This document shows positions 1 through 64,000 of a stretch of 64,000 bases of DNA, one piece after another (position 1 is the stretch's first letter; each line of letters starts with the position of its first letter). Location: IMG/VR virus record IMGVR_UViG_3300000101_000005; one strand, given 5' to 3'. This DNA is from a virus. Its lineage: Duplodnaviria; Caudoviricetes. The position numbers and the translations under genes were made by a program. The notes beneath the pieces were generated by a model. The model did no database searches. It saw only the letters and a program-made list of their open reading frames with translations, and was not told the origin of the DNA.

Positions 1-250
1 CAGGAGCGTTTATAAGAACATTATCTAGTCTTGCTTGACTAGTTGCTTCAGCATTAGTTGTTGAAACATCTGTTTGAATGTCTAGGTCGTATTGAGGGGA
101 ATCTGTTTTAACACCAATTCTATTATTAGTAACATCTAAGTATAATATTGGAGTTGCATCAAAATTGGTATTCTTAAAGGCAAGATCAATTCCTTGTCTT
201 TCAAGATTTGGATCTAATAAATGTCCACCTATTCGCCCTACTTGTGACAT
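1..250 (-). CDS. Virion structural protein, 5' part only (runs off the left edge)
   Basis: ATG at 250-248 overlaps the TAA of the upstream gene. Manual translation is open to the edge: MSQVGRIGGHLLDPNLERQGIDLAFKNTNFDATPILYLDVTNNRIGVKTDSP...; the LYLDVxNNRIG motif is typical of fibre/structural proteins. Not in the ORF track. Confidence 0.75.
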   Translation of the reverse strand, partial: MSQVGRIGGHLLDPNLERQGIDLAFKNTNFDATPILYLDVTNNRIGVKTDSPQYDLDIQTDVSTTNAEATSQARLDNVLINAP

Positions 251-774
251 TAGTTTGAGAATCCGTAGAAGGTTGTTAGATACTTAGTAGCCGGCACCGG
301 AGAATTAAATTTAAAATAATATCCGTCTGCGTATGGCTGATTAGGCCCTGTTAAATTTCCAGCAGTGCTTTGTTCAAGTGTAAAGTTAGTTGTAGGAATT
401 TGTAATACGTTTTCAATTAAACATAAAACGTTGTTTGCACTTGTTGATTCAAATACTGGTCCAAACACAGTTTCAGTTCCATCTCCTGGTCCTAGTGTTT
501 GTACTGTAATAGCAGAAGCCGCAGGCTGCACAACTAATTCCCAGTTGCCGCCAACATATGCTTCAATAGCAGTAATGTCAGTATTGTATCTAATAGTTCC
601 GTCTGCTGTAGCCGGTTGTCTTACACCTACTAAGTCTGGTCTTTGTGCTGACGTTCCTTTAGGTAACATCAAGCCAGCAGTTGTACTCATTACAACTCTT
701 CCATAAGGATTAATTGAAATAGAATTATCACTTGGACTGTATCTAGATGTATTCTGGTATTTTAAAAACTTCAT
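250..774 (-). CDS. Putative virion structural protein
   Basis: 174 aa; LMLPKGTSAQRP...GTIRYNTD...EAY motif seen in phage fibre/structural proteins; lies in a late operon. Confidence 0.6.
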   Translation of the reverse strand: MKFLKYQNTSRYSPSDNSISINPYGRVVMSTTAGLMLPKGTSAQRPDLVGVRQPATADGTIRYNTDITAIEAYVGGNWELVVQPAASAITVQTLGPGDGTETVFGPVFESTSANNVLCLIENVLQIPTTNFTLEQSTAGNLTGPNQPYADGYYFKFNSPVPATKYLTTFYGFSN

Positions 775-784
775 AAGTTTTCCT

Positions 785-1162
785 CTACACTTGCATTGAA
801 CTTACTGTTACAGTAATTAAATCTGCTACAGATGTACCAACCCAAATTTCATCGCCTGAATCTAAAATAATTTTTTCATCACTGAAAAATACTGTTTCGC
901 CTGCAGGCACAATTAATGTATTAACAATAATGTTATCTGTATCCGGTGTATCACCAGCTTTTACTAGGTACACACTTACATTACATGTATTAACAGACTC
1001 GTCCGTAATAGTTGGAGCACCAAGGTTACAAAGGATCATAGTAGTAATTGCATTTACTTGTCCTGTAACAGCGCCTCCAATAGGAGCACCTGTAGTTGTA
1101 CTAGTATAGACTTTTTCCGGAACACTAACACTTGTTGCAGATACTTTTGTACTTTTAATCAT
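785..1162 (-). CDS. Small beta-rich virion protein (hypothetical)
   Basis: 125 aa with SD-like AAGGA upstream; beta-strand pattern (TMILCN...VYLV...EKIILDSGD). Confidence 0.6.
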   Translation of the reverse strand: MIKSTKVSATSVSVPEKVYTSTTTGAPIGGAVTGQVNAITTMILCNLGAPTITDESVNTCNVSVYLVKAGDTPDTDNIIVNTLIVPAGETVFFSDEKIILDSGDEIWVGTSVADLITVTVSSMQV

Positions 1163-1173
1163 TTGTTTTTCCT

Positions 1174-2136
1174 TTAAAATATCATACTGTAAAGTAATGC
1201 TCTGTTTCTATTTACTAGTTCTCCAGTTCTAGTACCATTGGTAAAGAACACACCTGTTTGACCTAACTGTTCTTCATTGTGATAAAGAATAGTTGATTCG
1301 TTTACATATGCTGGAGTAACTGCAATTTTTTCAAGTTCAAGTCCGTAGCTAAGTTTAACTTTACCTGTACCTTGTGTTCTTAAAAAGATATTACCGTTAG
1401 TATCGTTGTTTGTTATTTCGTTGTTAATAAATTCAAGGTTTTGTATTACTGCTCTATTAGAATAAAATTGAGCACCTAGTGACCCATCAACAATTACTGA
1501 AATAGCACTTTCTCCAAAGGAACTATATCCAGTGTTGTCAACCAAGTAAGTTAATGCACCACTAACATCTTTATCAGTAACAATGACCCTTGTGTCATTA
1601 TCAATAATTTGGAATGTTGGATTATCTCTAATAGAATCGTCGACATATCTTTTATTAGGAATATCATCGTCGTGAGTTATTTGATTTTCATAGTTTGTAG
1701 TACCAATAACTTTTACAACACCTATACCTGAACCTATAAGGGTTAAATCTCCCCCATCTGTAGTATCGCTAGTTGTAATAGTTTTTAATCTTAAACTACT
1801 ATCAGTAAAGTTGTAACTACCACTGTTACCTTTTGCAATGTTAAACGTATCATCATTTTCATCGTAAAAGAATGAAGCAGGTGTTTCGGTTCCTCTATCA
1901 ATCTGTATACCAGCATATCTTAAAGAAACTCCAGCACCTGATTCACCATAATTTAATTCAATAATGTTATCGTTAACATTTAGGTTTTCAGCTTGGACAG
2001 TTAGTGTATCACCTTCAACAACTAAGTTGCCTGTGATTCGTACTTCACCGATACCTGCTCCAGTATCAAATTTTACATTTGATCCTTCACCTGTCTTAAT
2101 CGTATAATCACCGTTGGTTTGTACTAACTGTGCCAT
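1174..2136 (-). CDS. Fibre-like virion structural protein
   Basis: 320 aa; GNLVVEGDTLTVQAENLNVNDNIIELN...AGIQIDRG segment resembles the shaft motif in the fibre at 48747. Confidence 0.6.
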   Translation of the reverse strand: MAQLVQTNGDYTIKTGEGSNVKFDTGAGIGEVRITGNLVVEGDTLTVQAENLNVNDNIIELNYGESGAGVSLRYAGIQIDRGTETPASFFYDENDDTFNIAKGNSGSYNFTDSSLRLKTITTSDTTDGGDLTLIGSGIGVVKVIGTTNYENQITHDDDIPNKRYVDDSIRDNPTFQIIDNDTRVIVTDKDVSGALTYLVDNTGYSSFGESAISVIVDGSLGAQFYSNRAVIQNLEFINNEITNNDTNGNIFLRTQGTGKVKLSYGLELEKIAVTPAYVNESTILYHNEEQLGQTGVFFTNGTRTGELVNRNRALLYSMIF

Positions 2137-2147
2137 TAACTATATTC

Positions 2148-2540
2148 CTATACGTCTTCTAATGTTAAAACGTTTGTAGTTGAGTCATCACTAACAGACC
2201 ACTTGTATCTGTTGTTACTAAAGTCTGTAGCAATTCTGTTTGACATCTTCATAACGTTAACTGCTTGACCGTTATAGTAACCAATGATTACCATTTCGCC
2301 TTCAAGCACAGCAGAAGAATCAGTAACTTTATTTACAAGTTTACAAATTGCTTCTTCGCCTGAGTCATTACCGTGAACTAAAAATCTACGTGAAGATTTT
2401 TGTTTAACGATATAAACATCACTGCCGCCATCTGTAGCATTAACAATAATGCCGCCGATAAACGCTGCTTCAACTGGAATATGAGGTGTTGCGTCAACAC
2501 CCAATGCACCGAAATATTTCTTATTAATTGGTCTTCCCAT
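2148..2540 (-). CDS. Hypothetical late protein (MGRPINKKYFG...)
   Basis: 130 aa; strong SD TAAGGAG; first gene after the late promoter at 2630-2635. Confidence 0.7.
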   Translation of the reverse strand: MGRPINKKYFGALGVDATPHIPVEAAFIGGIIVNATDGGSDVYIVKQKSSRRFLVHGNDSGEEAICKLVNKVTDSSAVLEGEMVIIGYYNGQAVNVMKMSNRIATDFSNNRYKWSVSDDSTTNVLTLEDV

Positions 2541-2558
2541 TTTTTTCTCCTTAAGTTT

Positions 2559-2625
2559 GACGTTCTAGGTCTACGCGGTTGGTTTTCCGCATAAGTCCGC
2601 CGTTGTCAGCGGCACACTTTTGACA
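2559..2625 (-). promoter_or_regulatory. Structured 5' leader of a late operon
   Basis: Stems GCCG/CGGC (2599-2602/2610-2613), GCGG/CCGC (2575-2578/2587-2590), GAC/GTC (2559-2561/2595-2597) and alternative TGTCA/TGACA (2604-2608/2621-2625), between the TAAATA box and the SD. Confidence 0.45.
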
Positions 2626-2629
2626 CAAG

Positions 2630-2635
2630 TATTTA
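2630..2635 (-). promoter_or_regulatory. gp55-type late promoter (TAAATA)
   Basis: GATAAATAC on the minus strand, overlapping the stop of the 89-aa gene and upstream of structural genes. Confidence 0.7.
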
Positions 2636-2902
2636 TCTTCTGCTAAGGATTGCTAGAAGTTCTTGTTGGCCAACAGTTTTAAGAAGAACGTTCATATTGT
2701 CTATTTCTGCTTGAGCTCGTTCTAAATGTATGTTACGTTTAGTTTGACGATGCATAATCATGTGCTGACTATGATTATCAATGAGCTTTTCTAGTGCTTT
2801 AGATAACTGACGAACATCGTGTTTGAACATAGAATGGTTCTTGTTCCATTTTTTCACTTGTTCTCTTAATAAAGAGAAGTCTTTGTCGTCTTTTATCTCC
2901 AT
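2633..2902 (-). CDS. Hypothetical helical protein, probably from a leaderless mRNA
   Basis: 89 aa; ATG is 6 nt downstream of a consensus -10 box and has no SD. Confidence 0.7.
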   Translation of the reverse strand: MEIKDDKDFSLLREQVKKWNKNHSMFKHDVRQLSKALEKLIDNHSQHMIMHRQTKRNIHLERAQAEIDNMNVLLKTVGQQELLAILSRR

Positions 2903-2908
2903 GCTAGT

Positions 2909-2937
2909 ATTATATAGTATTTTGGACAGTTAGTCAA
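2909..2937 (-). promoter_or_regulatory. Sigma70-type early promoter
   Basis: TTGACT (2937-2932), 17 nt, TATAAT (2914-2909). Confidence 0.85.
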
Positions 2938-2938
2938 G

Positions 2939-2963
2939 AAAAAAGACACCGAAGTGTCTTTTT
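2939..2963 (-). terminator. Intrinsic terminator
   Basis: Minus strand AAAAA-GACAC-TTCG-GTGTC-TTTTT: cUUCGg tetraloop plus U-tract; A-tract on the other side, so possibly bidirectional. Confidence 0.9.
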
Positions 2964-2970
2964 AATATAA

Positions 2971-3145
2971 GCAAAATAGGTAGGACTTGGGTACACCTAC
3001 AAGCACGGACCTGAATACCATTCTGTTCCGTACAACCTAACCCCGCTAGTGAATGCGATGTGATACTGCCTATCTCTAGTACAGCACCTGGGTACCACCC
3101 CTGGTTAGTCAAGTTCAACCCTTCTGGTAAAGGCTTCTTCCTTGC
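2971..3145 (-). ncRNA. Structured non-coding RNA of unknown family (~175-nt core, ~240-nt transcript)
   Basis: Bounded by its own promoter and terminator. Ends pair (GCAAGGAAG / CTATTTTGC); internal stems have G-U pairs and a GAGA tetraloop only on the minus strand; possible pseudoknot. Confidence 0.7.
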
Positions 3146-3187
3146 ACTATAAACAAAAGTTAATTACTCTTTTGTTGCTATATTATT

Positions 3188-3215
3188 AATATAACACAAA
3201 ATAAGTATTTGTCAA
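3188..3215 (-). promoter_or_regulatory. Sigma70-type promoter for the ncRNA
   Basis: TTGACA (3215-3210), 16 nt, extended -10 TG-T-TATATT (3193-3188). Confidence 0.7.
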
Positions 3216-3236
3216 CCTCTTTTATTTTGGATAAAA

Positions 3237-3431
3237 CTATATATTATTACTTGAAGTAACAGAAATATGTTTTAGTACTTTGCCAGTATTCTCGCCACTT
3301 TTTACAGTATATCCACTAGTACCACTACCATTAATATTTGGCTCAGAACGTGACATCATTAAGATGCGTTCCTTACGAGCTCTCATTTTTGCCTCGCGGT
3401 ATGTTTTGTGTAAATGATCGAATCTGTTCAT
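3237..3431 (-). CDS. Small basic protein (64 aa) under riboswitch control
   Basis: Start moved from 3470 to ATG 3431: it follows the SD AAGGAGG (3443-3437), while 3470 falls inside the riboswitch. MNRFDHLHKTYREAKMRARKERILMMSRSE... Confidence 0.7.
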   Translation of the reverse strand: MNRFDHLHKTYREAKMRARKERILMMSRSEPNINGSGTSGYTVKSGENTGKVLKHISVTSSNNI

Positions 3432-3456
3432 AACACCCTCCTTTTTAAAGTTAGGT

Positions 3457-3503
3457 GCGTTCCTTCGCATAATGCTACTTCCGTCCCGATTGGGATGAAC
3501 GAT
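3457..3503 (-). ncRNA. Glutamine riboswitch, glnA class (three-way junction)
   Basis: Minus strand CGTTC-A-TCCC-AATC-GGGA-C-GGAAGTA-GCA-TTA-TGC-GAAG-GAACG: P1 CGUUC/GAACG, P2, P3 and the loop-E strands GGAAGUA/GAAG match the glnA aptamer as I recall it. Confidence 0.8.
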
Positions 3504-3508
3504 ACTAT

Positions 3509-3514
3509 TATTTA
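3509..3514 (-). promoter_or_regulatory. gp55-type late promoter (TAAATA)
   Basis: CTAAATAAT, about 5 nt upstream of the aptamer 5' end. Confidence 0.6.
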
Positions 3515-3520
3515 GTCATA

Positions 3521-3551
3521 AAAAAAGGGCGATATAAAAATACCGCCCTTT
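3521..3551 (-). terminator. Intrinsic terminator of the head operon
   Basis: AAAGGGCG/CGCCCTTT stem (3524-3531/3544-3551) with a U-run on the minus strand, just after the capsid gene. Confidence 0.75.
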
Positions 3552-3577
3552 AGTAGATTTTTTAAATCTATACTTGC

Positions 3578-4750
3578 TTACGCAAATCTTAGGTTAGCTG
3601 AAGTAACTCCAACTTTTCCTAAGTAGTCAGCTGCATTACCAAGAGATGATGCAGTGTTTGTTAACTCTACATAACCATATCTTGTCATGAAACTTACAAC
3701 TGGCTCAAATGTACCTGGATCAAGTACAACACCGCTTGACATCAAAGGAATGTATGGGCAGTAGAACGCAGGTGCGTCTGATTCCGAAGAACCTTTGTAA
3801 CCGATCAACACATCGTCGTCAGTTGCATAACCGTTAACGTACACACGCATTGCACTATTTAAAGTTCCTACAAACTTAGTGTTTGTTGGTGCTTCAAAAG
3901 TACCTTCAGTTGTTCTTGCGAACGCTGAAGTTGTAGCAGATTGTAACAACGTTAATACTGTTGGTGAAACAACAGCGTAGTTACCTGCGCCACGTCTTGT
4001 ACGCTGTGCAATCAAGTTAGATACTCTGTTGATTTGAACAGCTAAAGCAGCATGTTCGTCACCAACAAAAGTAGCAGTACCTGACACTGCACCTTGGTCG
4101 TAAGTTAAAGCAGCCGTACCAGCAAGTGTTTTCAATGATTGAATAACTTCTTGGTCAATTTCAGCTGTTATTTCTTGTGCTAAAGCAGCCATTACTTCTG
4201 CTTCGATGTCAATGCCCTGTTGAGCTTGTGCATCTTGTGCAGCTTCAAACGTCCAACGAGCACTCAATTTACGAGTTTTCGCTTCGACAGTTTGTTTCAA
4301 GATTTGAATGCTTAGTCTGTTTCCAGCTACACCTTCTAAAGCTGCTGTAGAAGCTGCTTTATCATTAGTAGCACCAGAATAACCTTCTGCGATCTTGAAA
4401 GGTGATAGTGCTTCGTCACCTGCTGTAGTGTCAGTTCCACTTCCAGAGTTGAATGCATCAGCATAACGTACTCTTAATGTGTGGATTTGACCAACAGGTC
4501 CAGTCATTGGCTGTACGCCAACTAGTTCATTAGCGATGACCGTAGGCATCACACGTCTGATCACTGGAAGGATCACACGGTTTAGTGTTGCGACGTTACC
4601 GGCAGATGTAGCACCTGCTGTAGCAGACTCGTTCAAATACGTGCGGGTATTCTCCAGAGTTGTTGCCATAACAGTACGCTTGTTACCTTGAAGTCCTTCT
4701 AAAAGGGCATCTTTGGTTTCTGACCAGCGACTTTCTAGTAGTTGTGACAT
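3578..4750 (-). CDS. gp23: Major capsid protein, T4 gp23-like
   Basis: 390 aa; motifs VGVQPMTGPVGQI, VEAKTRKLSARWTFEAAQD, AFYCPYIPL, FMTRYG; follows scaffold and protease. Confidence 0.95.
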   Translation of the reverse strand: MSQLLESRWSETKDALLEGLQGNKRTVMATTLENTRTYLNESATAGATSAGNVATLNRVILPVIRRVMPTVIANELVGVQPMTGPVGQIHTLRVRYADAFNSGSGTDTTAGDEALSPFKIAEGYSGATNDKAASTAALEGVAGNRLSIQILKQTVEAKTRKLSARWTFEAAQDAQAQQGIDIEAEVMAALAQEITAEIDQEVIQSLKTLAGTAALTYDQGAVSGTATFVGDEHAALAVQINRVSNLIAQRTRRGAGNYAVVSPTVLTLLQSATTSAFARTTEGTFEAPTNTKFVGTLNSAMRVYVNGYATDDDVLIGYKGSSESDAPAFYCPYIPLMSSGVVLDPGTFEPVVSFMTRYGYVELTNTASSLGNAADYLGKVGVTSANLRFA

Positions 4751-4761
4751 TGTTTTTCTCC

Positions 4762-5856
4762 TTAAACTTTTAAGCCCGCAAGCCTGCGGATGTCAAATAT
4801 CTCAGCAGTTTTTTCTCCACCGCCAATTTGATTGCCTTGTGCTTTATCGCCTGTTATTTCTTTTGCCTCTGTCAACGCCACTTTAGATGGAGCACTTCCT
4901 TCCATTACAGAAGAAATATACTTGTCATAAGCTGCGTGTAATTTATTAGTCTGTACAGATTCTAATAACTCACCCATTACCTCACGCTTCTCTGCTGCAA
5001 GAGGTCCTAGCAATTCTGCCATTACATCTTGTCTAGCTGCGCTATCTTTGATACGAGCAATTTCTGCATCTCGACTTTCCACTAACTCTTTAGATTTTGC
5101 AACAAACTTTGCTGCTTCTGCTACTTCAGTTTCTTTCTGTTTTACAACTTTAAGAAGTTTAGAAGTTTCAGATTTTTCATTTAAATGGCTAGTAGCGTAT
5201 TCACTTGCGAACGATTCAAAAAGTCTACGACCAAAGTCGTTTTCTCTCGCTGCCTGAATATCTTCTTTCAATTGTACCATTTCAGATTTAATACCTTTCG
5301 ATACTGTACCTTCAACGATATTCGATGCTTTATTGATAAAGTCTTTCTTAACTGCTTCAAATTTAGCCTTGCTATCTCTAACAAGTTTAACTTTGGTTTC
5401 TGCTAAGTCTTTCTTATCAGCATGGAATTCTGCAATTTCTTTCGAAAGTGCATTAACAATAAAAGATTCAAGTTTGGCAACATTACCTGCAACTGCTTTA
5501 CGATCTTCACGAAGTTCTGCTAATTCATTCTTAAGATTTTTAAGAACAAATGCTTCCATAGCTTTTGAATCTTTTACGATTTTATTAGCATATTTGGCTT
5601 TAGCTTCAATAAGTCCTTGGCGATCTTCTGCAAATTCAGAAAGCTCTGCTGTAATTCTGTCAGCCAGCATCTTCTCAACTGCTTCAACCATCGCGGTCTT
5701 ATCGTGTTCGTACTTCTGTGCATATTCTTCACGCAATTGTGTAGTAACATTATCACGGTTATCTTGAACGGTTTTTTCCCAAGCGGTCTCAATTTCCGAC
5801 TTGACTTCTTCGGAAATCACATTGTTTTCAAATAGTTGTTTTACAAACTCTAGCAT
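4762..5856 (-). CDS. gp22: Prohead core scaffold protein, gp22-like
   Basis: 364-aa charged coiled-coil protein between protease and capsid genes, with many LxE sites. Confidence 0.8.
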   Translation of the reverse strand: MLEFVKQLFENNVISEEVKSEIETAWEKTVQDNRDNVTTQLREEYAQKYEHDKTAMVEAVEKMLADRITAELSEFAEDRQGLIEAKAKYANKIVKDSKAMEAFVLKNLKNELAELREDRKAVAGNVAKLESFIVNALSKEIAEFHADKKDLAETKVKLVRDSKAKFEAVKKDFINKASNIVEGTVSKGIKSEMVQLKEDIQAARENDFGRRLFESFASEYATSHLNEKSETSKLLKVVKQKETEVAEAAKFVAKSKELVESRDAEIARIKDSAARQDVMAELLGPLAAEKREVMGELLESVQTNKLHAAYDKYISSVMEGSAPSKVALTEAKEITGDKAQGNQIGGGEKTAEIFDIRRLAGLKV

Positions 5857-5866
5857 TGTGATTCTC

Positions 5867-6499
5867 CTACGCTTTATTTAGACTTGAAATAAAATTTTTC
5901 AAGCTCTCTGCTATATATCTTTGTGCCTGTGTATCGCCTTGTACTTCTTGTGCCACTTGAAATGCCTTGTAGCCACCTTGTGCGTTCATAAGGTGTTCGT
6001 AAACTGGTGTTGGATATGCTCCCGGGGCAGATGGTTGAGCTACGACATCAACAGTAATAATTTCAAATCCTTGAACATTACCATCTCCGTCAACTTCTCC
6101 CGAACCTCTACTTGAGACTCCCAACTTGACTCCTGATTCCAACATCGATGAAACAATTTGTCCCATCGGCGTTGGTAACATTTTAAGTTTTCCGTAGCCA
6201 TTTGGACCATCCATCCACATTTTTGTAATCATGTGACTGACCCTGTCCAAATTGATTCGTAAATCTTGTGGGTGATCAACTTCACCTAGCACTGAATACC
6301 CCCCAGAAATCTGTTCATTGAGCGTTTTGACAGCCCTATCAATTTCCTTAGAAGAATAAACACGCTGATTAGCGTTACGAATGTCACCTTGAATACAGAT
6401 GCCACTCAAGTGTAACGACTTACCATCATCATGCTCATCACGCTCAAGTACGATTTTAGCCTGATCGAAGCTCAGATGTTCTGCTAGTTTAGTTTTCAC
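5867..6499 (-). CDS. gp21: Prohead protease, gp21-like
   Basis: 210 aa, GTG start; NANQRVY, LGEVDHP, GVKLGVSSRGSG, DVVAQPSAPGAY. Confidence 0.95.
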   Translation of the reverse strand: MKTKLAEHLSFDQAKIVLERDEHDDGKSLHLSGICIQGDIRNANQRVYSSKEIDRAVKTLNEQISGGYSVLGEVDHPQDLRINLDRVSHMITKMWMDGPNGYGKLKMLPTPMGQIVSSMLESGVKLGVSSRGSGEVDGDGNVQGFEIITVDVVAQPSAPGAYPTPVYEHLMNAQGGYKAFQVAQEVQGDTQAQRYIAESLKNFISSLNKA

Positions 6500-6517
6500 T
6501 TATAGTCTTCCTTTTTA

Positions 6518-7450
6518 CTATCGTTTGCTACGGAAAATCGATTGCTTGTTATCAGCTGATTCGCCTGCACCTTTTTTCTCTGCACCATGACCTTTTTGTG
6601 CATTCATTTTAGTTGCATTCTTTGAACCAGGCGTGTTAACGTTGCCCATATTCTCTTCTTTAGGTGTAATGTCTGCTAGTCCACCGTCATTTTTACCTGA
6701 GTCATCGCTGCTTTTAGCAATGTTAGCACTAGTTCCGCCCATGTCGTTTTTCATATTATCAACGACTGACTTCTTGTTGTCTGAACTTTCAGCTGAACCT
6801 TTTGTTTCAGCACCGTGTCCGCCAGCAACTTTTTCTACGTACTCTCTAAACGTGTCTAACTCATCAACTTCTGGAGACATTGCTGCGTCAACAGCTTCTT
6901 CTGCATCCATGTCTGGCATGTCATCGCTTTCGCCTTCATCGCCATCACCTTTGATTTCGTCAAATTTTGCTTGTAACTCATCAACAATTGAATCTAAGTC
7001 TTGGAATAACTCAGCTGGCTCTTTTTCGCCTTCTTCTGAGTCTGCATCAACTTCTGATTCTAAGTCGTCTGTAGGATCGCCACCCATATCAGGCATATCG
7101 TCTTCGCCTTCAATTGCAACGTCTTCAAACTCTTCATCGACTTCTTCGTCTTTTGAGTCTTCTTTAACTTCATCTTCGTCAGTAGCTTCGTCAACTTTGT
7201 CTTCTGCATCGTCATCTGATGCTTCATCAACTTTGTCTTCTGCATCGTCATCTGATGCTTCGTCAACTGCTTCGTCTTCGTTGTCTGAAGTTTCGTCTAC
7301 TTCCTCATCTTTCATTTCTTCTTCAATAAGGTTTTCGTAGATTTCACGTGATTTAGAAACCACGTACTCGTGAAATAATTCTTCTGCTTTTTCTTGGTTA
7401 TCATTAACCAAGTTTTCAAGCATTTGTTCTAATGTAGATTTATCTGCCAT
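6518..7450 (-). CDS. Highly acidic prohead core/internal protein
   Basis: 310 aa, very D/E-rich with repeated VDE motifs; lies between portal and protease where T4 has its core proteins. Confidence 0.6.
   Translation of the reverse strand: MADKSTLEQMLENLVNDNQEKAEELFHEYVVSKSREIYENLIEEEMKDEEVDETSDNEDEAVDEASDDDAEDKVDEASDDDAEDKVDEATDEDEVKEDSKDEEVDEEFEDVAIEGEDDMPDMGGDPTDDLESEVDADSEEGEKEPAELFQDLDSIVDELQAKFDEIKGDGDEGESDDMPDMDAEEAVDAAMSPEVDELDTFREYVEKVAGGHGAETKGSAESSDNKKSVVDNMKNDMGGTSANIAKSSDDSGKNDGGLADITPKEENMGNVNTPGSKNATKMNAQKGHGAEKKGAGESADNKQSIFRSKR
7191..7261. repeat. 36-bp tandem duplication encoding DEASDDDAEDKV
   Basis: TCAACTTTGTCTTCTGCATCGTCATCTGATGCTTC at 7191-7225 and 7227-7261. Confidence 0.9.
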
Positions 7451-7491
7451 TTTAGTTCTCCTTGAAATTATCGGTAAGGCTGTTTGTTATA

Positions 7492-7497
7492 TATTTA
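7492..7497 (-). promoter_or_regulatory. gp55-type late promoter (TAAATA)
   Basis: GTAAATATA in the gap upstream of the core/protease/scaffold/capsid genes. Confidence 0.65.
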
Positions 7498-7519
7498 CAT
7501 AATTGTTATAAAAATAGGG

Positions 7520-8167
7520 TTAAATGGTAGTATTTTGACTCATTTTGTGTTGATATATAGTTCCTTCAAAAGTATTGTCAAAATCACGCAAACTAATATG
7601 CTTTAGATTAGTATGCTGCGGACCTAGTTTATCTGGTATAAATGATCCATCTTCAATGATTCTATAAAAGGTTACTTTGGTAAATTCCTTAATAACCTTC
7701 TCTGTTTGACTTAACCAGTTGCCAAAAAACGTTGCAGAATCAGTAGTTTTCTTATAGTTAAAGGTATCTGCATATACATTATTAAACTTTCCTTTAAGTC
7801 CTTGATAGTCAAAACCAGCAATGTAAATATGTCTGTGTCCGTTTTGTGCTGCAAACCATAGTGCTGTTGGGCCACTACTCCATCCTTTGTGTGGACTAAA
7901 AAAGTTAATACCAGTATTAGTTTTAATACCTTTGTTAGGATTAGTCCAAACTGTACCCTTTTGATGGTAGTTTGCTTCGATCATCTCATTAACCATTTTA
8001 ACATCTACTGCTACAATGTAATGAGGATCAAATTCTCTGTATTGTGCATTACAACCATACACTGTGCCAACTTTTAAAAGTTTTTCACAGTCAATAGCTC
8101 TACGGCTCATGCCGTTGCCTAATACGAATGCTATATCTTTGTGGATTTTTTTATGCTTCTTGCTCAA
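7520..8167 (-). CDS. Putative nucleotide-sugar transferase (Maf/MptE-like or GT42-like N-terminus)
   Basis: 215 aa, TTG start; AFVLGNGMSR...VYGCNAQYR...VAVD...SSGPTA...IYIAGFDY pattern resembles CstII/Maf Rossmann-like folds. Confidence 0.5.
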   Translation of the reverse strand: MSKKHKKIHKDIAFVLGNGMSRRAIDCEKLLKVGTVYGCNAQYREFDPHYIVAVDVKMVNEMIEANYHQKGTVWTNPNKGIKTNTGINFFSPHKGWSSGPTALWFAAQNGHRHIYIAGFDYQGLKGKFNNVYADTFNYKKTTDSATFFGNWLSQTEKVIKEFTKVTFYRIIEDGSFIPDKLGPQHTNLKHISLRDFDNTFEGTIYQHKMSQNTTI

Positions 8168-8390
8168 GCTTCGCCCCGTACATTTGTCTAATAAAATCTA
8201 GCTCTGAATCTTTTTCAGCAACATGAGCTTCGGATTGCAATCTCAATTGATTAATTTGACGTAATGTAAGGCGTATTTTTCTAGTGTCATCTTTTGCAAG
8301 GACGTCATCGTCTTTCTTATTGTCGTAGCGACGGTCAACGGAAAAATCGTTTACGTCATCATTAAAATATAAAAATTCTTTCAAAAGCAT
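8151..8390 (-). CDS. Small head-region hypothetical protein
   Basis: 79 aa directly after portal; ATG is 5 nt after a TAAATA box. Confidence 0.7.
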   Translation of the reverse strand: MLLKEFLYFNDDVNDFSVDRRYDNKKDDDVLAKDDTRKIRLTLRQINQLRLQSEAHVAEKDSELDFIRQMYGAKLEQEA

Positions 8391-8395
8391 ACTAG

Positions 8396-8401
8396 TATTT
8401 A
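8396..8401 (-). promoter_or_regulatory. gp55-type late promoter (TAAATA)
   Basis: AATAAATAC at the portal stop codon. Confidence 0.65.
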
Positions 8402-10096
8402 TTAAACTGCAGGAGTTTCTGCAGTTTCTCCCCCACTTACATCATCCGCTGGAGGCGCTTCAGCTGGAGCTTCTGCTTCTTCTGCTGCACCGTCTGTTGC
8501 CATTCCCGTAGGTGTTACACCTACTGATCTTAACTCTGCACCAGCATCACCTGGTTCTTGTAAGTTACCGGCATTTTCTTCTTTCCACAATTTTTCATTT
8601 TCTACAATTTCTTCTTGTGTTAAACCTAAGTAACGTTTCATTGCAAATCGTTTACTTAAATGCGGAATTGCATCTACTACACTAAAAATATTTGCTCTAG
8701 TAGTATCAAGTTCTGCTTGTCTATATGCTGCAAAGTTTTGTGGTGGTTGGAAGTTGATGTTAAACAATGATGCATCAATGTTATAACCGTTGCCGTCTAA
8801 CCAAAGTTTAAATTCTTTGTCAAACGCTTCGGCCATGATATTTTGAAGTCTTTCGCAATATCTATTAAATCTTAATTCTTGGATATATGCAGTTCCTACT
8901 TTACCATCCGAAACAGTGTTTGCTTGGTCATCAATTGACGTTGGCAAGTAACTTGCTGGAATACGTAAAGCTCTAAACAGTTTGTTAGTAAAGAATTTTA
9001 AGTCTGTTATCTCACCTAGGTTTGTACCACCTGGTAATGTTTCAACTTTAGAACCTCTTCCTTCTGCTGTTTGCGGAAAGAAGTAATCTTCGTTAGTTGA
9101 TAACGGATTGTAACTTGCATCAATAACACTTGTTCCGCCACCTGTTGAACTAGGAATACGTCTTTGTTGTATTTCGTTTTTAACTTTTTCAACAAAGCTC
9201 ATTGCCATATGTGCAGGCATGTTACCTACATCAACATAAAAAATTCTTCTTTCAGGAGCACGTTGAATTCTATAAATGATAATTGCATCTTCTAGTAATT
9301 CTTTTTGCTTGTAAACTTTAAACACACTTTCAAGTAATGAATTACCAAATGGATAATTGTTGTCTAAACCTTCACTTAAAGAAATATGTACAATGTGTTT
9401 TGCATCTACTGTAATTTCATTTTGTTGATTTTGAAAACGTGTGCCTGTTGGCTGTGCTGCATCACCTACCATGCCACGGCCAAATCCGCCGCCGCTTGTG
9501 TATGAACTAGTTCCGCTTGGTGCTGTGTTTGTTGTACCGTGTGGTGTTGTTGCAACTAAATCTTTAAAGTTAAAGTTAATATCTTTAATTACATATTGCT
9601 CTGGAATCTTTCCTATTGACTCATTAACAATAATTTTAGAAATCTTTGCGTTGTCAATATACAGTAATTTTCTAGTTTCTGGATCTCTTAAGAAAAAACA
9701 GTCTCCGTATTTAAAAGTGTTACGCACAATACGAAACATTCTATTGTCAAACTGTTGTGATTTACTCCACTTCTGCATTGCTTCTTTAAGAAGTTTAGTT
9801 TCAGTACCGGACGGTTGTCCTCTAAAGTTAAAGTTAAAATTACTTAAATTACCGTTATCTTTTCCTGTACAAAATTCTGCTAAAATATCTAATGCTGCAT
9901 TTACTTCTGAATCCATATCCATTGTGTCGTACTGCATATATTTTTCAATACGATTTGGACTACCAGCATATACGTCAGGTAGGTAAGAACTATAATTTGA
10001 ACGTGCAGGACCAGGTCGGCCACCGCCGCTTATTGGGCTGTAGCTACCCGAATTATTATCAACTGCTACAGGAGTAAAATACTTTTTCCAGCTCAT
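8402..10096 (-). CDS. gp20: Portal protein, T4 gp20-like
   Basis: 564 aa; LEDAIIIYRIQRAPERRIFYVDVGNMP, EDYFFPQTAEGRGSKVETLPGG. Confidence 0.95.
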   Translation of the reverse strand: MSWKKYFTPVAVDNNSGSYSPISGGGRPGPARSNYSSYLPDVYAGSPNRIEKYMQYDTMDMDSEVNAALDILAEFCTGKDNGNLSNFNFNFRGQPSGTETKLLKEAMQKWSKSQQFDNRMFRIVRNTFKYGDCFFLRDPETRKLLYIDNAKISKIIVNESIGKIPEQYVIKDINFNFKDLVATTPHGTTNTAPSGTSSYTSGGGFGRGMVGDAAQPTGTRFQNQQNEITVDAKHIVHISLSEGLDNNYPFGNSLLESVFKVYKQKELLEDAIIIYRIQRAPERRIFYVDVGNMPAHMAMSFVEKVKNEIQQRRIPSSTGGGTSVIDASYNPLSTNEDYFFPQTAEGRGSKVETLPGGTNLGEITDLKFFTNKLFRALRIPASYLPTSIDDQANTVSDGKVGTAYIQELRFNRYCERLQNIMAEAFDKEFKLWLDGNGYNIDASLFNINFQPPQNFAAYRQAELDTTRANIFSVVDAIPHLSKRFAMKRYLGLTQEEIVENEKLWKEENAGNLQEPGDAGAELRSVGVTPTGMATDGAAEEAEAPAEAPPADDVSGGETAETPAV

Positions 10097-10104
10097 CTAT
10101 TTCC

Positions 10105-12849
10105 CTATGCTCTCATACTAGACATTTCTTCAAGTGCGTCTAATATTCGATGTTGTACTTTTAAAGTTTCAGATTGTATCTGTATACTTGCTTGTGTATT
10201 TAGTGCAGCAGCATCTGCTGCTTCTTTTTCTGACTTACCAGGAACGTAATCTGGATTTTTCATTTTGTTGTTACGAAGGTTCTCTTCAGCGATAACGTCC
10301 AAAGCGTTAGTTTCATCACCTGCTTTAATAGTGCCTCTTACGCCAACATCTCTAGCACTACTGTACTGTCCAACAGGTACACTTGGTCTAGTATCTTTAA
10401 TTACTGTACCATCTGGTGATACCAAAAAGCTATCTTCGTTTTTGGCAAAATCTTTTAAGACGTTTGTTGCATTACTTAAACTTTGGTTAAGTTCTAATTC
10501 TGCTTCTTTTTGTTTATTAAGTTCAGCATCAACAATATGAGCGTCTTTTGTTTGTTGCAATTCACCTTTTACAGCTCTGGCTAAATTTTCTTTGGCTAGT
10601 CTAAGTTTCTCGTCAAGAGCTGCGTCACGCTCACCGCGTTCTATTAATTTTGCTTGTTTAATTGCTAATGCTTCTGCTTCAGATTCGTAACGGTTTATAG
10701 CGAATCTATTAGCAAGTGATTCTTTCTCTGCTGCATTTTTTTCTTTCATGATTTCGATGTTTTTACGCATCTGTTCTTGTTCAGCTTCTTCTTCATCACT
10801 TGTACCAAGTGTTAATGTATCACCCCATGCCTTTAATTGCAGACCTAGCTCATAAAATGATATTCTCATATCTGCTATTGCTACTTTGAAACTGTCAAAT
10901 ACATCACCTAGTGTTCTAAAGCTATTAAAGAAATTAGTAAAATACTGCCCAATCGCATCAATCTTTTCTCCTAGCCAACCAAATGCCGTTGCGATTGGAG
11001 TTATTACAGGTTCGAACGTATCACCAAACCAATTTAAACCGTCTGTTACCCAATTCAATGCATTTTTAAAACTTCCCATAAAGAAGTCACTAACACCTTC
11101 AATTGCAGGATATAAATTTTGATCTATCATCTTACCTACATCGTCAGCCATTCTGCCAACAAACTCTATAGGTGGAGCAAAGGTATCTTCTAAAAGATCT
11201 TTGGTTGAATTAAATGCACCCATTAATTTTATTCCAACTACATCTGCTAACGGTTGGAATATTCCAGTTACATAGCTTATACCGTCTGCTAATAATCTAA
11301 GCGGTGCTGTTGCAATGTAAACAGCATCTCCAAATAAGTTTAAAGCACCTCCTATAAGTTTAAATGCTGGTGTAAGAATTGCACTAACAATTTCAACCAC
11401 AGGCATAATAACTGCACTCAGCACTCTAAATACAGGGAATAAAATGTTTTCTGTAAATGCTGCAATCATTTCAAATGCACCCATCATAGTATCCATGATT
11501 CCTGTTGATGCTAACAGTCTAGTAAATGTTTGACTTATTTCATTAATACGTCTGCGCATTGCTTCCATAGCACTCATTTGCCCGTCGGTGGCTTTTGCTT
11601 GTTCTTTTGATGATTTAAGTAATCCGTCTATCGGAATGTTACTTGCTTCAACAAGGTTATTAAAATGGTCAGCCATTTCAGCATCAAATCTAGCAACGTC
11701 TCTAAATCTGCCTCTACTCTGTTTGCCTTCTATAGCCAGCGTATTGTTTAGTTCATTTCTTTGCCTCAGACTGATTGTGCCACCAGCTTCTGTAATTTTT
11801 GCAAACTCCATCATCATAGCTGCTGATTGTGGCATCGTCGATGCAAACAATTGAGATTCTTTTGTTGTTGCACTTCCTGTAGTAATAATATCCTTAGCAA
11901 TATCTTGTAAGCCTCCCTTAAGGCCTGTTACTGTATTCCTAAACGAATCAGCAGCTTCTTGTGACATGCCTGAAATTTTTGCTTGGAACTGCCCGTCTGC
12001 TAATAGTGCTGCTTGTTTATCTTCAATTGCACTTCTTTCTTGACCTGTTGCTTTTGCAAGTAAGTCAATCTCTTTCATGTAATCAGTTGATGCTTTTGTT
12101 AACTGTTTTGTTGACATGCCTTGCAGTTTACCAGTTCTACCAAGGATAGTAGTATAACGTGCCATGCTTTCATTTACTTGTAAAGTTGTGAAACCCATGT
12201 TGTTAAGTTCACGCATGAATCCACTCTTACGTAAATCTTTAGACAAAGAATCAAAACGTTTACGTCCTGTTTCAACATCTCCGCCTAGTAGCCTAAATGC
12301 TTCACCGCTCTTTCTAACAAATGAACTGTATTCATTTATTGTCATACCTGCTCTACTTGCAGCCATGGACATTTCCATAACACTGCCGCCAAACGTTGCT
12401 CCGCTGTTTGAAGCACTCTGTGTTGCGTTAACTAGTTTTTCTGTTGCTGCTGCTGCCGCTTGGAATGTGCCGCCTAATAATGGAATTTTTGCTGCTGCTG
12501 CGGTAACATTGTTGTCTAGATTTGAATAACCAGCCATTGCACCTGAAATGGCATTACTCATATCAATCATTTTGCCTGCAACGCCTACAACAGCGCCACC
12601 AAATTTAGCAACTGCACCAAATGCTTTTCCTAGTGATGCTCCTAGTTTACTTGAGTTAGTTGCTGCTCCGCCTTGTGCTTTGGTTAGTTTACTGGCTGCT
12701 GCTGCACCAGCGGCTCCACCGCCTCCGGCACCACCGCCTCCGCTAGTTTTTCCGCCAAGAGCCTTAAGAATTTGGCGAAGAGTCTCTTCCGAAGCAGCAT
12801 TTTTAGCTTCTACTTCGCCAACTCCGGGTATGTCGATCATTACTGCCAT
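10105..12849 (-). CDS. Tape measure-like protein
   Basis: 914 aa, helical, A/G-rich with hydrophobic periodic repeats (GAFEMIAAFTENILFPVFRVL...); divergent from the gp26-like chaperone gene. Confidence 0.7.
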   Translation of the reverse strand: MAVMIDIPGVGEVEAKNAASEETLRQILKALGGKTSGGGGAGGGGAAGAAAASKLTKAQGGAATNSSKLGASLGKAFGAVAKFGGAVVGVAGKMIDMSNAISGAMAGYSNLDNNVTAAAAKIPLLGGTFQAAAAATEKLVNATQSASNSGATFGGSVMEMSMAASRAGMTINEYSSFVRKSGEAFRLLGGDVETGRKRFDSLSKDLRKSGFMRELNNMGFTTLQVNESMARYTTILGRTGKLQGMSTKQLTKASTDYMKEIDLLAKATGQERSAIEDKQAALLADGQFQAKISGMSQEAADSFRNTVTGLKGGLQDIAKDIITTGSATTKESQLFASTMPQSAAMMMEFAKITEAGGTISLRQRNELNNTLAIEGKQSRGRFRDVARFDAEMADHFNNLVEASNIPIDGLLKSSKEQAKATDGQMSAMEAMRRRINEISQTFTRLLASTGIMDTMMGAFEMIAAFTENILFPVFRVLSAVIMPVVEIVSAILTPAFKLIGGALNLFGDAVYIATAPLRLLADGISYVTGIFQPLADVVGIKLMGAFNSTKDLLEDTFAPPIEFVGRMADDVGKMIDQNLYPAIEGVSDFFMGSFKNALNWVTDGLNWFGDTFEPVITPIATAFGWLGEKIDAIGQYFTNFFNSFRTLGDVFDSFKVAIADMRISFYELGLQLKAWGDTLTLGTSDEEEAEQEQMRKNIEIMKEKNAAEKESLANRFAINRYESEAEALAIKQAKLIERGERDAALDEKLRLAKENLARAVKGELQQTKDAHIVDAELNKQKEAELELNQSLSNATNVLKDFAKNEDSFLVSPDGTVIKDTRPSVPVGQYSSARDVGVRGTIKAGDETNALDVIAEENLRNNKMKNPDYVPGKSEKEAADAAALNTQASIQIQSETLKVQHRILDALEEMSSMRA

Positions 12850-12877
12850 AATTTATTTTTGTCCAGTTAACTGCGCA

Positions 12878-12885
12878 TATAAATA
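12878..12885 (+). promoter_or_regulatory. Late promoter, perfect T4 consensus TATAAATA
   Basis: Upstream of the gp26-like gene. Confidence 0.8.
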
Positions 12886-12912
12886 GTTATACTAAGTATG
12901 CAATATATAATG

Positions 12913-12918
12913 TATTTA
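12913..12918 (-). promoter_or_regulatory. gp55-type late promoter (TAAATA)
   Basis: GGTAAATAC; drives tape measure/portal; transcripts would overlap those from 12878. Confidence 0.7.
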
Positions 12919-12932
12919 CCGGAGATAAAACC

Positions 12933-13844
12933 ATGGCAGAACAAAATGCGTCAAATGATGCAAAAAAAGATGAGCAAGTTAATATTGCTCCAACAGTAAC
13001 AGTTACACAGGCACCTGCAAATCCACTAAGTGGGTATTACAGACAGCCTAAAATTTATATTAGATTACCATCAGGCGGAAAGTATTATCCTGAAGGAGCA
13101 TTAGATCCAAGTGAAAACGGAGACTATGCTGTATATGCAATGACTGCAAAAGACGAACTAATGTTAAAAACACCAGATGCTTTACTATCAGGAGAAAGCA
13201 CAGTAGAAGTTATTAAGAGTTGCGTACCTGCCATTAAGCAACCTTGGATGATGCCTACTATTGATATTGATTCAATCTTGGTTGGTATTAGAATTGCTAC
13301 TTACGGTGATGAAATGGATGTATGGGCTAACTGTCCAGAATGTAAAGAAGAAAACAAATATACAATACCGTTAACAAACTACATTAACACAGGTAAGTCA
13401 GAGTGGAAAGATAAAATCACAACTGGTGATTTGACTTTTGATCTAGAACCTTATAACTATAAGCAAATGACTGGTGCTAACATTAAAACACTTGAAGAAC
13501 AAAGAGTGTTTAGTATTGTTAATGACGAAGAAATGTCAGACCAAGAAAAGATGGAAAAGTTTCAAAAGAGTTTTGTTAGATTAACAAATATGACCATTGA
13601 TACTATTGCTGATGTAGTTACTGCTATTGAAACACCTCAAGGTAAAACAGAGAATAAGGATCAAATAAGAGACTTTCTTAACAACTGTGATAAAGAAGTC
13701 TTCCAAGGACTTACCGATCATTTAGCAGATATTAAAGGTAGACAAGGTATTCCAGATCAACATGTTAAGTGTGAATCCTGCGCCCATGAATGGGACTTAC
13801 CTATAACAATGGATCAAGCAAATTTTTTCGCCGACAGATCCTGA
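12933..13844 (+). CDS. Baseplate hub assembly chaperone, T4 gp26-like
   Basis: 303 aa; IYIRLPSGG, MTAKDELMLKTP, IRIATYG and two CxxC pairs (CPEC, CESC). Confidence 0.75.
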   Translation: MAEQNASNDAKKDEQVNIAPTVTVTQAPANPLSGYYRQPKIYIRLPSGGKYYPEGALDPSENGDYAVYAMTAKDELMLKTPDALLSGESTVEVIKSCVPAIKQPWMMPTIDIDSILVGIRIATYGDEMDVWANCPECKEENKYTIPLTNYINTGKSEWKDKITTGDLTFDLEPYNYKQMTGANIKTLEEQRVFSIVNDEEMSDQEKMEKFQKSFVRLTNMTIDTIADVVTAIETPQGKTENKDQIRDFLNNCDKEVFQGLTDHLADIKGRQGIPDQHVKCESCAHEWDLPITMDQANFFADRS

Positions 13845-13864
13845 CGCTGCCCGTATCAGAGATC
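13823..13864 (+). promoter_or_regulatory. Putative -1 ribosomal frameshift site with downstream hairpin
   Basis: T TTT TTC at 13823-13829 in the gp26-like frame; stem GATCCTGA/TCAG-A-GATC at 13837-13864. Confidence 0.7.
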
Positions 13865-14056
13865 GTTGAACTATCCAATAAGTTAGACAAGGATGCAAGG
13901 GCACTTAAAAAAGACATTCTACAAATCTGCTGGTATATGAGAGGAATGGATTATACTGCTGCTATGCATCTATCCACTGAAGAGCGTAAAATTATTGGTG
14001 ACATTATCAAGAGCAATTTAGAAACCACTAAAACTAGTGGCCTGCCTTTCTTTTAA
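13829..14056 (+). CDS. gp51-like chaperone segment, probably the C-terminus of a frameshift fusion
   Basis: The -1 frame is open from 13790; ICWYMRGMDYTAAMHLSTEER resembles gp51-like small chaperones; no clear SD for ATG 13790. Confidence 0.6.
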   Translation, partial: RRQILTLPVSEIVELSNKLDKDARALKKDILQICWYMRGMDYTAAMHLSTEERKIIGDIIKSNLETTKTSGLPFF

Positions 14057-16227
14057 GCAGCAACTAATTGTTGCTTAATTTTATCTTTTATAGGTTTTTG
14101 TAATTTAGAAATTTCAGCGGCTAATGATTTTAAATCAACTGCTGGTGCTGCTGGAGTAGTACCTCCACTTGCTGCTGGTGCTGCCGCTGGTGCGTCAGTT
14201 GCAGTATTATCATCTCCACCCATTGGATAGCCAGTAGTGTCATCTTTACCATCGTTATTTTTATCTACTTTATCATTGGTAGCTGGTGTTCCAGTATCGT
14301 ATTTTACTTTATCGCCTTGAGCTCCGCCAGTTTTATATTTTACTTTACCTTTTGGATCATACTCATCGTCTGCAGGTGTTTCTCCTGCTGTTTTGCCTGG
14401 TGTTGATAATGTATCAGCCGGTGCTGCTGCAGGGTCTGCTGCTGGTTCGTCAGTTGCTGTTGGTTCAGCTGTTGGCGTATCTGTTGCTGGTGTGTCTGCT
14501 GCTGCTGGTGTGTCTGCTGCTGGTGTTTGACCTTGTGCAGTTTTTGCTTCTGGTTCTTGTGGATCTGCTGTTGCACCCGCAGTGCTTGGTGTTTTAATCT
14601 TCATAGAATCATAAGTGCCTTTGATTACATCATCAGCAACTCCTAATCCTTTAATAACATTATACACTTCATCACTATCAGTTGGTGCTCCTGCTTTTTT
14701 CCAAGCAGTCATTAATTTTTCTGCGGTAACTTTTGTAGTAACTTGTTTTGCAGCACCTGCAATACCTGCTCCGGTTGCTTTTGCACCTTTAGCTATTGCA
14801 CCACCTGCTGCCTTTGCTCCTTTAGCTATTGCACCACCTGCTGCTTTTGCACCTTTAGCTATTGCGCCTCCGGCTTTTTTAAGAACATCTAATGGACCTT
14901 CTTCAAGCTCTTGTTTGTTGTAATGCTTAACTGCATCAAATACGCTTTCAAACATCATTTTGTTTTCTAACATATGATCGTTTGTATTTGTTATTCTATT
15001 AAACAGTAGATACACTTGACCTTCTGAAAGTTTTTGACCTTTAGGAACAACACTTTCTTGTGGTGCGCCACGTTCAACTCCTGCTGTTGCAGCACCTTGT
15101 GCGGCTGCTGTTCCAACTTCAGCGGCTTGCTTAACTTGTTCAACTGTTTGTACTAAACTTTCTTTACTTGCGGCTATTACTTCTAGTTGTGCATCTGTTA
15201 GATCTCTAGCATCTTTAAGATATTCAGCGGCCGCATTCATGTCTGCGTTTGTAGCATTTAAACTTTTTAGGTATTCAACGTATTCAACTGATCTTCTATT
15301 TGTTTCTTCACTGAAAGCATCAATAGCATTAGCTTTATCCATTGCTTTAGCAAGAGCATTTAGTTGATCCATTTGGTCTTGTTGTAAAATGCCTTCGTAT
15401 GATGCACCGTATCCTGTTCCAAATTGTATTGATGTTTTATATGATTTAGCATAATCTTCTAGGTTAGGATTTTGCTCCCATACAGCCGCTACATCATCTG
15501 GCATCAATTCTAAACTGTCTTGAAGATTAGCATCTTTGATTATTTCAACTTGATCAGCAATCTCTTGTGCGCCACCATCTACAATTGATTCAATTTCAGC
15601 TGTTGAAACAAGCTCTGTTGCCATACCAACCAACGCACCAATTGCTGCTGTTTTAGCTGACTTACCAACTGCTGTTGAAAGGTCTTCACCTTGTAATAAA
15701 TCTTTAGTTGCTCTTGTAAGGAAACCTGCTACTGCACCACCTAGTGGTCCACCTGCAATTGCTGCTGCCGCAGTTAGAATAGCAACTGCTATACTTGCTT
15801 TGCCTGGATTGGCTTTTGCCCAATCACTAACAGCCTTAACTGCTTTAACAACGTTGTTGTCCTTGTCACCTATCTTTGTTTTTAGTTCAGCAAACTTGGC
15901 ATCTATGTTTTTAACTGGTCCTGTTTCTTTTGCTGCTTTACCTAGTTCATTAACTTTGTTGTTGATCCATTTAACTGCTTCAACTGGTAGTTTAGCAACA
16001 TCAGCACCTTTACCAATTGCTGTTCTGTTGCCACCTGATGCTGTTGCACCCTGTTCAACACCTGTGAATAGATTGTTAATTTGATCCTGCGAAAGTTGTG
16101 CTTCAACTACATAACGTTCAATGCTTGTTATCCAAGGATGAACCGTTTTTTGTTCAAACAGTGTAAAAGCTGGTTCGTTCCAACTTTCAGTAATTAGTTT
16201 TCTTCTTTGTAGTTGATCTAATCTCAT
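14053..16227 (-). CDS. Putative internal virion/ejection protein
   Basis: 724 aa; N-terminus MRLDQLQRRKLITE; hydrophobic Gly/Ala-zipper segment; AKGAKAAGGAI repeats; P/A/T/D-rich tail. Confidence 0.5.
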   Translation of the reverse strand: MRLDQLQRRKLITESWNEPAFTLFEQKTVHPWITSIERYVVEAQLSQDQINNLFTGVEQGATASGGNRTAIGKGADVAKLPVEAVKWINNKVNELGKAAKETGPVKNIDAKFAELKTKIGDKDNNVVKAVKAVSDWAKANPGKASIAVAILTAAAAIAGGPLGGAVAGFLTRATKDLLQGEDLSTAVGKSAKTAAIGALVGMATELVSTAEIESIVDGGAQEIADQVEIIKDANLQDSLELMPDDVAAVWEQNPNLEDYAKSYKTSIQFGTGYGASYEGILQQDQMDQLNALAKAMDKANAIDAFSEETNRRSVEYVEYLKSLNATNADMNAAAEYLKDARDLTDAQLEVIAASKESLVQTVEQVKQAAEVGTAAAQGAATAGVERGAPQESVVPKGQKLSEGQVYLLFNRITNTNDHMLENKMMFESVFDAVKHYNKQELEEGPLDVLKKAGGAIAKGAKAAGGAIAKGAKAAGGAIAKGAKATGAGIAGAAKQVTTKVTAEKLMTAWKKAGAPTDSDEVYNVIKGLGVADDVIKGTYDSMKIKTPSTAGATADPQEPEAKTAQGQTPAADTPAAADTPATDTPTAEPTATDEPAADPAAAPADTLSTPGKTAGETPADDEYDPKGKVKYKTGGAQGDKVKYDTGTPATNDKVDKNNDGKDDTTGYPMGGDDNTATDAPAAAPAASGGTTPAAPAVDLKSLAAEISKLQKPIKDKIKQQLVAA
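14786..14865. repeat. 33-bp period tandem repeat encoding AKAAGGAIAKG units
   Basis: CCTTTAGCTATTGC at 14786, 14819 and 14852. Confidence 0.85.
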
Positions 16228-17084
16228 ATCATCATCGCCAATTGTTTTTTATCTTCAGGTTTTAAACCGTCTATTTGCTTCTGTATATTAGCTGGAATTT
16301 CCATGCTGGCTGTGTTTGGTGCTGCTGCCGGTTGATCACCTGCTGTTGACGCTGTACTTGCGTCTGTGGCGCCATCTGTGCCTGTTTTAGCTTTGTTAAA
16401 TGCTTGTTTAAAACTTGATCCAAAGCCGCCCACTCCTGGTTTAGCTACATCATCTGGTGCTACTTTACCTGCACTCGGTGCTGCAACGCCGCCTTCGTCT
16501 GCAGCAATCTTGTCTTTGGCTGCTGCCATAAAAATTTTGTCTAGTTGTCCACCACTAAAGCCTTCTGCAATAGGTGTCATATGCGAACGATCAATACTTG
16601 CTGCTAGATCTGTTCCGCCTACTTTTGCTTTTGCTTGATCTGTTTGTGTTGGAATTGGTGCTGGCTTTGCTGCCGGTGTTGCCGCAGATTTTTTAGCAGT
16701 CGCTACTCCTGTCTTTACGGCGCCAGCCGCTGCGGTAGCTGTATTTTTTACACCTTTTGCAACTGCTCCTGCTGCTGCACCTACTTTCTGTGCCATAGTA
16801 GGATCTTTCATAGCTGCTTCTGCACCCTTAGTAGGGTATCCGTTTTTTTGTAGAAAGGAAATTACAAGTTCTGGTGTTGCACCTTCTTTACCACCTACCT
16901 TACCTAGAAATAAATCGAACTTGTCTGATATCTCGTTAGCCATGGCACCAACTTCAAGTTTACCTTTAGCTCTACGTCCAGTTCTACCAGGTACAAACGA
17001 TTGAGCCTTAGTGCCAATCTTACCTAATATTCCCATAGGACGTTCATCTAATTGTTGTTCGCTAATTATCTCATTAAGTCTCAT
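16224..17084 (-). CDS. Putative internal virion protein
   Basis: 286 aa; N-terminus MRLNEIISEQQLDE; A/K/G-rich; follows a late promoter. Confidence 0.55.
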   Translation of the reverse strand: MRLNEIISEQQLDERPMGILGKIGTKAQSFVPGRTGRRAKGKLEVGAMANEISDKFDLFLGKVGGKEGATPELVISFLQKNGYPTKGAEAAMKDPTMAQKVGAAAGAVAKGVKNTATAAAGAVKTGVATAKKSAATPAAKPAPIPTQTDQAKAKVGGTDLAASIDRSHMTPIAEGFSGGQLDKIFMAAAKDKIAADEGGVAAPSAGKVAPDDVAKPGVGGFGSSFKQAFNKAKTGTDGATDASTASTAGDQPAAAPNTASMEIPANIQKQIDGLKPEDKKQLAMMI

Positions 17085-17112
17085 ATCGATAGTTCCATGT
17101 AAATCATATATG

Positions 17113-17118
17113 TATTTA
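17113..17118 (-). promoter_or_regulatory. gp55-type late promoter (TAAATA)
   Basis: AATAAATAC upstream of the 286-aa and 724-aa genes. Confidence 0.7.
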
Positions 17119-17123
17119 TTTAA

Positions 17124-26495: not shown

Positions 26496-28264
26496 TGCCA
26501 ATTGAAAAGAGAACCAGATACAATACTCAAGCAGGAGGTACTTTAGGTTCTGGCGCTTATCTTGCACAGGTAATTGATGTACTTGATCCTACATTTAATG
26601 GTAGACTAAAAGTTTCGTTACTAAGAGATCAAGGTAACGCTGGTAACGTTGACGGACAAACATATCTTGTAAATTATGCATCTCCATTCTTCGGACACAC
26701 ACCATACGAAGCACTAGGAATGAACAAAGACGACTTTAAAGATACGCAACAAAGTTATGGTATGTGGGCAGTTCCACCAGATGTTGGTGTAACAGTTATG
26801 GTGATGTTTATTGAAGGTAATCCTGCATCAGGTTATTGGTTTGCATGTGTTCCTCCAAGGTTTGCAAATCACATGGTACCTGCTATTGGTGCAGCAGATA
26901 CTAGTCCAACCGAAGACGAAAGATCATCATTAGCAGCTTTGTCAGCTGAAGAAAAGAAAAAGTTCAATACAAAAATGCCTTTGCCAGTTGGTGAAATTAA
27001 CAAACGAATAAACGGTTCTCCAGATGGCGAAAACGAAATTGATGCTGAAAAGATTCCAAAGCCTGTACATCCTATAACAGATAGATTTTTCTTCCAAGGA
27101 TTATTAGAAGATGATGTAAGAGGGGTTACTACTACATCTAGTAGACGTAACAATCCTAATGCAGTATTTGGTATTAGTACTCCAGGACCTTTAGACTACG
27201 GTCCAAACGGTAAACGTATGAGGCGCGGCACAAAAGAAAATTTAAGTGTTGAAGTTCCTGTTACACGATTAGGCGGAACACAGTTTGTTATGGACGATGG
27301 TGATGATCGTTACATTAGAAAATCTGCTCCACAAGATGGACCAGTGGAATATGTTGAAGCATCAGATGCAAAGACCAGTGTAGGTTTACTTGACTTACCA
27401 TATAATGAGTACACAAGACTTAGAACAAGAACAGGCCATCAACTTCTTTTACATAATTCAGAAGATTTAATTTATATTGGTAACTCAAAAGGAACAGCAT
27501 GGGTTGAATTAACATCTAACGGTAAAGTAGATGTGTTTGCAAATGACAGTGTGAGCGTTCACTCAATGAGCGATGTTAATATTAAAGCAGATAGAGATAT
27601 CAACATGGAAGCAGGACGTAATATAAACATCAAAGCAACTGCTGAATACCAAGCACCTGATAGTTTACATCAAAATGCAAAAATTGAAGATGCTCTTAAA
27701 CAAGAGAATGGTAGAGTACAAATAGAAAGTGCATTTAACACTAACATATTAATTGGTGCTAACGGAAGAATTGAAACAAGAACTTATAACAATGCAGATG
27801 ATCTGCCTATTGCCGGAGACTTAGATATTTCAGTCGCTGGTAATCACAGACACTATGTTGGCGGAACTACTGATATTCAAACAATTGGTGATAGATCAGA
27901 TACACAAGCAAACTGGGATATCAATACAGGCGGTTACAATTATTTAACATCAGGCGCTAATACAGAAGTTGCAGCAGGCGGAGACATTATTATGTCAGCA
28001 AGTCCTAACATACACTTTAATGGTCCAGCAGCAACAGGAGCAGCACAGGCTGACACAGCATTAACAATTACAGATTTAATTAAATACGATAACCCATTAG
28101 TAAACCCATTGAAAGACTGGGCAACTACAAAATGGCAAGATGGAACAATATCATCTATCATGAGGCGTATTCCAATGCACGAACCGTGGTTATTGCATGA
28201 AAACCAAGCACCTCAGTTTGTTACAGCACTAGCAACAGATAGAGAGGAGAAACAAAATGGCTAA
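26495..28264 (+). CDS. Baseplate central spike, gp5/VgrG-like
   Basis: 589 aa; OB-fold AQVIDVLDPTFNGRLKV...PPDVGVTVMVMF, RLRTRTGHQLLL, beta-helix repeats, C-terminal His-rich RIPMHEPWLLHE. Confidence 0.8.
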   Translation: MPIEKRTRYNTQAGGTLGSGAYLAQVIDVLDPTFNGRLKVSLLRDQGNAGNVDGQTYLVNYASPFFGHTPYEALGMNKDDFKDTQQSYGMWAVPPDVGVTVMVMFIEGNPASGYWFACVPPRFANHMVPAIGAADTSPTEDERSSLAALSAEEKKKFNTKMPLPVGEINKRINGSPDGENEIDAEKIPKPVHPITDRFFFQGLLEDDVRGVTTTSSRRNNPNAVFGISTPGPLDYGPNGKRMRRGTKENLSVEVPVTRLGGTQFVMDDGDDRYIRKSAPQDGPVEYVEASDAKTSVGLLDLPYNEYTRLRTRTGHQLLLHNSEDLIYIGNSKGTAWVELTSNGKVDVFANDSVSVHSMSDVNIKADRDINMEAGRNINIKATAEYQAPDSLHQNAKIEDALKQENGRVQIESAFNTNILIGANGRIETRTYNNADDLPIAGDLDISVAGNHRHYVGGTTDIQTIGDRSDTQANWDINTGGYNYLTSGANTEVAAGGDIIMSASPNIHFNGPAATGAAQADTALTITDLIKYDNPLVNPLKDWATTKWQDGTISSIMRRIPMHEPWLLHENQAPQFVTALATDREEKQNG

Positions 28265-28694
28265 GTTATACAATCAAAAAACTGTATCAGTAAACCAAGC
28301 ATCAGCAGGGCAAGTAGGCGCAACAAGTTATGCGTATAAAGGATTTAGTTCAGCGAATTCAGTTGATAACTTTAAGCTGTATGATATAGATTTAGTAAAA
28401 CAAGATATTATCAATCACTTTTATATTAGAAAAGGTGAAAAATTAGAAAATCCAAACTTCGGAACTATTATTTGGGATATGATTTTTGAGAACTTTACAC
28501 CACAAGTTAAAGAAATGATTGCTAAAGATGTACAAGATATTATTAATTATGACCCAAGAATACAGGTAAACGCTGTAGGAGTAGATAGCACCGAACAAGG
28601 AATTAGAATCGAAGCCGATGTAACATATATACCGTTCAATGTTAGCGAGAGAATGAAGTTTAATTTCGACAGAGATAACTCCGTTATAAACTGA
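28257..28694 (+). CDS. gp25: Baseplate wedge/sheath initiator, gp25-like
   Basis: 145 aa; KGEKLENPNFGT...INYDPRI. Confidence 0.85.
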   Translation: MAKLYNQKTVSVNQASAGQVGATSYAYKGFSSANSVDNFKLYDIDLVKQDIINHFYIRKGEKLENPNFGTIIWDMIFENFTPQVKEMIAKDVQDIINYDPRIQVNAVGVDSTEQGIRIEADVTYIPFNVSERMKFNFDRDNSVIN

Positions 28695-28712
28695 TCATAT
28701 TACATACATGGG

Positions 28713-28718
28713 TAAATA
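28713..28718 (+). promoter_or_regulatory. gp55-type late promoter (TAAATA)
   Basis: GGTAAATAC upstream of the gp6-like gene. Confidence 0.7.
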
Positions 28719-28735
28719 CAGTATAGGAACCAATA

Positions 28736-31700
28736 ATGAGCACAACGTCAAGACAAAATAATTTATTACTTAACGAAGACTGGACACGTATATACCAGAC
28801 TTTCGCTAATGCTGATTTCAAATCTTATGATTTTGAGAATCTAAGACGTGTAATCATCACTTATCTAAGAGAAAACTATCCAGAAGATTTTAACGATTAT
28901 ATTGAAAGCTCAGAGTACCTTGCACTAATTGACGCTATTGCGTTTTTAGGACAAAGTTTATCCTTCCGTATTGATTTAGCAAGTAGAGAAAACTTTATTG
29001 AACTTGCTGAACGTAAAGAAAGTGTACTGCGTATTGCTAAAATGCTTAGTTACAATGCAAAGCGTAACTTACCAGCCAAAGGCTTACTTAAATTTACATC
29101 AGTTTCGACTACAGAACAGTTAGTTGACAGTAATGGACGTAACCTAGCAAGTCAAACAGTTAAATGGAACGATCCAACTAATACAAACTGGGCAGAACAG
29201 TTTGTTTTACTTCTTGATGCTGCTATGTCTGATAACACAAAGTTTGGTAGAAGTCAAGGAACAGATATTATTCAAAGTATTCCAACAGAACAATACAGGT
29301 TTAGAACTGCTAGTACTGATGTGCCAATGTTTACTTTTTCAAAAACTGTTGCAGGTAGACAAATGGTGTTTGAAATTTTAAGCACAACATTTAAAGGCGC
29401 AGAAGAAATTTACGAAGAAGCACCTACACCAGGTAATCAACTAGGATTTCTTTACAGACAAGATAATAAAGGGCCAGCAAGTCCTAACACAGGATTTTTT
29501 ATGCACTTCAAACAGGGTTCTTTGGAGTTAGCAGACTTTACAATTGATGCACCATCAACAAATGAAAAAGTTGCAGTTGATGCAAAAGGAATTAACAACG
29601 ATGATGTTTGGTTGTTTGAATTACTTGCAAACGGAAGCCAAGCCCAAGAGTGGACAAAGGTATCAAGCCTTGTAGGAAACAATATTGCTTACAATAGTTT
29701 GACAGGAGATATCAGAAATATTTACGGTGTAGAAACTAAACAAACTGATATGATTGATTTAACTTTTGCTGACGGAGTGTATGGTAACTTACCTAAAGGC
29801 TCTTTTAGAACTTACTATAGAATTAGTAATGGATTAAGTTATACAATTTCACCTGGTGAAATGAAAAACGTTAACATCTCAGTTGAGTATATTAACCAAG
29901 CAGGCATTGCACATACATTAACAATTGGAATGGCATTGCAGTCAACTGTTGCAACAGCAACTCCTACAGAGTCAGTTGCATCTATCAAAAAGAATGCACC
30001 TGCAAATTATTATACACAAAATAGAATGATTACTGGTGAAGATTACAATCTTGCACCACTAGCAACTTCACAAAACATTTTAAAAGTAAAAGCATCAAAT
30101 AGAACATCGAGTGGTTTATCACGTAACTTTGATCTTATTGATGCAAGTGGAAAATATAGCTCTGTTAACGTATTTGGTACAGACGGTTATATGTATAAAG
30201 AAGAAGATGAAAAGTCACTTTCTTTTAAATTTACAAACAGATCAGACATCATTAACTTTATTAAACAAAAAGTAGAAGGTGTTTTTACAGAAACAGATGT
30301 TTACAATTTTTACTTTACAAAATACGATAGCATTTTATTTACAAGCGATAATATTGTATGGAATGCATCTACAAACGGTATTAATCAAGGTACTGGTTAC
30401 TTTACAAACAAAGTTGATTTATCACTACTTAAGGTAGGCACGTATTCTACTAATAACTTAAAGTATATTACAGCAGGAGCAAATGTTAAATTTACTTCAC
30501 CAACAGGACAGTCATTTAAAGACGGAGTATTAGTAACAACTGATGCAACAGATACATCACAGAAAAGTTTTATATGGACAAAAGTTATTAGTGTTGCAGG
30601 TGACGGAACAAATGCAGGAACAGGAGCCAATGCAAAAGGTATTGGACCTATTGTGTTTAATGATAATGTGCCTTCAGGTGCAGTTGCTTCAAGAATTGTT
30701 CCTAAGTTTGTAACAGATCTTTCAGATGCACTTGAATCGTCAATGGTTAATCAAGCCTTTGCAAATCTAAACTTTGGGTTGAGATATGACGATAAAGAAT
30801 CAAGCTGGAAAATTATTCAAAATCAAAACTTAGACTTAACTTCACCATTTGCTTTAGGTAAATCAGGTGACATAACAAATAATAACTTAGACAGTTCTTG
30901 GATTATGGCATTTGTAAAAGACAATGATCAATATATTGTACGAACCCGCACACTTAACTATGTGTTTGGTAGTAAAAAACAAAATAGATTTTACTTTGAT
31001 AAAAGCGAGAAAGCATATAACAGTTTAACAGGTAAGGTTGAAAAAGATGTTGTAAATATTTTAGGTATTAATTCTAAAAATGTTGGCACAGGATCTTTAG
31101 TACAAGATTACCCATTTGAAGTTGCAGATGTAATTAAGTTTGACGACGGTTATGAAAGTACAAAAGAAGTTAGATTAGGTTTTAGAGATTCAGACGCAGA
31201 CGGTGTTATTGATAATCCAGAATCGTTTGTTAGTGTTGTTGGCGAAGATCTTGATTTAAAATATCTTTTCTTTAAATCAGAGAAAGATAATTATGGTACA
31301 ACAGTATATAACTTAGTCGACCCAGCAGTAACTCCTATATTAGTAATTGAAAAAGAGTCATTGGTTAATGTTAACAATTATACAAACGGACAGTTAATAT
31401 ACTTTTACGATAGTGCAGAAAATAGAGTTAAGCGAGTTGATTCAACAACGAATACACTTGTATTAGAACCTACATACAGAGCAAATATTGGTAGAGATAA
31501 TATTAAGTTTCAATATACACATTCAGCTAGTGAAGATAGAAGAATTGATCCTAGTGTAACAAACATTATTGACCTTTATCTTCTAACTAGATCTTATGAT
31601 ACAGAATTTAGAAATTATCTAGCAGGTGCTCGTATAACAGAGCCAACTGCACCAACAAATGACGAACTTAGAGTAACTTTTGGTACAGGTCTAAACGCTA

Positions 31701-32137
31701 TTAAGTCTATCAGTGACGAAGTTGTTTACCATCCTGTGAAGTACAAAGTGTTGTTTGGCAGTACTGCTGATACTAAGTTACAAGCTCAGTTTAAAGTTGT
31801 TAAGAATCCTACAAGAAACCTTAACAATAATGATTTAAAAGTAAGAATCGTAACAGCAATGAATCAATTCTTTGACGTTAATAATTGGGACTTTGGAGAC
31901 AGATTCTATCTAAGCGAACTATCGACTTATATATTAAATGTAGTTTCGCCTGATATATCAAATCTTGTTATATTGCCAAGACAGACATCACAGGCATTTG
32001 GTAGCCTGTTTGAAATACAAAGTAAACCAGACGAAATTTTTGTTAGTGGTGCCACTGTTGATGACATAGAGATTGTATCTTCTATCACGGCTGCCGAAAT
32101 TGGTGCAGCAGGTAGTTCAATAGTGAGTGACACATAA
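28736..32137 (+). CDS. gp6: Baseplate wedge protein, gp6-like
   Basis: 1133 aa; DFKSYDFENLR, ENFIELAERKESVLRIAKMLSY, FADGVYGNLP, ESVASIKKNAP...QNRMITGEDY. Confidence 0.85.
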   Translation: MSTTSRQNNLLLNEDWTRIYQTFANADFKSYDFENLRRVIITYLRENYPEDFNDYIESSEYLALIDAIAFLGQSLSFRIDLASRENFIELAERKESVLRIAKMLSYNAKRNLPAKGLLKFTSVSTTEQLVDSNGRNLASQTVKWNDPTNTNWAEQFVLLLDAAMSDNTKFGRSQGTDIIQSIPTEQYRFRTASTDVPMFTFSKTVAGRQMVFEILSTTFKGAEEIYEEAPTPGNQLGFLYRQDNKGPASPNTGFFMHFKQGSLELADFTIDAPSTNEKVAVDAKGINNDDVWLFELLANGSQAQEWTKVSSLVGNNIAYNSLTGDIRNIYGVETKQTDMIDLTFADGVYGNLPKGSFRTYYRISNGLSYTISPGEMKNVNISVEYINQAGIAHTLTIGMALQSTVATATPTESVASIKKNAPANYYTQNRMITGEDYNLAPLATSQNILKVKASNRTSSGLSRNFDLIDASGKYSSVNVFGTDGYMYKEEDEKSLSFKFTNRSDIINFIKQKVEGVFTETDVYNFYFTKYDSILFTSDNIVWNASTNGINQGTGYFTNKVDLSLLKVGTYSTNNLKYITAGANVKFTSPTGQSFKDGVLVTTDATDTSQKSFIWTKVISVAGDGTNAGTGANAKGIGPIVFNDNVPSGAVASRIVPKFVTDLSDALESSMVNQAFANLNFGLRYDDKESSWKIIQNQNLDLTSPFALGKSGDITNNNLDSSWIMAFVKDNDQYIVRTRTLNYVFGSKKQNRFYFDKSEKAYNSLTGKVEKDVVNILGINSKNVGTGSLVQDYPFEVADVIKFDDGYESTKEVRLGFRDSDADGVIDNPESFVSVVGEDLDLKYLFFKSEKDNYGTTVYNLVDPAVTPILVIEKESLVNVNNYTNGQLIYFYDSAENRVKRVDSTTNTLVLEPTYRANIGRDNIKFQYTHSASEDRRIDPSVTNIIDLYLLTRSYDTEFRNYLAGARITEPTAPTNDELRVTFGTGLNAIKSISDEVVYHPVKYKVLFGSTADTKLQAQFKVVKNPTRNLNNNDLKVRIVTAMNQFFDVNNWDFGDRFYLSELSTYILNVVSPDISNLVILPRQTSQAFGSLFEIQSKPDEIFVSGATVDDIEIVSSITAAEIGAAGSSIVSDT

Positions 32138-35100
32138 TGGCTGATAACAAAAAGTTTCCTAACAGTGAAATACCTATTAGAAAAAGTAAAGACTTATTAC
32201 CTACTGTCTTTCAAACACCAGCCAATGATAAATTTTTATCAGGTGTACTTGATCCACTAGTTCAACCAGGTGTTGTTGATAAAACTGTAGGTTACATTGG
32301 TAAGCGTTACGGAAAAACATTTACTGGTAATGACGTTTATCTTGATACAGATCAAACACTAAGAAGTCGCTACCAACTTGAGCCAGCGGTTACTGTTGAA
32401 GAAAACCGAGAAATTAAAAAGTTTAAAGATTATATTGATCTTAAAAGCATGATCGAATTTTTTGGTAATGCTAATGAGAGAGATGATAAAACTACAGAGC
32501 AAGAACACTACAGTTGGAACCCGCCTATTGTATGGGACAAGTTTGTTAACTACAGAGAATATTATTGGATCCCTGGAGGCACACCGTCTATAGATGTATA
32601 TGGACAAGCAGCAAATATCCAAAGCACATATAAAGTTGGAACAGGAATAAACAGTTGGCTAGTTACACCAGATAGCGTAACTAATAATCCTGACATTATT
32701 TTATATAGAGGACAAGAATATAAGTTTGAAATTAATTCTCCTGAAGAAGGCTTCTATATTAGAAACAATTACGATACAGGTTCACTAGAATTTAATACTA
32801 ATAAAGCATACTTTCCAGGCGAACTAGCAGTATTCAATAAGCAACTTTGGAAGTGTGTTAATGAAACTAGTCCATTAGACGGAAGTAGTATTACAATTGA
32901 TTCACAGGATTGGAAATTAGTTTCAAATGATGCTGGCTTTGCATCACTACTATATAGAGACGGAGTAGAAGGTAACGGTACTAAAGTAGGAACAGTTACA
33001 TTTAAAGTTCCACAAAATTCTCCGGATATTTTATATTATCAAAGTGATGTTTCTCCTAACAGACTAGGTAGATTCATTATTTCAGATATTGACTCAAATA
33101 CTTTTATTAATGTTGATAAAGAAATTGTAGGTAAAAAAGATTATACAACAGCAGACGGACTTGAATTTACAAACGGATTAGTTGTAGAGTTTAGAGGACA
33201 AGTACAGCCGTCTAAATATGCAGAAGGACAGTGGTTAATTGAAGGTGTAGGAAACGAAATTACATTAATTAGATTTGCTGACTTAGTACCACCACCGTTA
33301 GATACAGATTCTCCTGACATACTATTTGACAATCAAGGATTTGATACACAGCCGTTTGACGATGCATCACAGTATCCTGGTAATAAAGATTACATTACAA
33401 TTTCTAGAAACAGCAAAGACTCAAACCCATGGTCTAGGTATAATAGATGGTTCCACAGAACTGTTTTAGAATCAGCTTTTAAACTTAGAAATCAAGACTT
33501 TGATTCATTAGAATCAGCAAGAGCTAAAAGACCTATTATTGAATTCCTTCCTGATATACAATTATATAATCATGGTGGAATTGCAAAACAAACAGTTGAC
33601 TATGTAGATACATTTACAGATGATGTATTTTCTAAAGTTGAAGGTTCACAGGGTTATAACATTGACGGTGAGTTTTTGTTTGAAGGCGCAAGAGTTCTAG
33701 TTATTGCAGATACAGACAGTCTTGCAAACAATAGAATTTATGAAGTAAAGTTTGTAAAACACAACAATACAACACAGATTAATTTAAAAGAAACTGCTGA
33801 TACACTATCAGCATTTAACGAAGGTGTATTAGTAAGACGAGGTACAGTTAACTCTGGTAAGATGTATCATTATGATGGTACAACTTGGAAACTTAGTCAA
33901 GAAAAAATTGCTACTAACCAAGCACCTAAATTTGAATTATATGATTCTACAGGTGTTGCATTCTCAAACGAAACTACATACCCTGTATCAAGTTTTGTTG
34001 GTAGCAACCTTTTAGGTTATAAGGTTGGCAGCGGAGTTGTAGATACAGAATTAGGATTTGCATTAACGTATGCAAACATTAATAATGTAGGCGACATTGT
34101 ATTTGATTGGAGTTTCGAAACAGAAAAATTTACTTACACATTGTTGCAAAAACAATATAGTAAAAATACCAACACAGGTTTTTATAAAATTAATGGAGTA
34201 TATGCTAACGGTTGGATAGCAACTGATAAAACTTACATACAACCAATTATTGATCAGTATACATTTAATACATCAGATTCGATAGGAATATTTAATACTG
34301 TTGAATGGGAAACACTTCCAAGCAATGCACTAATTAATTTTTATCTAAACGGTGAGTATATTAGTAACACATATACTAGAAGCGCAAATCAATTTACGTT
34401 TGATAGAACGTTCAGTATAAATGATGTACTAACTGTAAAAGTAGTTGCAGCAGTTAAACCTGATCAAGGTTACTATCAGATACCAGCAGGTTTAGAAAAA
34501 AATCCTCTCAACGAACAGTTAAAAACATTCACACTAGGACAGGCAACTGACCATTTAAAATCATCTCTTGAATTTGATAGGAGAGTTATAGGATCTGTTC
34601 CAGGAGTTTCAAACCTAAGAGATGTAGACGGTTATCAGAAACACTCAACAAGATTCATGAAGCACTCAGGCTTCGCAGCAGTTTCTACGTTACTAGTTAA
34701 TGACAAAGATGTTAACATTGTAAAGTCTCTTAGATATGCTAAGTCTGCATACACAATTTTTAAACAAAACATTATTAAGAAAGCAATCGAAGTTGAATTC
34801 AATGAAAACACTTCAGACTTTTTAGATAATATTATAGAAAATATTACAAAAACTAAAACTATTGAGAGTCCTTTTGCAGACTCAGATATGATAGGTGCTG
34901 GAGCATTTACTAAAACTGATTATGTTGTTGATGATCCAGGTATTAAGAATTTTACACTTAATGAAAACTTTGACTTAACAACATTAAGTAGAAAAGCAGC
35001 ATATGTTTACCTTAACGATGTACAACTTATTGTTGGAAAAGATTACGAAGTTAACGGTGCATTAGGCTTTATTACAATTAAAGGAACTCTTGTACCAGGT

Positions 35101-38100
35101 GATAGACTTGAAATAAGAGAGTATGTGTCAACAGCATTTAGTCATGTACCACCGACTCCTAGCTCATTAGGTCTTTATCCTAAGTACGAGCCTACAAAAT
35201 ATTTAGATGATACTTATAGAGTACCTAAAGATATAATACAAGGACATGATGGTAGTAAAACTACAGCATATGGTGATTACAGAGATGACCTACTTTTAGA
35301 ATTTGAAAAACGTGTTTTTAATAACATTAAACAAGAATATGACCCTGCAATTTTTGATGTACAGAAAGCGTTAGGTGGATATTACGGTAACAGTACATTT
35401 ACAAAAGAAGAACTAGATAATGTAATTAACCAAGAGTTTCTATCTTGGGTACAGAATACTAACCTAGGTTATACAACAAATGATTATTTTGTAGATACAG
35501 AACCATTTACATATACATATTCTAATATGACTGATCCTACAGGCAAAGAAAACTTGCCTGGATACTGGAGAGGAGTTTACAAATACTTCTACGATACTGA
35601 TAGGCCCCATACACACCCTTGGGAGATGTTAGGCTTTAGTATTAAACCTAGTTGGTTCGATACAGAATATGGTGTCGCTCCTTATACAAACGGTAACTTA
35701 GTATTGTGGGAAGATATTGCTCAAGGTAAAATTGCTCAAGGTACACGAGCAGGCATATATCCAAGATACGCTAGAACAACTATTTTAAATCATATCCCTT
35801 GTGACTGTGATGGTAAACTTGTTGATCCTTTAACATCAGGTCTTGCTGGAAACTTTCAGCTTGTTAATAACAGAGGACCATTTAAGTTAGGTGATGATAG
35901 TCCGGTTGAGAATGCATGGAAAACTAGTTCAGAATATCCTTTTGCAATAACAACAGCATTAGCATTATTAAAACCATTTGATTATTTGGTACTAAACTTT
36001 GATAGATCTGTAACTAAAAGAAACATTATTAATCAATTAGTAAACGTAACGTCGGACACATTTTTAAAGCCAACAGACTTAAAATTTCCTGTAGCAGGAA
36101 CAACACAAGTTGCAGGACTTGCAATGTACATTGCTTCTTATATTAAGTCTAAGGGTGCTTCTGTTGCTGAAGCACAAAAGAACATTGATAATATCAATGT
36201 TAGACTAAGTTCAAGAGTAAGCGGGTTTGTTGATAAACAACAGCAGAAGTATTTGCTTGATAGTAAAAATCCAAGTTCAGCAAGTGCAAGTGTGTTTATT
36301 CCACCGGAAAATTACGACATTATCTTTAATGTAAGTTCGCCAATTAGCTCAGTAACTTATAGTGGTATTATCTTTGAGAAAACTACGCAAGGTTGGGTAG
36401 TTAATGGGTACGATGATATTAATCCGTACTTTAACACATTCGAAACATTCCCACAACAAAAAGATCCTGTTATATCAGTTGCAGGAACTTCAGAACCTTT
36501 TGCAACATGGGAACAAGAAAAAAGATTTAATAACGGCGGCATTATTCAGTATAGAGGAACATTCTATAGAGCAACAGCTACATTTACTTCTGGAGAAACA
36601 TTTGATAAAAGTAACTTAGTACAGTTGCCTGACTTGCCAGTTGCGAATGCTGTTACTGCTCAACAACGTAGAAACTTCAATAGTTTTAAAGTTAAGAAAG
36701 TTAGTTACGGAACAGAGTTTAATAAAGTACAAGACGTAGTTGATTTCTTGTTAGGATATCAAGCACACTTAAAAAGCCTAGGTTTTGACTTTGCAAACTA
36801 CGATGGTACTAATCAAGTAGTACAAGATTTTGTAACAGCATCAAAAGAATTTATGTATTGGACAGTTCATAACTGGGCAGTAGGTTCTGTATTATCAGTT
36901 AGTCCGGGTGCATCAAACATGGACGTTAAACTAGCAGTTGGGGTTGCTGATAACTTGCTAGATAGTTTTTATGACTACAGTGTTTTAAAAGCAGACGGGT
37001 CAGCAATAGATCCTAAGTTTATAAATGTTTCAAGATCTTTCCAAAATATTTCAATTAGCACAACAAATACAACTGAAGGTATCTACTTACTAAAACTAAA
37101 TTATGTTTTAAAAGAACACGTTGTTGTGTTCGACGATAAAACAGTTTTTAATGATACTATCTTTGACAAAGCAACAGGTTATAGACAAGAAAGAATTAAA
37201 GCTCAAGGATTCAGAACAACAGATTGGGACGGTGATTATACTAGCCCAGGGTTCTTATTTGATAATGTATCATTTGACACTTGGACACCTTACTACGATT
37301 ATAAGTTAGGCGACATTGTATCCTACAGAGCATACAAATATACTGCAAAAGGTAACCACACTAGTGAAGAAGAGTTTAATGATAATAATTGGACACAGCT
37401 AGATTCAACACCTGAGAAACAACTTGTTCCTAACTTCGATTATAGAATTAATCAAATTGAAGATTACTTTGATGTAGCGTCTGAAGGATTAGGAAAGAGC
37501 CAAAGAGATCTTGCAAGACATACTGTAGGGTATCAAAGCAGAACATATTTAGAAAACTTATCTGAAGATCCAACAACACAATTTAAATTGTATCAAGGAT
37601 TTATTAGAGAAAAAGGTACGCCTAATGCAATTACTAAATTGTTTACAAAACTAGGTGACAATACTTCTACTGCGGCTGTTGACTTAAATGAGGAGTGGGG
37701 TTTTAGATTAGGACGGATAGGAGGTGTTGATCAGTCAGAAAGACTTGAAATTAGATTAGACACTGACAAGTTTAAATTAAATCCTCAACCAGTATTAGTT
37801 GAAGCATCAGCACAAGATAAAGTCGATAGATATTATAGAGTTGATTCTACTAACTTTGAATTTGGTCCTACACCATTTACAACAGCAATCAATCCTGTTA
37901 GTTATGACTCTACTCCTGTTCTAACAGCAGGGTATGTAGCAGTAGGACAAACAGATGCTACAGTTACAAACAGAGATGAAATATTAAATCTTGCAATTAC
38001 TACTATTAGCGATAACGATCATATATGGGTTACATTCGATGGACCTTCGTGGACTGTGCTTAGAGCTAATACAGTTTACGATTTAAAAATTACAAACGTA

Positions 38101-41100
38101 CAAAGTAACGATAACAATGAAGTAATATTTACATTTGAGAAAGCACACTTATTAGCTGTTGATGATATATTTGGTATTAAAACAATAGCTGGACTAAATC
38201 AGTTTTGGAAAGTAAAAGCAGTAACAACTAATACAGTTACAGTACAGCATACATTAAAGTATGATGCAGATCAAGGATTTGAACCTAGTACAGGTGCTTA
38301 CCCAATGCTATTAACTGAAGCACGTTTTAGTACTTACGATAACGTTGATGTAGAAAAGTTAGCATTACTAACCGACGGATCAAAGCTATTTGTAGACTCT
38401 AACGTTAACTCACGTTGGGAAGTTGTTGAAAAGAAAAAACAGTTTACAGGTAAGAAAATTATTGACTTTGGTATCATTGATCCAACAAGTGTTGGTAAAA
38501 AAACAGTTTACAGTGATACACTTAAACAAGTTATAGTTGGCATACCTGATGTAGCAAGGGTAGGAGTTTATATTCAAGGTGCAACTGGTCTATCGTCTAA
38601 GCAATTGCTTGAACCACCAACATGGTTAACAACAGATGTTACAGGATCGTTTGGTCTTGAACTGGCATTAAGCCCAGATAGCAATTGGTTGATGGTTGGC
38701 GCACATACAGCAAGTGGCATTCCTAATAGATACAAAGGACCGTTTGATGTAAATGCAAACTACCTAGTCAACGATATTGTTTTATACTCAGGAAGACTTT
38801 ATAAAGCACAAGATAATATTAACGGTGACGGTAGTACTATCGACGTGTATAGTAACGAATGGGTTGAAGTACAGAAAATTAAAGCTGAACAAGATGGTTC
38901 AAATGCAGGAGACTTTGAGACAGGGGTAATATTCATTTACCAATACCAAGCTCAACAGTGGAACTTGTTTGACATACAGGTAAGTCCAAGAACTACACAA
39001 AATGAAAGATTTGGTCAGAAGATTGCAGTTAGTCAAGCAAGTAGTACAGGACCTTATTACATGTCAGTATCAGCACCTGGCTCACAAGATGCAAAAGGTC
39101 GTGTGTATCTTTACACATATGATACAACAGATGGCTGGCACTTAGACTATAATAAAAATTATAAAGGCATTTATGCTGCTGATGATTCTACTTTCTATCC
39201 TAAGGACTCAATTGTATTTTCAAATGGTGATATGTGGAAAGCATTGGTTGATAATGTTGCAGACGGAAGCTCATTAACAACTGGATCAAATGATTGGGTA
39301 CTAATGGACGAAGTAACAACAGGTGCTTCGCTTCCAATATCAATTGCGACTAACGATGATGGCTCAACACTTGATGCTGGGCTACTTGATGATCAACAAC
39401 TTACTGAATTAATTAAAGAAGACGATCGCTTTGGTACTTCTATAGCAATGAACTATGACGGAACAATACTAGCAGTAGGCGCACCTAACAGTGACAGTCA
39501 GTACTTTTCAAACTATAAAGGCCACTGGAGACCTAACTACGAATATGCACAAGGAGATACAGTCAAGTATCAGGGCGGGTATCATCAGTTACAAAACCTA
39601 GGACCAAGTGCAGTAGGTGCAGATAGTACAATTAGAAGTTATAACGAAGCTCCAGATGCTGGTGAACCTTGGGTTAACGTAGGTGACAGTACTAGTGTTG
39701 CTTCAGGCAAAGTTTACATTTATAAAAAGAACACTGCTGGAGTTTATAGATTACTACAACAAATAAACGCAGATGCTTTACCATACCTAAGTGATCTTGA
39801 TCCAAGCGAAGTTATTAGTTCAGGTGATAAGTTTGGATATGCAATTGGCTTAGACTATTCAGGTAATACATTAGTTGTAACTAGTCCATTAGCAGACAAG
39901 AACTTCCAGAATCAAGGTAGTGCTTACGTATTCAAATATGATACTGACTCAACAGAATTTGCTTACAGGCTAAAACAAAAATTAACAAGTTATTCAGATT
40001 ATCCAAATGAAATGTTTGGTCAAGATATTTCAATATCAAGCGGCACGGAAATAATTGCAATTGGTGCAACTAACTCTCCGTATGTATTGCAAACTAGATT
40101 TGATGCTTCACAAACATTATACGATAGTAATAGAACTACGTTTAGAGACTATGATGGCTTTGCTGGTGCAGTATATGTATTTGAGAAAAAAGGTACAAAT
40201 GAGAAATTCTTCTTATCAGAAAAAATTGACGAAGCACTATCTTTAAATGAATCATTCGGATTTAGTTTATATGCTACAAGAAATGCTATTGTAGTTGGAT
40301 CACCTAACTTTATATCACCTGCATCATCAGGTGTTGATATTTTATTTACAGGAGCCAAAACAGGTACAGTTAGATTATTTGAAAAAACTGAAGGACAAAA
40401 TTCACTAAACATTATTGGCTCACAACCACAGACAGTTGACATTGATAAGTTTAAACGTATTTCATTATACGATACAGAAGATGATACAAAACTTCTTGAT
40501 TTAGAAATCTTTGATCCTGCTAAAATGAAACTGTTAGCAGAAGCAGAAAGAGAGCTTTCGTATAAAGTACCATATGATCCTGCAATATATTCAAATGGTA
40601 CAGCAGAAGGCGCAGTAGTTGACGATTCAATTTGCTGGAAAACTAGAAATGTAGGTAAACTATGGTGGGATATTTCAACTGCTAAATGGTACGACTATGA
40701 GCAAGGCTTAGTATCATATAGAGTAGGTGCTTGGGGTGCATTGGCTCCTGGAGCATCAATTGATATTTACGAATGGGTAGAGTCTAAGTTATTACCATCG
40801 GAGTGGGCAACAATTGCAGATACTAACGAAGGATTACCGTTAGGCATATCAGGGCAACCTTTGTATGCAGACGATAGTGCTTATAGTATAAAAGCAGAAT
40901 TTAATCCTAACACAGGATTGCAAACAGAAGTTTATTATTACTATTGGGTAAAAAATAAAGTTACTGTACCAGAAGGTATTGCTGATAGATCTATTTCAGC
41001 AGGTGACGTGTTTAACTTAATTAATGATCCTTCAGCGTTAGGACAAACCTACGCAGCGTTTATTGATAAAGATAAGTTTTTATTATTCAATTATAAATCA

Positions 41101-44100
41101 ACAGTAGCAGACAGTTCAGCTGTTCTTAATATTGAATACTTTACACAGCAAGAAAATCAAAATCAGATACACCAAGAGTATCAACTTCTTACTGAAGGTG
41201 TTGCAGATAGCTTACCAACAACTTCATTAGAAAATAAATGGATTGATAGTTTAATTGGTTACGATGTACAAGGTAATAGAATACCTGATACTAATTTGCC
41301 AGCAAAACAGCGATACGGTATTAGTTACAGACCAAGACAAAGTATGTTTGTTGATAGAAAGACTTTATTAAAAACTTTAATCACAAACGTTAATGCAATT
41401 ATGCACAAAGAACCATTTGCTGATTCATTAGACTTTACAACATTGAACTCAGTTGATACTAAACCAAGTTCTTTGTTAAATTTATACGACACAACAGTTG
41501 ATACTTACACTGAGTTACTTGAAGTTGGTACATCTAGAACTAAGCAGTGTTCATTACGTGCAAATATTATCGATAATGAAATTAACTCTATTGATATATT
41601 AAGTGCAGGGTTTGGATACAAGATACCTCCTACTATTGAATTTGAAGGTGACGGAACAGGTGCAGAAGCAGTTACTACAATTGACAACCAAGGTAGAGTT
41701 AATAGTGTAACAATTACTAATAGTGGTAAACTTTATACCTATGTTGCTACTAAGCCAAGACAGTTTAGTGTGCTTGTTGAAAGTGATTCAACAGCTGAAA
41801 ACTTCTGGAGCATTTATGCTTGGGACGATACAAGACAATCATGGTACAGAAGTAGATCACAAGCATATAACACACCATCATACTGGTCATATGCTGACTG
41901 GTGGGACAACGATTTTGGTCCTACGTCAAGGATTATATCAGAAATTATCAGTGTTTACGAAGAGCCAACTATAAATGTTGAAATTGGTGATTTGATTAGA
42001 ATCAAAGAATACGGTTCAGGCGGATGGGCAGTGTTTAAGAAAACTGCTAACGTTTCTAATGGTGCTATGAACAATTACGATTTGATTGGTAGAGAGCTAG
42101 GAACTATACAATTTTCAACAACGTTATATGACACAGCACTAAGTGGTGTTGGATTTGATAACGTAGATTCATATGATATTGACTTTTATGATAAAGAAGT
42201 TTCAAATGAACTTAGATTTATTTTACAAGCATTGAAAGAAGATATTTTAATTGGAAATTATGCAGTTGAATGGAATAACTTATTCTTTACATCTATTAGA
42301 TATGTTTTCAAAGAACAAACATACGTTGACTGGGCATTTAAAACTAGTTTCTTAAATGCAACACACAATGTTGGCACATTAAAACAAAAAACTAATTATA
42401 GAAATGATAGTCTTGAAAGCTACTTAGAATACATCAATGAGGTTAAGCCTTATAGTACAACTGTAAGAGAGTATATTAGTAAGTATAATAACTTAGATAC
42501 TGCAAATTCTGCAGTCGCAGACTTTGATTTACCTCCTTATTACTCAGAAGAGAAAGGTAAAATTGTTCCTGTTGAAGGCGCAGACAACATACTATCAACA
42601 TATCCTTATAAATTCTGGAACGATAATAAAGGATATCAAATTACAGAGATTAGTGTTGCAAGTAAAGGTGCAGATTATACAGTAGCACCTAAGGTATCAA
42701 TTACAGGTGGTAATGGAACTGGAGCAAAAGCAACAGCATACGTTTCAAACGGTAAAGTTACAGGAATTACACTAACTGAACACGGTACAGGATACACATC
42801 AACACCAACAGTTTCGCTTATAGGCGGAAACGGAACATCACCGTCACTTGCAAGAGCAGTTGCAGTACTAGGTAACGGTAAAACACGTTCTATGAGTGTT
42901 AATATGAAGTTTGATAGGATTTCTAAAACAGGTATCTACAGTAACTTTACACAAACTGAGTCATTTACTGCTACAGGGTCAACGGCTGTGTTTAATTTAA
43001 CATATCCGCCAACTAGAGACAAAGCAAAAATATCAATTATTAATAATGGCCAAGTAGTTCTTAATAACGAATACACTATATCGTTGTTTACTTTAGAAAC
43101 AGATGTGTACAAACAGTTAAGAGGTAAGATTACATTTGTAATTCCACCAGCTCAGAACGATATTGTTACAATTACATATGAAAAGAATGATGAAATCTTA
43201 GATAGTGTAAGTAGAATTACAAAATACTATAATCCTTCATCAGGTATGGTAGGTAAAGAGCTTGATCAGTTAATGACAGGTATCGACTTTGGTGGTGTTC
43301 AAGTACAAGGTACTACATTTGATGTTACAGGTGGCTGGGACGCACTTCCTTGGTTTACAGACAGTTGGGATAGTGTCGAAGCAGCAGCAGATTACTACTA
43401 TGTTGCAGATGGAAGTACAATTGGTGTAACACTTCCTTATATTCCTACAGACGGACAAGTTATTAACGTTTACTTAAAACGTGCAGGTATTGTTGTACCT
43501 GACGATATTCTTAATTTACAAACTGAAGAAGGCGTTGATGCTCCACCAACACTTAGAATTGATGATCCTAATTATACAGACGCTTGGGATAGTTCGATAG
43601 CAACCAATCCTCATGCACAAATGCCAACATTTATAGGTGACGGCAGCACAAAAGTTGTAGAAGTAGGCGCATATGTTTCAACAAATCCAGGAGATATCTT
43701 AATTTTCCGTCCTGCAGAAAGCGATGGTGCTGTAACTATTAATGATAATAACTTGCTAGATACAAAATTATCAGGTGGTACTTTATCAGCAATGGGTGGT
43801 GCTTATGCAACCGCAACAGGAACACGAGCAGAAGACATTTCAATAGACGGCGGCGAATATACTAGCCCAGACCAAGTTCCTGCAACAGAAGAAAACGTAC
43901 CCGGACAGGTTTTAGACAGTTTAAGTATTAAAGTATTCCATTCAAATCAAAATGCAACAGGTGCTCCTATTAAGTCTAATGTTAGAATAGGTGACGGATC
44001 AACATTAACATATCCTATAGGACAAAAAATTATTGAAAACAAGTCAGTGATAGTATATGTTGACGGCTTAAAAGTTGAACCAGCAACATATACAGTTAGT

Positions 44101-45918
44101 GTTACTAACAGTACTATTGAATTTTCAAGTGTACCAGCACAAAACTCTAAAATTGAAATAGTTTCAATTGGAATAGGTGGTGTATCAATACTTGATTACC
44201 AAGAATTTATTGCAGACGGTGATACTACATTATTCTTAACCAATGCAAATTACGCTGACACTTCAAATATATTTGTATCAGTTAACGGTGTTCAGTCTGA
44301 CACTGGCTTTATATCTAGCACAGACTTATTGCCTGACACACCAAATAGAACATTGGTACAATTTGGTATAAAACCTGATAGACTAGCAGTAATTAGAATA
44401 GTTGCATTTAGTGCAGCAACAGATGTTGATAGTTCATTACAATCTCTAATTAGAGTTAACCAACAAGAGTTTACATATGACGGTAGCACTAAGAGCTATG
44501 ACTTAGATACATTTGTACAATTAAGTAGAGATAGTGCATTAGCATCAACTATTGTTGAAGTAAACAATAAAAAACTAAAAAGTGTTGATACTGTTTACAA
44601 TATCTACGATGGTGTAACTAAAAAGTTTGTAATAGGAGTTGATCCTATTGTATCATCAGGTTCTATTGTTCCTAACAATATTAAAGTTTTTATTAATAAC
44701 GAATTAAAAACATTCATTACAGATTACGTTTATAATGGTACAACAAAAGAGCTTGAGGTTACTGCGGAAAATTTGACGGTCGGTGATGTTATTAAGATTG
44801 AAAATAACCTAGGAGCAGAATACTCTGTAATTGGTAACAACATTGTTATTAACGATTCAACAGCACTAACATTAGGAGATACTATTGATGTTACTTGGTT
44901 TAGTGAATATCCGTCCATGGATATTGTTAGCGATCTATATACAGGTGGTAAAGCATTTTATCCTATAGCATTTAAACCATTGGGTGTAAGTTACACTTGG
45001 GTTTATAGAAACAAAAATAAACTAATACAAGACGTTGATTATAGACTAGATGTTGAAAGAGGTGTTATATATATTGAAGGATCTAATAAAGAAACAGATG
45101 TTTTTGAAATTATAGCGTTTGGTTCTAATGTATTTGCACTACCAAGTGCTTATCAACTTAGCAAAGACATGTTAAACATTAATAGATACTCTAGATATGC
45201 TATCACTGATAGTTTAGTATTAGCAAAAGAATTAACTTACTATGACGAAACTATTACACTTAAAGACGCTTCTTCACTGTTTGATCCTGTTGCAAGTAAC
45301 AATGTACCAGGCATTATTGAAATCGACGGTGAGAAAATTGAATACATAACCAAAAGTGGTAATGTACTAAGCAACTTGAGAAGAGGTACACAAGGTACAG
45401 CAATTAAGACTTTAAGCTCAGTAGGAGAATATGTGGTTGATATAAGTACGGATCAAACTATTCCGTACAAAGATACACATTCAAGAACAGATTTTGTTAG
45501 TGATGGAAGTAGCCAGTTAATTGGTCCTCTTCCTTTTACTCCTAAGCTAAGTACTGTTACAGATTGGTATCAAGGTACTATTCCAGCAATTTATGGAAGA
45601 TGTGACTCGATTGAAGTATTTGTTGGAGGTAAGCGATTACGCAAAACATACATAGATCAGTATAACGAAACTATAGGTTCAACTAGCCCGGCGGGCGATG
45701 AGAAGGTTGAAGCTGAATTTAGTGTTGACGGATCGTCAGCATATATTAGACTAACAAATGTGCCTGCGGCAGGTACACGAATTAGTATTATAAAACAACA
45801 AGGACAAGTATGGTACGATAGAGGCCAAAATACTGCTACATCAGGCGTTACACTGCTTAAAAACAGTACTCCAATTAGTCAGTTCATTGCTGCCAATACA
45901 TCGAAGTTACCTGAATAA
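32137..45918 (+). CDS. Giant multidomain baseplate protein (gp7 position)
   Basis: 4593-aa uninterrupted ORF; FG-GAP-like propeller repeats, carbohydrate-binding-module-like repeats, GxGYxxxP and xxDGST repeats. Confidence 0.7.
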   Translation: MADNKKFPNSEIPIRKSKDLLPTVFQTPANDKFLSGVLDPLVQPGVVDKTVGYIGKRYGKTFTGNDVYLDTDQTLRSRYQLEPAVTVEENREIKKFKDYIDLKSMIEFFGNANERDDKTTEQEHYSWNPPIVWDKFVNYREYYWIPGGTPSIDVYGQAANIQSTYKVGTGINSWLVTPDSVTNNPDIILYRGQEYKFEINSPEEGFYIRNNYDTGSLEFNTNKAYFPGELAVFNKQLWKCVNETSPLDGSSITIDSQDWKLVSNDAGFASLLYRDGVEGNGTKVGTVTFKVPQNSPDILYYQSDVSPNRLGRFIISDIDSNTFINVDKEIVGKKDYTTADGLEFTNGLVVEFRGQVQPSKYAEGQWLIEGVGNEITLIRFADLVPPPLDTDSPDILFDNQGFDTQPFDDASQYPGNKDYITISRNSKDSNPWSRYNRWFHRTVLESAFKLRNQDFDSLESARAKRPIIEFLPDIQLYNHGGIAKQTVDYVDTFTDDVFSKVEGSQGYNIDGEFLFEGARVLVIADTDSLANNRIYEVKFVKHNNTTQINLKETADTLSAFNEGVLVRRGTVNSGKMYHYDGTTWKLSQEKIATNQAPKFELYDSTGVAFSNETTYPVSSFVGSNLLGYKVGSGVVDTELGFALTYANINNVGDIVFDWSFETEKFTYTLLQKQYSKNTNTGFYKINGVYANGWIATDKTYIQPIIDQYTFNTSDSIGIFNTVEWETLPSNALINFYLNGEYISNTYTRSANQFTFDRTFSINDVLTVKVVAAVKPDQGYYQIPAGLEKNPLNEQLKTFTLGQATDHLKSSLEFDRRVIGSVPGVSNLRDVDGYQKHSTRFMKHSGFAAVSTLLVNDKDVNIVKSLRYAKSAYTIFKQNIIKKAIEVEFNENTSDFLDNIIENITKTKTIESPFADSDMIGAGAFTKTDYVVDDPGIKNFTLNENFDLTTLSRKAAYVYLNDVQLIVGKDYEVNGALGFITIKGTLVPGDRLEIREYVSTAFSHVPPTPSSLGLYPKYEPTKYLDDTYRVPKDIIQGHDGSKTTAYGDYRDDLLLEFEKRVFNNIKQEYDPAIFDVQKALGGYYGNSTFTKEELDNVINQEFLSWVQNTNLGYTTNDYFVDTEPFTYTYSNMTDPTGKENLPGYWRGVYKYFYDTDRPHTHPWEMLGFSIKPSWFDTEYGVAPYTNGNLVLWEDIAQGKIAQGTRAGIYPRYARTTILNHIPCDCDGKLVDPLTSGLAGNFQLVNNRGPFKLGDDSPVENAWKTSSEYPFAITTALALLKPFDYLVLNFDRSVTKRNIINQLVNVTSDTFLKPTDLKFPVAGTTQVAGLAMYIASYIKSKGASVAEAQKNIDNINVRLSSRVSGFVDKQQQKYLLDSKNPSSASASVFIPPENYDIIFNVSSPISSVTYSGIIFEKTTQGWVVNGYDDINPYFNTFETFPQQKDPVISVAGTSEPFATWEQEKRFNNGGIIQYRGTFYRATATFTSGETFDKSNLVQLPDLPVANAVTAQQRRNFNSFKVKKVSYGTEFNKVQDVVDFLLGYQAHLKSLGFDFANYDGTNQVVQDFVTASKEFMYWTVHNWAVGSVLSVSPGASNMDVKLAVGVADNLLDSFYDYSVLKADGSAIDPKFINVSRSFQNISISTTNTTEGIYLLKLNYVLKEHVVVFDDKTVFNDTIFDKATGYRQERIKAQGFRTTDWDGDYTSPGFLFDNVSFDTWTPYYDYKLGDIVSYRAYKYTAKGNHTSEEEFNDNNWTQLDSTPEKQLVPNFDYRINQIEDYFDVASEGLGKSQRDLARHTVGYQSRTYLENLSEDPTTQFKLYQGFIREKGTPNAITKLFTKLGDNTSTAAVDLNEEWGFRLGRIGGVDQSERLEIRLDTDKFKLNPQPVLVEASAQDKVDRYYRVDSTNFEFGPTPFTTAINPVSYDSTPVLTAGYVAVGQTDATVTNRDEILNLAITTISDNDHIWVTFDGPSWTVLRANTVYDLKITNVQSNDNNEVIFTFEKAHLLAVDDIFGIKTIAGLNQFWKVKAVTTNTVTVQHTLKYDADQGFEPSTGAYPMLLTEARFSTYDNVDVEKLALLTDGSKLFVDSNVNSRWEVVEKKKQFTGKKIIDFGIIDPTSVGKKTVYSDTLKQVIVGIPDVARVGVYIQGATGLSSKQLLEPPTWLTTDVTGSFGLELALSPDSNWLMVGAHTASGIPNRYKGPFDVNANYLVNDIVLYSGRLYKAQDNINGDGSTIDVYSNEWVEVQKIKAEQDGSNAGDFETGVIFIYQYQAQQWNLFDIQVSPRTTQNERFGQKIAVSQASSTGPYYMSVSAPGSQDAKGRVYLYTYDTTDGWHLDYNKNYKGIYAADDSTFYPKDSIVFSNGDMWKALVDNVADGSSLTTGSNDWVLMDEVTTGASLPISIATNDDGSTLDAGLLDDQQLTELIKEDDRFGTSIAMNYDGTILAVGAPNSDSQYFSNYKGHWRPNYEYAQGDTVKYQGGYHQLQNLGPSAVGADSTIRSYNEAPDAGEPWVNVGDSTSVASGKVYIYKKNTAGVYRLLQQINADALPYLSDLDPSEVISSGDKFGYAIGLDYSGNTLVVTSPLADKNFQNQGSAYVFKYDTDSTEFAYRLKQKLTSYSDYPNEMFGQDISISSGTEIIAIGATNSPYVLQTRFDASQTLYDSNRTTFRDYDGFAGAVYVFEKKGTNEKFFLSEKIDEALSLNESFGFSLYATRNAIVVGSPNFISPASSGVDILFTGAKTGTVRLFEKTEGQNSLNIIGSQPQTVDIDKFKRISLYDTEDDTKLLDLEIFDPAKMKLLAEAERELSYKVPYDPAIYSNGTAEGAVVDDSICWKTRNVGKLWWDISTAKWYDYEQGLVSYRVGAWGALAPGASIDIYEWVESKLLPSEWATIADTNEGLPLGISGQPLYADDSAYSIKAEFNPNTGLQTEVYYYYWVKNKVTVPEGIADRSISAGDVFNLINDPSALGQTYAAFIDKDKFLLFNYKSTVADSSAVLNIEYFTQQENQNQIHQEYQLLTEGVADSLPTTSLENKWIDSLIGYDVQGNRIPDTNLPAKQRYGISYRPRQSMFVDRKTLLKTLITNVNAIMHKEPFADSLDFTTLNSVDTKPSSLLNLYDTTVDTYTELLEVGTSRTKQCSLRANIIDNEINSIDILSAGFGYKIPPTIEFEGDGTGAEAVTTIDNQGRVNSVTITNSGKLYTYVATKPRQFSVLVESDSTAENFWSIYAWDDTRQSWYRSRSQAYNTPSYWSYADWWDNDFGPTSRIISEIISVYEEPTINVEIGDLIRIKEYGSGGWAVFKKTANVSNGAMNNYDLIGRELGTIQFSTTLYDTALSGVGFDNVDSYDIDFYDKEVSNELRFILQALKEDILIGNYAVEWNNLFFTSIRYVFKEQTYVDWAFKTSFLNATHNVGTLKQKTNYRNDSLESYLEYINEVKPYSTTVREYISKYNNLDTANSAVADFDLPPYYSEEKGKIVPVEGADNILSTYPYKFWNDNKGYQITEISVASKGADYTVAPKVSITGGNGTGAKATAYVSNGKVTGITLTEHGTGYTSTPTVSLIGGNGTSPSLARAVAVLGNGKTRSMSVNMKFDRISKTGIYSNFTQTESFTATGSTAVFNLTYPPTRDKAKISIINNGQVVLNNEYTISLFTLETDVYKQLRGKITFVIPPAQNDIVTITYEKNDEILDSVSRITKYYNPSSGMVGKELDQLMTGIDFGGVQVQGTTFDVTGGWDALPWFTDSWDSVEAAADYYYVADGSTIGVTLPYIPTDGQVINVYLKRAGIVVPDDILNLQTEEGVDAPPTLRIDDPNYTDAWDSSIATNPHAQMPTFIGDGSTKVVEVGAYVSTNPGDILIFRPAESDGAVTINDNNLLDTKLSGGTLSAMGGAYATATGTRAEDISIDGGEYTSPDQVPATEENVPGQVLDSLSIKVFHSNQNATGAPIKSNVRIGDGSTLTYPIGQKIIENKSVIVYVDGLKVEPATYTVSVTNSTIEFSSVPAQNSKIEIVSIGIGGVSILDYQEFIADGDTTLFLTNANYADTSNIFVSVNGVQSDTGFISSTDLLPDTPNRTLVQFGIKPDRLAVIRIVAFSAATDVDSSLQSLIRVNQQEFTYDGSTKSYDLDTFVQLSRDSALASTIVEVNNKKLKSVDTVYNIYDGVTKKFVIGVDPIVSSGSIVPNNIKVFINNELKTFITDYVYNGTTKELEVTAENLTVGDVIKIENNLGAEYSVIGNNIVINDSTALTLGDTIDVTWFSEYPSMDIVSDLYTGGKAFYPIAFKPLGVSYTWVYRNKNKLIQDVDYRLDVERGVIYIEGSNKETDVFEIIAFGSNVFALPSAYQLSKDMLNINRYSRYAITDSLVLAKELTYYDETITLKDASSLFDPVASNNVPGIIEIDGEKIEYITKSGNVLSNLRRGTQGTAIKTLSSVGEYVVDISTDQTIPYKDTHSRTDFVSDGSSQLIGPLPFTPKLSTVTDWYQGTIPAIYGRCDSIEVFVGGKRLRKTYIDQYNETIGSTSPAGDEKVEAEFSVDGSSAYIRLTNVPAAGTRISIIKQQGQVWYDRGQNTATSGVTLLKNSTPISQFIAANTSKLPE

Positions 45919-45921
45919 ATA
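45916..45921 (+). promoter_or_regulatory. gp55-type late promoter (TAAATA)
   Basis: AATAAATAC at the stop of the giant gene. Confidence 0.65.
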
Positions 45922-45925
45922 CACT

Positions 45926-46588
45926 ATGAAACTGGAAGATAAAAATATGTCAAACAAAGAAAACAAAACGCCAAAAGCACCTGGATTGAATGAAACCGGC
46001 GGGTTCCATTTTGAAGGGCATATTAAGATTTTTGATCCTGAAACTGGCGAAGTTTTTCAGGATAAACGTAATGCAATACACTATGAAAACATGAGTGTTG
46101 CAATAGTTAACAGTCTTTCAAATCAAGGGGAAGGTACAGTTTACCAAATGGCGTTTGGTAGCGGTGGTACTACAGTTGACCCTACAGGATTAATTACATA
46201 CTTAACACCTAACACAGTTGGTTCAAACTCCAGTTTATATAACCAAACATATGTTAAAGTTATTGATCAAAGCTCTATTGCAAACGCTGATCCAGTACGT
46301 AACAAAATGGAAGTTAGACACGTTAGTGGTGCAACCTACAGTGACATTGTAATTACATGTACACTTGATTATGGTGAGCCAGACGATCAACAAGCATTTG
46401 ATAATAGTGTTAACATGGACAGTAACTTTGTTTTTGACGAGCTTGGGCTTAAATGGTATAATGCTACAGGCACAGGCAAACTTTTAACACACGTGGTTTT
46501 CCACCCTGTACAAAAGTCTTTGAACAGACTCTTACAAGTTGATTATACAATCAGAGTACAGAGTTTAACAGGCTTTACGGAGGTTTAA
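45926..46588 (+). CDS. Baseplate structural protein (gp8 position)
   Basis: Likely start ATG 45926 or 45947 rather than 45887; MAFGSGG, FDELGL, THVVFHPVQKSLNR. Confidence 0.55.
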   Translation: MKLEDKNMSNKENKTPKAPGLNETGGFHFEGHIKIFDPETGEVFQDKRNAIHYENMSVAIVNSLSNQGEGTVYQMAFGSGGTTVDPTGLITYLTPNTVGSNSSLYNQTYVKVIDQSSIANADPVRNKMEVRHVSGATYSDIVITCTLDYGEPDDQQAFDNSVNMDSNFVFDELGLKWYNATGTGKLLTHVVFHPVQKSLNRLLQVDYTIRVQSLTGFTEV

Positions 46589-46591
46589 TAA

Positions 46592-48733
46592 ATGCCATAT
46601 ATTGTAAATTTTACAGATAGCGAAAATAAAACTCCAATCACAGTGTTTGATAATACATCAAGCCAAGATACAAGTTTAACATTTCCAGGACGTAACGTTA
46701 CTGGATACGGACAAATTATTGCTGAAAACTTTTTATCTGTATTAGAAAACTTTGCAAGTGCAAATGCACCTGTAAATCCAGTTGAAGGACAACTTTGGTA
46801 TGACACACAAAATGGTGTGTTACAGTTGTTTGACAACACAGCATGGAAAGCAGCATCAAACATTCAAAAGAGTGTTACAGAGCCTAGTGTTGAAAATTCT
46901 AAAGTTGGTGAACTTTGGGTTGATACTACAAACCAACAGTTAAGAATTTACACAGGTACAAGATGGTTACTAGTTGGACCAGCAGAAAGTTCAATTGACG
47001 GATTACGTTATGGACCAGCAGTAGAAAACATTGCTGACTCAGACAACCAAACAAAAAGTATTTTAATTTTATATATTGCAGACCAACCGGTTGGAATTGT
47101 TTCTAAAGATTCATTTACACCTAAAGTTAATATCAAAGGCTTTGCAACAATCAAAGCAGGACTTAATGTTGCAACACCAGCAAACGATACTGAAAAAACA
47201 GAATTTGCTTCTATATTCTTAGGAGGCGAACTACCTAAACTTATTGGTACTGCTAAAAATGCAGATGCACTTAACGTTGGCGGAGTTGAAGTATCAGCAG
47301 GTAAGTTTTTAAGAAGTGATATTCTTAACACAACTGATCAAGGTATTAATGTAAGAAACAACGCAGGTTTAACAATTGGTGTTGACGGAAACTTCCAAGT
47401 AACAACATCATCTACCGCTGCAAAACTTTACAATTCATCAGCAGGTAGTTCAGTAGATTTACAAGTTAACAGAAATGGTATTCCAACTACAGTACTTAGA
47501 GTACTTGATAATAAAGTTGGTATTAACATTGCAGCACCAGATGAAGCACTTGATGTTGACGGTAACATTGGTTTAACTGGCGCACTAAAGATTTCAAGTA
47601 CAGCTGAAACAACTAACTTATCAACAGGTAGTATTGTTACAACAGGTGGCGCAGCAATTACTAAAAATTTATTAATTGGCGGCTCAGCAAATATTACTGG
47701 AACTATTACATCATCAACTGCAAAACCTCAAACAAATGATACATATGATTTAGGTGAGGCAACAACACGTTGGAAAACAGTTTATGCTAAATCAATTCAA
47801 GCAGATGAAATTGTTGGTACAATTAACGGTAACATTACAGGTAATGCAAACACTGCAACTAACTTAAAAACTGTTACAAGTTTTGCACTAACAGGCGATG
47901 TTGTTTCACCAGCAATACAGTTTGACGGACAGGTAGGTAGTGCAACTAAGACATTTGCTACTACATTGACTGCTAACATTGTTAAAAGTAGATCAGAACC
48001 TGCACCAAACCAATCAGACAAAAACGATTTTGTACTAGTATATAGAGCTTCAGCTGAAGCAGGCGGAGCAACAGGACTTCTTAAAGAAACACGTGATACA
48101 TTTGTAGGTGACTTAGGAATTCCACTAGGCGGTATTATGCCATATGCAGGTACAAATCCTCCAACAGGATTTTTATTTTGTGATGGTGGTGAAGTTGAAA
48201 GATCTAAGTTTCCAGAGTTGTTTGATATTATAGGAACAACATATAACGGTTCAGCAGCACTTAACGGAACAGGAACATTTAGAATACCAGATTTACGTGG
48301 TAGATTTGCATTAGGCAGACACAACATGGATAACAACATTAATGTACCAAACTCAGTTGGTGGATTTGTTGATAATGGCGGCGGCGAACCAAGCCCAGCA
48401 AGAGTTGAAGGTACAGAAGCTCAAACACTTGCAGGAGCAGCAGGCGCAAGTGCGGTAGCGTTAACATTAGGTAACCTACCAGATCACGAACACGATATGA
48501 CAGCAAATGGAATTCAATATTCTGCTGTTAGAGTTGATAGTGCTATTAACAGTCCAGGTACAACAGGTTTAGGACCTACAGCACCAGGACAAGCACAGTA
48601 CTTACAACAGTCAGGCGGTATTAAGAAACCAAGTACAGACTTTACGTTAGGGTCATTAGTTGGTATTATGAATCCTTTCTTGACAATTAACTATATTATA
48701 CGTTCGGGTCCACCAGCGTTTACAACAACGTAG
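46592..48733 (+). CDS. Short tail fibre / gp10-gp12-like protein with tail collar domain
   Basis: 713 aa; shared ENF..LENFA..P...GQxWxD N-terminus; collar motif GGIMPYAG...GFLFCDG...FPELFDIIG...IPDLRGRF. Confidence 0.8.
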   Translation: MPYIVNFTDSENKTPITVFDNTSSQDTSLTFPGRNVTGYGQIIAENFLSVLENFASANAPVNPVEGQLWYDTQNGVLQLFDNTAWKAASNIQKSVTEPSVENSKVGELWVDTTNQQLRIYTGTRWLLVGPAESSIDGLRYGPAVENIADSDNQTKSILILYIADQPVGIVSKDSFTPKVNIKGFATIKAGLNVATPANDTEKTEFASIFLGGELPKLIGTAKNADALNVGGVEVSAGKFLRSDILNTTDQGINVRNNAGLTIGVDGNFQVTTSSTAAKLYNSSAGSSVDLQVNRNGIPTTVLRVLDNKVGINIAAPDEALDVDGNIGLTGALKISSTAETTNLSTGSIVTTGGAAITKNLLIGGSANITGTITSSTAKPQTNDTYDLGEATTRWKTVYAKSIQADEIVGTINGNITGNANTATNLKTVTSFALTGDVVSPAIQFDGQVGSATKTFATTLTANIVKSRSEPAPNQSDKNDFVLVYRASAEAGGATGLLKETRDTFVGDLGIPLGGIMPYAGTNPPTGFLFCDGGEVERSKFPELFDIIGTTYNGSAALNGTGTFRIPDLRGRFALGRHNMDNNINVPNSVGGFVDNGGGEPSPARVEGTEAQTLAGAAGASAVALTLGNLPDHEHDMTANGIQYSAVRVDSAINSPGTTGLGPTAPGQAQYLQQSGGIKKPSTDFTLGSLVGIMNPFLTINYIIRSGPPAFTTT

Positions 48734-48746
48734 GATGAGATATTAA

Positions 48747-50615
48747 ATGGCATATCAAATTAATAAAACAGATGGTACAATAGTTTCAACAGTAGCCGAT
48801 GGTCAAATTGATAATATCTCTACTGACATTACACTAATTGGTAAAAACTATAGCGGATTTGGTGAAGTACTTAATGAAAACTTTATTAAGATACTTGAAA
48901 ATTTTGCAAATGTAACGGCACCAACTGCTCCAATTAAAGGGCAGATTTGGTTTGACAGCACAGAATCAAAACTTAAAGTTTACAGCGGAACAGCGTTTGT
49001 TCCTGTGAGTTCTGCAACAATTGCTAACTCACAACCAACAACACTTGGTGTTGGTGATCTTTGGTTTAATGACACTGCTAAACAGTTATACTTCTTTGAT
49101 GGTACTAGCACTATATTGTTAGGCCCTGCATATTCAGATGCACAAGGAACTAGTGGACTTATTGTAACAAGCGTACTTGATACACTAAACCAAACTCGTG
49201 TTATTACATCATTATTTAACAACGGTATTTTGTTAGGTATATTTGCTAAAGATACATTTACACCTAAAAATGCTATTCCAGGATTTAGTGGAGACATTGG
49301 TCCAGGATTTAATCAAGGTACATTGTCAGGCATTAAGTTTGACGTAACTTGTACAAATTCAGAGAAACTAGCAAATGTTGATTCTACAAACTATGTTAGA
49401 AAAGATACTGCTAACTCATTAACTAATACACTTAGAATTGAAAGTGATCTAGGACTTGCTATTGGTTCTGCTTCGCAGGCTAACTTGTCAGTTGATAATG
49501 GTAACGTTAAGTTATCAAATGCTGCTGACAATAAACTTTTAATTTTAGATGTTAGAAAAGGTATTTCACAGGAAATTGCAGTTAAGGTTACTCCTGCTAC
49601 AAGACAAATTGATTTATATGAAGGTGCAACAGACAGTTTAGTTAAAACTGGTGGTAGCATGGAACTAGCAGGCGACCTTACTATTAGAGGTAACCTTATT
49701 ATTAATGATGGCGATCTTGCTACAATTAAACAAACAGAATTAGTTGTTGAGGACAAATATATTGTTCTTGCTCAAACAGGTGATAGTGGTTCTAACTCAG
49801 ACGAAATTGCAGATGGCGGTGGACTTGTAATTAAAGGTACTACTGATAAAGCAATTTTATATAGTAAAGATGGGTTAGGTGCAACAGCAGAGTATCCTGC
49901 ACTTGCTTCACAAGCATTTACGAGTTCAGAACACGTTAACCTAGCAACAGGTAAAGAATTTAAGATTAACGGTATAACAGTATTAAGCGGAACATCTTTA
50001 GGTACAGGTATTACTAGTATTCCAGGTGTTACAGCCTTTGGTGCTCAGAACGTTGTTAATATTGGACCTGGCTTACCTCCAGTAGCACAATTAAGAATTG
50101 AGAATCAGAAAATTTCAACTCTTGCTAATAACGATGATATACAATTAGAAGCACACGGCACAGGTAATATTGCTCTAATAGGAACACCAAAAATTACAGG
50201 ACTAGCTGATCCTACAACTGCACAAGATGCTGCAACAAAAGAATATGTTGACGATATTGCACAAACAAGATCATTAGCATTTAGCATGGACTTATCAGAT
50301 GGTAAGCCAAACAGTTACATTGCATCAGAAATTTTAGCCAAGTTGGCTCCGCCAGCTGAATATAGATCAGGTACTTTTGCAAGAATACTTGTAACATTGT
50401 TAAGTAACTCAACAATTAACTTTAACTTAGCACCTGAAATTAGCATAACAACGAATACATTTAATACACCGTCAGGAACAGCACCAGCTGTTACAGCAGT
50501 AAACGGAACAATTGCATCTATACCAGCAGCTGGTATTACAACATCTAGAATTATTAAAGTATTCCAGTTGTTGTCAGGTAATTGGACACACGTTTCAGAT
50601 GAGGTATTACCATAA
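48747..50615 (+). CDS. Tail fibre/baseplate fibre paralogue
   Basis: 622 aa; MAYQINKTDG...GKNYSGFGEVLNENF..LENFA N-terminus. Confidence 0.7.
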   Translation: MAYQINKTDGTIVSTVADGQIDNISTDITLIGKNYSGFGEVLNENFIKILENFANVTAPTAPIKGQIWFDSTESKLKVYSGTAFVPVSSATIANSQPTTLGVGDLWFNDTAKQLYFFDGTSTILLGPAYSDAQGTSGLIVTSVLDTLNQTRVITSLFNNGILLGIFAKDTFTPKNAIPGFSGDIGPGFNQGTLSGIKFDVTCTNSEKLANVDSTNYVRKDTANSLTNTLRIESDLGLAIGSASQANLSVDNGNVKLSNAADNKLLILDVRKGISQEIAVKVTPATRQIDLYEGATDSLVKTGGSMELAGDLTIRGNLIINDGDLATIKQTELVVEDKYIVLAQTGDSGSNSDEIADGGGLVIKGTTDKAILYSKDGLGATAEYPALASQAFTSSEHVNLATGKEFKINGITVLSGTSLGTGITSIPGVTAFGAQNVVNIGPGLPPVAQLRIENQKISTLANNDDIQLEAHGTGNIALIGTPKITGLADPTTAQDAATKEYVDDIAQTRSLAFSMDLSDGKPNSYIASEILAKLAPPAEYRSGTFARILVTLLSNSTINFNLAPEISITTNTFNTPSGTAPAVTAVNGTIASIPAAGITTSRIIKVFQLLSGNWTHVSDEVLP

Positions 50616-50636
50616 GATGAAAATAGGAGCGTATAA

Positions 50637-52868
50637 ATGGCTTATGTAATTAACAAAACTGACGGGACTCAACTTGTAGTATTACAAGATGCAGCAGTTG
50701 ACTCGACCACTAGTTTATCTTTTGTTGGTAGAAATTATGTTGGCTACGGTGAAATTCAAAACGAAAACTTTTTATTCTTATTAGAAAATTTTGCAAACAT
50801 CTCTGCACCAATAACTCCTATTAAAGGTCAAGTTTGGTTTGACACAACATTAAGTATATTAAAAATCTATGATGGTGCAAATTGGGTAGAAACAGGCTCT
50901 GCAAACGTAAGTGCTACTGCTCCAGTGACACCAGCAATTGGAACGTTTTGGTTAAAGAACGCATCGTCCGCAGCAGCGCCAGCAGATCCTTCCTTACATG
51001 TTTTTGATGGAACTAATTGGATTAAGATTGGTCCTGAAACAGCAGACGGTTACTTGCCAACTAGAGCAACAACAACAACATTACTAGCAACTAACGGAAC
51101 AACATATCCAGTAATTGAACTTAAAGTAAATGGTATCACAATAGGTATTATTGCTTCGAATGCTTTTACAATTGATCCAACTAATCCAGTAAGTGGATTT
51201 TCAGATCTAGTTACAGGTATTAATTTAAATGCAATGGCAACAGTAAAAGGTTCGTTACAAGGTGTTGCAGATAAAGCAACAAGACTTGAATCACCTATAT
51301 TAGTTAACGGTGTTGCATTTGACGGATCAGCTAACCTTACAGTTACAGCACAAACACCTTACAGTTTAGTTGCAGGAAATTATATAACAGGAACAGACTT
51401 TGATGGTGGAAATGCTACTACATGGGCAGTTGATGCTACACATTTAAATCAAATAGGTAAAGTTGTTGCAAGAGATACAACAGGTAATTTTGTTGCAAAT
51501 GAAATCACTTCAGACTTAGTTGGTGATGTTACAGGTAACATTACAGGTACAACAGGTGCGTTTACAGGAACTGTAACAGCAGCAAACTTTATTGGTGCAA
51601 CATTAAGCGGAACAGCTTCCGCAGCACAAAGATTATTAAGTCCTAGAAATATTAACGGGGTTGGGTTTGATGGAACAGCAGACATTACAGTTACAGCAGA
51701 TGCTAACACACTAACAGGTACAAACTTACACAACACTGTTACTACATCAGCACTTACAAGTGTAGGAACACTTATATCACTAGGTGTTACAGGTAACATT
51801 ACAGTTGCTTCAAACTTAACTATTGATGGTACAATTAACGCTACAGAAATAAAAGCAGCTAATCAAATTAGTTTAGCAGCATCAGAAGGTGTAGATTATC
51901 AACTTGATTTATTTGGACCTACTAGATCTCCAAGTTCACAAGCAGGGCTTTTGCCAAGTGCAGATATAACAATTGACCTTGGTTCAGGATCATTAAGATA
52001 TAAGAATACATACTCACAAAATTTTTACGGTGACTTGACAGGTGCGGTTACAGGTAATGCTACAACAGCAACCACAGCAACTAACATTGCAGGTGGAGCA
52101 GGTGGAACAATGCCTTATCAAACTGCTTCAGGTTCAACAGCACACATTCCATCAGGTACAGCAGGTAAGTTCTTAAAGTCAACAGGACCTAGTCAGCCAG
52201 TATGGGATACAATAGCATTTTCAAACTTAACACCAGGAAACTACTTAACTGGTTTAGTTTATGACGGTATTACAAATACAACATTTAATGTTGATGCAAC
52301 TAACTTGCCTACAGCAAACAAAGTTGTTGCTAGAGATGCAAGTGGTAATTTCAGCGCAAATGTTATTCAAGCAGACCTAAATGGTACCGCAGCTTTTGCA
52401 ACCACAGCATCCACAGCAACTACGGCAGTTAATGCAACACAGGCTGCAAATGCTACTAATGCAGACAATGCATCGTACAGTGTAACTAGAGCAAATTCAG
52501 ATAGTTCAACTTATATTGCTACTACAGCGTTTGTACAAAATGTTGTTTCAAATGCAAATACAAGACAACTTGTTATTAGCTCACCGGCACCAAATACAAG
52601 TTCACCAGATGCACAGTATATTGATTTAATTGAAGCATATCTTCCTGCAAGTCAAGCAAGTGGACTGAACTTTGAATTGATAATTAATAACATATATGCA
52701 GGTTCAAGTTCTAGTTTTAGTGCTGGTAGATGGATTTTAGCGTACAGATGGGCTACTGCTAGTGTTAGTACTTCAACTACACTTTATAATAGTAATACTG
52801 GTTACAAGTTGACTTATAACTCAAACGGTAGTAATTGGAGTTACACTGGTACTTGGTCATATGTATAA
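50637..52868 (+). CDS. Tail fibre paralogue
   Basis: 743 aa; same N-terminus; xINGVxFDGxADITV fibre repeats; Thr/Ala-rich. Confidence 0.75.
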   Translation: MAYVINKTDGTQLVVLQDAAVDSTTSLSFVGRNYVGYGEIQNENFLFLLENFANISAPITPIKGQVWFDTTLSILKIYDGANWVETGSANVSATAPVTPAIGTFWLKNASSAAAPADPSLHVFDGTNWIKIGPETADGYLPTRATTTTLLATNGTTYPVIELKVNGITIGIIASNAFTIDPTNPVSGFSDLVTGINLNAMATVKGSLQGVADKATRLESPILVNGVAFDGSANLTVTAQTPYSLVAGNYITGTDFDGGNATTWAVDATHLNQIGKVVARDTTGNFVANEITSDLVGDVTGNITGTTGAFTGTVTAANFIGATLSGTASAAQRLLSPRNINGVGFDGTADITVTADANTLTGTNLHNTVTTSALTSVGTLISLGVTGNITVASNLTIDGTINATEIKAANQISLAASEGVDYQLDLFGPTRSPSSQAGLLPSADITIDLGSGSLRYKNTYSQNFYGDLTGAVTGNATTATTATNIAGGAGGTMPYQTASGSTAHIPSGTAGKFLKSTGPSQPVWDTIAFSNLTPGNYLTGLVYDGITNTTFNVDATNLPTANKVVARDASGNFSANVIQADLNGTAAFATTASTATTAVNATQAANATNADNASYSVTRANSDSSTYIATTAFVQNVVSNANTRQLVISSPAPNTSSPDAQYIDLIEAYLPASQASGLNFELIINNIYAGSSSSFSAGRWILAYRWATASVSTSTTLYNSNTGYKLTYNSNGSNWSYTGTWSYV

Positions 52869-53362
52869 TGACAGTAAAGTTAGTATCGGACTATTGTAAG
52901 AATGTTGATGAGATAGTAAAGTTAGTAGAGGCAAACGAAGACAGTTTTTTTATTAGGCAGCCAGGAGAAGAATTTAATTTTGTAACTGCCTATGGTGAAA
53001 GTAAGTTAAAAAGTATGTTCCGTTGGAACATGCCAAAAGAATTAAAGGAGTTGATTACAGAATCAATTCCAGAAGAAGATAGAACTTGTGATAGTTTTTG
53101 TATTAACAAATATGATCCAGGTGATTATCTTAAAAGGCATAGAGATAGTGCAGGCGGGTATTGGAAGTTTAAACTAATATTTTTAAGAGCTGATGCTCCG
53201 CACTTTTGTTGGTACGATGAACAAGGCAAAGGAAATTTAGTAGACGAAGGACCTGGTATGTTAATAGATATGCCTGTGAATTTAGAACACGAAGTAACAG
53301 AAATTAAACAAAATGAAAGACCAAAAATAAGTCTTGCATTAAGTTGGGGAAGAACTAGATGA
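52868..53362 (+). CDS. 2OG-Fe(II) oxygenase (prolyl-hydroxylase-like)
   Basis: Probable start ATG 52868 overlapping the fibre's TAA; INKYDPGDYLKRHRD...HEVTE...RPKISL gives HxD...H...R. Confidence 0.85.
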   Translation: MTVKLVSDYCKNVDEIVKLVEANEDSFFIRQPGEEFNFVTAYGESKLKSMFRWNMPKELKELITESIPEEDRTCDSFCINKYDPGDYLKRHRDSAGGYWKFKLIFLRADAPHFCWYDEQGKGNLVDEGPGMLIDMPVNLEHEVTEIKQNERPKISLALSWGRTR

Positions 53363-53799
53363 AAAACATTATTATTTTTAGTACTGATAGATCAAAGGTG
53401 ATATCGTCTCAGGACTATAATAGCGAGTTTGCTGAAAGACTTACCGCGCAAGGCGTACCTCACAAAGTTATTGATTTAGATGACGCAAATGAATATTGGT
53501 GGGGAGATTATGCTAGTGGCGAAGTAAGATCTCTTAATGATATACCGTTAATTGAAGAAGTAGCGATTGACGAAGTAGTTAACAAGCAGATTCTTGTTAA
53601 GTATCCTGTACACAAGCAACTTAATATTATTGCAGAATGCTTAGAAAATGCTGGAATTCCGCTTACAGATGACTTTATTGCTATGCGTAACTACGTTAAG
53701 CAGAAAGTTGATAACCACAATACTGCTGTTCAAACGTACAAAGATCAACCAGGTGTATACAGTTTTTACCCTAAGCCGTTACCACCAGAAGACGAGTGA
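53359..53799 (+). CDS. Putative tail fibre assembly chaperone
   Basis: 146 aa after the fibre; ILVKYPVHKQLNII pattern resembles small fibre-associated chaperones. Confidence 0.45.
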   Translation: MKNIIIFSTDRSKVISSQDYNSEFAERLTAQGVPHKVIDLDDANEYWWGDYASGEVRSLNDIPLIEEVAIDEVVNKQILVKYPVHKQLNIIAECLENAGIPLTDDFIAMRNYVKQKVDNHNTAVQTYKDQPGVYSFYPKPLPPEDE

Positions 53800-53806
53800 A
53801 GGTAGA

Positions 53807-53812
53807 TAAATA
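53807..53812 (+). promoter_or_regulatory. gp55-type late promoter (TAAATA)
   Basis: GATAAATAC in a 40-nt gap. Confidence 0.7.
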
Positions 53813-53839
53813 CAACAGTAAACTAGGAAGAAAACACAC

Positions 53840-55603
53840 ATGGCATATCAAGTAGATAAATTTAACGGAACATTTTTAACGTCAGTAGAAGACGGAACTA
53901 TTGATACCACTACGGATATACGTTTCGTTGGTAAAAACTACGCAGGATACGGTGAAGTACAGAACGAAAACTTCTTACATTTACTAGAAAACTTTGCGAA
54001 TACTACTGCACCACCAAAAGCAGTCACTGGTCAAGTTTGGTTTGACAGTGCTAATAAGAAAATTAAGTTTTATGACGGCACACAATGGAAAACTACCAAC
54101 GGTGCTGAAGTAGCATCAGTTGCTCCTTCAGGATTAGGAGTAGGAGAATTTTGGTGGGATACATCAGCAAAACAATTATATGCATGGTCAGGCGGAGAGT
54201 TTGTCTTAGTAGGACCAGAAGCATCACCAGATCTTGGTGCTAGTGGAGCAGTTGCACAAGTTGTTAAAGACACAGGTAACACAAACCATTCAATTTTAAA
54301 AATTAATGCAGGTGGTAAAACAGTTGCAATTATTTCACAAACAGAATTTACACTAAACAGTTCACTTAACCCTATTGACGACTTTACGTTAGTTAAAAAG
54401 GGTATTACAATGGCTAAAGCCGATGCTAATGGTGTTACATCAGATAGTTATGTATACTGGGGAACATCATCTAACTCATTAAAGCTAGGCGGCATTGCTG
54501 CTGATCAATACTTACAAAAAGGAAGTATTACCTTCAACCAGGAAATTAACTTCCAAGATTCAGGTTATAAAGTAGGTGACCAAAGCGATTTTAGATTAAG
54601 AGTTGAAAACGATGACGAAATTGTTTTTGAAAGTGTTCTTGGTAACCCTATTAACTTTATTATTAATGACGGCGGATCAACAAGAAAGAATGTATTAGAT
54701 ATTACAGCAGCTGGAGTAGTTCCAGGTATTGACAGTTCGTTTACATTAGGCACAGCAACACTTGCTTGGTCAGAAGTACATGCTGATGCAATTACAGGGC
54801 CGTTAACAGGTAACGTAACAGGTAACGTAACAGGTAATACAAAAGGTAGCTTACTTGCTAACGATTCAACTGTTATGATTGACGGTGCTACTAAAAACAT
54901 TGGTTATGTAGGCGCAAATATTTACGGTACATTGTTTGGATCAGTTCAAGGTAACTTGACTGGTACAGCATCAGATGCAAGTGCATTGAATGGTATTACA
55001 CCATCTGTATCAGTTCCTGCTTCAGGAAACAGTATTGTTGTTAGAGATTCGTCAGGTGTAATTTTTGCTAATACATTTAACGGTACAGCAACGTTTGCAG
55101 ATAGAATTAAAATTGACGATACTGCAACAGACAGTGATCCTAATTATAAGACTGCTAAAACAACAGCATCAGCAAGTTCAATTGCTGCAAGAAATTCAAG
55201 CGGTGACTTAATTGCTAACTTATTCCAAGGTACAGCAACCGCAGCTAGATATGCTGACTTAGCAGAGAAATATTTAGCAGACAAAGAATATGAAGCTGGT
55301 ACAGTTGTATCAGTTGGCGGAAACGCAGAAGTTACTGCATGTAGTGAGGGCGATAGAGCGTTAGGTGTTGTTTCAGCACAACCTGCGTTTATGATGAATT
55401 CATGGTTAGAAGATGGAACATACATTGCACTTAAAGGTCGTGTACCAGTTAAAGTTATCGGCAGTATTGCTAAAGGAGATAGATTAGTTGCTGCTGCGGA
55501 AGGTTACGCTACAAAAGCTGACAGCCATGCAGACGTATTTGCAATTGCAATAGAAAGCAATTCAAACTCAGGAACAAAAATTATTGAAGCGGTAGTACTA
55601 TAA
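53840..55603 (+). CDS. Tail fibre paralogue with C-terminal peptidase G2-like autocleaving chaperone domain
   Basis: 587 aa; shared N-terminus; ARYADLAEKY...GTVVSVGG...GVVS..PAFMMN...IALKGRVPVKV. Confidence 0.7.
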   Translation: MAYQVDKFNGTFLTSVEDGTIDTTTDIRFVGKNYAGYGEVQNENFLHLLENFANTTAPPKAVTGQVWFDSANKKIKFYDGTQWKTTNGAEVASVAPSGLGVGEFWWDTSAKQLYAWSGGEFVLVGPEASPDLGASGAVAQVVKDTGNTNHSILKINAGGKTVAIISQTEFTLNSSLNPIDDFTLVKKGITMAKADANGVTSDSYVYWGTSSNSLKLGGIAADQYLQKGSITFNQEINFQDSGYKVGDQSDFRLRVENDDEIVFESVLGNPINFIINDGGSTRKNVLDITAAGVVPGIDSSFTLGTATLAWSEVHADAITGPLTGNVTGNVTGNTKGSLLANDSTVMIDGATKNIGYVGANIYGTLFGSVQGNLTGTASDASALNGITPSVSVPASGNSIVVRDSSGVIFANTFNGTATFADRIKIDDTATDSDPNYKTAKTTASASSIAARNSSGDLIANLFQGTATAARYADLAEKYLADKEYEAGTVVSVGGNAEVTACSEGDRALGVVSAQPAFMMNSWLEDGTYIALKGRVPVKVIGSIAKGDRLVAAAEGYATKADSHADVFAIAIESNSNSGTKIIEAVVL

Positions 55604-56505
55604 TGGTAACAACAGGCACACAGATCCTATCAACAGACCTCAACAGCCTGAGAAACAAAATTTCTGACGTTATGGGTACCGGTGTTGGTACATTTGGATA
55701 TGGACAATCAGTTAACAGTTCAACAGTCATTGCTGGTCAAACAGTATTAAAGTCACACTTTGATGCAATTCGGTTTGACATTGTAAATGCTTATTTTCAT
55801 CAAAACGGAGTAGTACCAACAGCAACTATTGCTTCTATTGGAGATCCTATTACAGCATCATCAAGTGATCCTTTTAACGGATATAACACACTTGCTGACG
55901 AATGTAGAAATGAAAGATTTGATTGCGATGCCGGCTTACTAACAGCGGCAGTTAAAGATACAAAAAGCTATACATCTGCATGGGGTACAAGTGCAGAATA
56001 TGTAATAACTGTAACATTTAGTAATGCTAATGAAGCAAGATATTTTTGGAACTCTGGAAGTAGACTAAGATTTACTACAGGAAGAGGATTAGGATCAGCA
56101 ACAGCACAAAACGGTGCATGGACTAGTTTACTTTCAACTGTGGGTAGACAAGTAATCGGCGGAAGATTACCAGACGGGCTGAATAATATATACATGCTTA
56201 CAAATGTATACCAAGATTTATATAATTTATCTGCTAGTACGCCATATTCAGCAAACAATTACAAGATTCAAGGCAAGTGTGATGTGGCAAGTAACTCCGC
56301 AGGAACAGCCGCAGTATTTAACTTTAAGGTTTTATTGACTGACAGTTACGTTGATCCAGGTGCACCAGCGCCAGGCGATCAAGTTGACGGCACACTTAGT
56401 ATTGATGTAGAAGAATTAAAAGCTACAGGAACATTACAACCAAGTGGTGCTGCATTTTCTATTACGAGTCCATCGTATTCTGGAACCAGCATTAGTGCAA
56501 CATAG
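55603..56505 (+). CDS. Virion structural protein (paralogue of the next gene)
   Basis: 300 aa; YGQ...HQ, ARYFWNSGSRL, WTSLL, YSANNY. Confidence 0.6.
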   Translation: MVTTGTQILSTDLNSLRNKISDVMGTGVGTFGYGQSVNSSTVIAGQTVLKSHFDAIRFDIVNAYFHQNGVVPTATIASIGDPITASSSDPFNGYNTLADECRNERFDCDAGLLTAAVKDTKSYTSAWGTSAEYVITVTFSNANEARYFWNSGSRLRFTTGRGLGSATAQNGAWTSLLSTVGRQVIGGRLPDGLNNIYMLTNVYQDLYNLSASTPYSANNYKIQGKCDVASNSAGTAAVFNFKVLLTDSYVDPGAPAPGDQVDGTLSIDVEELKATGTLQPSGAAFSITSPSYSGTSISAT

Positions 56506-56518
56506 ACACTTGTTGTAG

Positions 56519-56524
56519 TAAATA
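56519..56524 (+). promoter_or_regulatory. gp55-type late promoter (TAAATA)
   Basis: AGTAAATAC in a 38-nt gap. Confidence 0.65.
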
Positions 56525-56543
56525 CTGCTGTTAAGGATATTAT

Positions 56544-57572
56544 ATGACGACCGTACACGCAACAATTAGTAGAAACGACTACAATGCATTATACACTCGC
56601 CTTGAGCAAGTGATGGGCCCTGCTGACGGCACAGTATTATATGGTTGGGGCCAAACAATGAATGCAGCAGGAGTTTCAGAAGGTCAAAAAGTGTCTGTAG
56701 AAGAATACGGTAGGTTAATTACAGACATGTATAATGCTTACAGGCATATATATGGTTCAAATCCTCCTACTAATTGGGGAAGTTGGCCTAATAACATTAG
56801 TGCTTCTCAAAAAATTAAAGCAAATACTCTTACTAATGACGGAACATACAATACACAGCCTTATAGAAGATGGAATGATTTAATTATTGCACTAGAGGCT
56901 GCAAAATATACCATACCACCTGCAGCGGTAGCATCATCTACAACACATAGTAATGCAGTATCGCCAACAGGTACATGGTCGACTTCTGCTCAAGTATTAG
57001 TTACTTTTACATGGTCATCAGCATTAGCCGCTAGACACTTTTTTAATAGTGGTGGACAAATTCAACTTACAAGTAGTTTCAGCAGTATTAGTGGTTCAGC
57101 CCAAGACGCTTCTTGGAGAAGTTTACTGCAAACAGCAAGTACACAGACATTTGGAGGACAACAACCAGCAGCAGGTGTTAATCCTAATGACAATGGAAAC
57201 TTTTATAGATGTACAAACGTTTATAGCACACCTTGGTATACAGCTATTGCTAGTAGTCCTTACAATGCAAACTATTATAGATTATATGCAAGAACACCTG
57301 GGGTATTAGATAACTCAAGTGGTAGTGCATATCAACTAGAAATGTCAGCAGTTTACAATGACGATCACGTTGGATTAGGCGGACCGTCAACATCAGGTAC
57401 TCCGCAACAAGGACCAGGTACTTATGGACCTGATACAGTAGGTCCCGGTTCACTTTATCTTCAAACTGTTACCAGAAAAGCAGTCGGTACCATCAATCTT
57501 TACCCCACAGGATCACAAGCATTCAATATTGAAACGCCATCGGTAACACCAGGCGGATTCGTACTCAATTAA
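56544..57572 (+). CDS. Virion structural protein (paralogue of the previous gene)
   Basis: 342 aa; WGQ, ARHFFNSGGQI, WRSLL, YNANYY. Confidence 0.6.
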   Translation: MTTVHATISRNDYNALYTRLEQVMGPADGTVLYGWGQTMNAAGVSEGQKVSVEEYGRLITDMYNAYRHIYGSNPPTNWGSWPNNISASQKIKANTLTNDGTYNTQPYRRWNDLIIALEAAKYTIPPAAVASSTTHSNAVSPTGTWSTSAQVLVTFTWSSALAARHFFNSGGQIQLTSSFSSISGSAQDASWRSLLQTASTQTFGGQQPAAGVNPNDNGNFYRCTNVYSTPWYTAIASSPYNANYYRLYARTPGVLDNSSGSAYQLEMSAVYNDDHVGLGGPSTSGTPQQGPGTYGPDTVGPGSLYLQTVTRKAVGTINLYPTGSQAFNIETPSVTPGGFVLN

Positions 57573-57596
57573 TTTCATAGCCCCCAGTACAGCGCA

Positions 57597-57602
57597 TAAA
57601 TA
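57597..57602 (+). promoter_or_regulatory. gp55-type late promoter (TAAATA)
   Basis: CATAAATAT upstream of the glycosyltransferase cluster. Confidence 0.65.
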
Positions 57603-57631
57603 TTAAGTGCTACTATAACTGTGGAGGACAT

Positions 57632-57982
57632 ATGGAAGAACAACTAAAAAAAGCCTTGGATTTTAGCAAGTACAGAGAAACTTTTGCTGTACAGCGTAAA
57701 ACTTTAAAGGAAAAAATTGATGCTAGATTAACATACGGTGTTAATGGCGGCATATTTAAGATCAATAGAGAACTAATTAACTTCGTTCAAATGCTACTTT
57801 CAGTAGATAGAACCGAAGGAGTAGTATTACTTGATGTTAATGATAATCCTATATTGATTGAAAATCTTGCAGATTTTAAAGATATCATACTTGATAGATA
57901 CACAACATCAACATTAGAATATTACGAAGAATACCAGAAGCTCAAAAAGAGCAGATCCGTAGAAAAACTTATAGAAGTATAA
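57632..57982 (+). CDS. Hypothetical protein
   Basis: 116 aa, SD GGAGGA; first gene of the glycosyltransferase operon. Confidence 0.7.
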   Translation: MEEQLKKALDFSKYRETFAVQRKTLKEKIDARLTYGVNGGIFKINRELINFVQMLLSVDRTEGVVLLDVNDNPILIENLADFKDIILDRYTTSTLEYYEEYQKLKKSRSVEKLIEV

Positions 57983-57983
57983 T

Positions 57984-58832
57984 ATGGATAAAGGAATCGT
58001 AATATTTGCACATAACAGTCGAAGTTTAGACTATTCTAAACTAGCATTGGTCGCAGGCGGCCTTGCTAAAAAGCATCTCGGCTATCCAGTTTCATTAATC
58101 ACAGATAAGTCAACTGTTGATTATATGGAAGAAATAGGTACTGCAGATAAAGCAAAAGAAATCTTTGACAGCCTTATTTTTGTAGAGCGTCCTCCAACAC
58201 AGCAATACAGAAATCTTCATGATGGAAATGATTTTGAAGCAGTACCTTTCGATAATTCAAACAGACCAAATGTTTGGGATATTACACCTTATGAAAGAAC
58301 ATTATTGTTAGATTGTGACTATCTAACATTTTCAGATACTTTAAACAGTTATTGGGATGTCGAACAAGACTTCTTAATCTCACATGAGTATAATGATATT
58401 ATGGGAACACGAGCAGGTTACCATGACAAGTATGTTTCGGATACTGGCGTTAAATTGCTTTGGGCTACAACAGTTATGTTTACCAAGAACGATCAAACAA
58501 AAGTACTTTTTGATTTAGTACAATACATACAAAAAAATTACAAGTTCTTTGCAGACACATACCGTTTTGATCCTAGACTATATAGGAACGATATTAGTTT
58601 TGCAATAGCTAATCATATACTAAATGGATTTCAAGAAGCAGGTACAGAATATAAATTACCGTCAGTGTTTTCTACAATAGATAGAGATATGTTAGTTGAT
58701 GTAAAAGGTAACACATTACAATTTTTATTAACCAATGAAGAACTAGTTGCTTCGTCATCAGGTAAAGATGTTCATGTAATGAATAAAAAAAGCATTGAAA
58801 GAAACTTTGACAAACTAATGGAGTTGATATGA
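57984..58832 (+). CDS. Glycosyltransferase, GT-A fold (GT8-like)
   Basis: 282 aa; ITPYERTLLLDCDY (DxD), RNDISFAIA, HVMNK. Confidence 0.7.
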   Translation: MDKGIVIFAHNSRSLDYSKLALVAGGLAKKHLGYPVSLITDKSTVDYMEEIGTADKAKEIFDSLIFVERPPTQQYRNLHDGNDFEAVPFDNSNRPNVWDITPYERTLLLDCDYLTFSDTLNSYWDVEQDFLISHEYNDIMGTRAGYHDKYVSDTGVKLLWATTVMFTKNDQTKVLFDLVQYIQKNYKFFADTYRFDPRLYRNDISFAIANHILNGFQEAGTEYKLPSVFSTIDRDMLVDVKGNTLQFLLTNEELVASSSGKDVHVMNKKSIERNFDKLMELI

Positions 58833-59668
58833 ACTTTGGATATCTAATTGTTGTTGCAACTTCTGAAGAATACAATTATGCACAAATGGCATATGCTCTT
58901 GCATTAAGTATTAAGAATACACAAAAAGAAGGTTACGATAAAGTTGCATTAGTAATTGATGATAAAACTCAAATAGAAAATTTTGAATCTACTTGGGTCT
59001 TTGATGAGATTATTGAATGGGACAAGAAAGGTTTTTGGGACGGCCGTTCTTATATGGACGAGCTAACACCGTGGGAACACACTGTATGTTTAGATGCAGA
59101 CATGTTGTTCTTTAGAGATTACAGTCATTGGATTGATTATTTTGTTGCAAATTCTGAACTGTATGTTGCTAACAAAGCATACACATATAGAGGAGAAGTA
59201 GTAACTAATGATTTTTATAGAAGAACATTTACTAAAAATGAATTACCAAACTTATATTCATTCTTTACATTCTTTAAAAAAGATAGTAAACTAGCAAATG
59301 ACTTCTTTAATTTACAGCGTTCTATAATGGACAATCCAAATGAATACACTAATTTGTTTTTAACAAAGCATACACCTAAAGTTATAGGAACTGATGAAGC
59401 ATTTGCAATAGCAGCAAAGATATTAGATATCACAGACGATATTGCATACCCGTTAGGATTTCCAAGAGTTGTACATATGAAAGGCGGTGTACAAAATTGG
59501 CCATGGCATGCTGATAAGTTTTCAGATCATGTAGGATATTACTTAAATGATAAAGGCAAATTAAAAATAGGTAGTTATCAACAAAACGACATTGTACATT
59601 ATGTTGAAAAAGATAAAATGAATTTAGAAACAATTAATGTACTGGAGGAAATAGCATGGAAGAAGTAG
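58829..59668 (+). CDS. Glycosyltransferase, GT-A fold (GT8-like), paralogue of the previous gene
   Basis: 279 aa; LTPWEHTVCLDADMLF (DxD), GTDEAFAIA, VHMK, VHYVEK. Confidence 0.75.
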   Translation: MNFGYLIVVATSEEYNYAQMAYALALSIKNTQKEGYDKVALVIDDKTQIENFESTWVFDEIIEWDKKGFWDGRSYMDELTPWEHTVCLDADMLFFRDYSHWIDYFVANSELYVANKAYTYRGEVVTNDFYRRTFTKNELPNLYSFFTFFKKDSKLANDFFNLQRSIMDNPNEYTNLFLTKHTPKVIGTDEAFAIAAKILDITDDIAYPLGFPRVVHMKGGVQNWPWHADKFSDHVGYYLNDKGKLKIGSYQQNDIVHYVEKDKMNLETINVLEEIAWKK

Positions 59669-60306
59669 AAGAATTTATGCCCGACTTTGACGAGTGGCTT
59701 AAAAATTATGAAGAACCAGCACGTAGATTTGGTACAGCATTTGACCCAGATACAGGACAACTAATTTCAGTAGGTCCGTATTCGGCAATAGAAATGGATT
59801 ATAGCAAAAACGTTGTTGAGATTGACGAAGATCTTGCTATCAAAATTATTGACGGCGACATCCATATTAGTAAATGCTTTTTTGATACTCGTGAAGGTAA
59901 GTTTGAAATCACAGAAGAAAAAGTATTATCAAAAATTGATGACGTACTACATAGAATTATTGATAAGCGTTACTTAGATGAAGAAATAAAACCAGACATC
60001 TATCTTACATATAACTTAGCTGCCAGTAAACTTACAGTAGAACTAAGTGAAGAGTATGGTGGTACAAGAGTTTTAGAAAAACAGTGGCAACCAGCAACAC
60101 CAAGAAATGTATTTTGGGGAGGTGAAACAACTTTATCTTTTACAGTTGCTGATTATAATGATCCACACTTTCCGCAAAAAACTTTTGATGTTACACTTGA
60201 AGAGTTAGAAGGTAAGTCTGTAACAATTGACGATGTAGACATTACAGGAAAGTTTAGTGTGTTTACTCGTAGACTGTTTAAAAACTATGTACTAGAGGAG
60301 ATTTAA
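59656..60306 (+). CDS. Hypothetical protein
   Basis: 216 aa, translationally coupled within the operon; no motif recognised. Confidence 0.7.
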   Translation: MEEVEEFMPDFDEWLKNYEEPARRFGTAFDPDTGQLISVGPYSAIEMDYSKNVVEIDEDLAIKIIDGDIHISKCFFDTREGKFEITEEKVLSKIDDVLHRIIDKRYLDEEIKPDIYLTYNLAASKLTVELSEEYGGTRVLEKQWQPATPRNVFWGGETTLSFTVADYNDPHFPQKTFDVTLEELEGKSVTIDDVDITGKFSVFTRRLFKNYVLEEI

Positions 60307-61212
60307 ATGCGGGTGGCTGAATTTGACGTATTCTTTTTATCTTATGATGAACCTTTTGCTGATTTGCATTATGCAGATCTATGCAATAAGTTACCATGGG
60401 CTAAACGTGTACACGGTGTAAAAGGAAGTGATCATGCACATAAAGCATGTGCAGAACAATCTGAAACTGATTGGTTGCTTACAGTTGACGCAGACAACAT
60501 AGTATATCCTGAATATTTTAATCTTGACCTAGACATGTCAGAAGAAGAAATTAAAGTATATAGTTGGTGTGGTAAGAATACTGTTAACGGATTACGTTAT
60601 GGAAACGGCGGATTAAAGTTATGGTCTAAGGATCATTTACTTAATATGAAAACGCATGAAAATGCAGATAGCGAAAGAGCGCAAGTTGACTTTTGTTGGG
60701 AAACAGGTTATAGAAACTTTCCAGTAACATATAGCGATACAAAAGTAAATGGCAATCCATACCACGCATGGAGAGCAGGGTTTCGAGAAGGTGTTAAAAT
60801 GACATTATTTGATGGTCTAAAATTACCACCTATGGAAATTAAAGAAAGAATTTGGTGGCATAATATTCATAGACTTAGAATGTGGTCAACAGTTGGATCA
60901 CATGCAGAGAATGGTATAATGTCGATACTAGGGGCAAGGCAAGGAACACACATGACCAACTGCACAGATTGGGATCATATACAAGTTAGAGATTTTGAAA
61001 TGCTAGGCGAAATATGGAAAGAGAAAGCAGAACATCTTTCAAAAGATAGCGAAGCATGTATTGCTGAAATAAAACGTCTAGGAGACGAAATTAAATTAAA
61101 CTTAGGTCTTGATTGGGTTTGGCTAGAACCCGATGCAAGTAGATATACAATGGATCTATATGACGAAGCATTGAACCTAGGTCAAACCTACTATAGTAAA
61201 AAATATGTATGA
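60307..61212 (+). CDS. Glycosyltransferase-like protein (GT-A, GT2-like)
   Basis: 301 aa; FFLSYDE...HGVKGSDHAHKACAE...TVDADN (DxD), AWRAGFREGVK. Confidence 0.65.
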   Translation: MRVAEFDVFFLSYDEPFADLHYADLCNKLPWAKRVHGVKGSDHAHKACAEQSETDWLLTVDADNIVYPEYFNLDLDMSEEEIKVYSWCGKNTVNGLRYGNGGLKLWSKDHLLNMKTHENADSERAQVDFCWETGYRNFPVTYSDTKVNGNPYHAWRAGFREGVKMTLFDGLKLPPMEIKERIWWHNIHRLRMWSTVGSHAENGIMSILGARQGTHMTNCTDWDHIQVRDFEMLGEIWKEKAEHLSKDSEACIAEIKRLGDEIKLNLGLDWVWLEPDASRYTMDLYDEALNLGQTYYSKKYV

Positions 61213-62842
61213 TATCTTTTTTATTAGTGATTCTAAGGTTAACGTAAGTTCTTGGAATATTTTCAAGGCACGTTTCCCACACGCACAGAAAATAGAAAAC
61301 TGTGAAAGCTATGAAATACTTAATAAAAAGACTCTTACAAAAAACTTTTGGGTAGTATGGGATTGCTTACACTTAACTCAAGACTTTGATTTTACATATA
61401 GACTTACTGAATGGGACAACCAATATATTCATGTATTTAAGAATGGCGAACACTATGATGGTGTATGCTTATTTCCTAAAAACTTAAACGTAACAAACAA
61501 AGAATGGAAGTATAGATTCTTTACAAATAAAAAAGAAATTGATATAGTAGCAAGTCAACCTAAGCCCTACGACATTGTTAAACTAGATAGTTATAACGGA
61601 CTTGTTACAGCACAAGAAATTGCACATTCAGACTTCTTACTATGTATACCTAATGATGTAGTTCCAACTGATATTCCACAATATCAAGTTCCTGCTTGGG
61701 ACAAAGATGTTGTTCATGTTTTTAAAAATAATAAAACTTATGATGGTATTTTTATTTGCCACAAAAATAATAAAATTGCTAAAAGAGAATTCGATTACAG
61801 ATTCTTTACAAATAAAAAAGAAATTGATATAGTAGCTAGTAATCCTAAGAAGTGGGAAGTATTTAATTTAGAAACGTTCGACGATTACAAACAAGCTCTA
61901 GAGAAAGCAACAGGAGATATGTTTTGGGGTGTATATTCTGATTTAAATATTAGTGATAATTTTAAATTTGATTATTATATTCCTAAGTATGATAGTTATC
62001 ATAGAAAACTTACTCACTGTTTTCAAAACAGCTACTGGTATGACGGAGTTACATTGTTTTCAAAAGAGCGTCCTGTAACAGAGCGTGAGTTTAAATCAAG
62101 ATTCTTTACTAATAAAAAAGATATAAAAATAAACAGTAGTGTACCAACGTCATATGATATTGCGTTTATAAGTTATAAAGAAAAAAATGCAGACAAACAC
62201 TTTAATGAACTACAAGACATTATAAGAACACAAGACCCTACTGTAAAATTACGCTGGATACGTGATGTTAAAGGAATACATCAAGCTCATATTGCAGCAG
62301 CAGAATTGTGTGATACAAATATGTTTTGGGTAGTTGACGGCGATGCAAAATTAATTAAACACTTCAAATTTAATTACCGTGTTCCATTTTGGGATCAAGA
62401 TATGGTGCATGTGTGGCGAAGTAAAAATGCAGTAAATGATTTAGAATATGGATATGGTGGTGTAAAATTACTACCAAGAAAAGCAGTTATAGGTATTACA
62501 GATTTTACTACTGATATGACTACTAGCCTATCTCCAAAGTTTAAAGCTATGAACGAAGTAAGTAACATTAGTGTGTTTGATACAGATGAATATAGTACAT
62601 GGAAAAGTGCATTTAGAGAATGTGTTAAACTAGCAAGTAGAGCTATTAATAGACAAGATAACATGGAAACTGATAAACGTTTAGATATTTGGTGTAAAGA
62701 AGCAAAAGGAACTTTTGCAGAGTATGCACTTAACGGAGCAAAAGCAGGTAGAGCTTACGGAGTTGCAAACAGTAACAAGCCAGATAACCTACGTAAAATA
62801 AATGACTTTGATTGGTTAAAGGAACAATTTAATGCACGATAA
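61205..62842 (+). CDS. Glycosyltransferase-like protein with three degenerate internal repeats
   Basis: 545 aa; C-terminal domain FISYKE...KGIHQAHIAAAE...WVVDGDA, WKSAFRECVK is paralogous to the previous gene; xRFFTNKKxI occurs three times. Confidence 0.65.
   Translation: MYDIFFISDSKVNVSSWNIFKARFPHAQKIENCESYEILNKKTLTKNFWVVWDCLHLTQDFDFTYRLTEWDNQYIHVFKNGEHYDGVCLFPKNLNVTNKEWKYRFFTNKKEIDIVASQPKPYDIVKLDSYNGLVTAQEIAHSDFLLCIPNDVVPTDIPQYQVPAWDKDVVHVFKNNKTYDGIFICHKNNKIAKREFDYRFFTNKKEIDIVASNPKKWEVFNLETFDDYKQALEKATGDMFWGVYSDLNISDNFKFDYYIPKYDSYHRKLTHCFQNSYWYDGVTLFSKERPVTEREFKSRFFTNKKDIKINSSVPTSYDIAFISYKEKNADKHFNELQDIIRTQDPTVKLRWIRDVKGIHQAHIAAAELCDTNMFWVVDGDAKLIKHFKFNYRVPFWDQDMVHVWRSKNAVNDLEYGYGGVKLLPRKAVIGITDFTTDMTTSLSPKFKAMNEVSNISVFDTDEYSTWKSAFRECVKLASRAINRQDNMETDKRLDIWCKEAKGTFAEYALNGAKAGRAYGVANSNKPDNLRKINDFDWLKEQFNAR
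61514..61836. repeat. Identical 38-bp direct repeat
   Basis: AGATTCTTTACAAATAAAAAAGAAATTGATATAGTAGC at 61514-61551 and 61799-61836; a third degenerate copy near 62099. Confidence 0.85.
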
Positions 62843-64000
62843 GGAAAGAATAGAAAAATTCATACCTATCATGGACGAACTAAGTCCTACATTCTGTTTG
62901 GCCAAATGGCATCATACAACACTATACTTAGGTACAGGAGAAACACACAGTTGTTATCACCCTGCTCCGCATAAAATACCATTGCATGAAATTGAAGCAG
63001 ACCCAAGTGCATTGCATAACACACAACAGAAAAAAGCAGAACGTCAAATGATGATAGACGGCAAGAAGCCTAGCGGTTGCGACTATTGTTGGAATGTCGA
63101 ATGTATGGGTAAAGATTACATTAGTGATCGTAAAGAACGTAATGCAAGTATATACACTCCAGAAAGATTTAACGCAATTAAACAAGAGCCAATGGCAAAT
63201 GTAAATCCGCAATATGTTGAAGTGTCATTTGGTAATGAATGTAACTTTAAGTGCGGATATTGTCACCCTAAACATTCTAGCAGTTATTATAAAGAAATTG
63301 AAAAGGAAGGTCCGTACACTATGGTTAAGAACCATAGGAATGATATTGACTGGTTTAAAATACACAAAGATGAAGAAACAAATCCATATGTTAAAGCATG
63401 GTGGAAGTGGTGGCCTGAGTTGCGTAAAACACTTACAATTTTACGTATTACTGGAGGCGAGCCGTTACTACAGCAAAGCACATGGAGAGTGTTCGACGAA
63501 CTTGAAAAGAATCCTTGCCCTAACTTAGAACTAAACATCAATACTAACTTAGGTGTAAAGCCTATCCTTATTGAACGATTCACTGACAAAGTAAACAATT
63601 TAGTTGAAAAGGGTTGTATCAAAGACTTTAAAATTTTTACTAGTATTGATACATGGGGACCACAAGCAGAGTATATTAGAACAGGATTAGATTTAGAGCT
63701 TTGGCAAAAGAACTTAGACATATACATGACTAAAACTAATATGCCTTTAACATTTATGGTCACGTTTAATATTTTAACTGTAACTAACTTTAGTACACTA
63801 TTGCAGAAGTTCTTAGACTGGCGCATAAAATATAATAGCGATAATCAAACTAAATGGCAGAGAATTAGATTTGATACTCCGTACCTAAAAGAACCTTTAC
63901 AGTATGATATGAATATTTTACCTAAAGATAAATTTATGCCATATATGAAAAAGCACTTGCAATTTATTATTGATAACATGGACGATCAGGATAAGCATAA
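62832..64000 (+). CDS. Radical SAM protein with N-terminal Cys-rich (SPASM/twitch-like) domain, truncated by the window edge
   Basis: Manual translation from ATG 62832: FCLAKWHH...HSCYH...GCDYCW..., CNFKCGYC (63240-63263), ITGGEP, NINTN; open to 64000. Not in the ORF track. Confidence 0.85.
   Translation, partial: MHDKERIEKFIPIMDELSPTFCLAKWHHTTLYLGTGETHSCYHPAPHKIPLHEIEADPSALHNTQQKKAERQMMIDGKKPSGCDYCWNVECMGKDYISDRKERNASIYTPERFNAIKQEPMANVNPQYVEVSFGNECNFKCGYCHPKHSSSYYKEIEKEGPYTMVKNHRNDIDWFKIHKDEETNPYVKAWWKWWPELRKTLTILRITGGEPLLQQSTWRVFDELEKNPCPNLELNINTNLGVKPILIERFTDKVNNLVEKGCIKDFKIFTSIDTWGPQAEYIRTGLDLELWQKNLDIYMTKTNMPLTFMVTFNILTVTNFSTLLQKFLDWRIKYNSDNQTKWQRIRFDTPYLKEPLQYDMNILPKDKFMPYMKKHLQFIIDNMDDQDKH

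What the first reader, a model, noticed from the sequence alone, without database searches (positions are those of the whole stretch)
2940..3215. Self-contained small RNA gene (own promoter and UUCG terminator) beside the capsid operon
Seen: a sigma70 promoter (3215-3188), an 8-bp leader hairpin (3152-3176), a 175-nt core whose ends pair, and a cUUCGg terminator (2939-2963). Internal stems: 3118-3134; 3060-3087 with a GAGA loop; a 7-bp stem 3003-3009/3027-3033; a 3' hairpin 2980-3000 whose loop can pair with 3110-3114 or 3092-3096 (pseudoknot). The 62-aa ORF over it has no SD. It is not tRNA, tmRNA or RNase P by motif. Inference: an early-expressed, stable phage RNA of unknown function, such as a decoy or 6S-like mimic. 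I cannot tell whether it matches a catalogued marine motif such as an IMES RNA.
Basis: partly seen in the sequence, partly recalled or inferred. Interest (0 to 1): 0.75.

Follow-up and report, generated by a model that had tools for sequence, protein, structure and literature searches.

The report
Divergent manA RNA gene in phage
The flagged stretch is a real folded, non-coding RNA of an uncultured marine T4-like phage. It belongs to the already catalogued but unexplained "manA" RNA family, and here it is built as its own small gene with a promoter and a terminator, not as a switch in front of another gene.

Summary

**What it is.** Window 2970-3174 (-) matches Rfam manA (RF01745) over the whole model at 54.7 bits. 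That is 0.5 bit under the curated cut-off, which is why a default scan is silent. The window-wide E-value is 3e-11.

**Relatives and fold.**
- At least 112 relatives occur in viral contigs and in Pelagibacter phage Mosig.
- They form a divergent clade scoring 45-64 bits, against 133-195 bits for cyanophage manA.
- 27 of 43 predicted pairs show compensatory changes.
- An extra helix, P0, joins the predicted 5' end to the 3' tail.
- The 62-aa ORF is not conserved.

**Context in this clade.**
- The promoter is conserved.
- 63% of copies carry an intrinsic terminator 12-18 nt after the fold.
- 43 of those 48 copies then have a fresh promoter.
- No antiterminator is predicted.
- The downstream genes are unrelated to one another.
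- In four contigs the next gene converges on the RNA.

**Reading.** This is a self-contained early RNA of about 240 nt that most likely acts as a free RNA. A 2026 preprint reports that manA RNAs self-assemble into RNA cages in vitro. Its function in the cell is unknown. I found no support for a 6S-like or decoy role.

This scan has already met manA-like RNAs in other genomes.

The parts
3188..3215 (-). Sigma70-type promoter: -35 TTGACA 3215-3210, 16-nt spacer, extended -10 TGtTATATT ending at 3188. Predicted start near A3181.
   Evidence: One search gives 11 of 12 matches with TG. In 56 distinct upstream sequences of homologues the -35, the TG and the -10 are conserved while the spacer is not. 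The start site is inferred, not measured.
3175..3181 (-). P0, 5' strand (AUAGCAA). It pairs with 2974-2967.
   Evidence: Cognate 5'/3' strands pair better than swapped ones: -7.4 against -5.9 kcal/mol, with 0 of 5000 permutations reaching the observed value. Full compensatory replacements are seen in L059, L112, L016 and the Mosig group.
3152..3176 (-). P1 leader hairpin, 8 bp (3176-3169 / 3159-3152).
   Evidence: It is the first hairpin of the Rfam manA model. The arms change together in homologues (alignment A2).
2970..3174 (-). manA-family RNA core, Rfam model positions 1-192.
- P2: 3150-3147 / 2979-2976
- P3: 3144-3141 / 3113-3110 and 3135-3129 / 3123-3117
- P4: 3108-3103 / 3042-3037
- P5: 3101-3099 / 3092-3090, with loop GUGGUA 3098-3093
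- P6: 3088-3082 / 3068-3062 plus 3079-3077 / 3072-3070, with GAGA loop 3076-3073
- P7: 3058-3055 / 3046-3043
- P8: 3033-3028 / 3008-3003 plus 3023-3021 / 3015-3013
- P9: 3000-2996 / 2984-2980
   Evidence: 54.7 bits, gathering score 55.2, E 3.3e-11 window-wide. Searches give the covariation.
2967..2974 (-). P0, 3' strand (UUGCUUAU), directly before the terminator.
2939..2963 (-). Intrinsic terminator: stem 2963-2954 / 2949-2940, UUCG loop, U run. The predicted RNA 3' end is near 2940, giving an RNA of about 240 nt.
   Evidence: 48 of 76 non-redundant homologues have a terminator 12-18 nt after the fold, with unrelated stem sequences. The stem-pair probability in the full transcript is 0.84 here and 0.90 on average, so no competing fold is predicted.
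2909..2937 (-). Second sigma70-type promoter (TTGACT, 17 nt, TATAAT). It belongs to the next unit, the 89-aa ORF 2633-2902, not to the RNA.
   Evidence: One search gives 11 of 12 matches. It is conserved in L003, L018, L032 and L082.
2930..3118 (-). 62-aa ORF. It is not a gene.
   Evidence: the start codon is present in 2 of 69 homologues, 67 of 69 have stops, and there is no codon-position bias. There are no Pfam or PHROG hits.

Best explanation
The stretch encodes a divergent member of the manA RNA family (Rfam RF01745), organised as a self-contained gene.

**Transcription.** A conserved sigma70-type promoter, presumably early, starts transcription near 3181. RNA polymerase stops at the intrinsic terminator 2963-2939. 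The product is an RNA of about 240 nt.

**Fold.** The RNA adopts the nine-helix manA fold. Its 5' end pairs with the tail just before the terminator (P0), so both ends are buried.

**Mode of action.** In this clade the RNA acts as a free molecule, in trans. It is not a switch for the next gene, which has its own promoter.

**Inferred by analogy only.** Its conserved loops resemble the kissing-loop and loop-receptor contacts that a 2026 preprint reports for other manA RNAs. Those RNAs assemble in vitro into pentamer-based decamers or a 60-mer cage. The relevant features here are:
- L5 GGUGGUAC
- ACC-containing loops L3, L7 and L9
- L8 UGGUA
- the GNRA loop L6

**Status of each step.** Shown: family membership, the fold, non-coding status, and the conserved promoter/terminator/next-promoter layout. 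Inferred: the start site, early timing, stability, trans action and self-assembly.
For: **Family.**
- The full-length Rfam match scores 54.7 bits, E 3.3e-11.
- Among 13 clade members tested, six pass the gathering score; phage Mosig scores 64.0.

**Fold.**
- 27 of 43 pairs are compensated; 98.6% are standard pairs, against 82% in shuffles.
- P0 covaries.

**Non-coding.**

**Own unit.**
- The promoter hexamers and the TG are conserved while the spacer varies.
- 48 of 76 copies have a terminator with non-homologous stems.
- 43 of those 48 are followed within 90 nt by a new promoter. In 35 it is a T4-type late TAAATA motif, against 3% of random 90-nt windows.
- No competing antiterminator is predicted; the terminator pair probability is 0.90.

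**Not tied to one gene.**
- The downstream genes fall into 10 or more unrelated families. They include gp32, rubrerythrin, peroxiredoxin, mannose-6-P isomerase/cytidylyltransferase, a TonB receptor and a radical SAM enzyme.
- In four contigs the next real gene converges on the RNA.
- In cyanophage-type manA, 6 of 99 copies are followed within 5-19 nt by a tRNA gene; in two loci checked with Rfam the gap is 13 nt or none.

**Assembly.** In vitro cages and decamers of manA RNAs form through L5-L7', L8-L9' or L3-L8' kissing loops and a GNRA L6-P6' contact (preprint 10.64898/2026.07.01.735769). The matching loop motifs are present here.
Against: - No transcript ends were measured. RNA-library contigs include pieces that bridge the promoter (3137-3305) and the terminator (2905-3007), so read-through or DNA carry-over cannot be excluded.
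- 37% of clade members lack a clear terminator. The Mosig group runs straight into a ribosome-binding site and an ORF 22-31 nt later.
- 57 of 99 cyanophage-type copies have an ORF within 70 nt. A 5'-leader role therefore fits much of the family.
- Loop-loop pairing shows no usable covariation in this clade.
- The window's own L7 lacks the ACC motif.
- The cage result is a single in vitro preprint made at high RNA concentration, and none of its constructs is from this clade.
Confidence: 0.6

Rival explanations
1. Orphan riboswitch or attenuator. The manA fold binds an unknown ligand and decides whether transcription stops at the terminator 2963-2939 or runs on into the downstream genes.
For: - Rfam and Weinberg et al. 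2010 class manA as a cis-regulatory riboswitch candidate because it is complex and lies in 5' UTRs.
- A terminator 12-18 nt after the fold is what an expression platform would look like.
- Contigs from RNA libraries cross the terminator.
- A glutamine riboswitch lies 280 nt upstream.
Against: - The terminator stems share no sequence between copies and do not overlap the fold.
- No alternative pairing competes with the terminator; pair probability is 0.90.
- The downstream genes are functionally unrelated. They include tRNA genes and converging genes.
- 43 of 48 terminator-bearing copies have a fresh promoter behind the terminator.
- I found no report of a ligand in the held literature.
Confidence: 0.15
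2. Promoter-proximal leader that acts on the transcription complex or the transcript. It could work as a processive antiterminator like HK022 put RNA, or as a 5' stabiliser, so that variable cargo genes behind it are expressed.
For: - The RNA always starts at the predicted transcription start of a strong promoter. This holds in both subfamilies: 58 of 76 and 75 of 99 copies by strict criteria.
- The 5' end is base-paired.
- The cargo behind it is heterogeneous.
- A terminator directly behind it would be read through by a modified polymerase.
Against: - Converging genes behind the RNA in four contigs.
- The next genes have their own promoters.
- The fold is far larger and more conserved than known put-type or stabiliser elements (my knowledge of HK022 put; not tested here).
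- The in vitro multimerisation points elsewhere.
Confidence: 0.1
3. 6S-like mimic or protein decoy that sequesters host RNA polymerase or another host protein.
For: Only the general features of a stable, promoter-to-terminator phage RNA.
Against: - No Rfam 6S, SRP, RNase P or tmRNA match, even at E up to 10 in the region.
- The covariation-supported fold is a multi-branch core, not a rod with a central bubble.
Confidence: 0.05
4. The 62-aa ORF 2930-3118 is a real small protein gene.
For: An open frame of 62 codons exists in the window.
Against: - The start codon is present in only 2 of 69 homologues, and 67 of 69 have in-frame stops.
- There is no codon-position bias.
- There is no ribosome-binding site and no family hit.
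- Base pairing, not the reading frame, is conserved.
Confidence: 0.01

Closest known systems
manA RNA motif (Rfam RF01745; Weinberg et al. 2010, PMC2864571), cyanophage type
   Same: - Same nine-helix architecture, aligned over all 192 model positions.
- Same conserved GUG after the closing stem and GGUGGU in L5.
- Same P9 and closing-stem motif, and a GNRA-type L6.
- Found in T4-like marine phages, directly behind a strong sigma70-type promoter.
   Different: - Scores 45-64 bits, against 133-195 bits for the cyanophage type.
- J2/3 reads CAAGGAAGA instead of CUGAAUAA.
- P6 is about 17 nt longer.
- An extra terminal helix, P0, covaries. By eye, the cyanophage-type flanks show no 5' strand for it (not tested formally).
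- 63% of copies end in their own terminator, against 17% for the cyanophage type. There, 58% have an ORF within 70 nt.
manA RNA assemblies in vitro (preprint 10.64898/2026.07.01.735769)
   Same: Same family. The loops named there as contacts have counterparts here: L5 GGUGGUAC, L7 UACC in most clade members, L8 UGGUA, L9 and L3 with ACC, and L6 GAGA/GAAA.
   Different: - None of the studied constructs is from this clade.
- Assembly of this RNA is untested.
- The window's own L7 (UUCACU) lacks ACC and would need another pairing register.
Stable RNAs co-transcribed with tRNAs in phage T4 (species 1 and 2 / RNA C and D), and large phage-associated RNAs that multimerise (ROOL, GOLLD). From my own knowledge; not tested here.
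   Same: Phage-encoded, highly structured RNAs without a known function. Some manA copies sit directly against tRNA genes.
   Different: No sequence or model relationship was found. The Rfam scan returned only manA for this stretch.
Glutamine riboswitch (RF01739) 280 nt upstream in the same window
   Same: A structured RNA in the same RNA-rich island after the capsid gene.
   Different: The glutamine riboswitch sits directly on the start of its small ORF. The manA RNA is separated from the next ORF by a terminator and a promoter.

Membership tests
manA RNA (Rfam RF01745) | Significant full-length match to the family covariance model, at or above the curated gathering score (55.2 bits). | tested here: inconclusive
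   - 54.7 bits over model positions 1-192.
- E 2.4e-13 for the region and 3.3e-11 for the whole window.
- That is highly significant, but 0.5 bit under the curated cut-off.
- Six of 13 clade members tested pass it (57.5-64.0 bits) and seven do not (45.3-54.5 bits).
manA RNA (Rfam RF01745) | The consensus secondary structure (P1 hairpin, closing stem, multi-helix core) is supported by covariation. | tested here: met
   - RNAalifold on 69 homologues recovers the same helices without using the Rfam model.
- 27 of 43 pairs are compensated.
- Shuffle and slide controls fall far below the observed values.
manA RNA (Rfam RF01745) | Conserved sequence blocks of the consensus: GUG after the closing stem, CUGAAUAA in J2/3, GGUGGU loop, ACCA loop, P9/closing-stem CC..CC. 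| tested here: inconclusive
   - GUG, GGUGGU and the P9/closing-stem blocks are present and invariant in the clade.
- J2/3 is CAAGGAAGA instead of CUGAAUAA.
- L7 is UACC in most members and UUCACU in the window.
manA RNA (Rfam RF01745) | Occurs in marine phages or bacteria, in the potential 5' UTR of genes (the basis of the cis-regulatory typing). | tested here: inconclusive
   - It is in a marine T4-like phage.
- In the window and in 63% of the clade, a terminator and usually a new promoter separate the RNA from the next gene.
- The Mosig-type copies do sit in a 5' UTR.
manA RNA (Rfam RF01745) | Self-assembly into pentamer-based closed oligomers (preprint, in vitro). | not testable with these tools
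   Only the loop motifs can be compared.
Riboswitch with a terminator expression platform | The terminator competes with an alternative pairing that involves the aptamer. | tested here: not met
   - Terminator pair probability in the full transcript averages 0.90 (minimum 0.76) over 46 copies.
- The terminator stems are unrelated in sequence, while the adjacent fold is conserved.
- This is a thermodynamic prediction only.
Riboswitch with a terminator expression platform | The downstream genes are functionally coherent. | tested here: not met
   There are 10 or more unrelated protein families, plus tRNA genes and converging genes.
6S RNA / tmRNA / tRNA / RNase P / SRP | A match to the family model. 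| tested here: not met
   - ARAGORN finds nothing in the window.
- The Rfam scan of the region at E up to 10 lists none of these.

The most novel reading that the evidence does not exclude
In infected cells this phage makes a dedicated, separately terminated RNA that self-assembles through its conserved loops into closed RNA-only rings or cages. That would be a phage-encoded RNA particle with a role of its own, for example sequestering a host factor or small molecules. The long-standing 'riboswitch candidate' label of manA would then be wrong for the whole family.
Probability: 0.2. Interest if true: 0.85.

Novelty: new variant of a known kind. Interest (0 to 1): 0.42.

Why it matters
manA has been an unexplained "riboswitch candidate" since 2010. 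A 2026 preprint reports that it builds RNA-only cages in vitro.

This clade offers natural evidence on how phages deploy it:
- a conserved promoter-to-terminator unit with buried ends;
- a fresh promoter behind the terminator;
- unrelated or even converging neighbouring genes.

That pattern argues for a free, trans-acting RNA and against a gene switch.

There is a practical point as well. About half of this clade falls just under Rfam's cut-off, so routine annotation misses it. That includes the window and many abundant marine myophage contigs. Phage Mosig, which infects Pelagibacter ubique HTCC1062, carries a member and could serve as an experimental system.

Tried and rejected
**RNA-library evidence.**
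- Twelve RNA runs hold 15-31% of the sampled words of a 921-nt query.
- I laid contigs from four studies. They show pieces inside the RNA, for example 2994-3159 with no differences.
- Other pieces bridge the promoter (3137-3305) and the terminator (2905-3007; 2781-3219 in a run that may be DNA).
- Contigs cannot show transcript ends, and DNA carry-over is possible. This neither supports nor refutes a discrete transcript.

**Kissing-loop covariation.**
- Cognate and swapped loop pairs (L8-L9, L3-L8, L7-L8, J3/4-L9) differ by 0.4 kcal/mol or less.
- L5 is invariant in my set, partly because my search pattern required it. No conclusion is possible.

**Cellular genomes.** The scan gave 85 pattern hits. 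All were chance matches except two contigs of one Red Sea MAG, which are probably mis-binned phage DNA. There is no host clue.

**Own genome.** No whole genome is held for this window.

**Closest cultured relative.**
- By DNA, only Mosig matches the RNA, at 71% identity.
- By capsid protein, the best hits are jumbo myophages at about 70% identity.
- I therefore do not call the phage a pelagiphage.

**Dismissed readings.**
- The 62-aa ORF.
- tRNA or tmRNA.
- Weak Rfam matches to STnc130, microRNA precursors and snoRNA, all at E 0.3-10 and far below their cut-offs.

**Not run.** I did not use the count of structure pairs or build my own covariance model. The same counts and controls were computed.

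Full report
**1. What is in the sequence**

On the minus strand, downstream of a T4-type major capsid gene, lies a compact unit. The capsid gene is 3578-4750, with a Gp23 Pfam match at E 1e-99. The unit is read and consists of:
- a sigma70-type promoter: TTGACA 3215-3210, a 16-nt spacer, and TATATT 3193-3188 preceded by TG (11 of 12 matches);
- a structured stretch, 3181-2967;
- an intrinsic terminator: 10-bp stem 2963-2954 / 2949-2940, UUCG loop, U run to 2939.

Immediately after comes a second promoter (TTGACT 2937-2932, TATAAT 2914-2909; 11 of 12). Then an 89-aa ORF starts at 2902.

The single-sequence fold is more stable than shuffles, with z = -2.9. No tRNA or tmRNA is found.

**2. It is a manA RNA**

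A default Rfam scan of the window lists three families: a glutamine riboswitch at 3454-3503, freshwater-2 at 2538-2613, and Polynucleobacter-1 at 17504-17648. It lists nothing for the target.

With the E-value threshold, 2970-3174 (-) matches manA (RF01745) over model positions 1-192.
- The score is 54.7 bits; the curated gathering score is 55.2.
- The E-value is 2.4e-13 for the region and 3.3e-11 for the whole window.
- Relative to the model, the alignment shows a 4-nt deletion in J2/3, a P6 about 17 nt longer, and small changes in P8.

So the RNA belongs to a catalogued family and is missed by half a bit.

**3. Homologues and covariation**

BLAST finds one isolate with the element: Pelagibacter phage Mosig, at 71% identity. 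There it lies in the intergenic space before a rubrerythrin gene.

Rfam scores of 13 of these range from 45.3 to 64.0 bits. Six pass the cut-off, Mosig at 64.0. Cyanophage-type manA RNAs fetched with the consensus pattern score 133-195 bits. The window therefore belongs to a divergent subfamily at the edge of the model's reach.

RNAalifold on 69 distinct cores predicts the same helices as the Rfam model. 27 of 43 pairs carry double-sided compensatory changes.

My own controls on the same pairs:

| Measure | Observed | 500 column shuffles | Partners slid 1-3 columns |
|---|---|---|---|
| Standard pairs | 98.6% | 82% (max 83%) | 28-51% |
| Compensated pairs | 27 | mean 19.6 (max 24) | 9-15 |

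The 62-aa ORF over the RNA is an accident of this sequence:
- its TTG start exists in 2 of 69 homologues;
- 67 of 69 have in-frame stops;
- variation is equal at the three codon positions.

**4. An extra helix that joins the ends**

The segment between the -10 box and P1 is complementary to the conserved tail that follows the closing stem. In the window these are AUAGCAA (3181-3175) and UUGCUUAU (2974-2967).

Across the clade the two strands change together:
- AUAAGCAA / UUGCUUAU in most copies;
- AUAGCAA / UUGCUAU with a matched one-base deletion;
- AAUGC / GCAUU and ACAAUAUGC / GCAUAUUGU in the Mosig group;
- UAAGUA / UACUUA;
- a wholly different ACAAUACC / GGUAUUGU in L112.

Cognate strands pair at -7.4 kcal/mol on average, against -5.9 for swapped partners. 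No permutation out of 5000 reached the observed value. That control ignores relatedness. The independent replacements are the stronger evidence.

The 5' strand begins about 7 nt after the -10 box, which is the expected start site. The RNA is therefore predicted to have both ends buried. By eye, the cyanophage-type flanks show no 5' strand for P0, because P1 begins at the predicted start. I did not test this formally.

**5. The unit is conserved as a unit**

In 56 distinct upstream sequences the -35, the TG and the -10 are conserved and the spacer is not. The -10 is TATATT in 46 of them.

Of 76 non-redundant copies with enough flank:
- 58 have a strict promoter match;
- 48 have a perfect-stem terminator starting 12-18 nt after the fold.

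The terminator stems are unrelated in sequence, so what is kept is the function.

In the full predicted transcripts (242-255 nt) the terminator pairs have a mean probability of 0.90. I see no conserved alternative pairing.

Behind 43 of the 48 terminators a new promoter follows within 90 nt. It is either sigma70-like, as in the window, or a T4-type late motif ([AC]TAAATA). The late motif occurs in 35 copies, against 3% of random 90-nt windows of the same contigs.

The first same-strand ORFs belong to at least ten unrelated families:
- gp32
- rubrerythrin
- peroxiredoxin
- a mannose-6-phosphate isomerase/cytidylyltransferase fusion
- a TonB-dependent receptor
- a radical SAM enzyme
- several unknowns

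In four contigs the next real gene is on the opposite strand and converges on the RNA. These genes are a carbamoyltransferase, two class-II synthetase-like genes, and a baseplate OB-domain protein.

Among 99 cyanophage-type copies the picture differs:
- 75 have the promoter;
- 17 have a strict terminator;
- 57 have an ORF within 70 nt;
- 6 are followed within 5-19 nt by a tRNA gene; in two loci checked with Rfam the gap is 13 nt or none.

**6. How it most likely works**

*Shown:*
- it is a manA-family fold;
- it is non-coding;
- in this clade it is flanked by a conserved promoter and a terminator;
- its neighbours carry their own promoters.

*Inferred:*
- transcription starts near 3181 and ends near 2940;
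- expression is early, from the host-type promoter;
- the closed ends make the RNA stable;
- it acts free of its neighbours.

The only functional data on the family that I found is a 2026 preprint (10.64898/2026.07.01.735769). It reports that manA RNAs assemble in vitro into pentamer-based decamers, octamers or a 60-subunit cage. The contacts are kissing loops L5-L7' and L8-L9' (or L3-L8'), plus a GNRA L6-P6' contact.

With helices numbered P1-P9 as here, the window has these loops:

| Loop | Sequence in the window | Note |
|---|---|---|
| L3 | UACCAG | |
| L5 | GUGGUA | invariant in the clade |
| L6 | GAGA | |
| L7 | UUCACU | UACC in most relatives |
| L8 | UGGUA | |
| L9 | UGUACCCAAGU | |

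The GGU/ACC complementarity needed for such contacts is present. It does not covary in my set. I therefore give self-assembly in vivo about 0.2-0.3, and the stand-alone manA gene reading 0.6.

**7. Rivals**

- **Riboswitch using the terminator as its platform (0.15).** It is weakened by the lack of a competing fold, the unrelated cargo, the tRNA and converging neighbours, and the promoters behind the terminators.
- **Promoter-proximal antitermination or stabilising leader (0.1).** It fits the strict position at the start site and the 5'-UTR copies. It does not fit the converging cases or the size of the fold.
- **6S-like decoy (0.05).** Nothing specific supports it.
- **The ORF (0.01).** Refuted.

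**8. Transcription data**

RNA libraries from several marine studies contain pieces of the stretch. They are assembled contigs at low depth, and some cross the promoter or the terminator. They settle nothing about ends. This is the main gap.

**9. Novelty and verdict**

The family has been known since 2010 (PMC2864571) and is annotated in some cyanophages (PMC9964418). The finding is not a new class.

What is new relative to the catalogue is a divergent, abundant subfamily with these properties:
- half of it falls under the Rfam cut-off;
- it carries an added end-joining helix;
- it has a conserved promoter-terminator-promoter layout that speaks against the cis-regulatory label.

Earlier notes of this scan reached a similar view for larger manA-like RNAs beside tRNA arrays in other genomes. 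I did not rely on them. My tRNA-adjacent and converging cases agree with them.

Interest is moderate. The instance is ordinary as a member of manA, but it is useful evidence for what manA is.

Noticed in passing
window 2633-2937 (-): The 89-aa ORF (ATG at 2902) appears to be leaderless. The -10 box TATAAT (2914-2909) ends 7 nt before the A of the ATG, and there is no ribosome-binding site. The same promoter-to-ATG spacing is kept in L003, L018, L032 and L082. The protein has no Pfam or PHROG hit.
   Followed up: partly
window 2538-3503 (-); also L003, L010, L029, L037, L041: Three catalogued structured RNAs lie in a row after the capsid gene, all on one strand: a glutamine riboswitch (3454-3503), manA (2970-3174) and freshwater-2 (2538-2613). 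The same order recurs in many viral contigs. In some, freshwater-2 follows manA by only about 65-70 nt.
   Followed up: partly
window about 2625-2640 (-), and after the manA terminator in 35 of 48 homologues: A T4-type late-promoter-like motif (GATAAATAC) sits directly before the freshwater-2 RNA. In the window it overlaps the stop codon of the 89-aa ORF. Freshwater-2 would then be the 5' leader of a late transcript for the 130-150-aa ORF family (window 2148-2540).
   Followed up: partly
L133, L135, L136, L142, L145, L159, L163, L167, L169, L173, L175, L179, L191, L199 (directly after cyanophage-type manA): A recurring element of about 45 nt (AGACCUAAGAUGCAACU ... GGGCAGAUGGUCU followed by a U run) follows many cyanophage manA RNAs. 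It has no Rfam match at E up to 0.001 in the three of these loci scanned (L135, L142, L163). It may be a large-loop terminator or a further small motif.
   Followed up: partly
L122, L124, L128, L132 and many other cyanophage-type loci, upstream of manA: The -35 box of the manA promoter often sits in the loop of a GC-rich hairpin that is followed by a T run (for example GGAGGGG-TTGACA-CCCTCC-TTTTTTT). A terminator for the upstream unit and the promoter for manA therefore overlap.
   Followed up: no
L125 344-627 (-), L140 2344-2609 (-): In some cyanophage contigs manA abuts a tRNA gene (tRNA-Asn or tRNA-Gly), with a gap of 13 nt or none. RNase P cleavage would then release manA with a defined 3' end.
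   Followed up: partly
L307 and L320 (MAG 'Candidatus Neomarinimicrobiota' RS350, Red Sea): This is the only cellular-genome record, among one genome for each of 185,579 species, that holds this manA clade. It carries identical copies on two contigs of 153 kb and 335 kb. These are probably phage DNA binned into the MAG.
   Followed up: no
window 3578-4750 (-): The major capsid protein is closest (about 68-72% identity) to those of jumbo myophages: Sinorhizobium phage Phosso, Vibrio phage 2.275.O, and the CBB/GAP32 group. It is not closest to cyanophages or to Mosig, although the RNA island is shared with Mosig- and Melnitz-like phages.
   Followed up: no

What the first reader, a model, noticed from the sequence alone, without database searches (positions are those of the whole stretch)
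3237..3514. Glutamine riboswitch behind a phage late promoter, controlling a small basic protein
Seen: a compact glnA-class aptamer (3503-3457) starting about 5 nt after a TAAATA box. Its 3' flank GCACCT can pair with AGG/GGTGT around the SD of a 64-aa ORF. Established: this riboswitch class senses glutamine, and in cyanobacteria it controls the small glutamine-synthetase inactivating factor gene gifB. Inference: the phage senses host nitrogen status during virion assembly. The K/R-rich peptide (RARKERILMMSRSE) is faintly reminiscent of IF7/IF17 and might tune nitrogen assimilation; that similarity is weak.
Basis: partly seen in the sequence, partly recalled or inferred. Interest (0 to 1): 0.72.

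Follow-up and report, generated by a model that had tools for sequence, protein, structure and literature searches.

The report
Phage glutamine riboswitch gating small protein
An uncultured marine giant phage carries a genuine glutamine-sensing RNA switch right after its capsid gene, and the switch most likely lets a tiny, very basic phage protein of unknown function be made only when the infected cell is rich in nitrogen.

Summary
Window 3503-3454 (- strand) matches the Rfam glutamine riboswitch at 58 bits (threshold 35). A TAAATA late-promoter box ends 5 nt upstream. The bases just 3' of stem P1 pair with the ribosome-binding site of a 64-codon ORF. Across 96 related phage leaders this pairing covaries, which is the translational ON design shown experimentally for cyanobacterial gifB.

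The ORF is a real gene (dN/dS about 0.25; 129 representative clusters; phrog_32989). Its product is predicted as a basic helix plus a conserved Gly-rich tail.

The phage is a T4-like jumbo phage and not a cyanomyovirus by its capsid protein. The only cultured phages with relatives of the protein infect Pelagibacter (SAR11).

More than 120 viral contigs carry the same aptamer in front of interchangeable small basic ORFs, often directly after the major capsid gene.

This is not new in kind. Phage glutamine riboswitches were published for the OM43 phage Melnitz, and this scan has noted them before on other DNA (cyanophages). In Melnitz the aptamer actually precedes an unannotated small ORF, not the tmRNA. 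The protein's target remains unknown.

The parts
3578..4750 (-). Major capsid protein gene (gp23 type), the gene immediately upstream of the cassette
   Evidence: Pfam Gp23 E 1e-99. It is 67-72% identical to the capsid proteins of Rak2/PA5oct-like jumbo phages.
3517..3551 (-). Intrinsic terminator after the capsid gene (12-bp stem, then a U run)
   Evidence: Terminator scan, stem 3551-3524 followed by TTTTT; sequence.
3509..3515 (-). T4-type late-promoter box CTAAATA. The predicted transcript start is about A3503, six bases after the box.
   Evidence: Sequence. The box ends 4-12 nt before P1 in 60/109 related loci against 45/2440 controls. CTAAATA is depleted in the window (9 against 20.6 +/- 4.4 expected), and another copy lies 18 nt before the scaffold gene's ATG. 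No 5'-end data exist.
3454..3503 (-). Type-1 glutamine riboswitch aptamer. P1 is 3501-3497 with 3462-3458, P2 is 3495-3492 with 3487-3484, P3 is 3475-3473 with 3469-3467. The conserved junctions are ACGGAAGUA and CGAAGGAACG.
   Evidence: RF01739, 58 bits against 35. P2/P3 covariation and an invariant P1.
3433..3458 (-). Expression platform. Anti-SD G3458-U3453 pairs with G3438-U3433. C3457 corresponds to the 'linchpin' C that the ligand-bound aptamer captures.
   Evidence: The helix appears in the MFE and centroid folds. Covariation over 96 leaders. C47 is invariant in 96 sequences. Mechanism is by analogy to gifB.
3437..3441 (-). Shine-Dalgarno GGAGG, 5 nt before the ATG
   Evidence: Sequence. 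GGAG is conserved in the alignments.
3237..3431 (-). 64-aa basic protein (pI 10.4, net charge about +7). It has a predicted N-terminal helix (residues 3-26) and a conserved tail, NGxGT(S/T)GY..K.G.N.GKVL.H.
   Evidence: ORF list. 24-sequence alignment with invariant R3, R28, G37, T38, G40, G46, H55. dN/dS median 0.25. 129 representative clusters at E<=1e-3. phrog_32989 E 6e-6. AF2 helix 3-26, mean pLDDT 64.7. Charge.

Best explanation
This is a self-contained late-gene cassette placed just behind the capsid-gene terminator.

Transcription (inferred from the promoter box only): a T4-type late promoter starts the transcript at or next to the first base of a type-1 glutamine aptamer.

Switching:
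- At low glutamine, the five to six bases directly 3' of P1 (GCACCU) pair with GGGUGU. That stretch overlaps the Shine-Dalgarno, so the 64-codon ORF is not translated.
- When glutamine binds, the aptamer captures the first of these bases (C3457) in its long-range 'linchpin' pair. The helix melts, the ribosome-binding site is freed and the protein is made.
- This is an ON switch. The RNA architecture is shown here by sequence and covariation. The ligand response is inferred from the experimentally studied gifB riboswitch.

Product: a phage-specific, strongly basic 64-aa protein with one helix and a conserved Gly-rich tail. It is not homologous to IF7/IF17.

What the protein does is not shown. 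My ranking:
- about 0.25: it binds and damps a host nitrogen-assimilation protein (glutamine-synthetase type), as a non-homologous analogue of IF7/IF17.
- about 0.2: it is a nitrogen-costly polycation tied to DNA, RNA or polyamine function that is only worth making when nitrogen is plentiful.
- the rest: unknown.

The confidence given below refers to the riboswitch-controls-this-ORF mechanism.
For: - Aptamer: 58 bits against 35, full length. P1 is invariant, P2 and P3 covary, and 95.6% of cells are paired.
- Linchpin C (C47) is invariant in 96 leaders.
- Anti-SD/SD helix: 87% paired against 24-56% when slid; 34 double-change cells against 13.1 +/- 2.7; 0/500 shuffles reach this. CACC/GGUG, CACU/AGUG and CAUC/GAUG variants occur. 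The helix is present in the MFE and centroid folds.
- The same logic is described for gifB, where glutamine raises translation in vivo (PMC6212724).
- Cyanobacterial gifB leaders fetched here use the analogous CGCCUC/GAGGCG pairing.
- Late box: spacing is conserved in 60/109 loci against 1.8% of controls.
- ORF: conserved from its first codon; dN/dS 0.25; 129 clusters; the nearest Atlas clusters, all under the 0.9 lead threshold, are viral only; phrog_32989.
- RNA-library contigs cover 3313-3538. This shows presence only.
Against: - No binding, reporter or 5'-end data exist for this RNA.
- The promoter is a consensus match only. Read-through from the capsid gene could also supply the transcript.
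- Relatives of the protein in cultured Pelagibacter phages have no riboswitch, so the protein does not need this control.
- The MFE fold also offers an alternative pairing of the P1 5' strand with AUGAAC at the start codon. I did not test it.
- The folding z-score of the leader is modest (-1.9).
Confidence: 0.8

Rival explanations
1. The small protein is a glutamine-synthetase inactivating factor of the IF7/IF17 family.
For: The same riboswitch class controls gifB/IF17 in cyanobacteria. The protein is small, basic and largely unstructured, as IF7 is said to be. Other phage aptamers do precede true DUF4278 peptides.
Against: There is no DUF4278 match at E<=10. hhalign against the IF7-like domain of five cyanobacterial IF17 proteins gives 0.5% probability, with only 9 columns aligned. 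No NCBIfam or PDB relative was found. By its capsid the phage is not a cyanophage.
Confidence: 0.03
2. The protein is a functional analogue, not a homologue, of IF7/IF17 or GlnK. When glutamine is high it binds and shuts down host glutamine synthetase or ammonium uptake, giving a host with little such control a phage-made feedback loop.
For: - In cells, this aptamer class sits almost only before nitrogen-assimilation genes: gifB in cyanobacteria; glnA and amtB in 28-30% G+C alphaproteobacterial single-cell genomes; GSII in SAR86.
- ON-at-high-glutamine logic fits an inhibitor.
- Cultured relatives occur only in Pelagibacter phages. SAR11 lacks the PII network but has GlnA (PMC3870248).
- All cargo families are strongly basic.
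Against: No sequence or structural link to any GS or Amt binder was found. Six or more unrelated peptide families share the slot, which is odd for one conserved target. Relatives without a riboswitch exist.
Confidence: 0.22
3. The cargo is a nitrogen-expensive polycation, for example a DNA/RNA-binding or virion-internal protein functionally close to polyamines. The riboswitch simply restricts its synthesis to nitrogen-replete cells.
For: - All riboswitch-linked peptide families have pI 10-11.5 and net charge +5 to +9.
- The cassette is late and directly follows a major capsid gene in 25 of 101 evaluable loci, across two unrelated capsid families.
- An S-adenosylmethionine decarboxylase (polyamine synthesis) gene is the immediate upstream neighbour in 9 loci, and lies between capsid gene and aptamer in 2 of these (L010, L088). 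It is fused to this very protein family on 9 contigs.
Against: Adjacency may only reflect a shared hypervariable island. The fusion may be a collapse of neighbouring genes. There is no nucleic-acid-binding motif or virion proteomics. The helix is not amphipathic.
Confidence: 0.2
4. The aptamer does not control the ORF. It belongs to the upstream RNA as a 3' element of the capsid mRNA (as was claimed for the tmRNA in phage Melnitz), it controls the downstream manA-like RNA, or it is a decaying relic.
For: The Melnitz paper assigns its near-identical aptamer to the tmRNA. A manA-like RNA follows the ORF, and no terminator lies in between.
Against: - A terminator and a promoter box separate the capsid gene from the aptamer.
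- The SD-sequestering helix covaries across 96 loci whatever lies upstream.
- In Melnitz the aptamer lies 3' of the tmRNA models and is followed by the same SD and a 32-codon ORF.
- Every conserved aptamer position is intact.
Confidence: 0.06

Closest known systems
Type-1 glutamine riboswitch of the Synechocystis sp. PCC 6803 gifB (IF17) leader (Klahn et al. 2018, PMC6212724; aptamer family RF01739, Weinberg 2010, Ames & Breaker 2011)
   Same: Same aptamer family. The expression platform is the same: bases next to the linchpin C pair with the ribosome-binding site, so glutamine turns translation on. The cargo is likewise a small basic protein.
   Different: The cargo has no detectable homology to IF17/DUF4278. 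It is carried by a jumbo T4-like phage, driven by a late-promoter box and placed right after the capsid gene. No experiment has been done on it.
Glutamine riboswitch of Methylophilales (OM43) phage Melnitz and related pelagimyophage contigs (Buchholz et al. 2022, PMC9004378)
   Same: Aptamer plus SD are 86-88% identical to the window. It is a phage of a streamlined marine heterotroph. A small basic ORF follows the same SD.
   Different: The paper reads it as the 3' domain and controller of the tmRNA. In fact the aptamer (L001 3075-3027) starts after the tmRNA models end (3083) and precedes an unannotated 32-codon ORF. Melnitz has no late box there and a different, shorter peptide family.
Type-2 glutamine riboswitch (Downstream-peptide motif, RF01704) with DUF4278 'IF17-like' short ORFs in marine picocyanobacteria, and the same cassettes in cyanophages
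   Same: A glutamine aptamer stands in front of very short conserved ORFs. Some viral contigs fetched here carry true DUF4278/YRG peptides behind the type-1 aptamer.
   Different: The window has the type-1 fold and a non-DUF4278 cargo.
Tandem glnA-motif aptamers before glnA, amtB and GSII genes in marine heterotrophs (Weinberg 2010 metagenome observations; SAR86 in PMC12379486)
   Same: Same aptamer family in non-cyanobacterial marine bacteria, confirmed here in low-G+C alphaproteobacterial, SAR116 and SAR86 assemblies. These are plausible donors for the phage copy.
   Different: Those are tandem, precede enzymes or transporters and have a different 3' platform. The window has a single aptamer with an SD-sequestering ON platform.

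Membership tests
Type-1 glutamine riboswitch (Rfam RF01739, glnA RNA motif) | Covariance-model score at or above the curated gathering score over the full model | tested here: met
   58.0 bits against 35, model 1-53 of 53, E 3.5e-10
Type-1 glutamine riboswitch (Rfam RF01739, glnA RNA motif) | Three stems P1, P2, P3 with conserved junction sequences, supported by compensatory changes | tested here: met
   P1 is invariant. All 7 pairs of P2 and P3 show double changes. 95.6% of cells are paired against 29-47% when slid. The junctions ACGGAAGUA and GAAGGAACG are invariant.
Type-1 glutamine riboswitch (Rfam RF01739, glnA RNA motif) | Conserved C directly 3' of P1 that forms the ligand-dependent long-range G-C pair | tested here: met
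   C47 (window 3457) is invariant in 96 phage leaders. Its role is taken from Ren 2015 as summarised in PMC6212724.
Type-1 glutamine riboswitch (Rfam RF01739, glnA RNA motif) | Selective binding of L-glutamine with a structural change | not testable with these tools
   Needs in-line probing or ITC of RNA 3503-3429
gifB-type translational ON platform | Bases next to the linchpin C pair with the ribosome-binding site of the downstream ORF | tested here: met
   The helix G46-C50 with G67-U71 is 87% paired. It has 34 double-change cells against 13.1 +/- 2.7, with 0/500 shuffles reaching this. It is present in the MFE fold.
GS inactivating factors IF7/IF17 (GifA/GifB; Pfam DUF4278 plus IF7-like C-terminal domain) | DUF4278 (YRG) domain | tested here: not met
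   No Pfam match at E<=10 for the window protein or two relatives. YRG peptides from other phage loci do match (E 8e-6 and 1e-3).
GS inactivating factors IF7/IF17 (GifA/GifB; Pfam DUF4278 plus IF7-like C-terminal domain) | IF7-like GS-binding domain (..R.LM....R..ML.R...EVG..) | tested here: not met
   hhalign of the 24-sequence family profile against five cyanobacterial IF17 C-terminal domains gives probability 0.5% with 9 columns aligned. The IF17 profile is small.
GS inactivating factors IF7/IF17 (GifA/GifB; Pfam DUF4278 plus IF7-like C-terminal domain) | Binds and inactivates glutamine synthetase | not testable with these tools
   Needs a GS activity assay with purified peptide and the host enzyme
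PHROG phrog_32989 (phage protein family of unknown function) | Profile match | tested here: met
   E 6.1e-6 for the window protein (residues 16-54), 4.4e-10 for relative P0009

The most novel reading that the evidence does not exclude
The interchangeable, strongly basic mini-proteins behind phage glutamine riboswitches, including this 64-aa family shared with Pelagibacter phages, would be a new class of virus-made, glutamine-gated regulators. They would take over nitrogen assimilation (glutamine synthetase or ammonium uptake) in streamlined marine heterotrophs such as SAR11, which lack the PII system. That would be convergent with cyanobacterial IF7/IF17 but unrelated to it.
Probability: 0.2. 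Interest if true: 0.75.

Novelty: new member of a known kind. Interest (0 to 1): 0.42.

Why it matters
The finding shows that a phage far from cyanophages, a jumbo T4-like phage of a marine heterotroph, reads the host's central nitrogen signal with a host-type RNA sensor during late infection.

It also gives the sensor a concrete, testable output: one small protein.

The wider survey changes how these elements should be read in three ways:
- The aptamer with its SD-sequestering tail behaves as a portable cassette, often placed right behind the major capsid gene.
- Unrelated small basic ORFs are swapped in and out of the slot behind it.
- The published Melnitz case is better explained in the same way than by control of a tmRNA.

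These mini-proteins are unannotated in cultured phages (Melnitz, HTVC008M). They are good candidates for finding out how phages of SAR11/OM43-type hosts respond to nitrogen supply.

Tried and rejected
- Whole-genome search: no genome is held for this window.
- Pfam, NCBIfam and PDB sequence searches of the protein found nothing meaningful.
- I ran no fold search, because the model is one helix plus a low-confidence tail (pLDDT 64.7) and any matches would be meaningless.
- hhalign among the riboswitch-linked peptide families (A, B, C, MTYRPF, D, NPFYP) gave probabilities of at most 1.3%. I do not claim they share ancestry, only that they share basic character.
- Complex prediction of the peptide with two copies of a riboswitch-controlled GlnA from a 30% G+C alphaproteobacterial single-cell genome (a stand-in host) returned 'no answer', score 0.00. 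It counts neither for nor against binding.
- RNA evidence: marine RNA libraries hold contigs over parts of the stretch, one spanning 3313-3538. Contigs cannot show starts, strand or level, and DNA carry-over is possible.
- The leaderless pattern TAAATA-N5-ATG is not enriched within this window alone (3 against 2.05 expected).
- AF2 of the AdoMetDC fusion folds the enzyme domain well. The tail stays at pLDDT 61-79, so docking cannot be judged.
- blastn of the aptamer against cultured phages finds only Melnitz. This reflects blastn's sensitivity for a short query and is no measure of how rare the aptamer is.
- Ren et al. 2015 could not be read. Its points are cited through PMC6212724.

Full report
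**Observation.** Read on the - strand, the capsid gene (3578-4750; Pfam Gp23, E 1e-99) ends and is followed by these features:
- a 12-bp hairpin with a U run (3551-3517);
- the box CTAAATA (3515-3509);
- five bases;
- a 50-nt element at 3503-3454;
- a 12-nt A/U-rich spacer;
- GGAGG (3441-3437);
- ATG 3431;
- a 64-codon ORF that ends at 3237.

cmscan against Rfam gives the element as RF01739, the glutamine riboswitch aptamer. The match covers the full model at 58.0 bits against a gathering score of 35.

**What the genome is.** No whole genome is held. The capsid protein is 67-72% identical to those of Rak2/CBB/PA5oct-like jumbo myophages and far from cyanomyovirus capsids. The prohead protease, scaffold and portal genes follow in T4 order. 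Earlier notes of this scan on the same genome call it an uncultured marine jumbo T4-like phage with TAA(A/G)TA late boxes and a pqqA gene. I used these notes as leads only. The protein called from this window occurs on a contig of 195.5 kb.

**The RNA is a member of a large phage set.** A pattern for the aptamer core found more than 120 viral contigs; the scan stopped at its limit.
- In 19 leaders that precede the same protein family, P1 is invariant and every pair of P2 and P3 shows compensatory changes. 95.6% of cells are paired against 29-47% when the partners are slid, and 0/500 shuffles reach the observed covariation.
- The C directly after P1 is invariant in 96 leaders. In the solved aptamer this base forms the glutamine-dependent long-range pair and, in gifB, it begins the stretch that pairs with the ribosome-binding site (PMC6212724).

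**Expression platform.** In the window G3458-C-A-C-C-U3453 pairs with G3438-G-G-U-G-U3433, which overlaps the SD. The helix appears in both the minimum-energy and the centroid folds.
- Over 96 distinct leaders the five core pairs are 87% paired, against 24-56% when slid.
- They show 34 double-change cells against 13.1 +/- 2.7 in shuffles, with 0/500 shuffles reaching this.
- The variants CACC/GGUG, CACU/AGUG and CAUC/GAUG all occur.
- Cyanobacterial gifB leaders fetched from genomes use the analogous CGCCUC/GAGGCG.

This is the design for which Klahn et al. showed that glutamine raises translation. I therefore read the window's element as a translational ON switch. The ligand response itself is inferred.

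**Promoter.** A TAAATA-type box ends 4-12 nt (mode 6) before the P1 strand in 60 of 109 distinct loci. At random points the figure is 45 of 2440. In the window the box is followed by five bases and then the first base of the Rfam model. CTAAATA is depleted in the window (9 against 20.6 +/- 4.4), and another copy lies 18 nt before the scaffold gene's ATG. No 5'-end data exist. Contigs from RNA libraries cover 3313-3538 but cannot show a start.

**The ORF is a real gene.**
- Twenty-four homologues align from the first codon, with invariant R3, R28, G37, T38, G40, G46 and H55.
- The median dN/dS is 0.25.
- A profile search finds 129 representative clusters.
- The nearest language-model clusters, though below that tool's lead threshold, are all viral.
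- The family is phrog_32989, of unknown function.
- AF2 predicts a helix at residues 3-26 and a low-confidence Gly-rich tail. In a natural fusion the tail is modelled as a small hairpin at modest confidence.
- The protein is strongly basic (pI 10.4, net charge about +7), and so are all other peptide families found behind the aptamer.

**Not IF7/IF17.** Pfam DUF4278 does not match, although YRG peptides behind other phage aptamers do match it. I built a profile of the IF7-like C-terminal domain from five cyanobacterial IF17 proteins found behind their own riboswitches. hhalign against the family gives 0.5% probability. The resemblance is limited to size, charge and disorder.

**Context across phages.** The gene directly upstream of the cassette, in 101 evaluable loci:
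- a gp23-type capsid gene in 21;
- an unrelated capsid family in 4;
- S-adenosylmethionine decarboxylase in 9;
- HSP20 in 5.

Within the window's own clade (capsid 70-87% identical), the slot behind the same aptamer holds one of three different peptide families. The aptamer plus SD therefore acts as a portable cassette with exchangeable cargo. The decarboxylase is also fused to this whole protein family on nine contigs, without an aptamer. This is probably a collapse of the decarboxylase-riboswitch-ORF order seen in L010 and L088.

**Host hints.**
- Among cultured phages, relatives of the protein occur only in Pelagibacter phages (myo-, podo- and siphoviruses). There they lack a riboswitch.
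- The aptamer plus SD is 86-88% identical to that of the OM43 phage Melnitz.
- Tandem RF01739 aptamers precede glnA and amtB in 28-30% G+C alphaproteobacterial single-cell genomes and precede GSII in SAR86. So marine heterotrophs do own this sensor.
- SAR11 lacks the PII network but has GlnA (PMC3870248).
- OM43 strain NB0046 has GS, PII and NtrB (PMC5120137).

**Function of the protein.** Nothing computed here identifies a target. Two readings fit the context. One is a non-homologous analogue of GS or Amt inhibitors, based on guilt by association with the aptamer's cellular regulon and on the ON-at-high-glutamine logic. The other is a nitrogen-costly polycation linked to packaging or polyamine function, based on charge, late timing, and capsid and AdoMetDC neighbours. 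I give them about 0.2-0.25 each.

**Comparison and novelty.** The RNA is a regular member of RF01739 with the gifB-type platform. Phage-borne copies in heterotroph phages were published for Melnitz (PMC9004378), and this scan has already reported many cyanophage copies. Four things are added here:
- the regulated gene and its covarying platform;
- the cargo family and its pelagiphage relatives;
- the capsid-gene slot with cargo exchange;
- a corrected reading of the Melnitz locus.

I rate it a new member of a known kind, of moderate interest.

Noticed in passing
window 2970-3174 (- strand): Directly after the 64-aa ORF lies a full-length match to the manA RNA motif (RF01745, 54.7 bits, gathering 55.2, E 1.8e-13). 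A sigma70-like TTGACA-16-TATATT (3215-3188) precedes it, and a hairpin with a U run (about 2962-2938) follows it. RNA-library contigs cover 3034-3181.
   Followed up: partly
window 2538-2613 (-) and 17504-17648 (-): There are two further catalogued RNA motifs. freshwater-2 (RF02980, 54.4 bits) stands before the 130-aa ORF 2148-2540. Polynucleobacter-1 (RF01718, 59.4 bits) is the other. The kilobase after the capsid gene thus holds three Rfam-type RNAs.
   Followed up: no
L001 (Methylophilales phage Melnitz, MZ577097) 2906-3075, - strand of the locus: The glutamine aptamer (3075-3027) begins after the tmRNA models end (3083). The same SD and an unannotated 32-codon ORF (ATG 3004, MTLYQQWCYLKAQKEYRRRQKILMYFRIRLKG) follow it. 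GenBank annotates a CDS on the opposite strand instead. [quoted passage not shown]
   Followed up: yes
L242 (Pelagibacter phage HTVC008M, KC465899) 2415-2587: An unannotated relative of the 64-aa protein lies between the gp2-like and gp48-like genes. It is split by a frame change at an A run (..AGAAAAAACAAG..). This could be a sequencing error, a pseudogene or a slippery site. No riboswitch is present.
   Followed up: partly
P0016, P0039, P0040; loci L246-L250: These are natural fusions of a complete S-adenosylmethionine decarboxylase with the whole small-protein family, or in P0040 only its Gly-rich C-terminal module. P0016 is seen on nine contigs from several samples, next to HSP20.
   Followed up: partly
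L230, L144, L133, L139, L169 (marine alphaproteobacterial single-cell genomes); L160, L146, L177 (SAR86 and other gammaproteobacterial MAGs): Tandem RF01739 aptamers (54-66 bits) stand before glnA and amtB in 28-34% G+C alphaproteobacterial assemblies, and a single one before a GSII-type gene in SAR86. Some gammaproteobacterial MAG contigs carry the phage-type platform with small ORFs and may be mis-binned phage DNA.
   Followed up: partly
window 3496-3502 with 3425-3431 (- strand): The 5' strand of P1 plus two bases (GUUCAU) is perfectly complementary to the start codon and the next codon (AUGAAC). The minimum-energy fold uses this pairing, so the start codon may also be masked in the OFF state. 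I did not test this across relatives.
   Followed up: no
literature (PMC9004378 against PMC5120137): The Melnitz paper states that OM43 lacks glutamine synthetase. The transcriptome paper on OM43 strain NB0046 lists a type I glutamine synthetase, PII, NtrB and two ammonium transporters that are induced by nitrogen depletion.
   Followed up: partly
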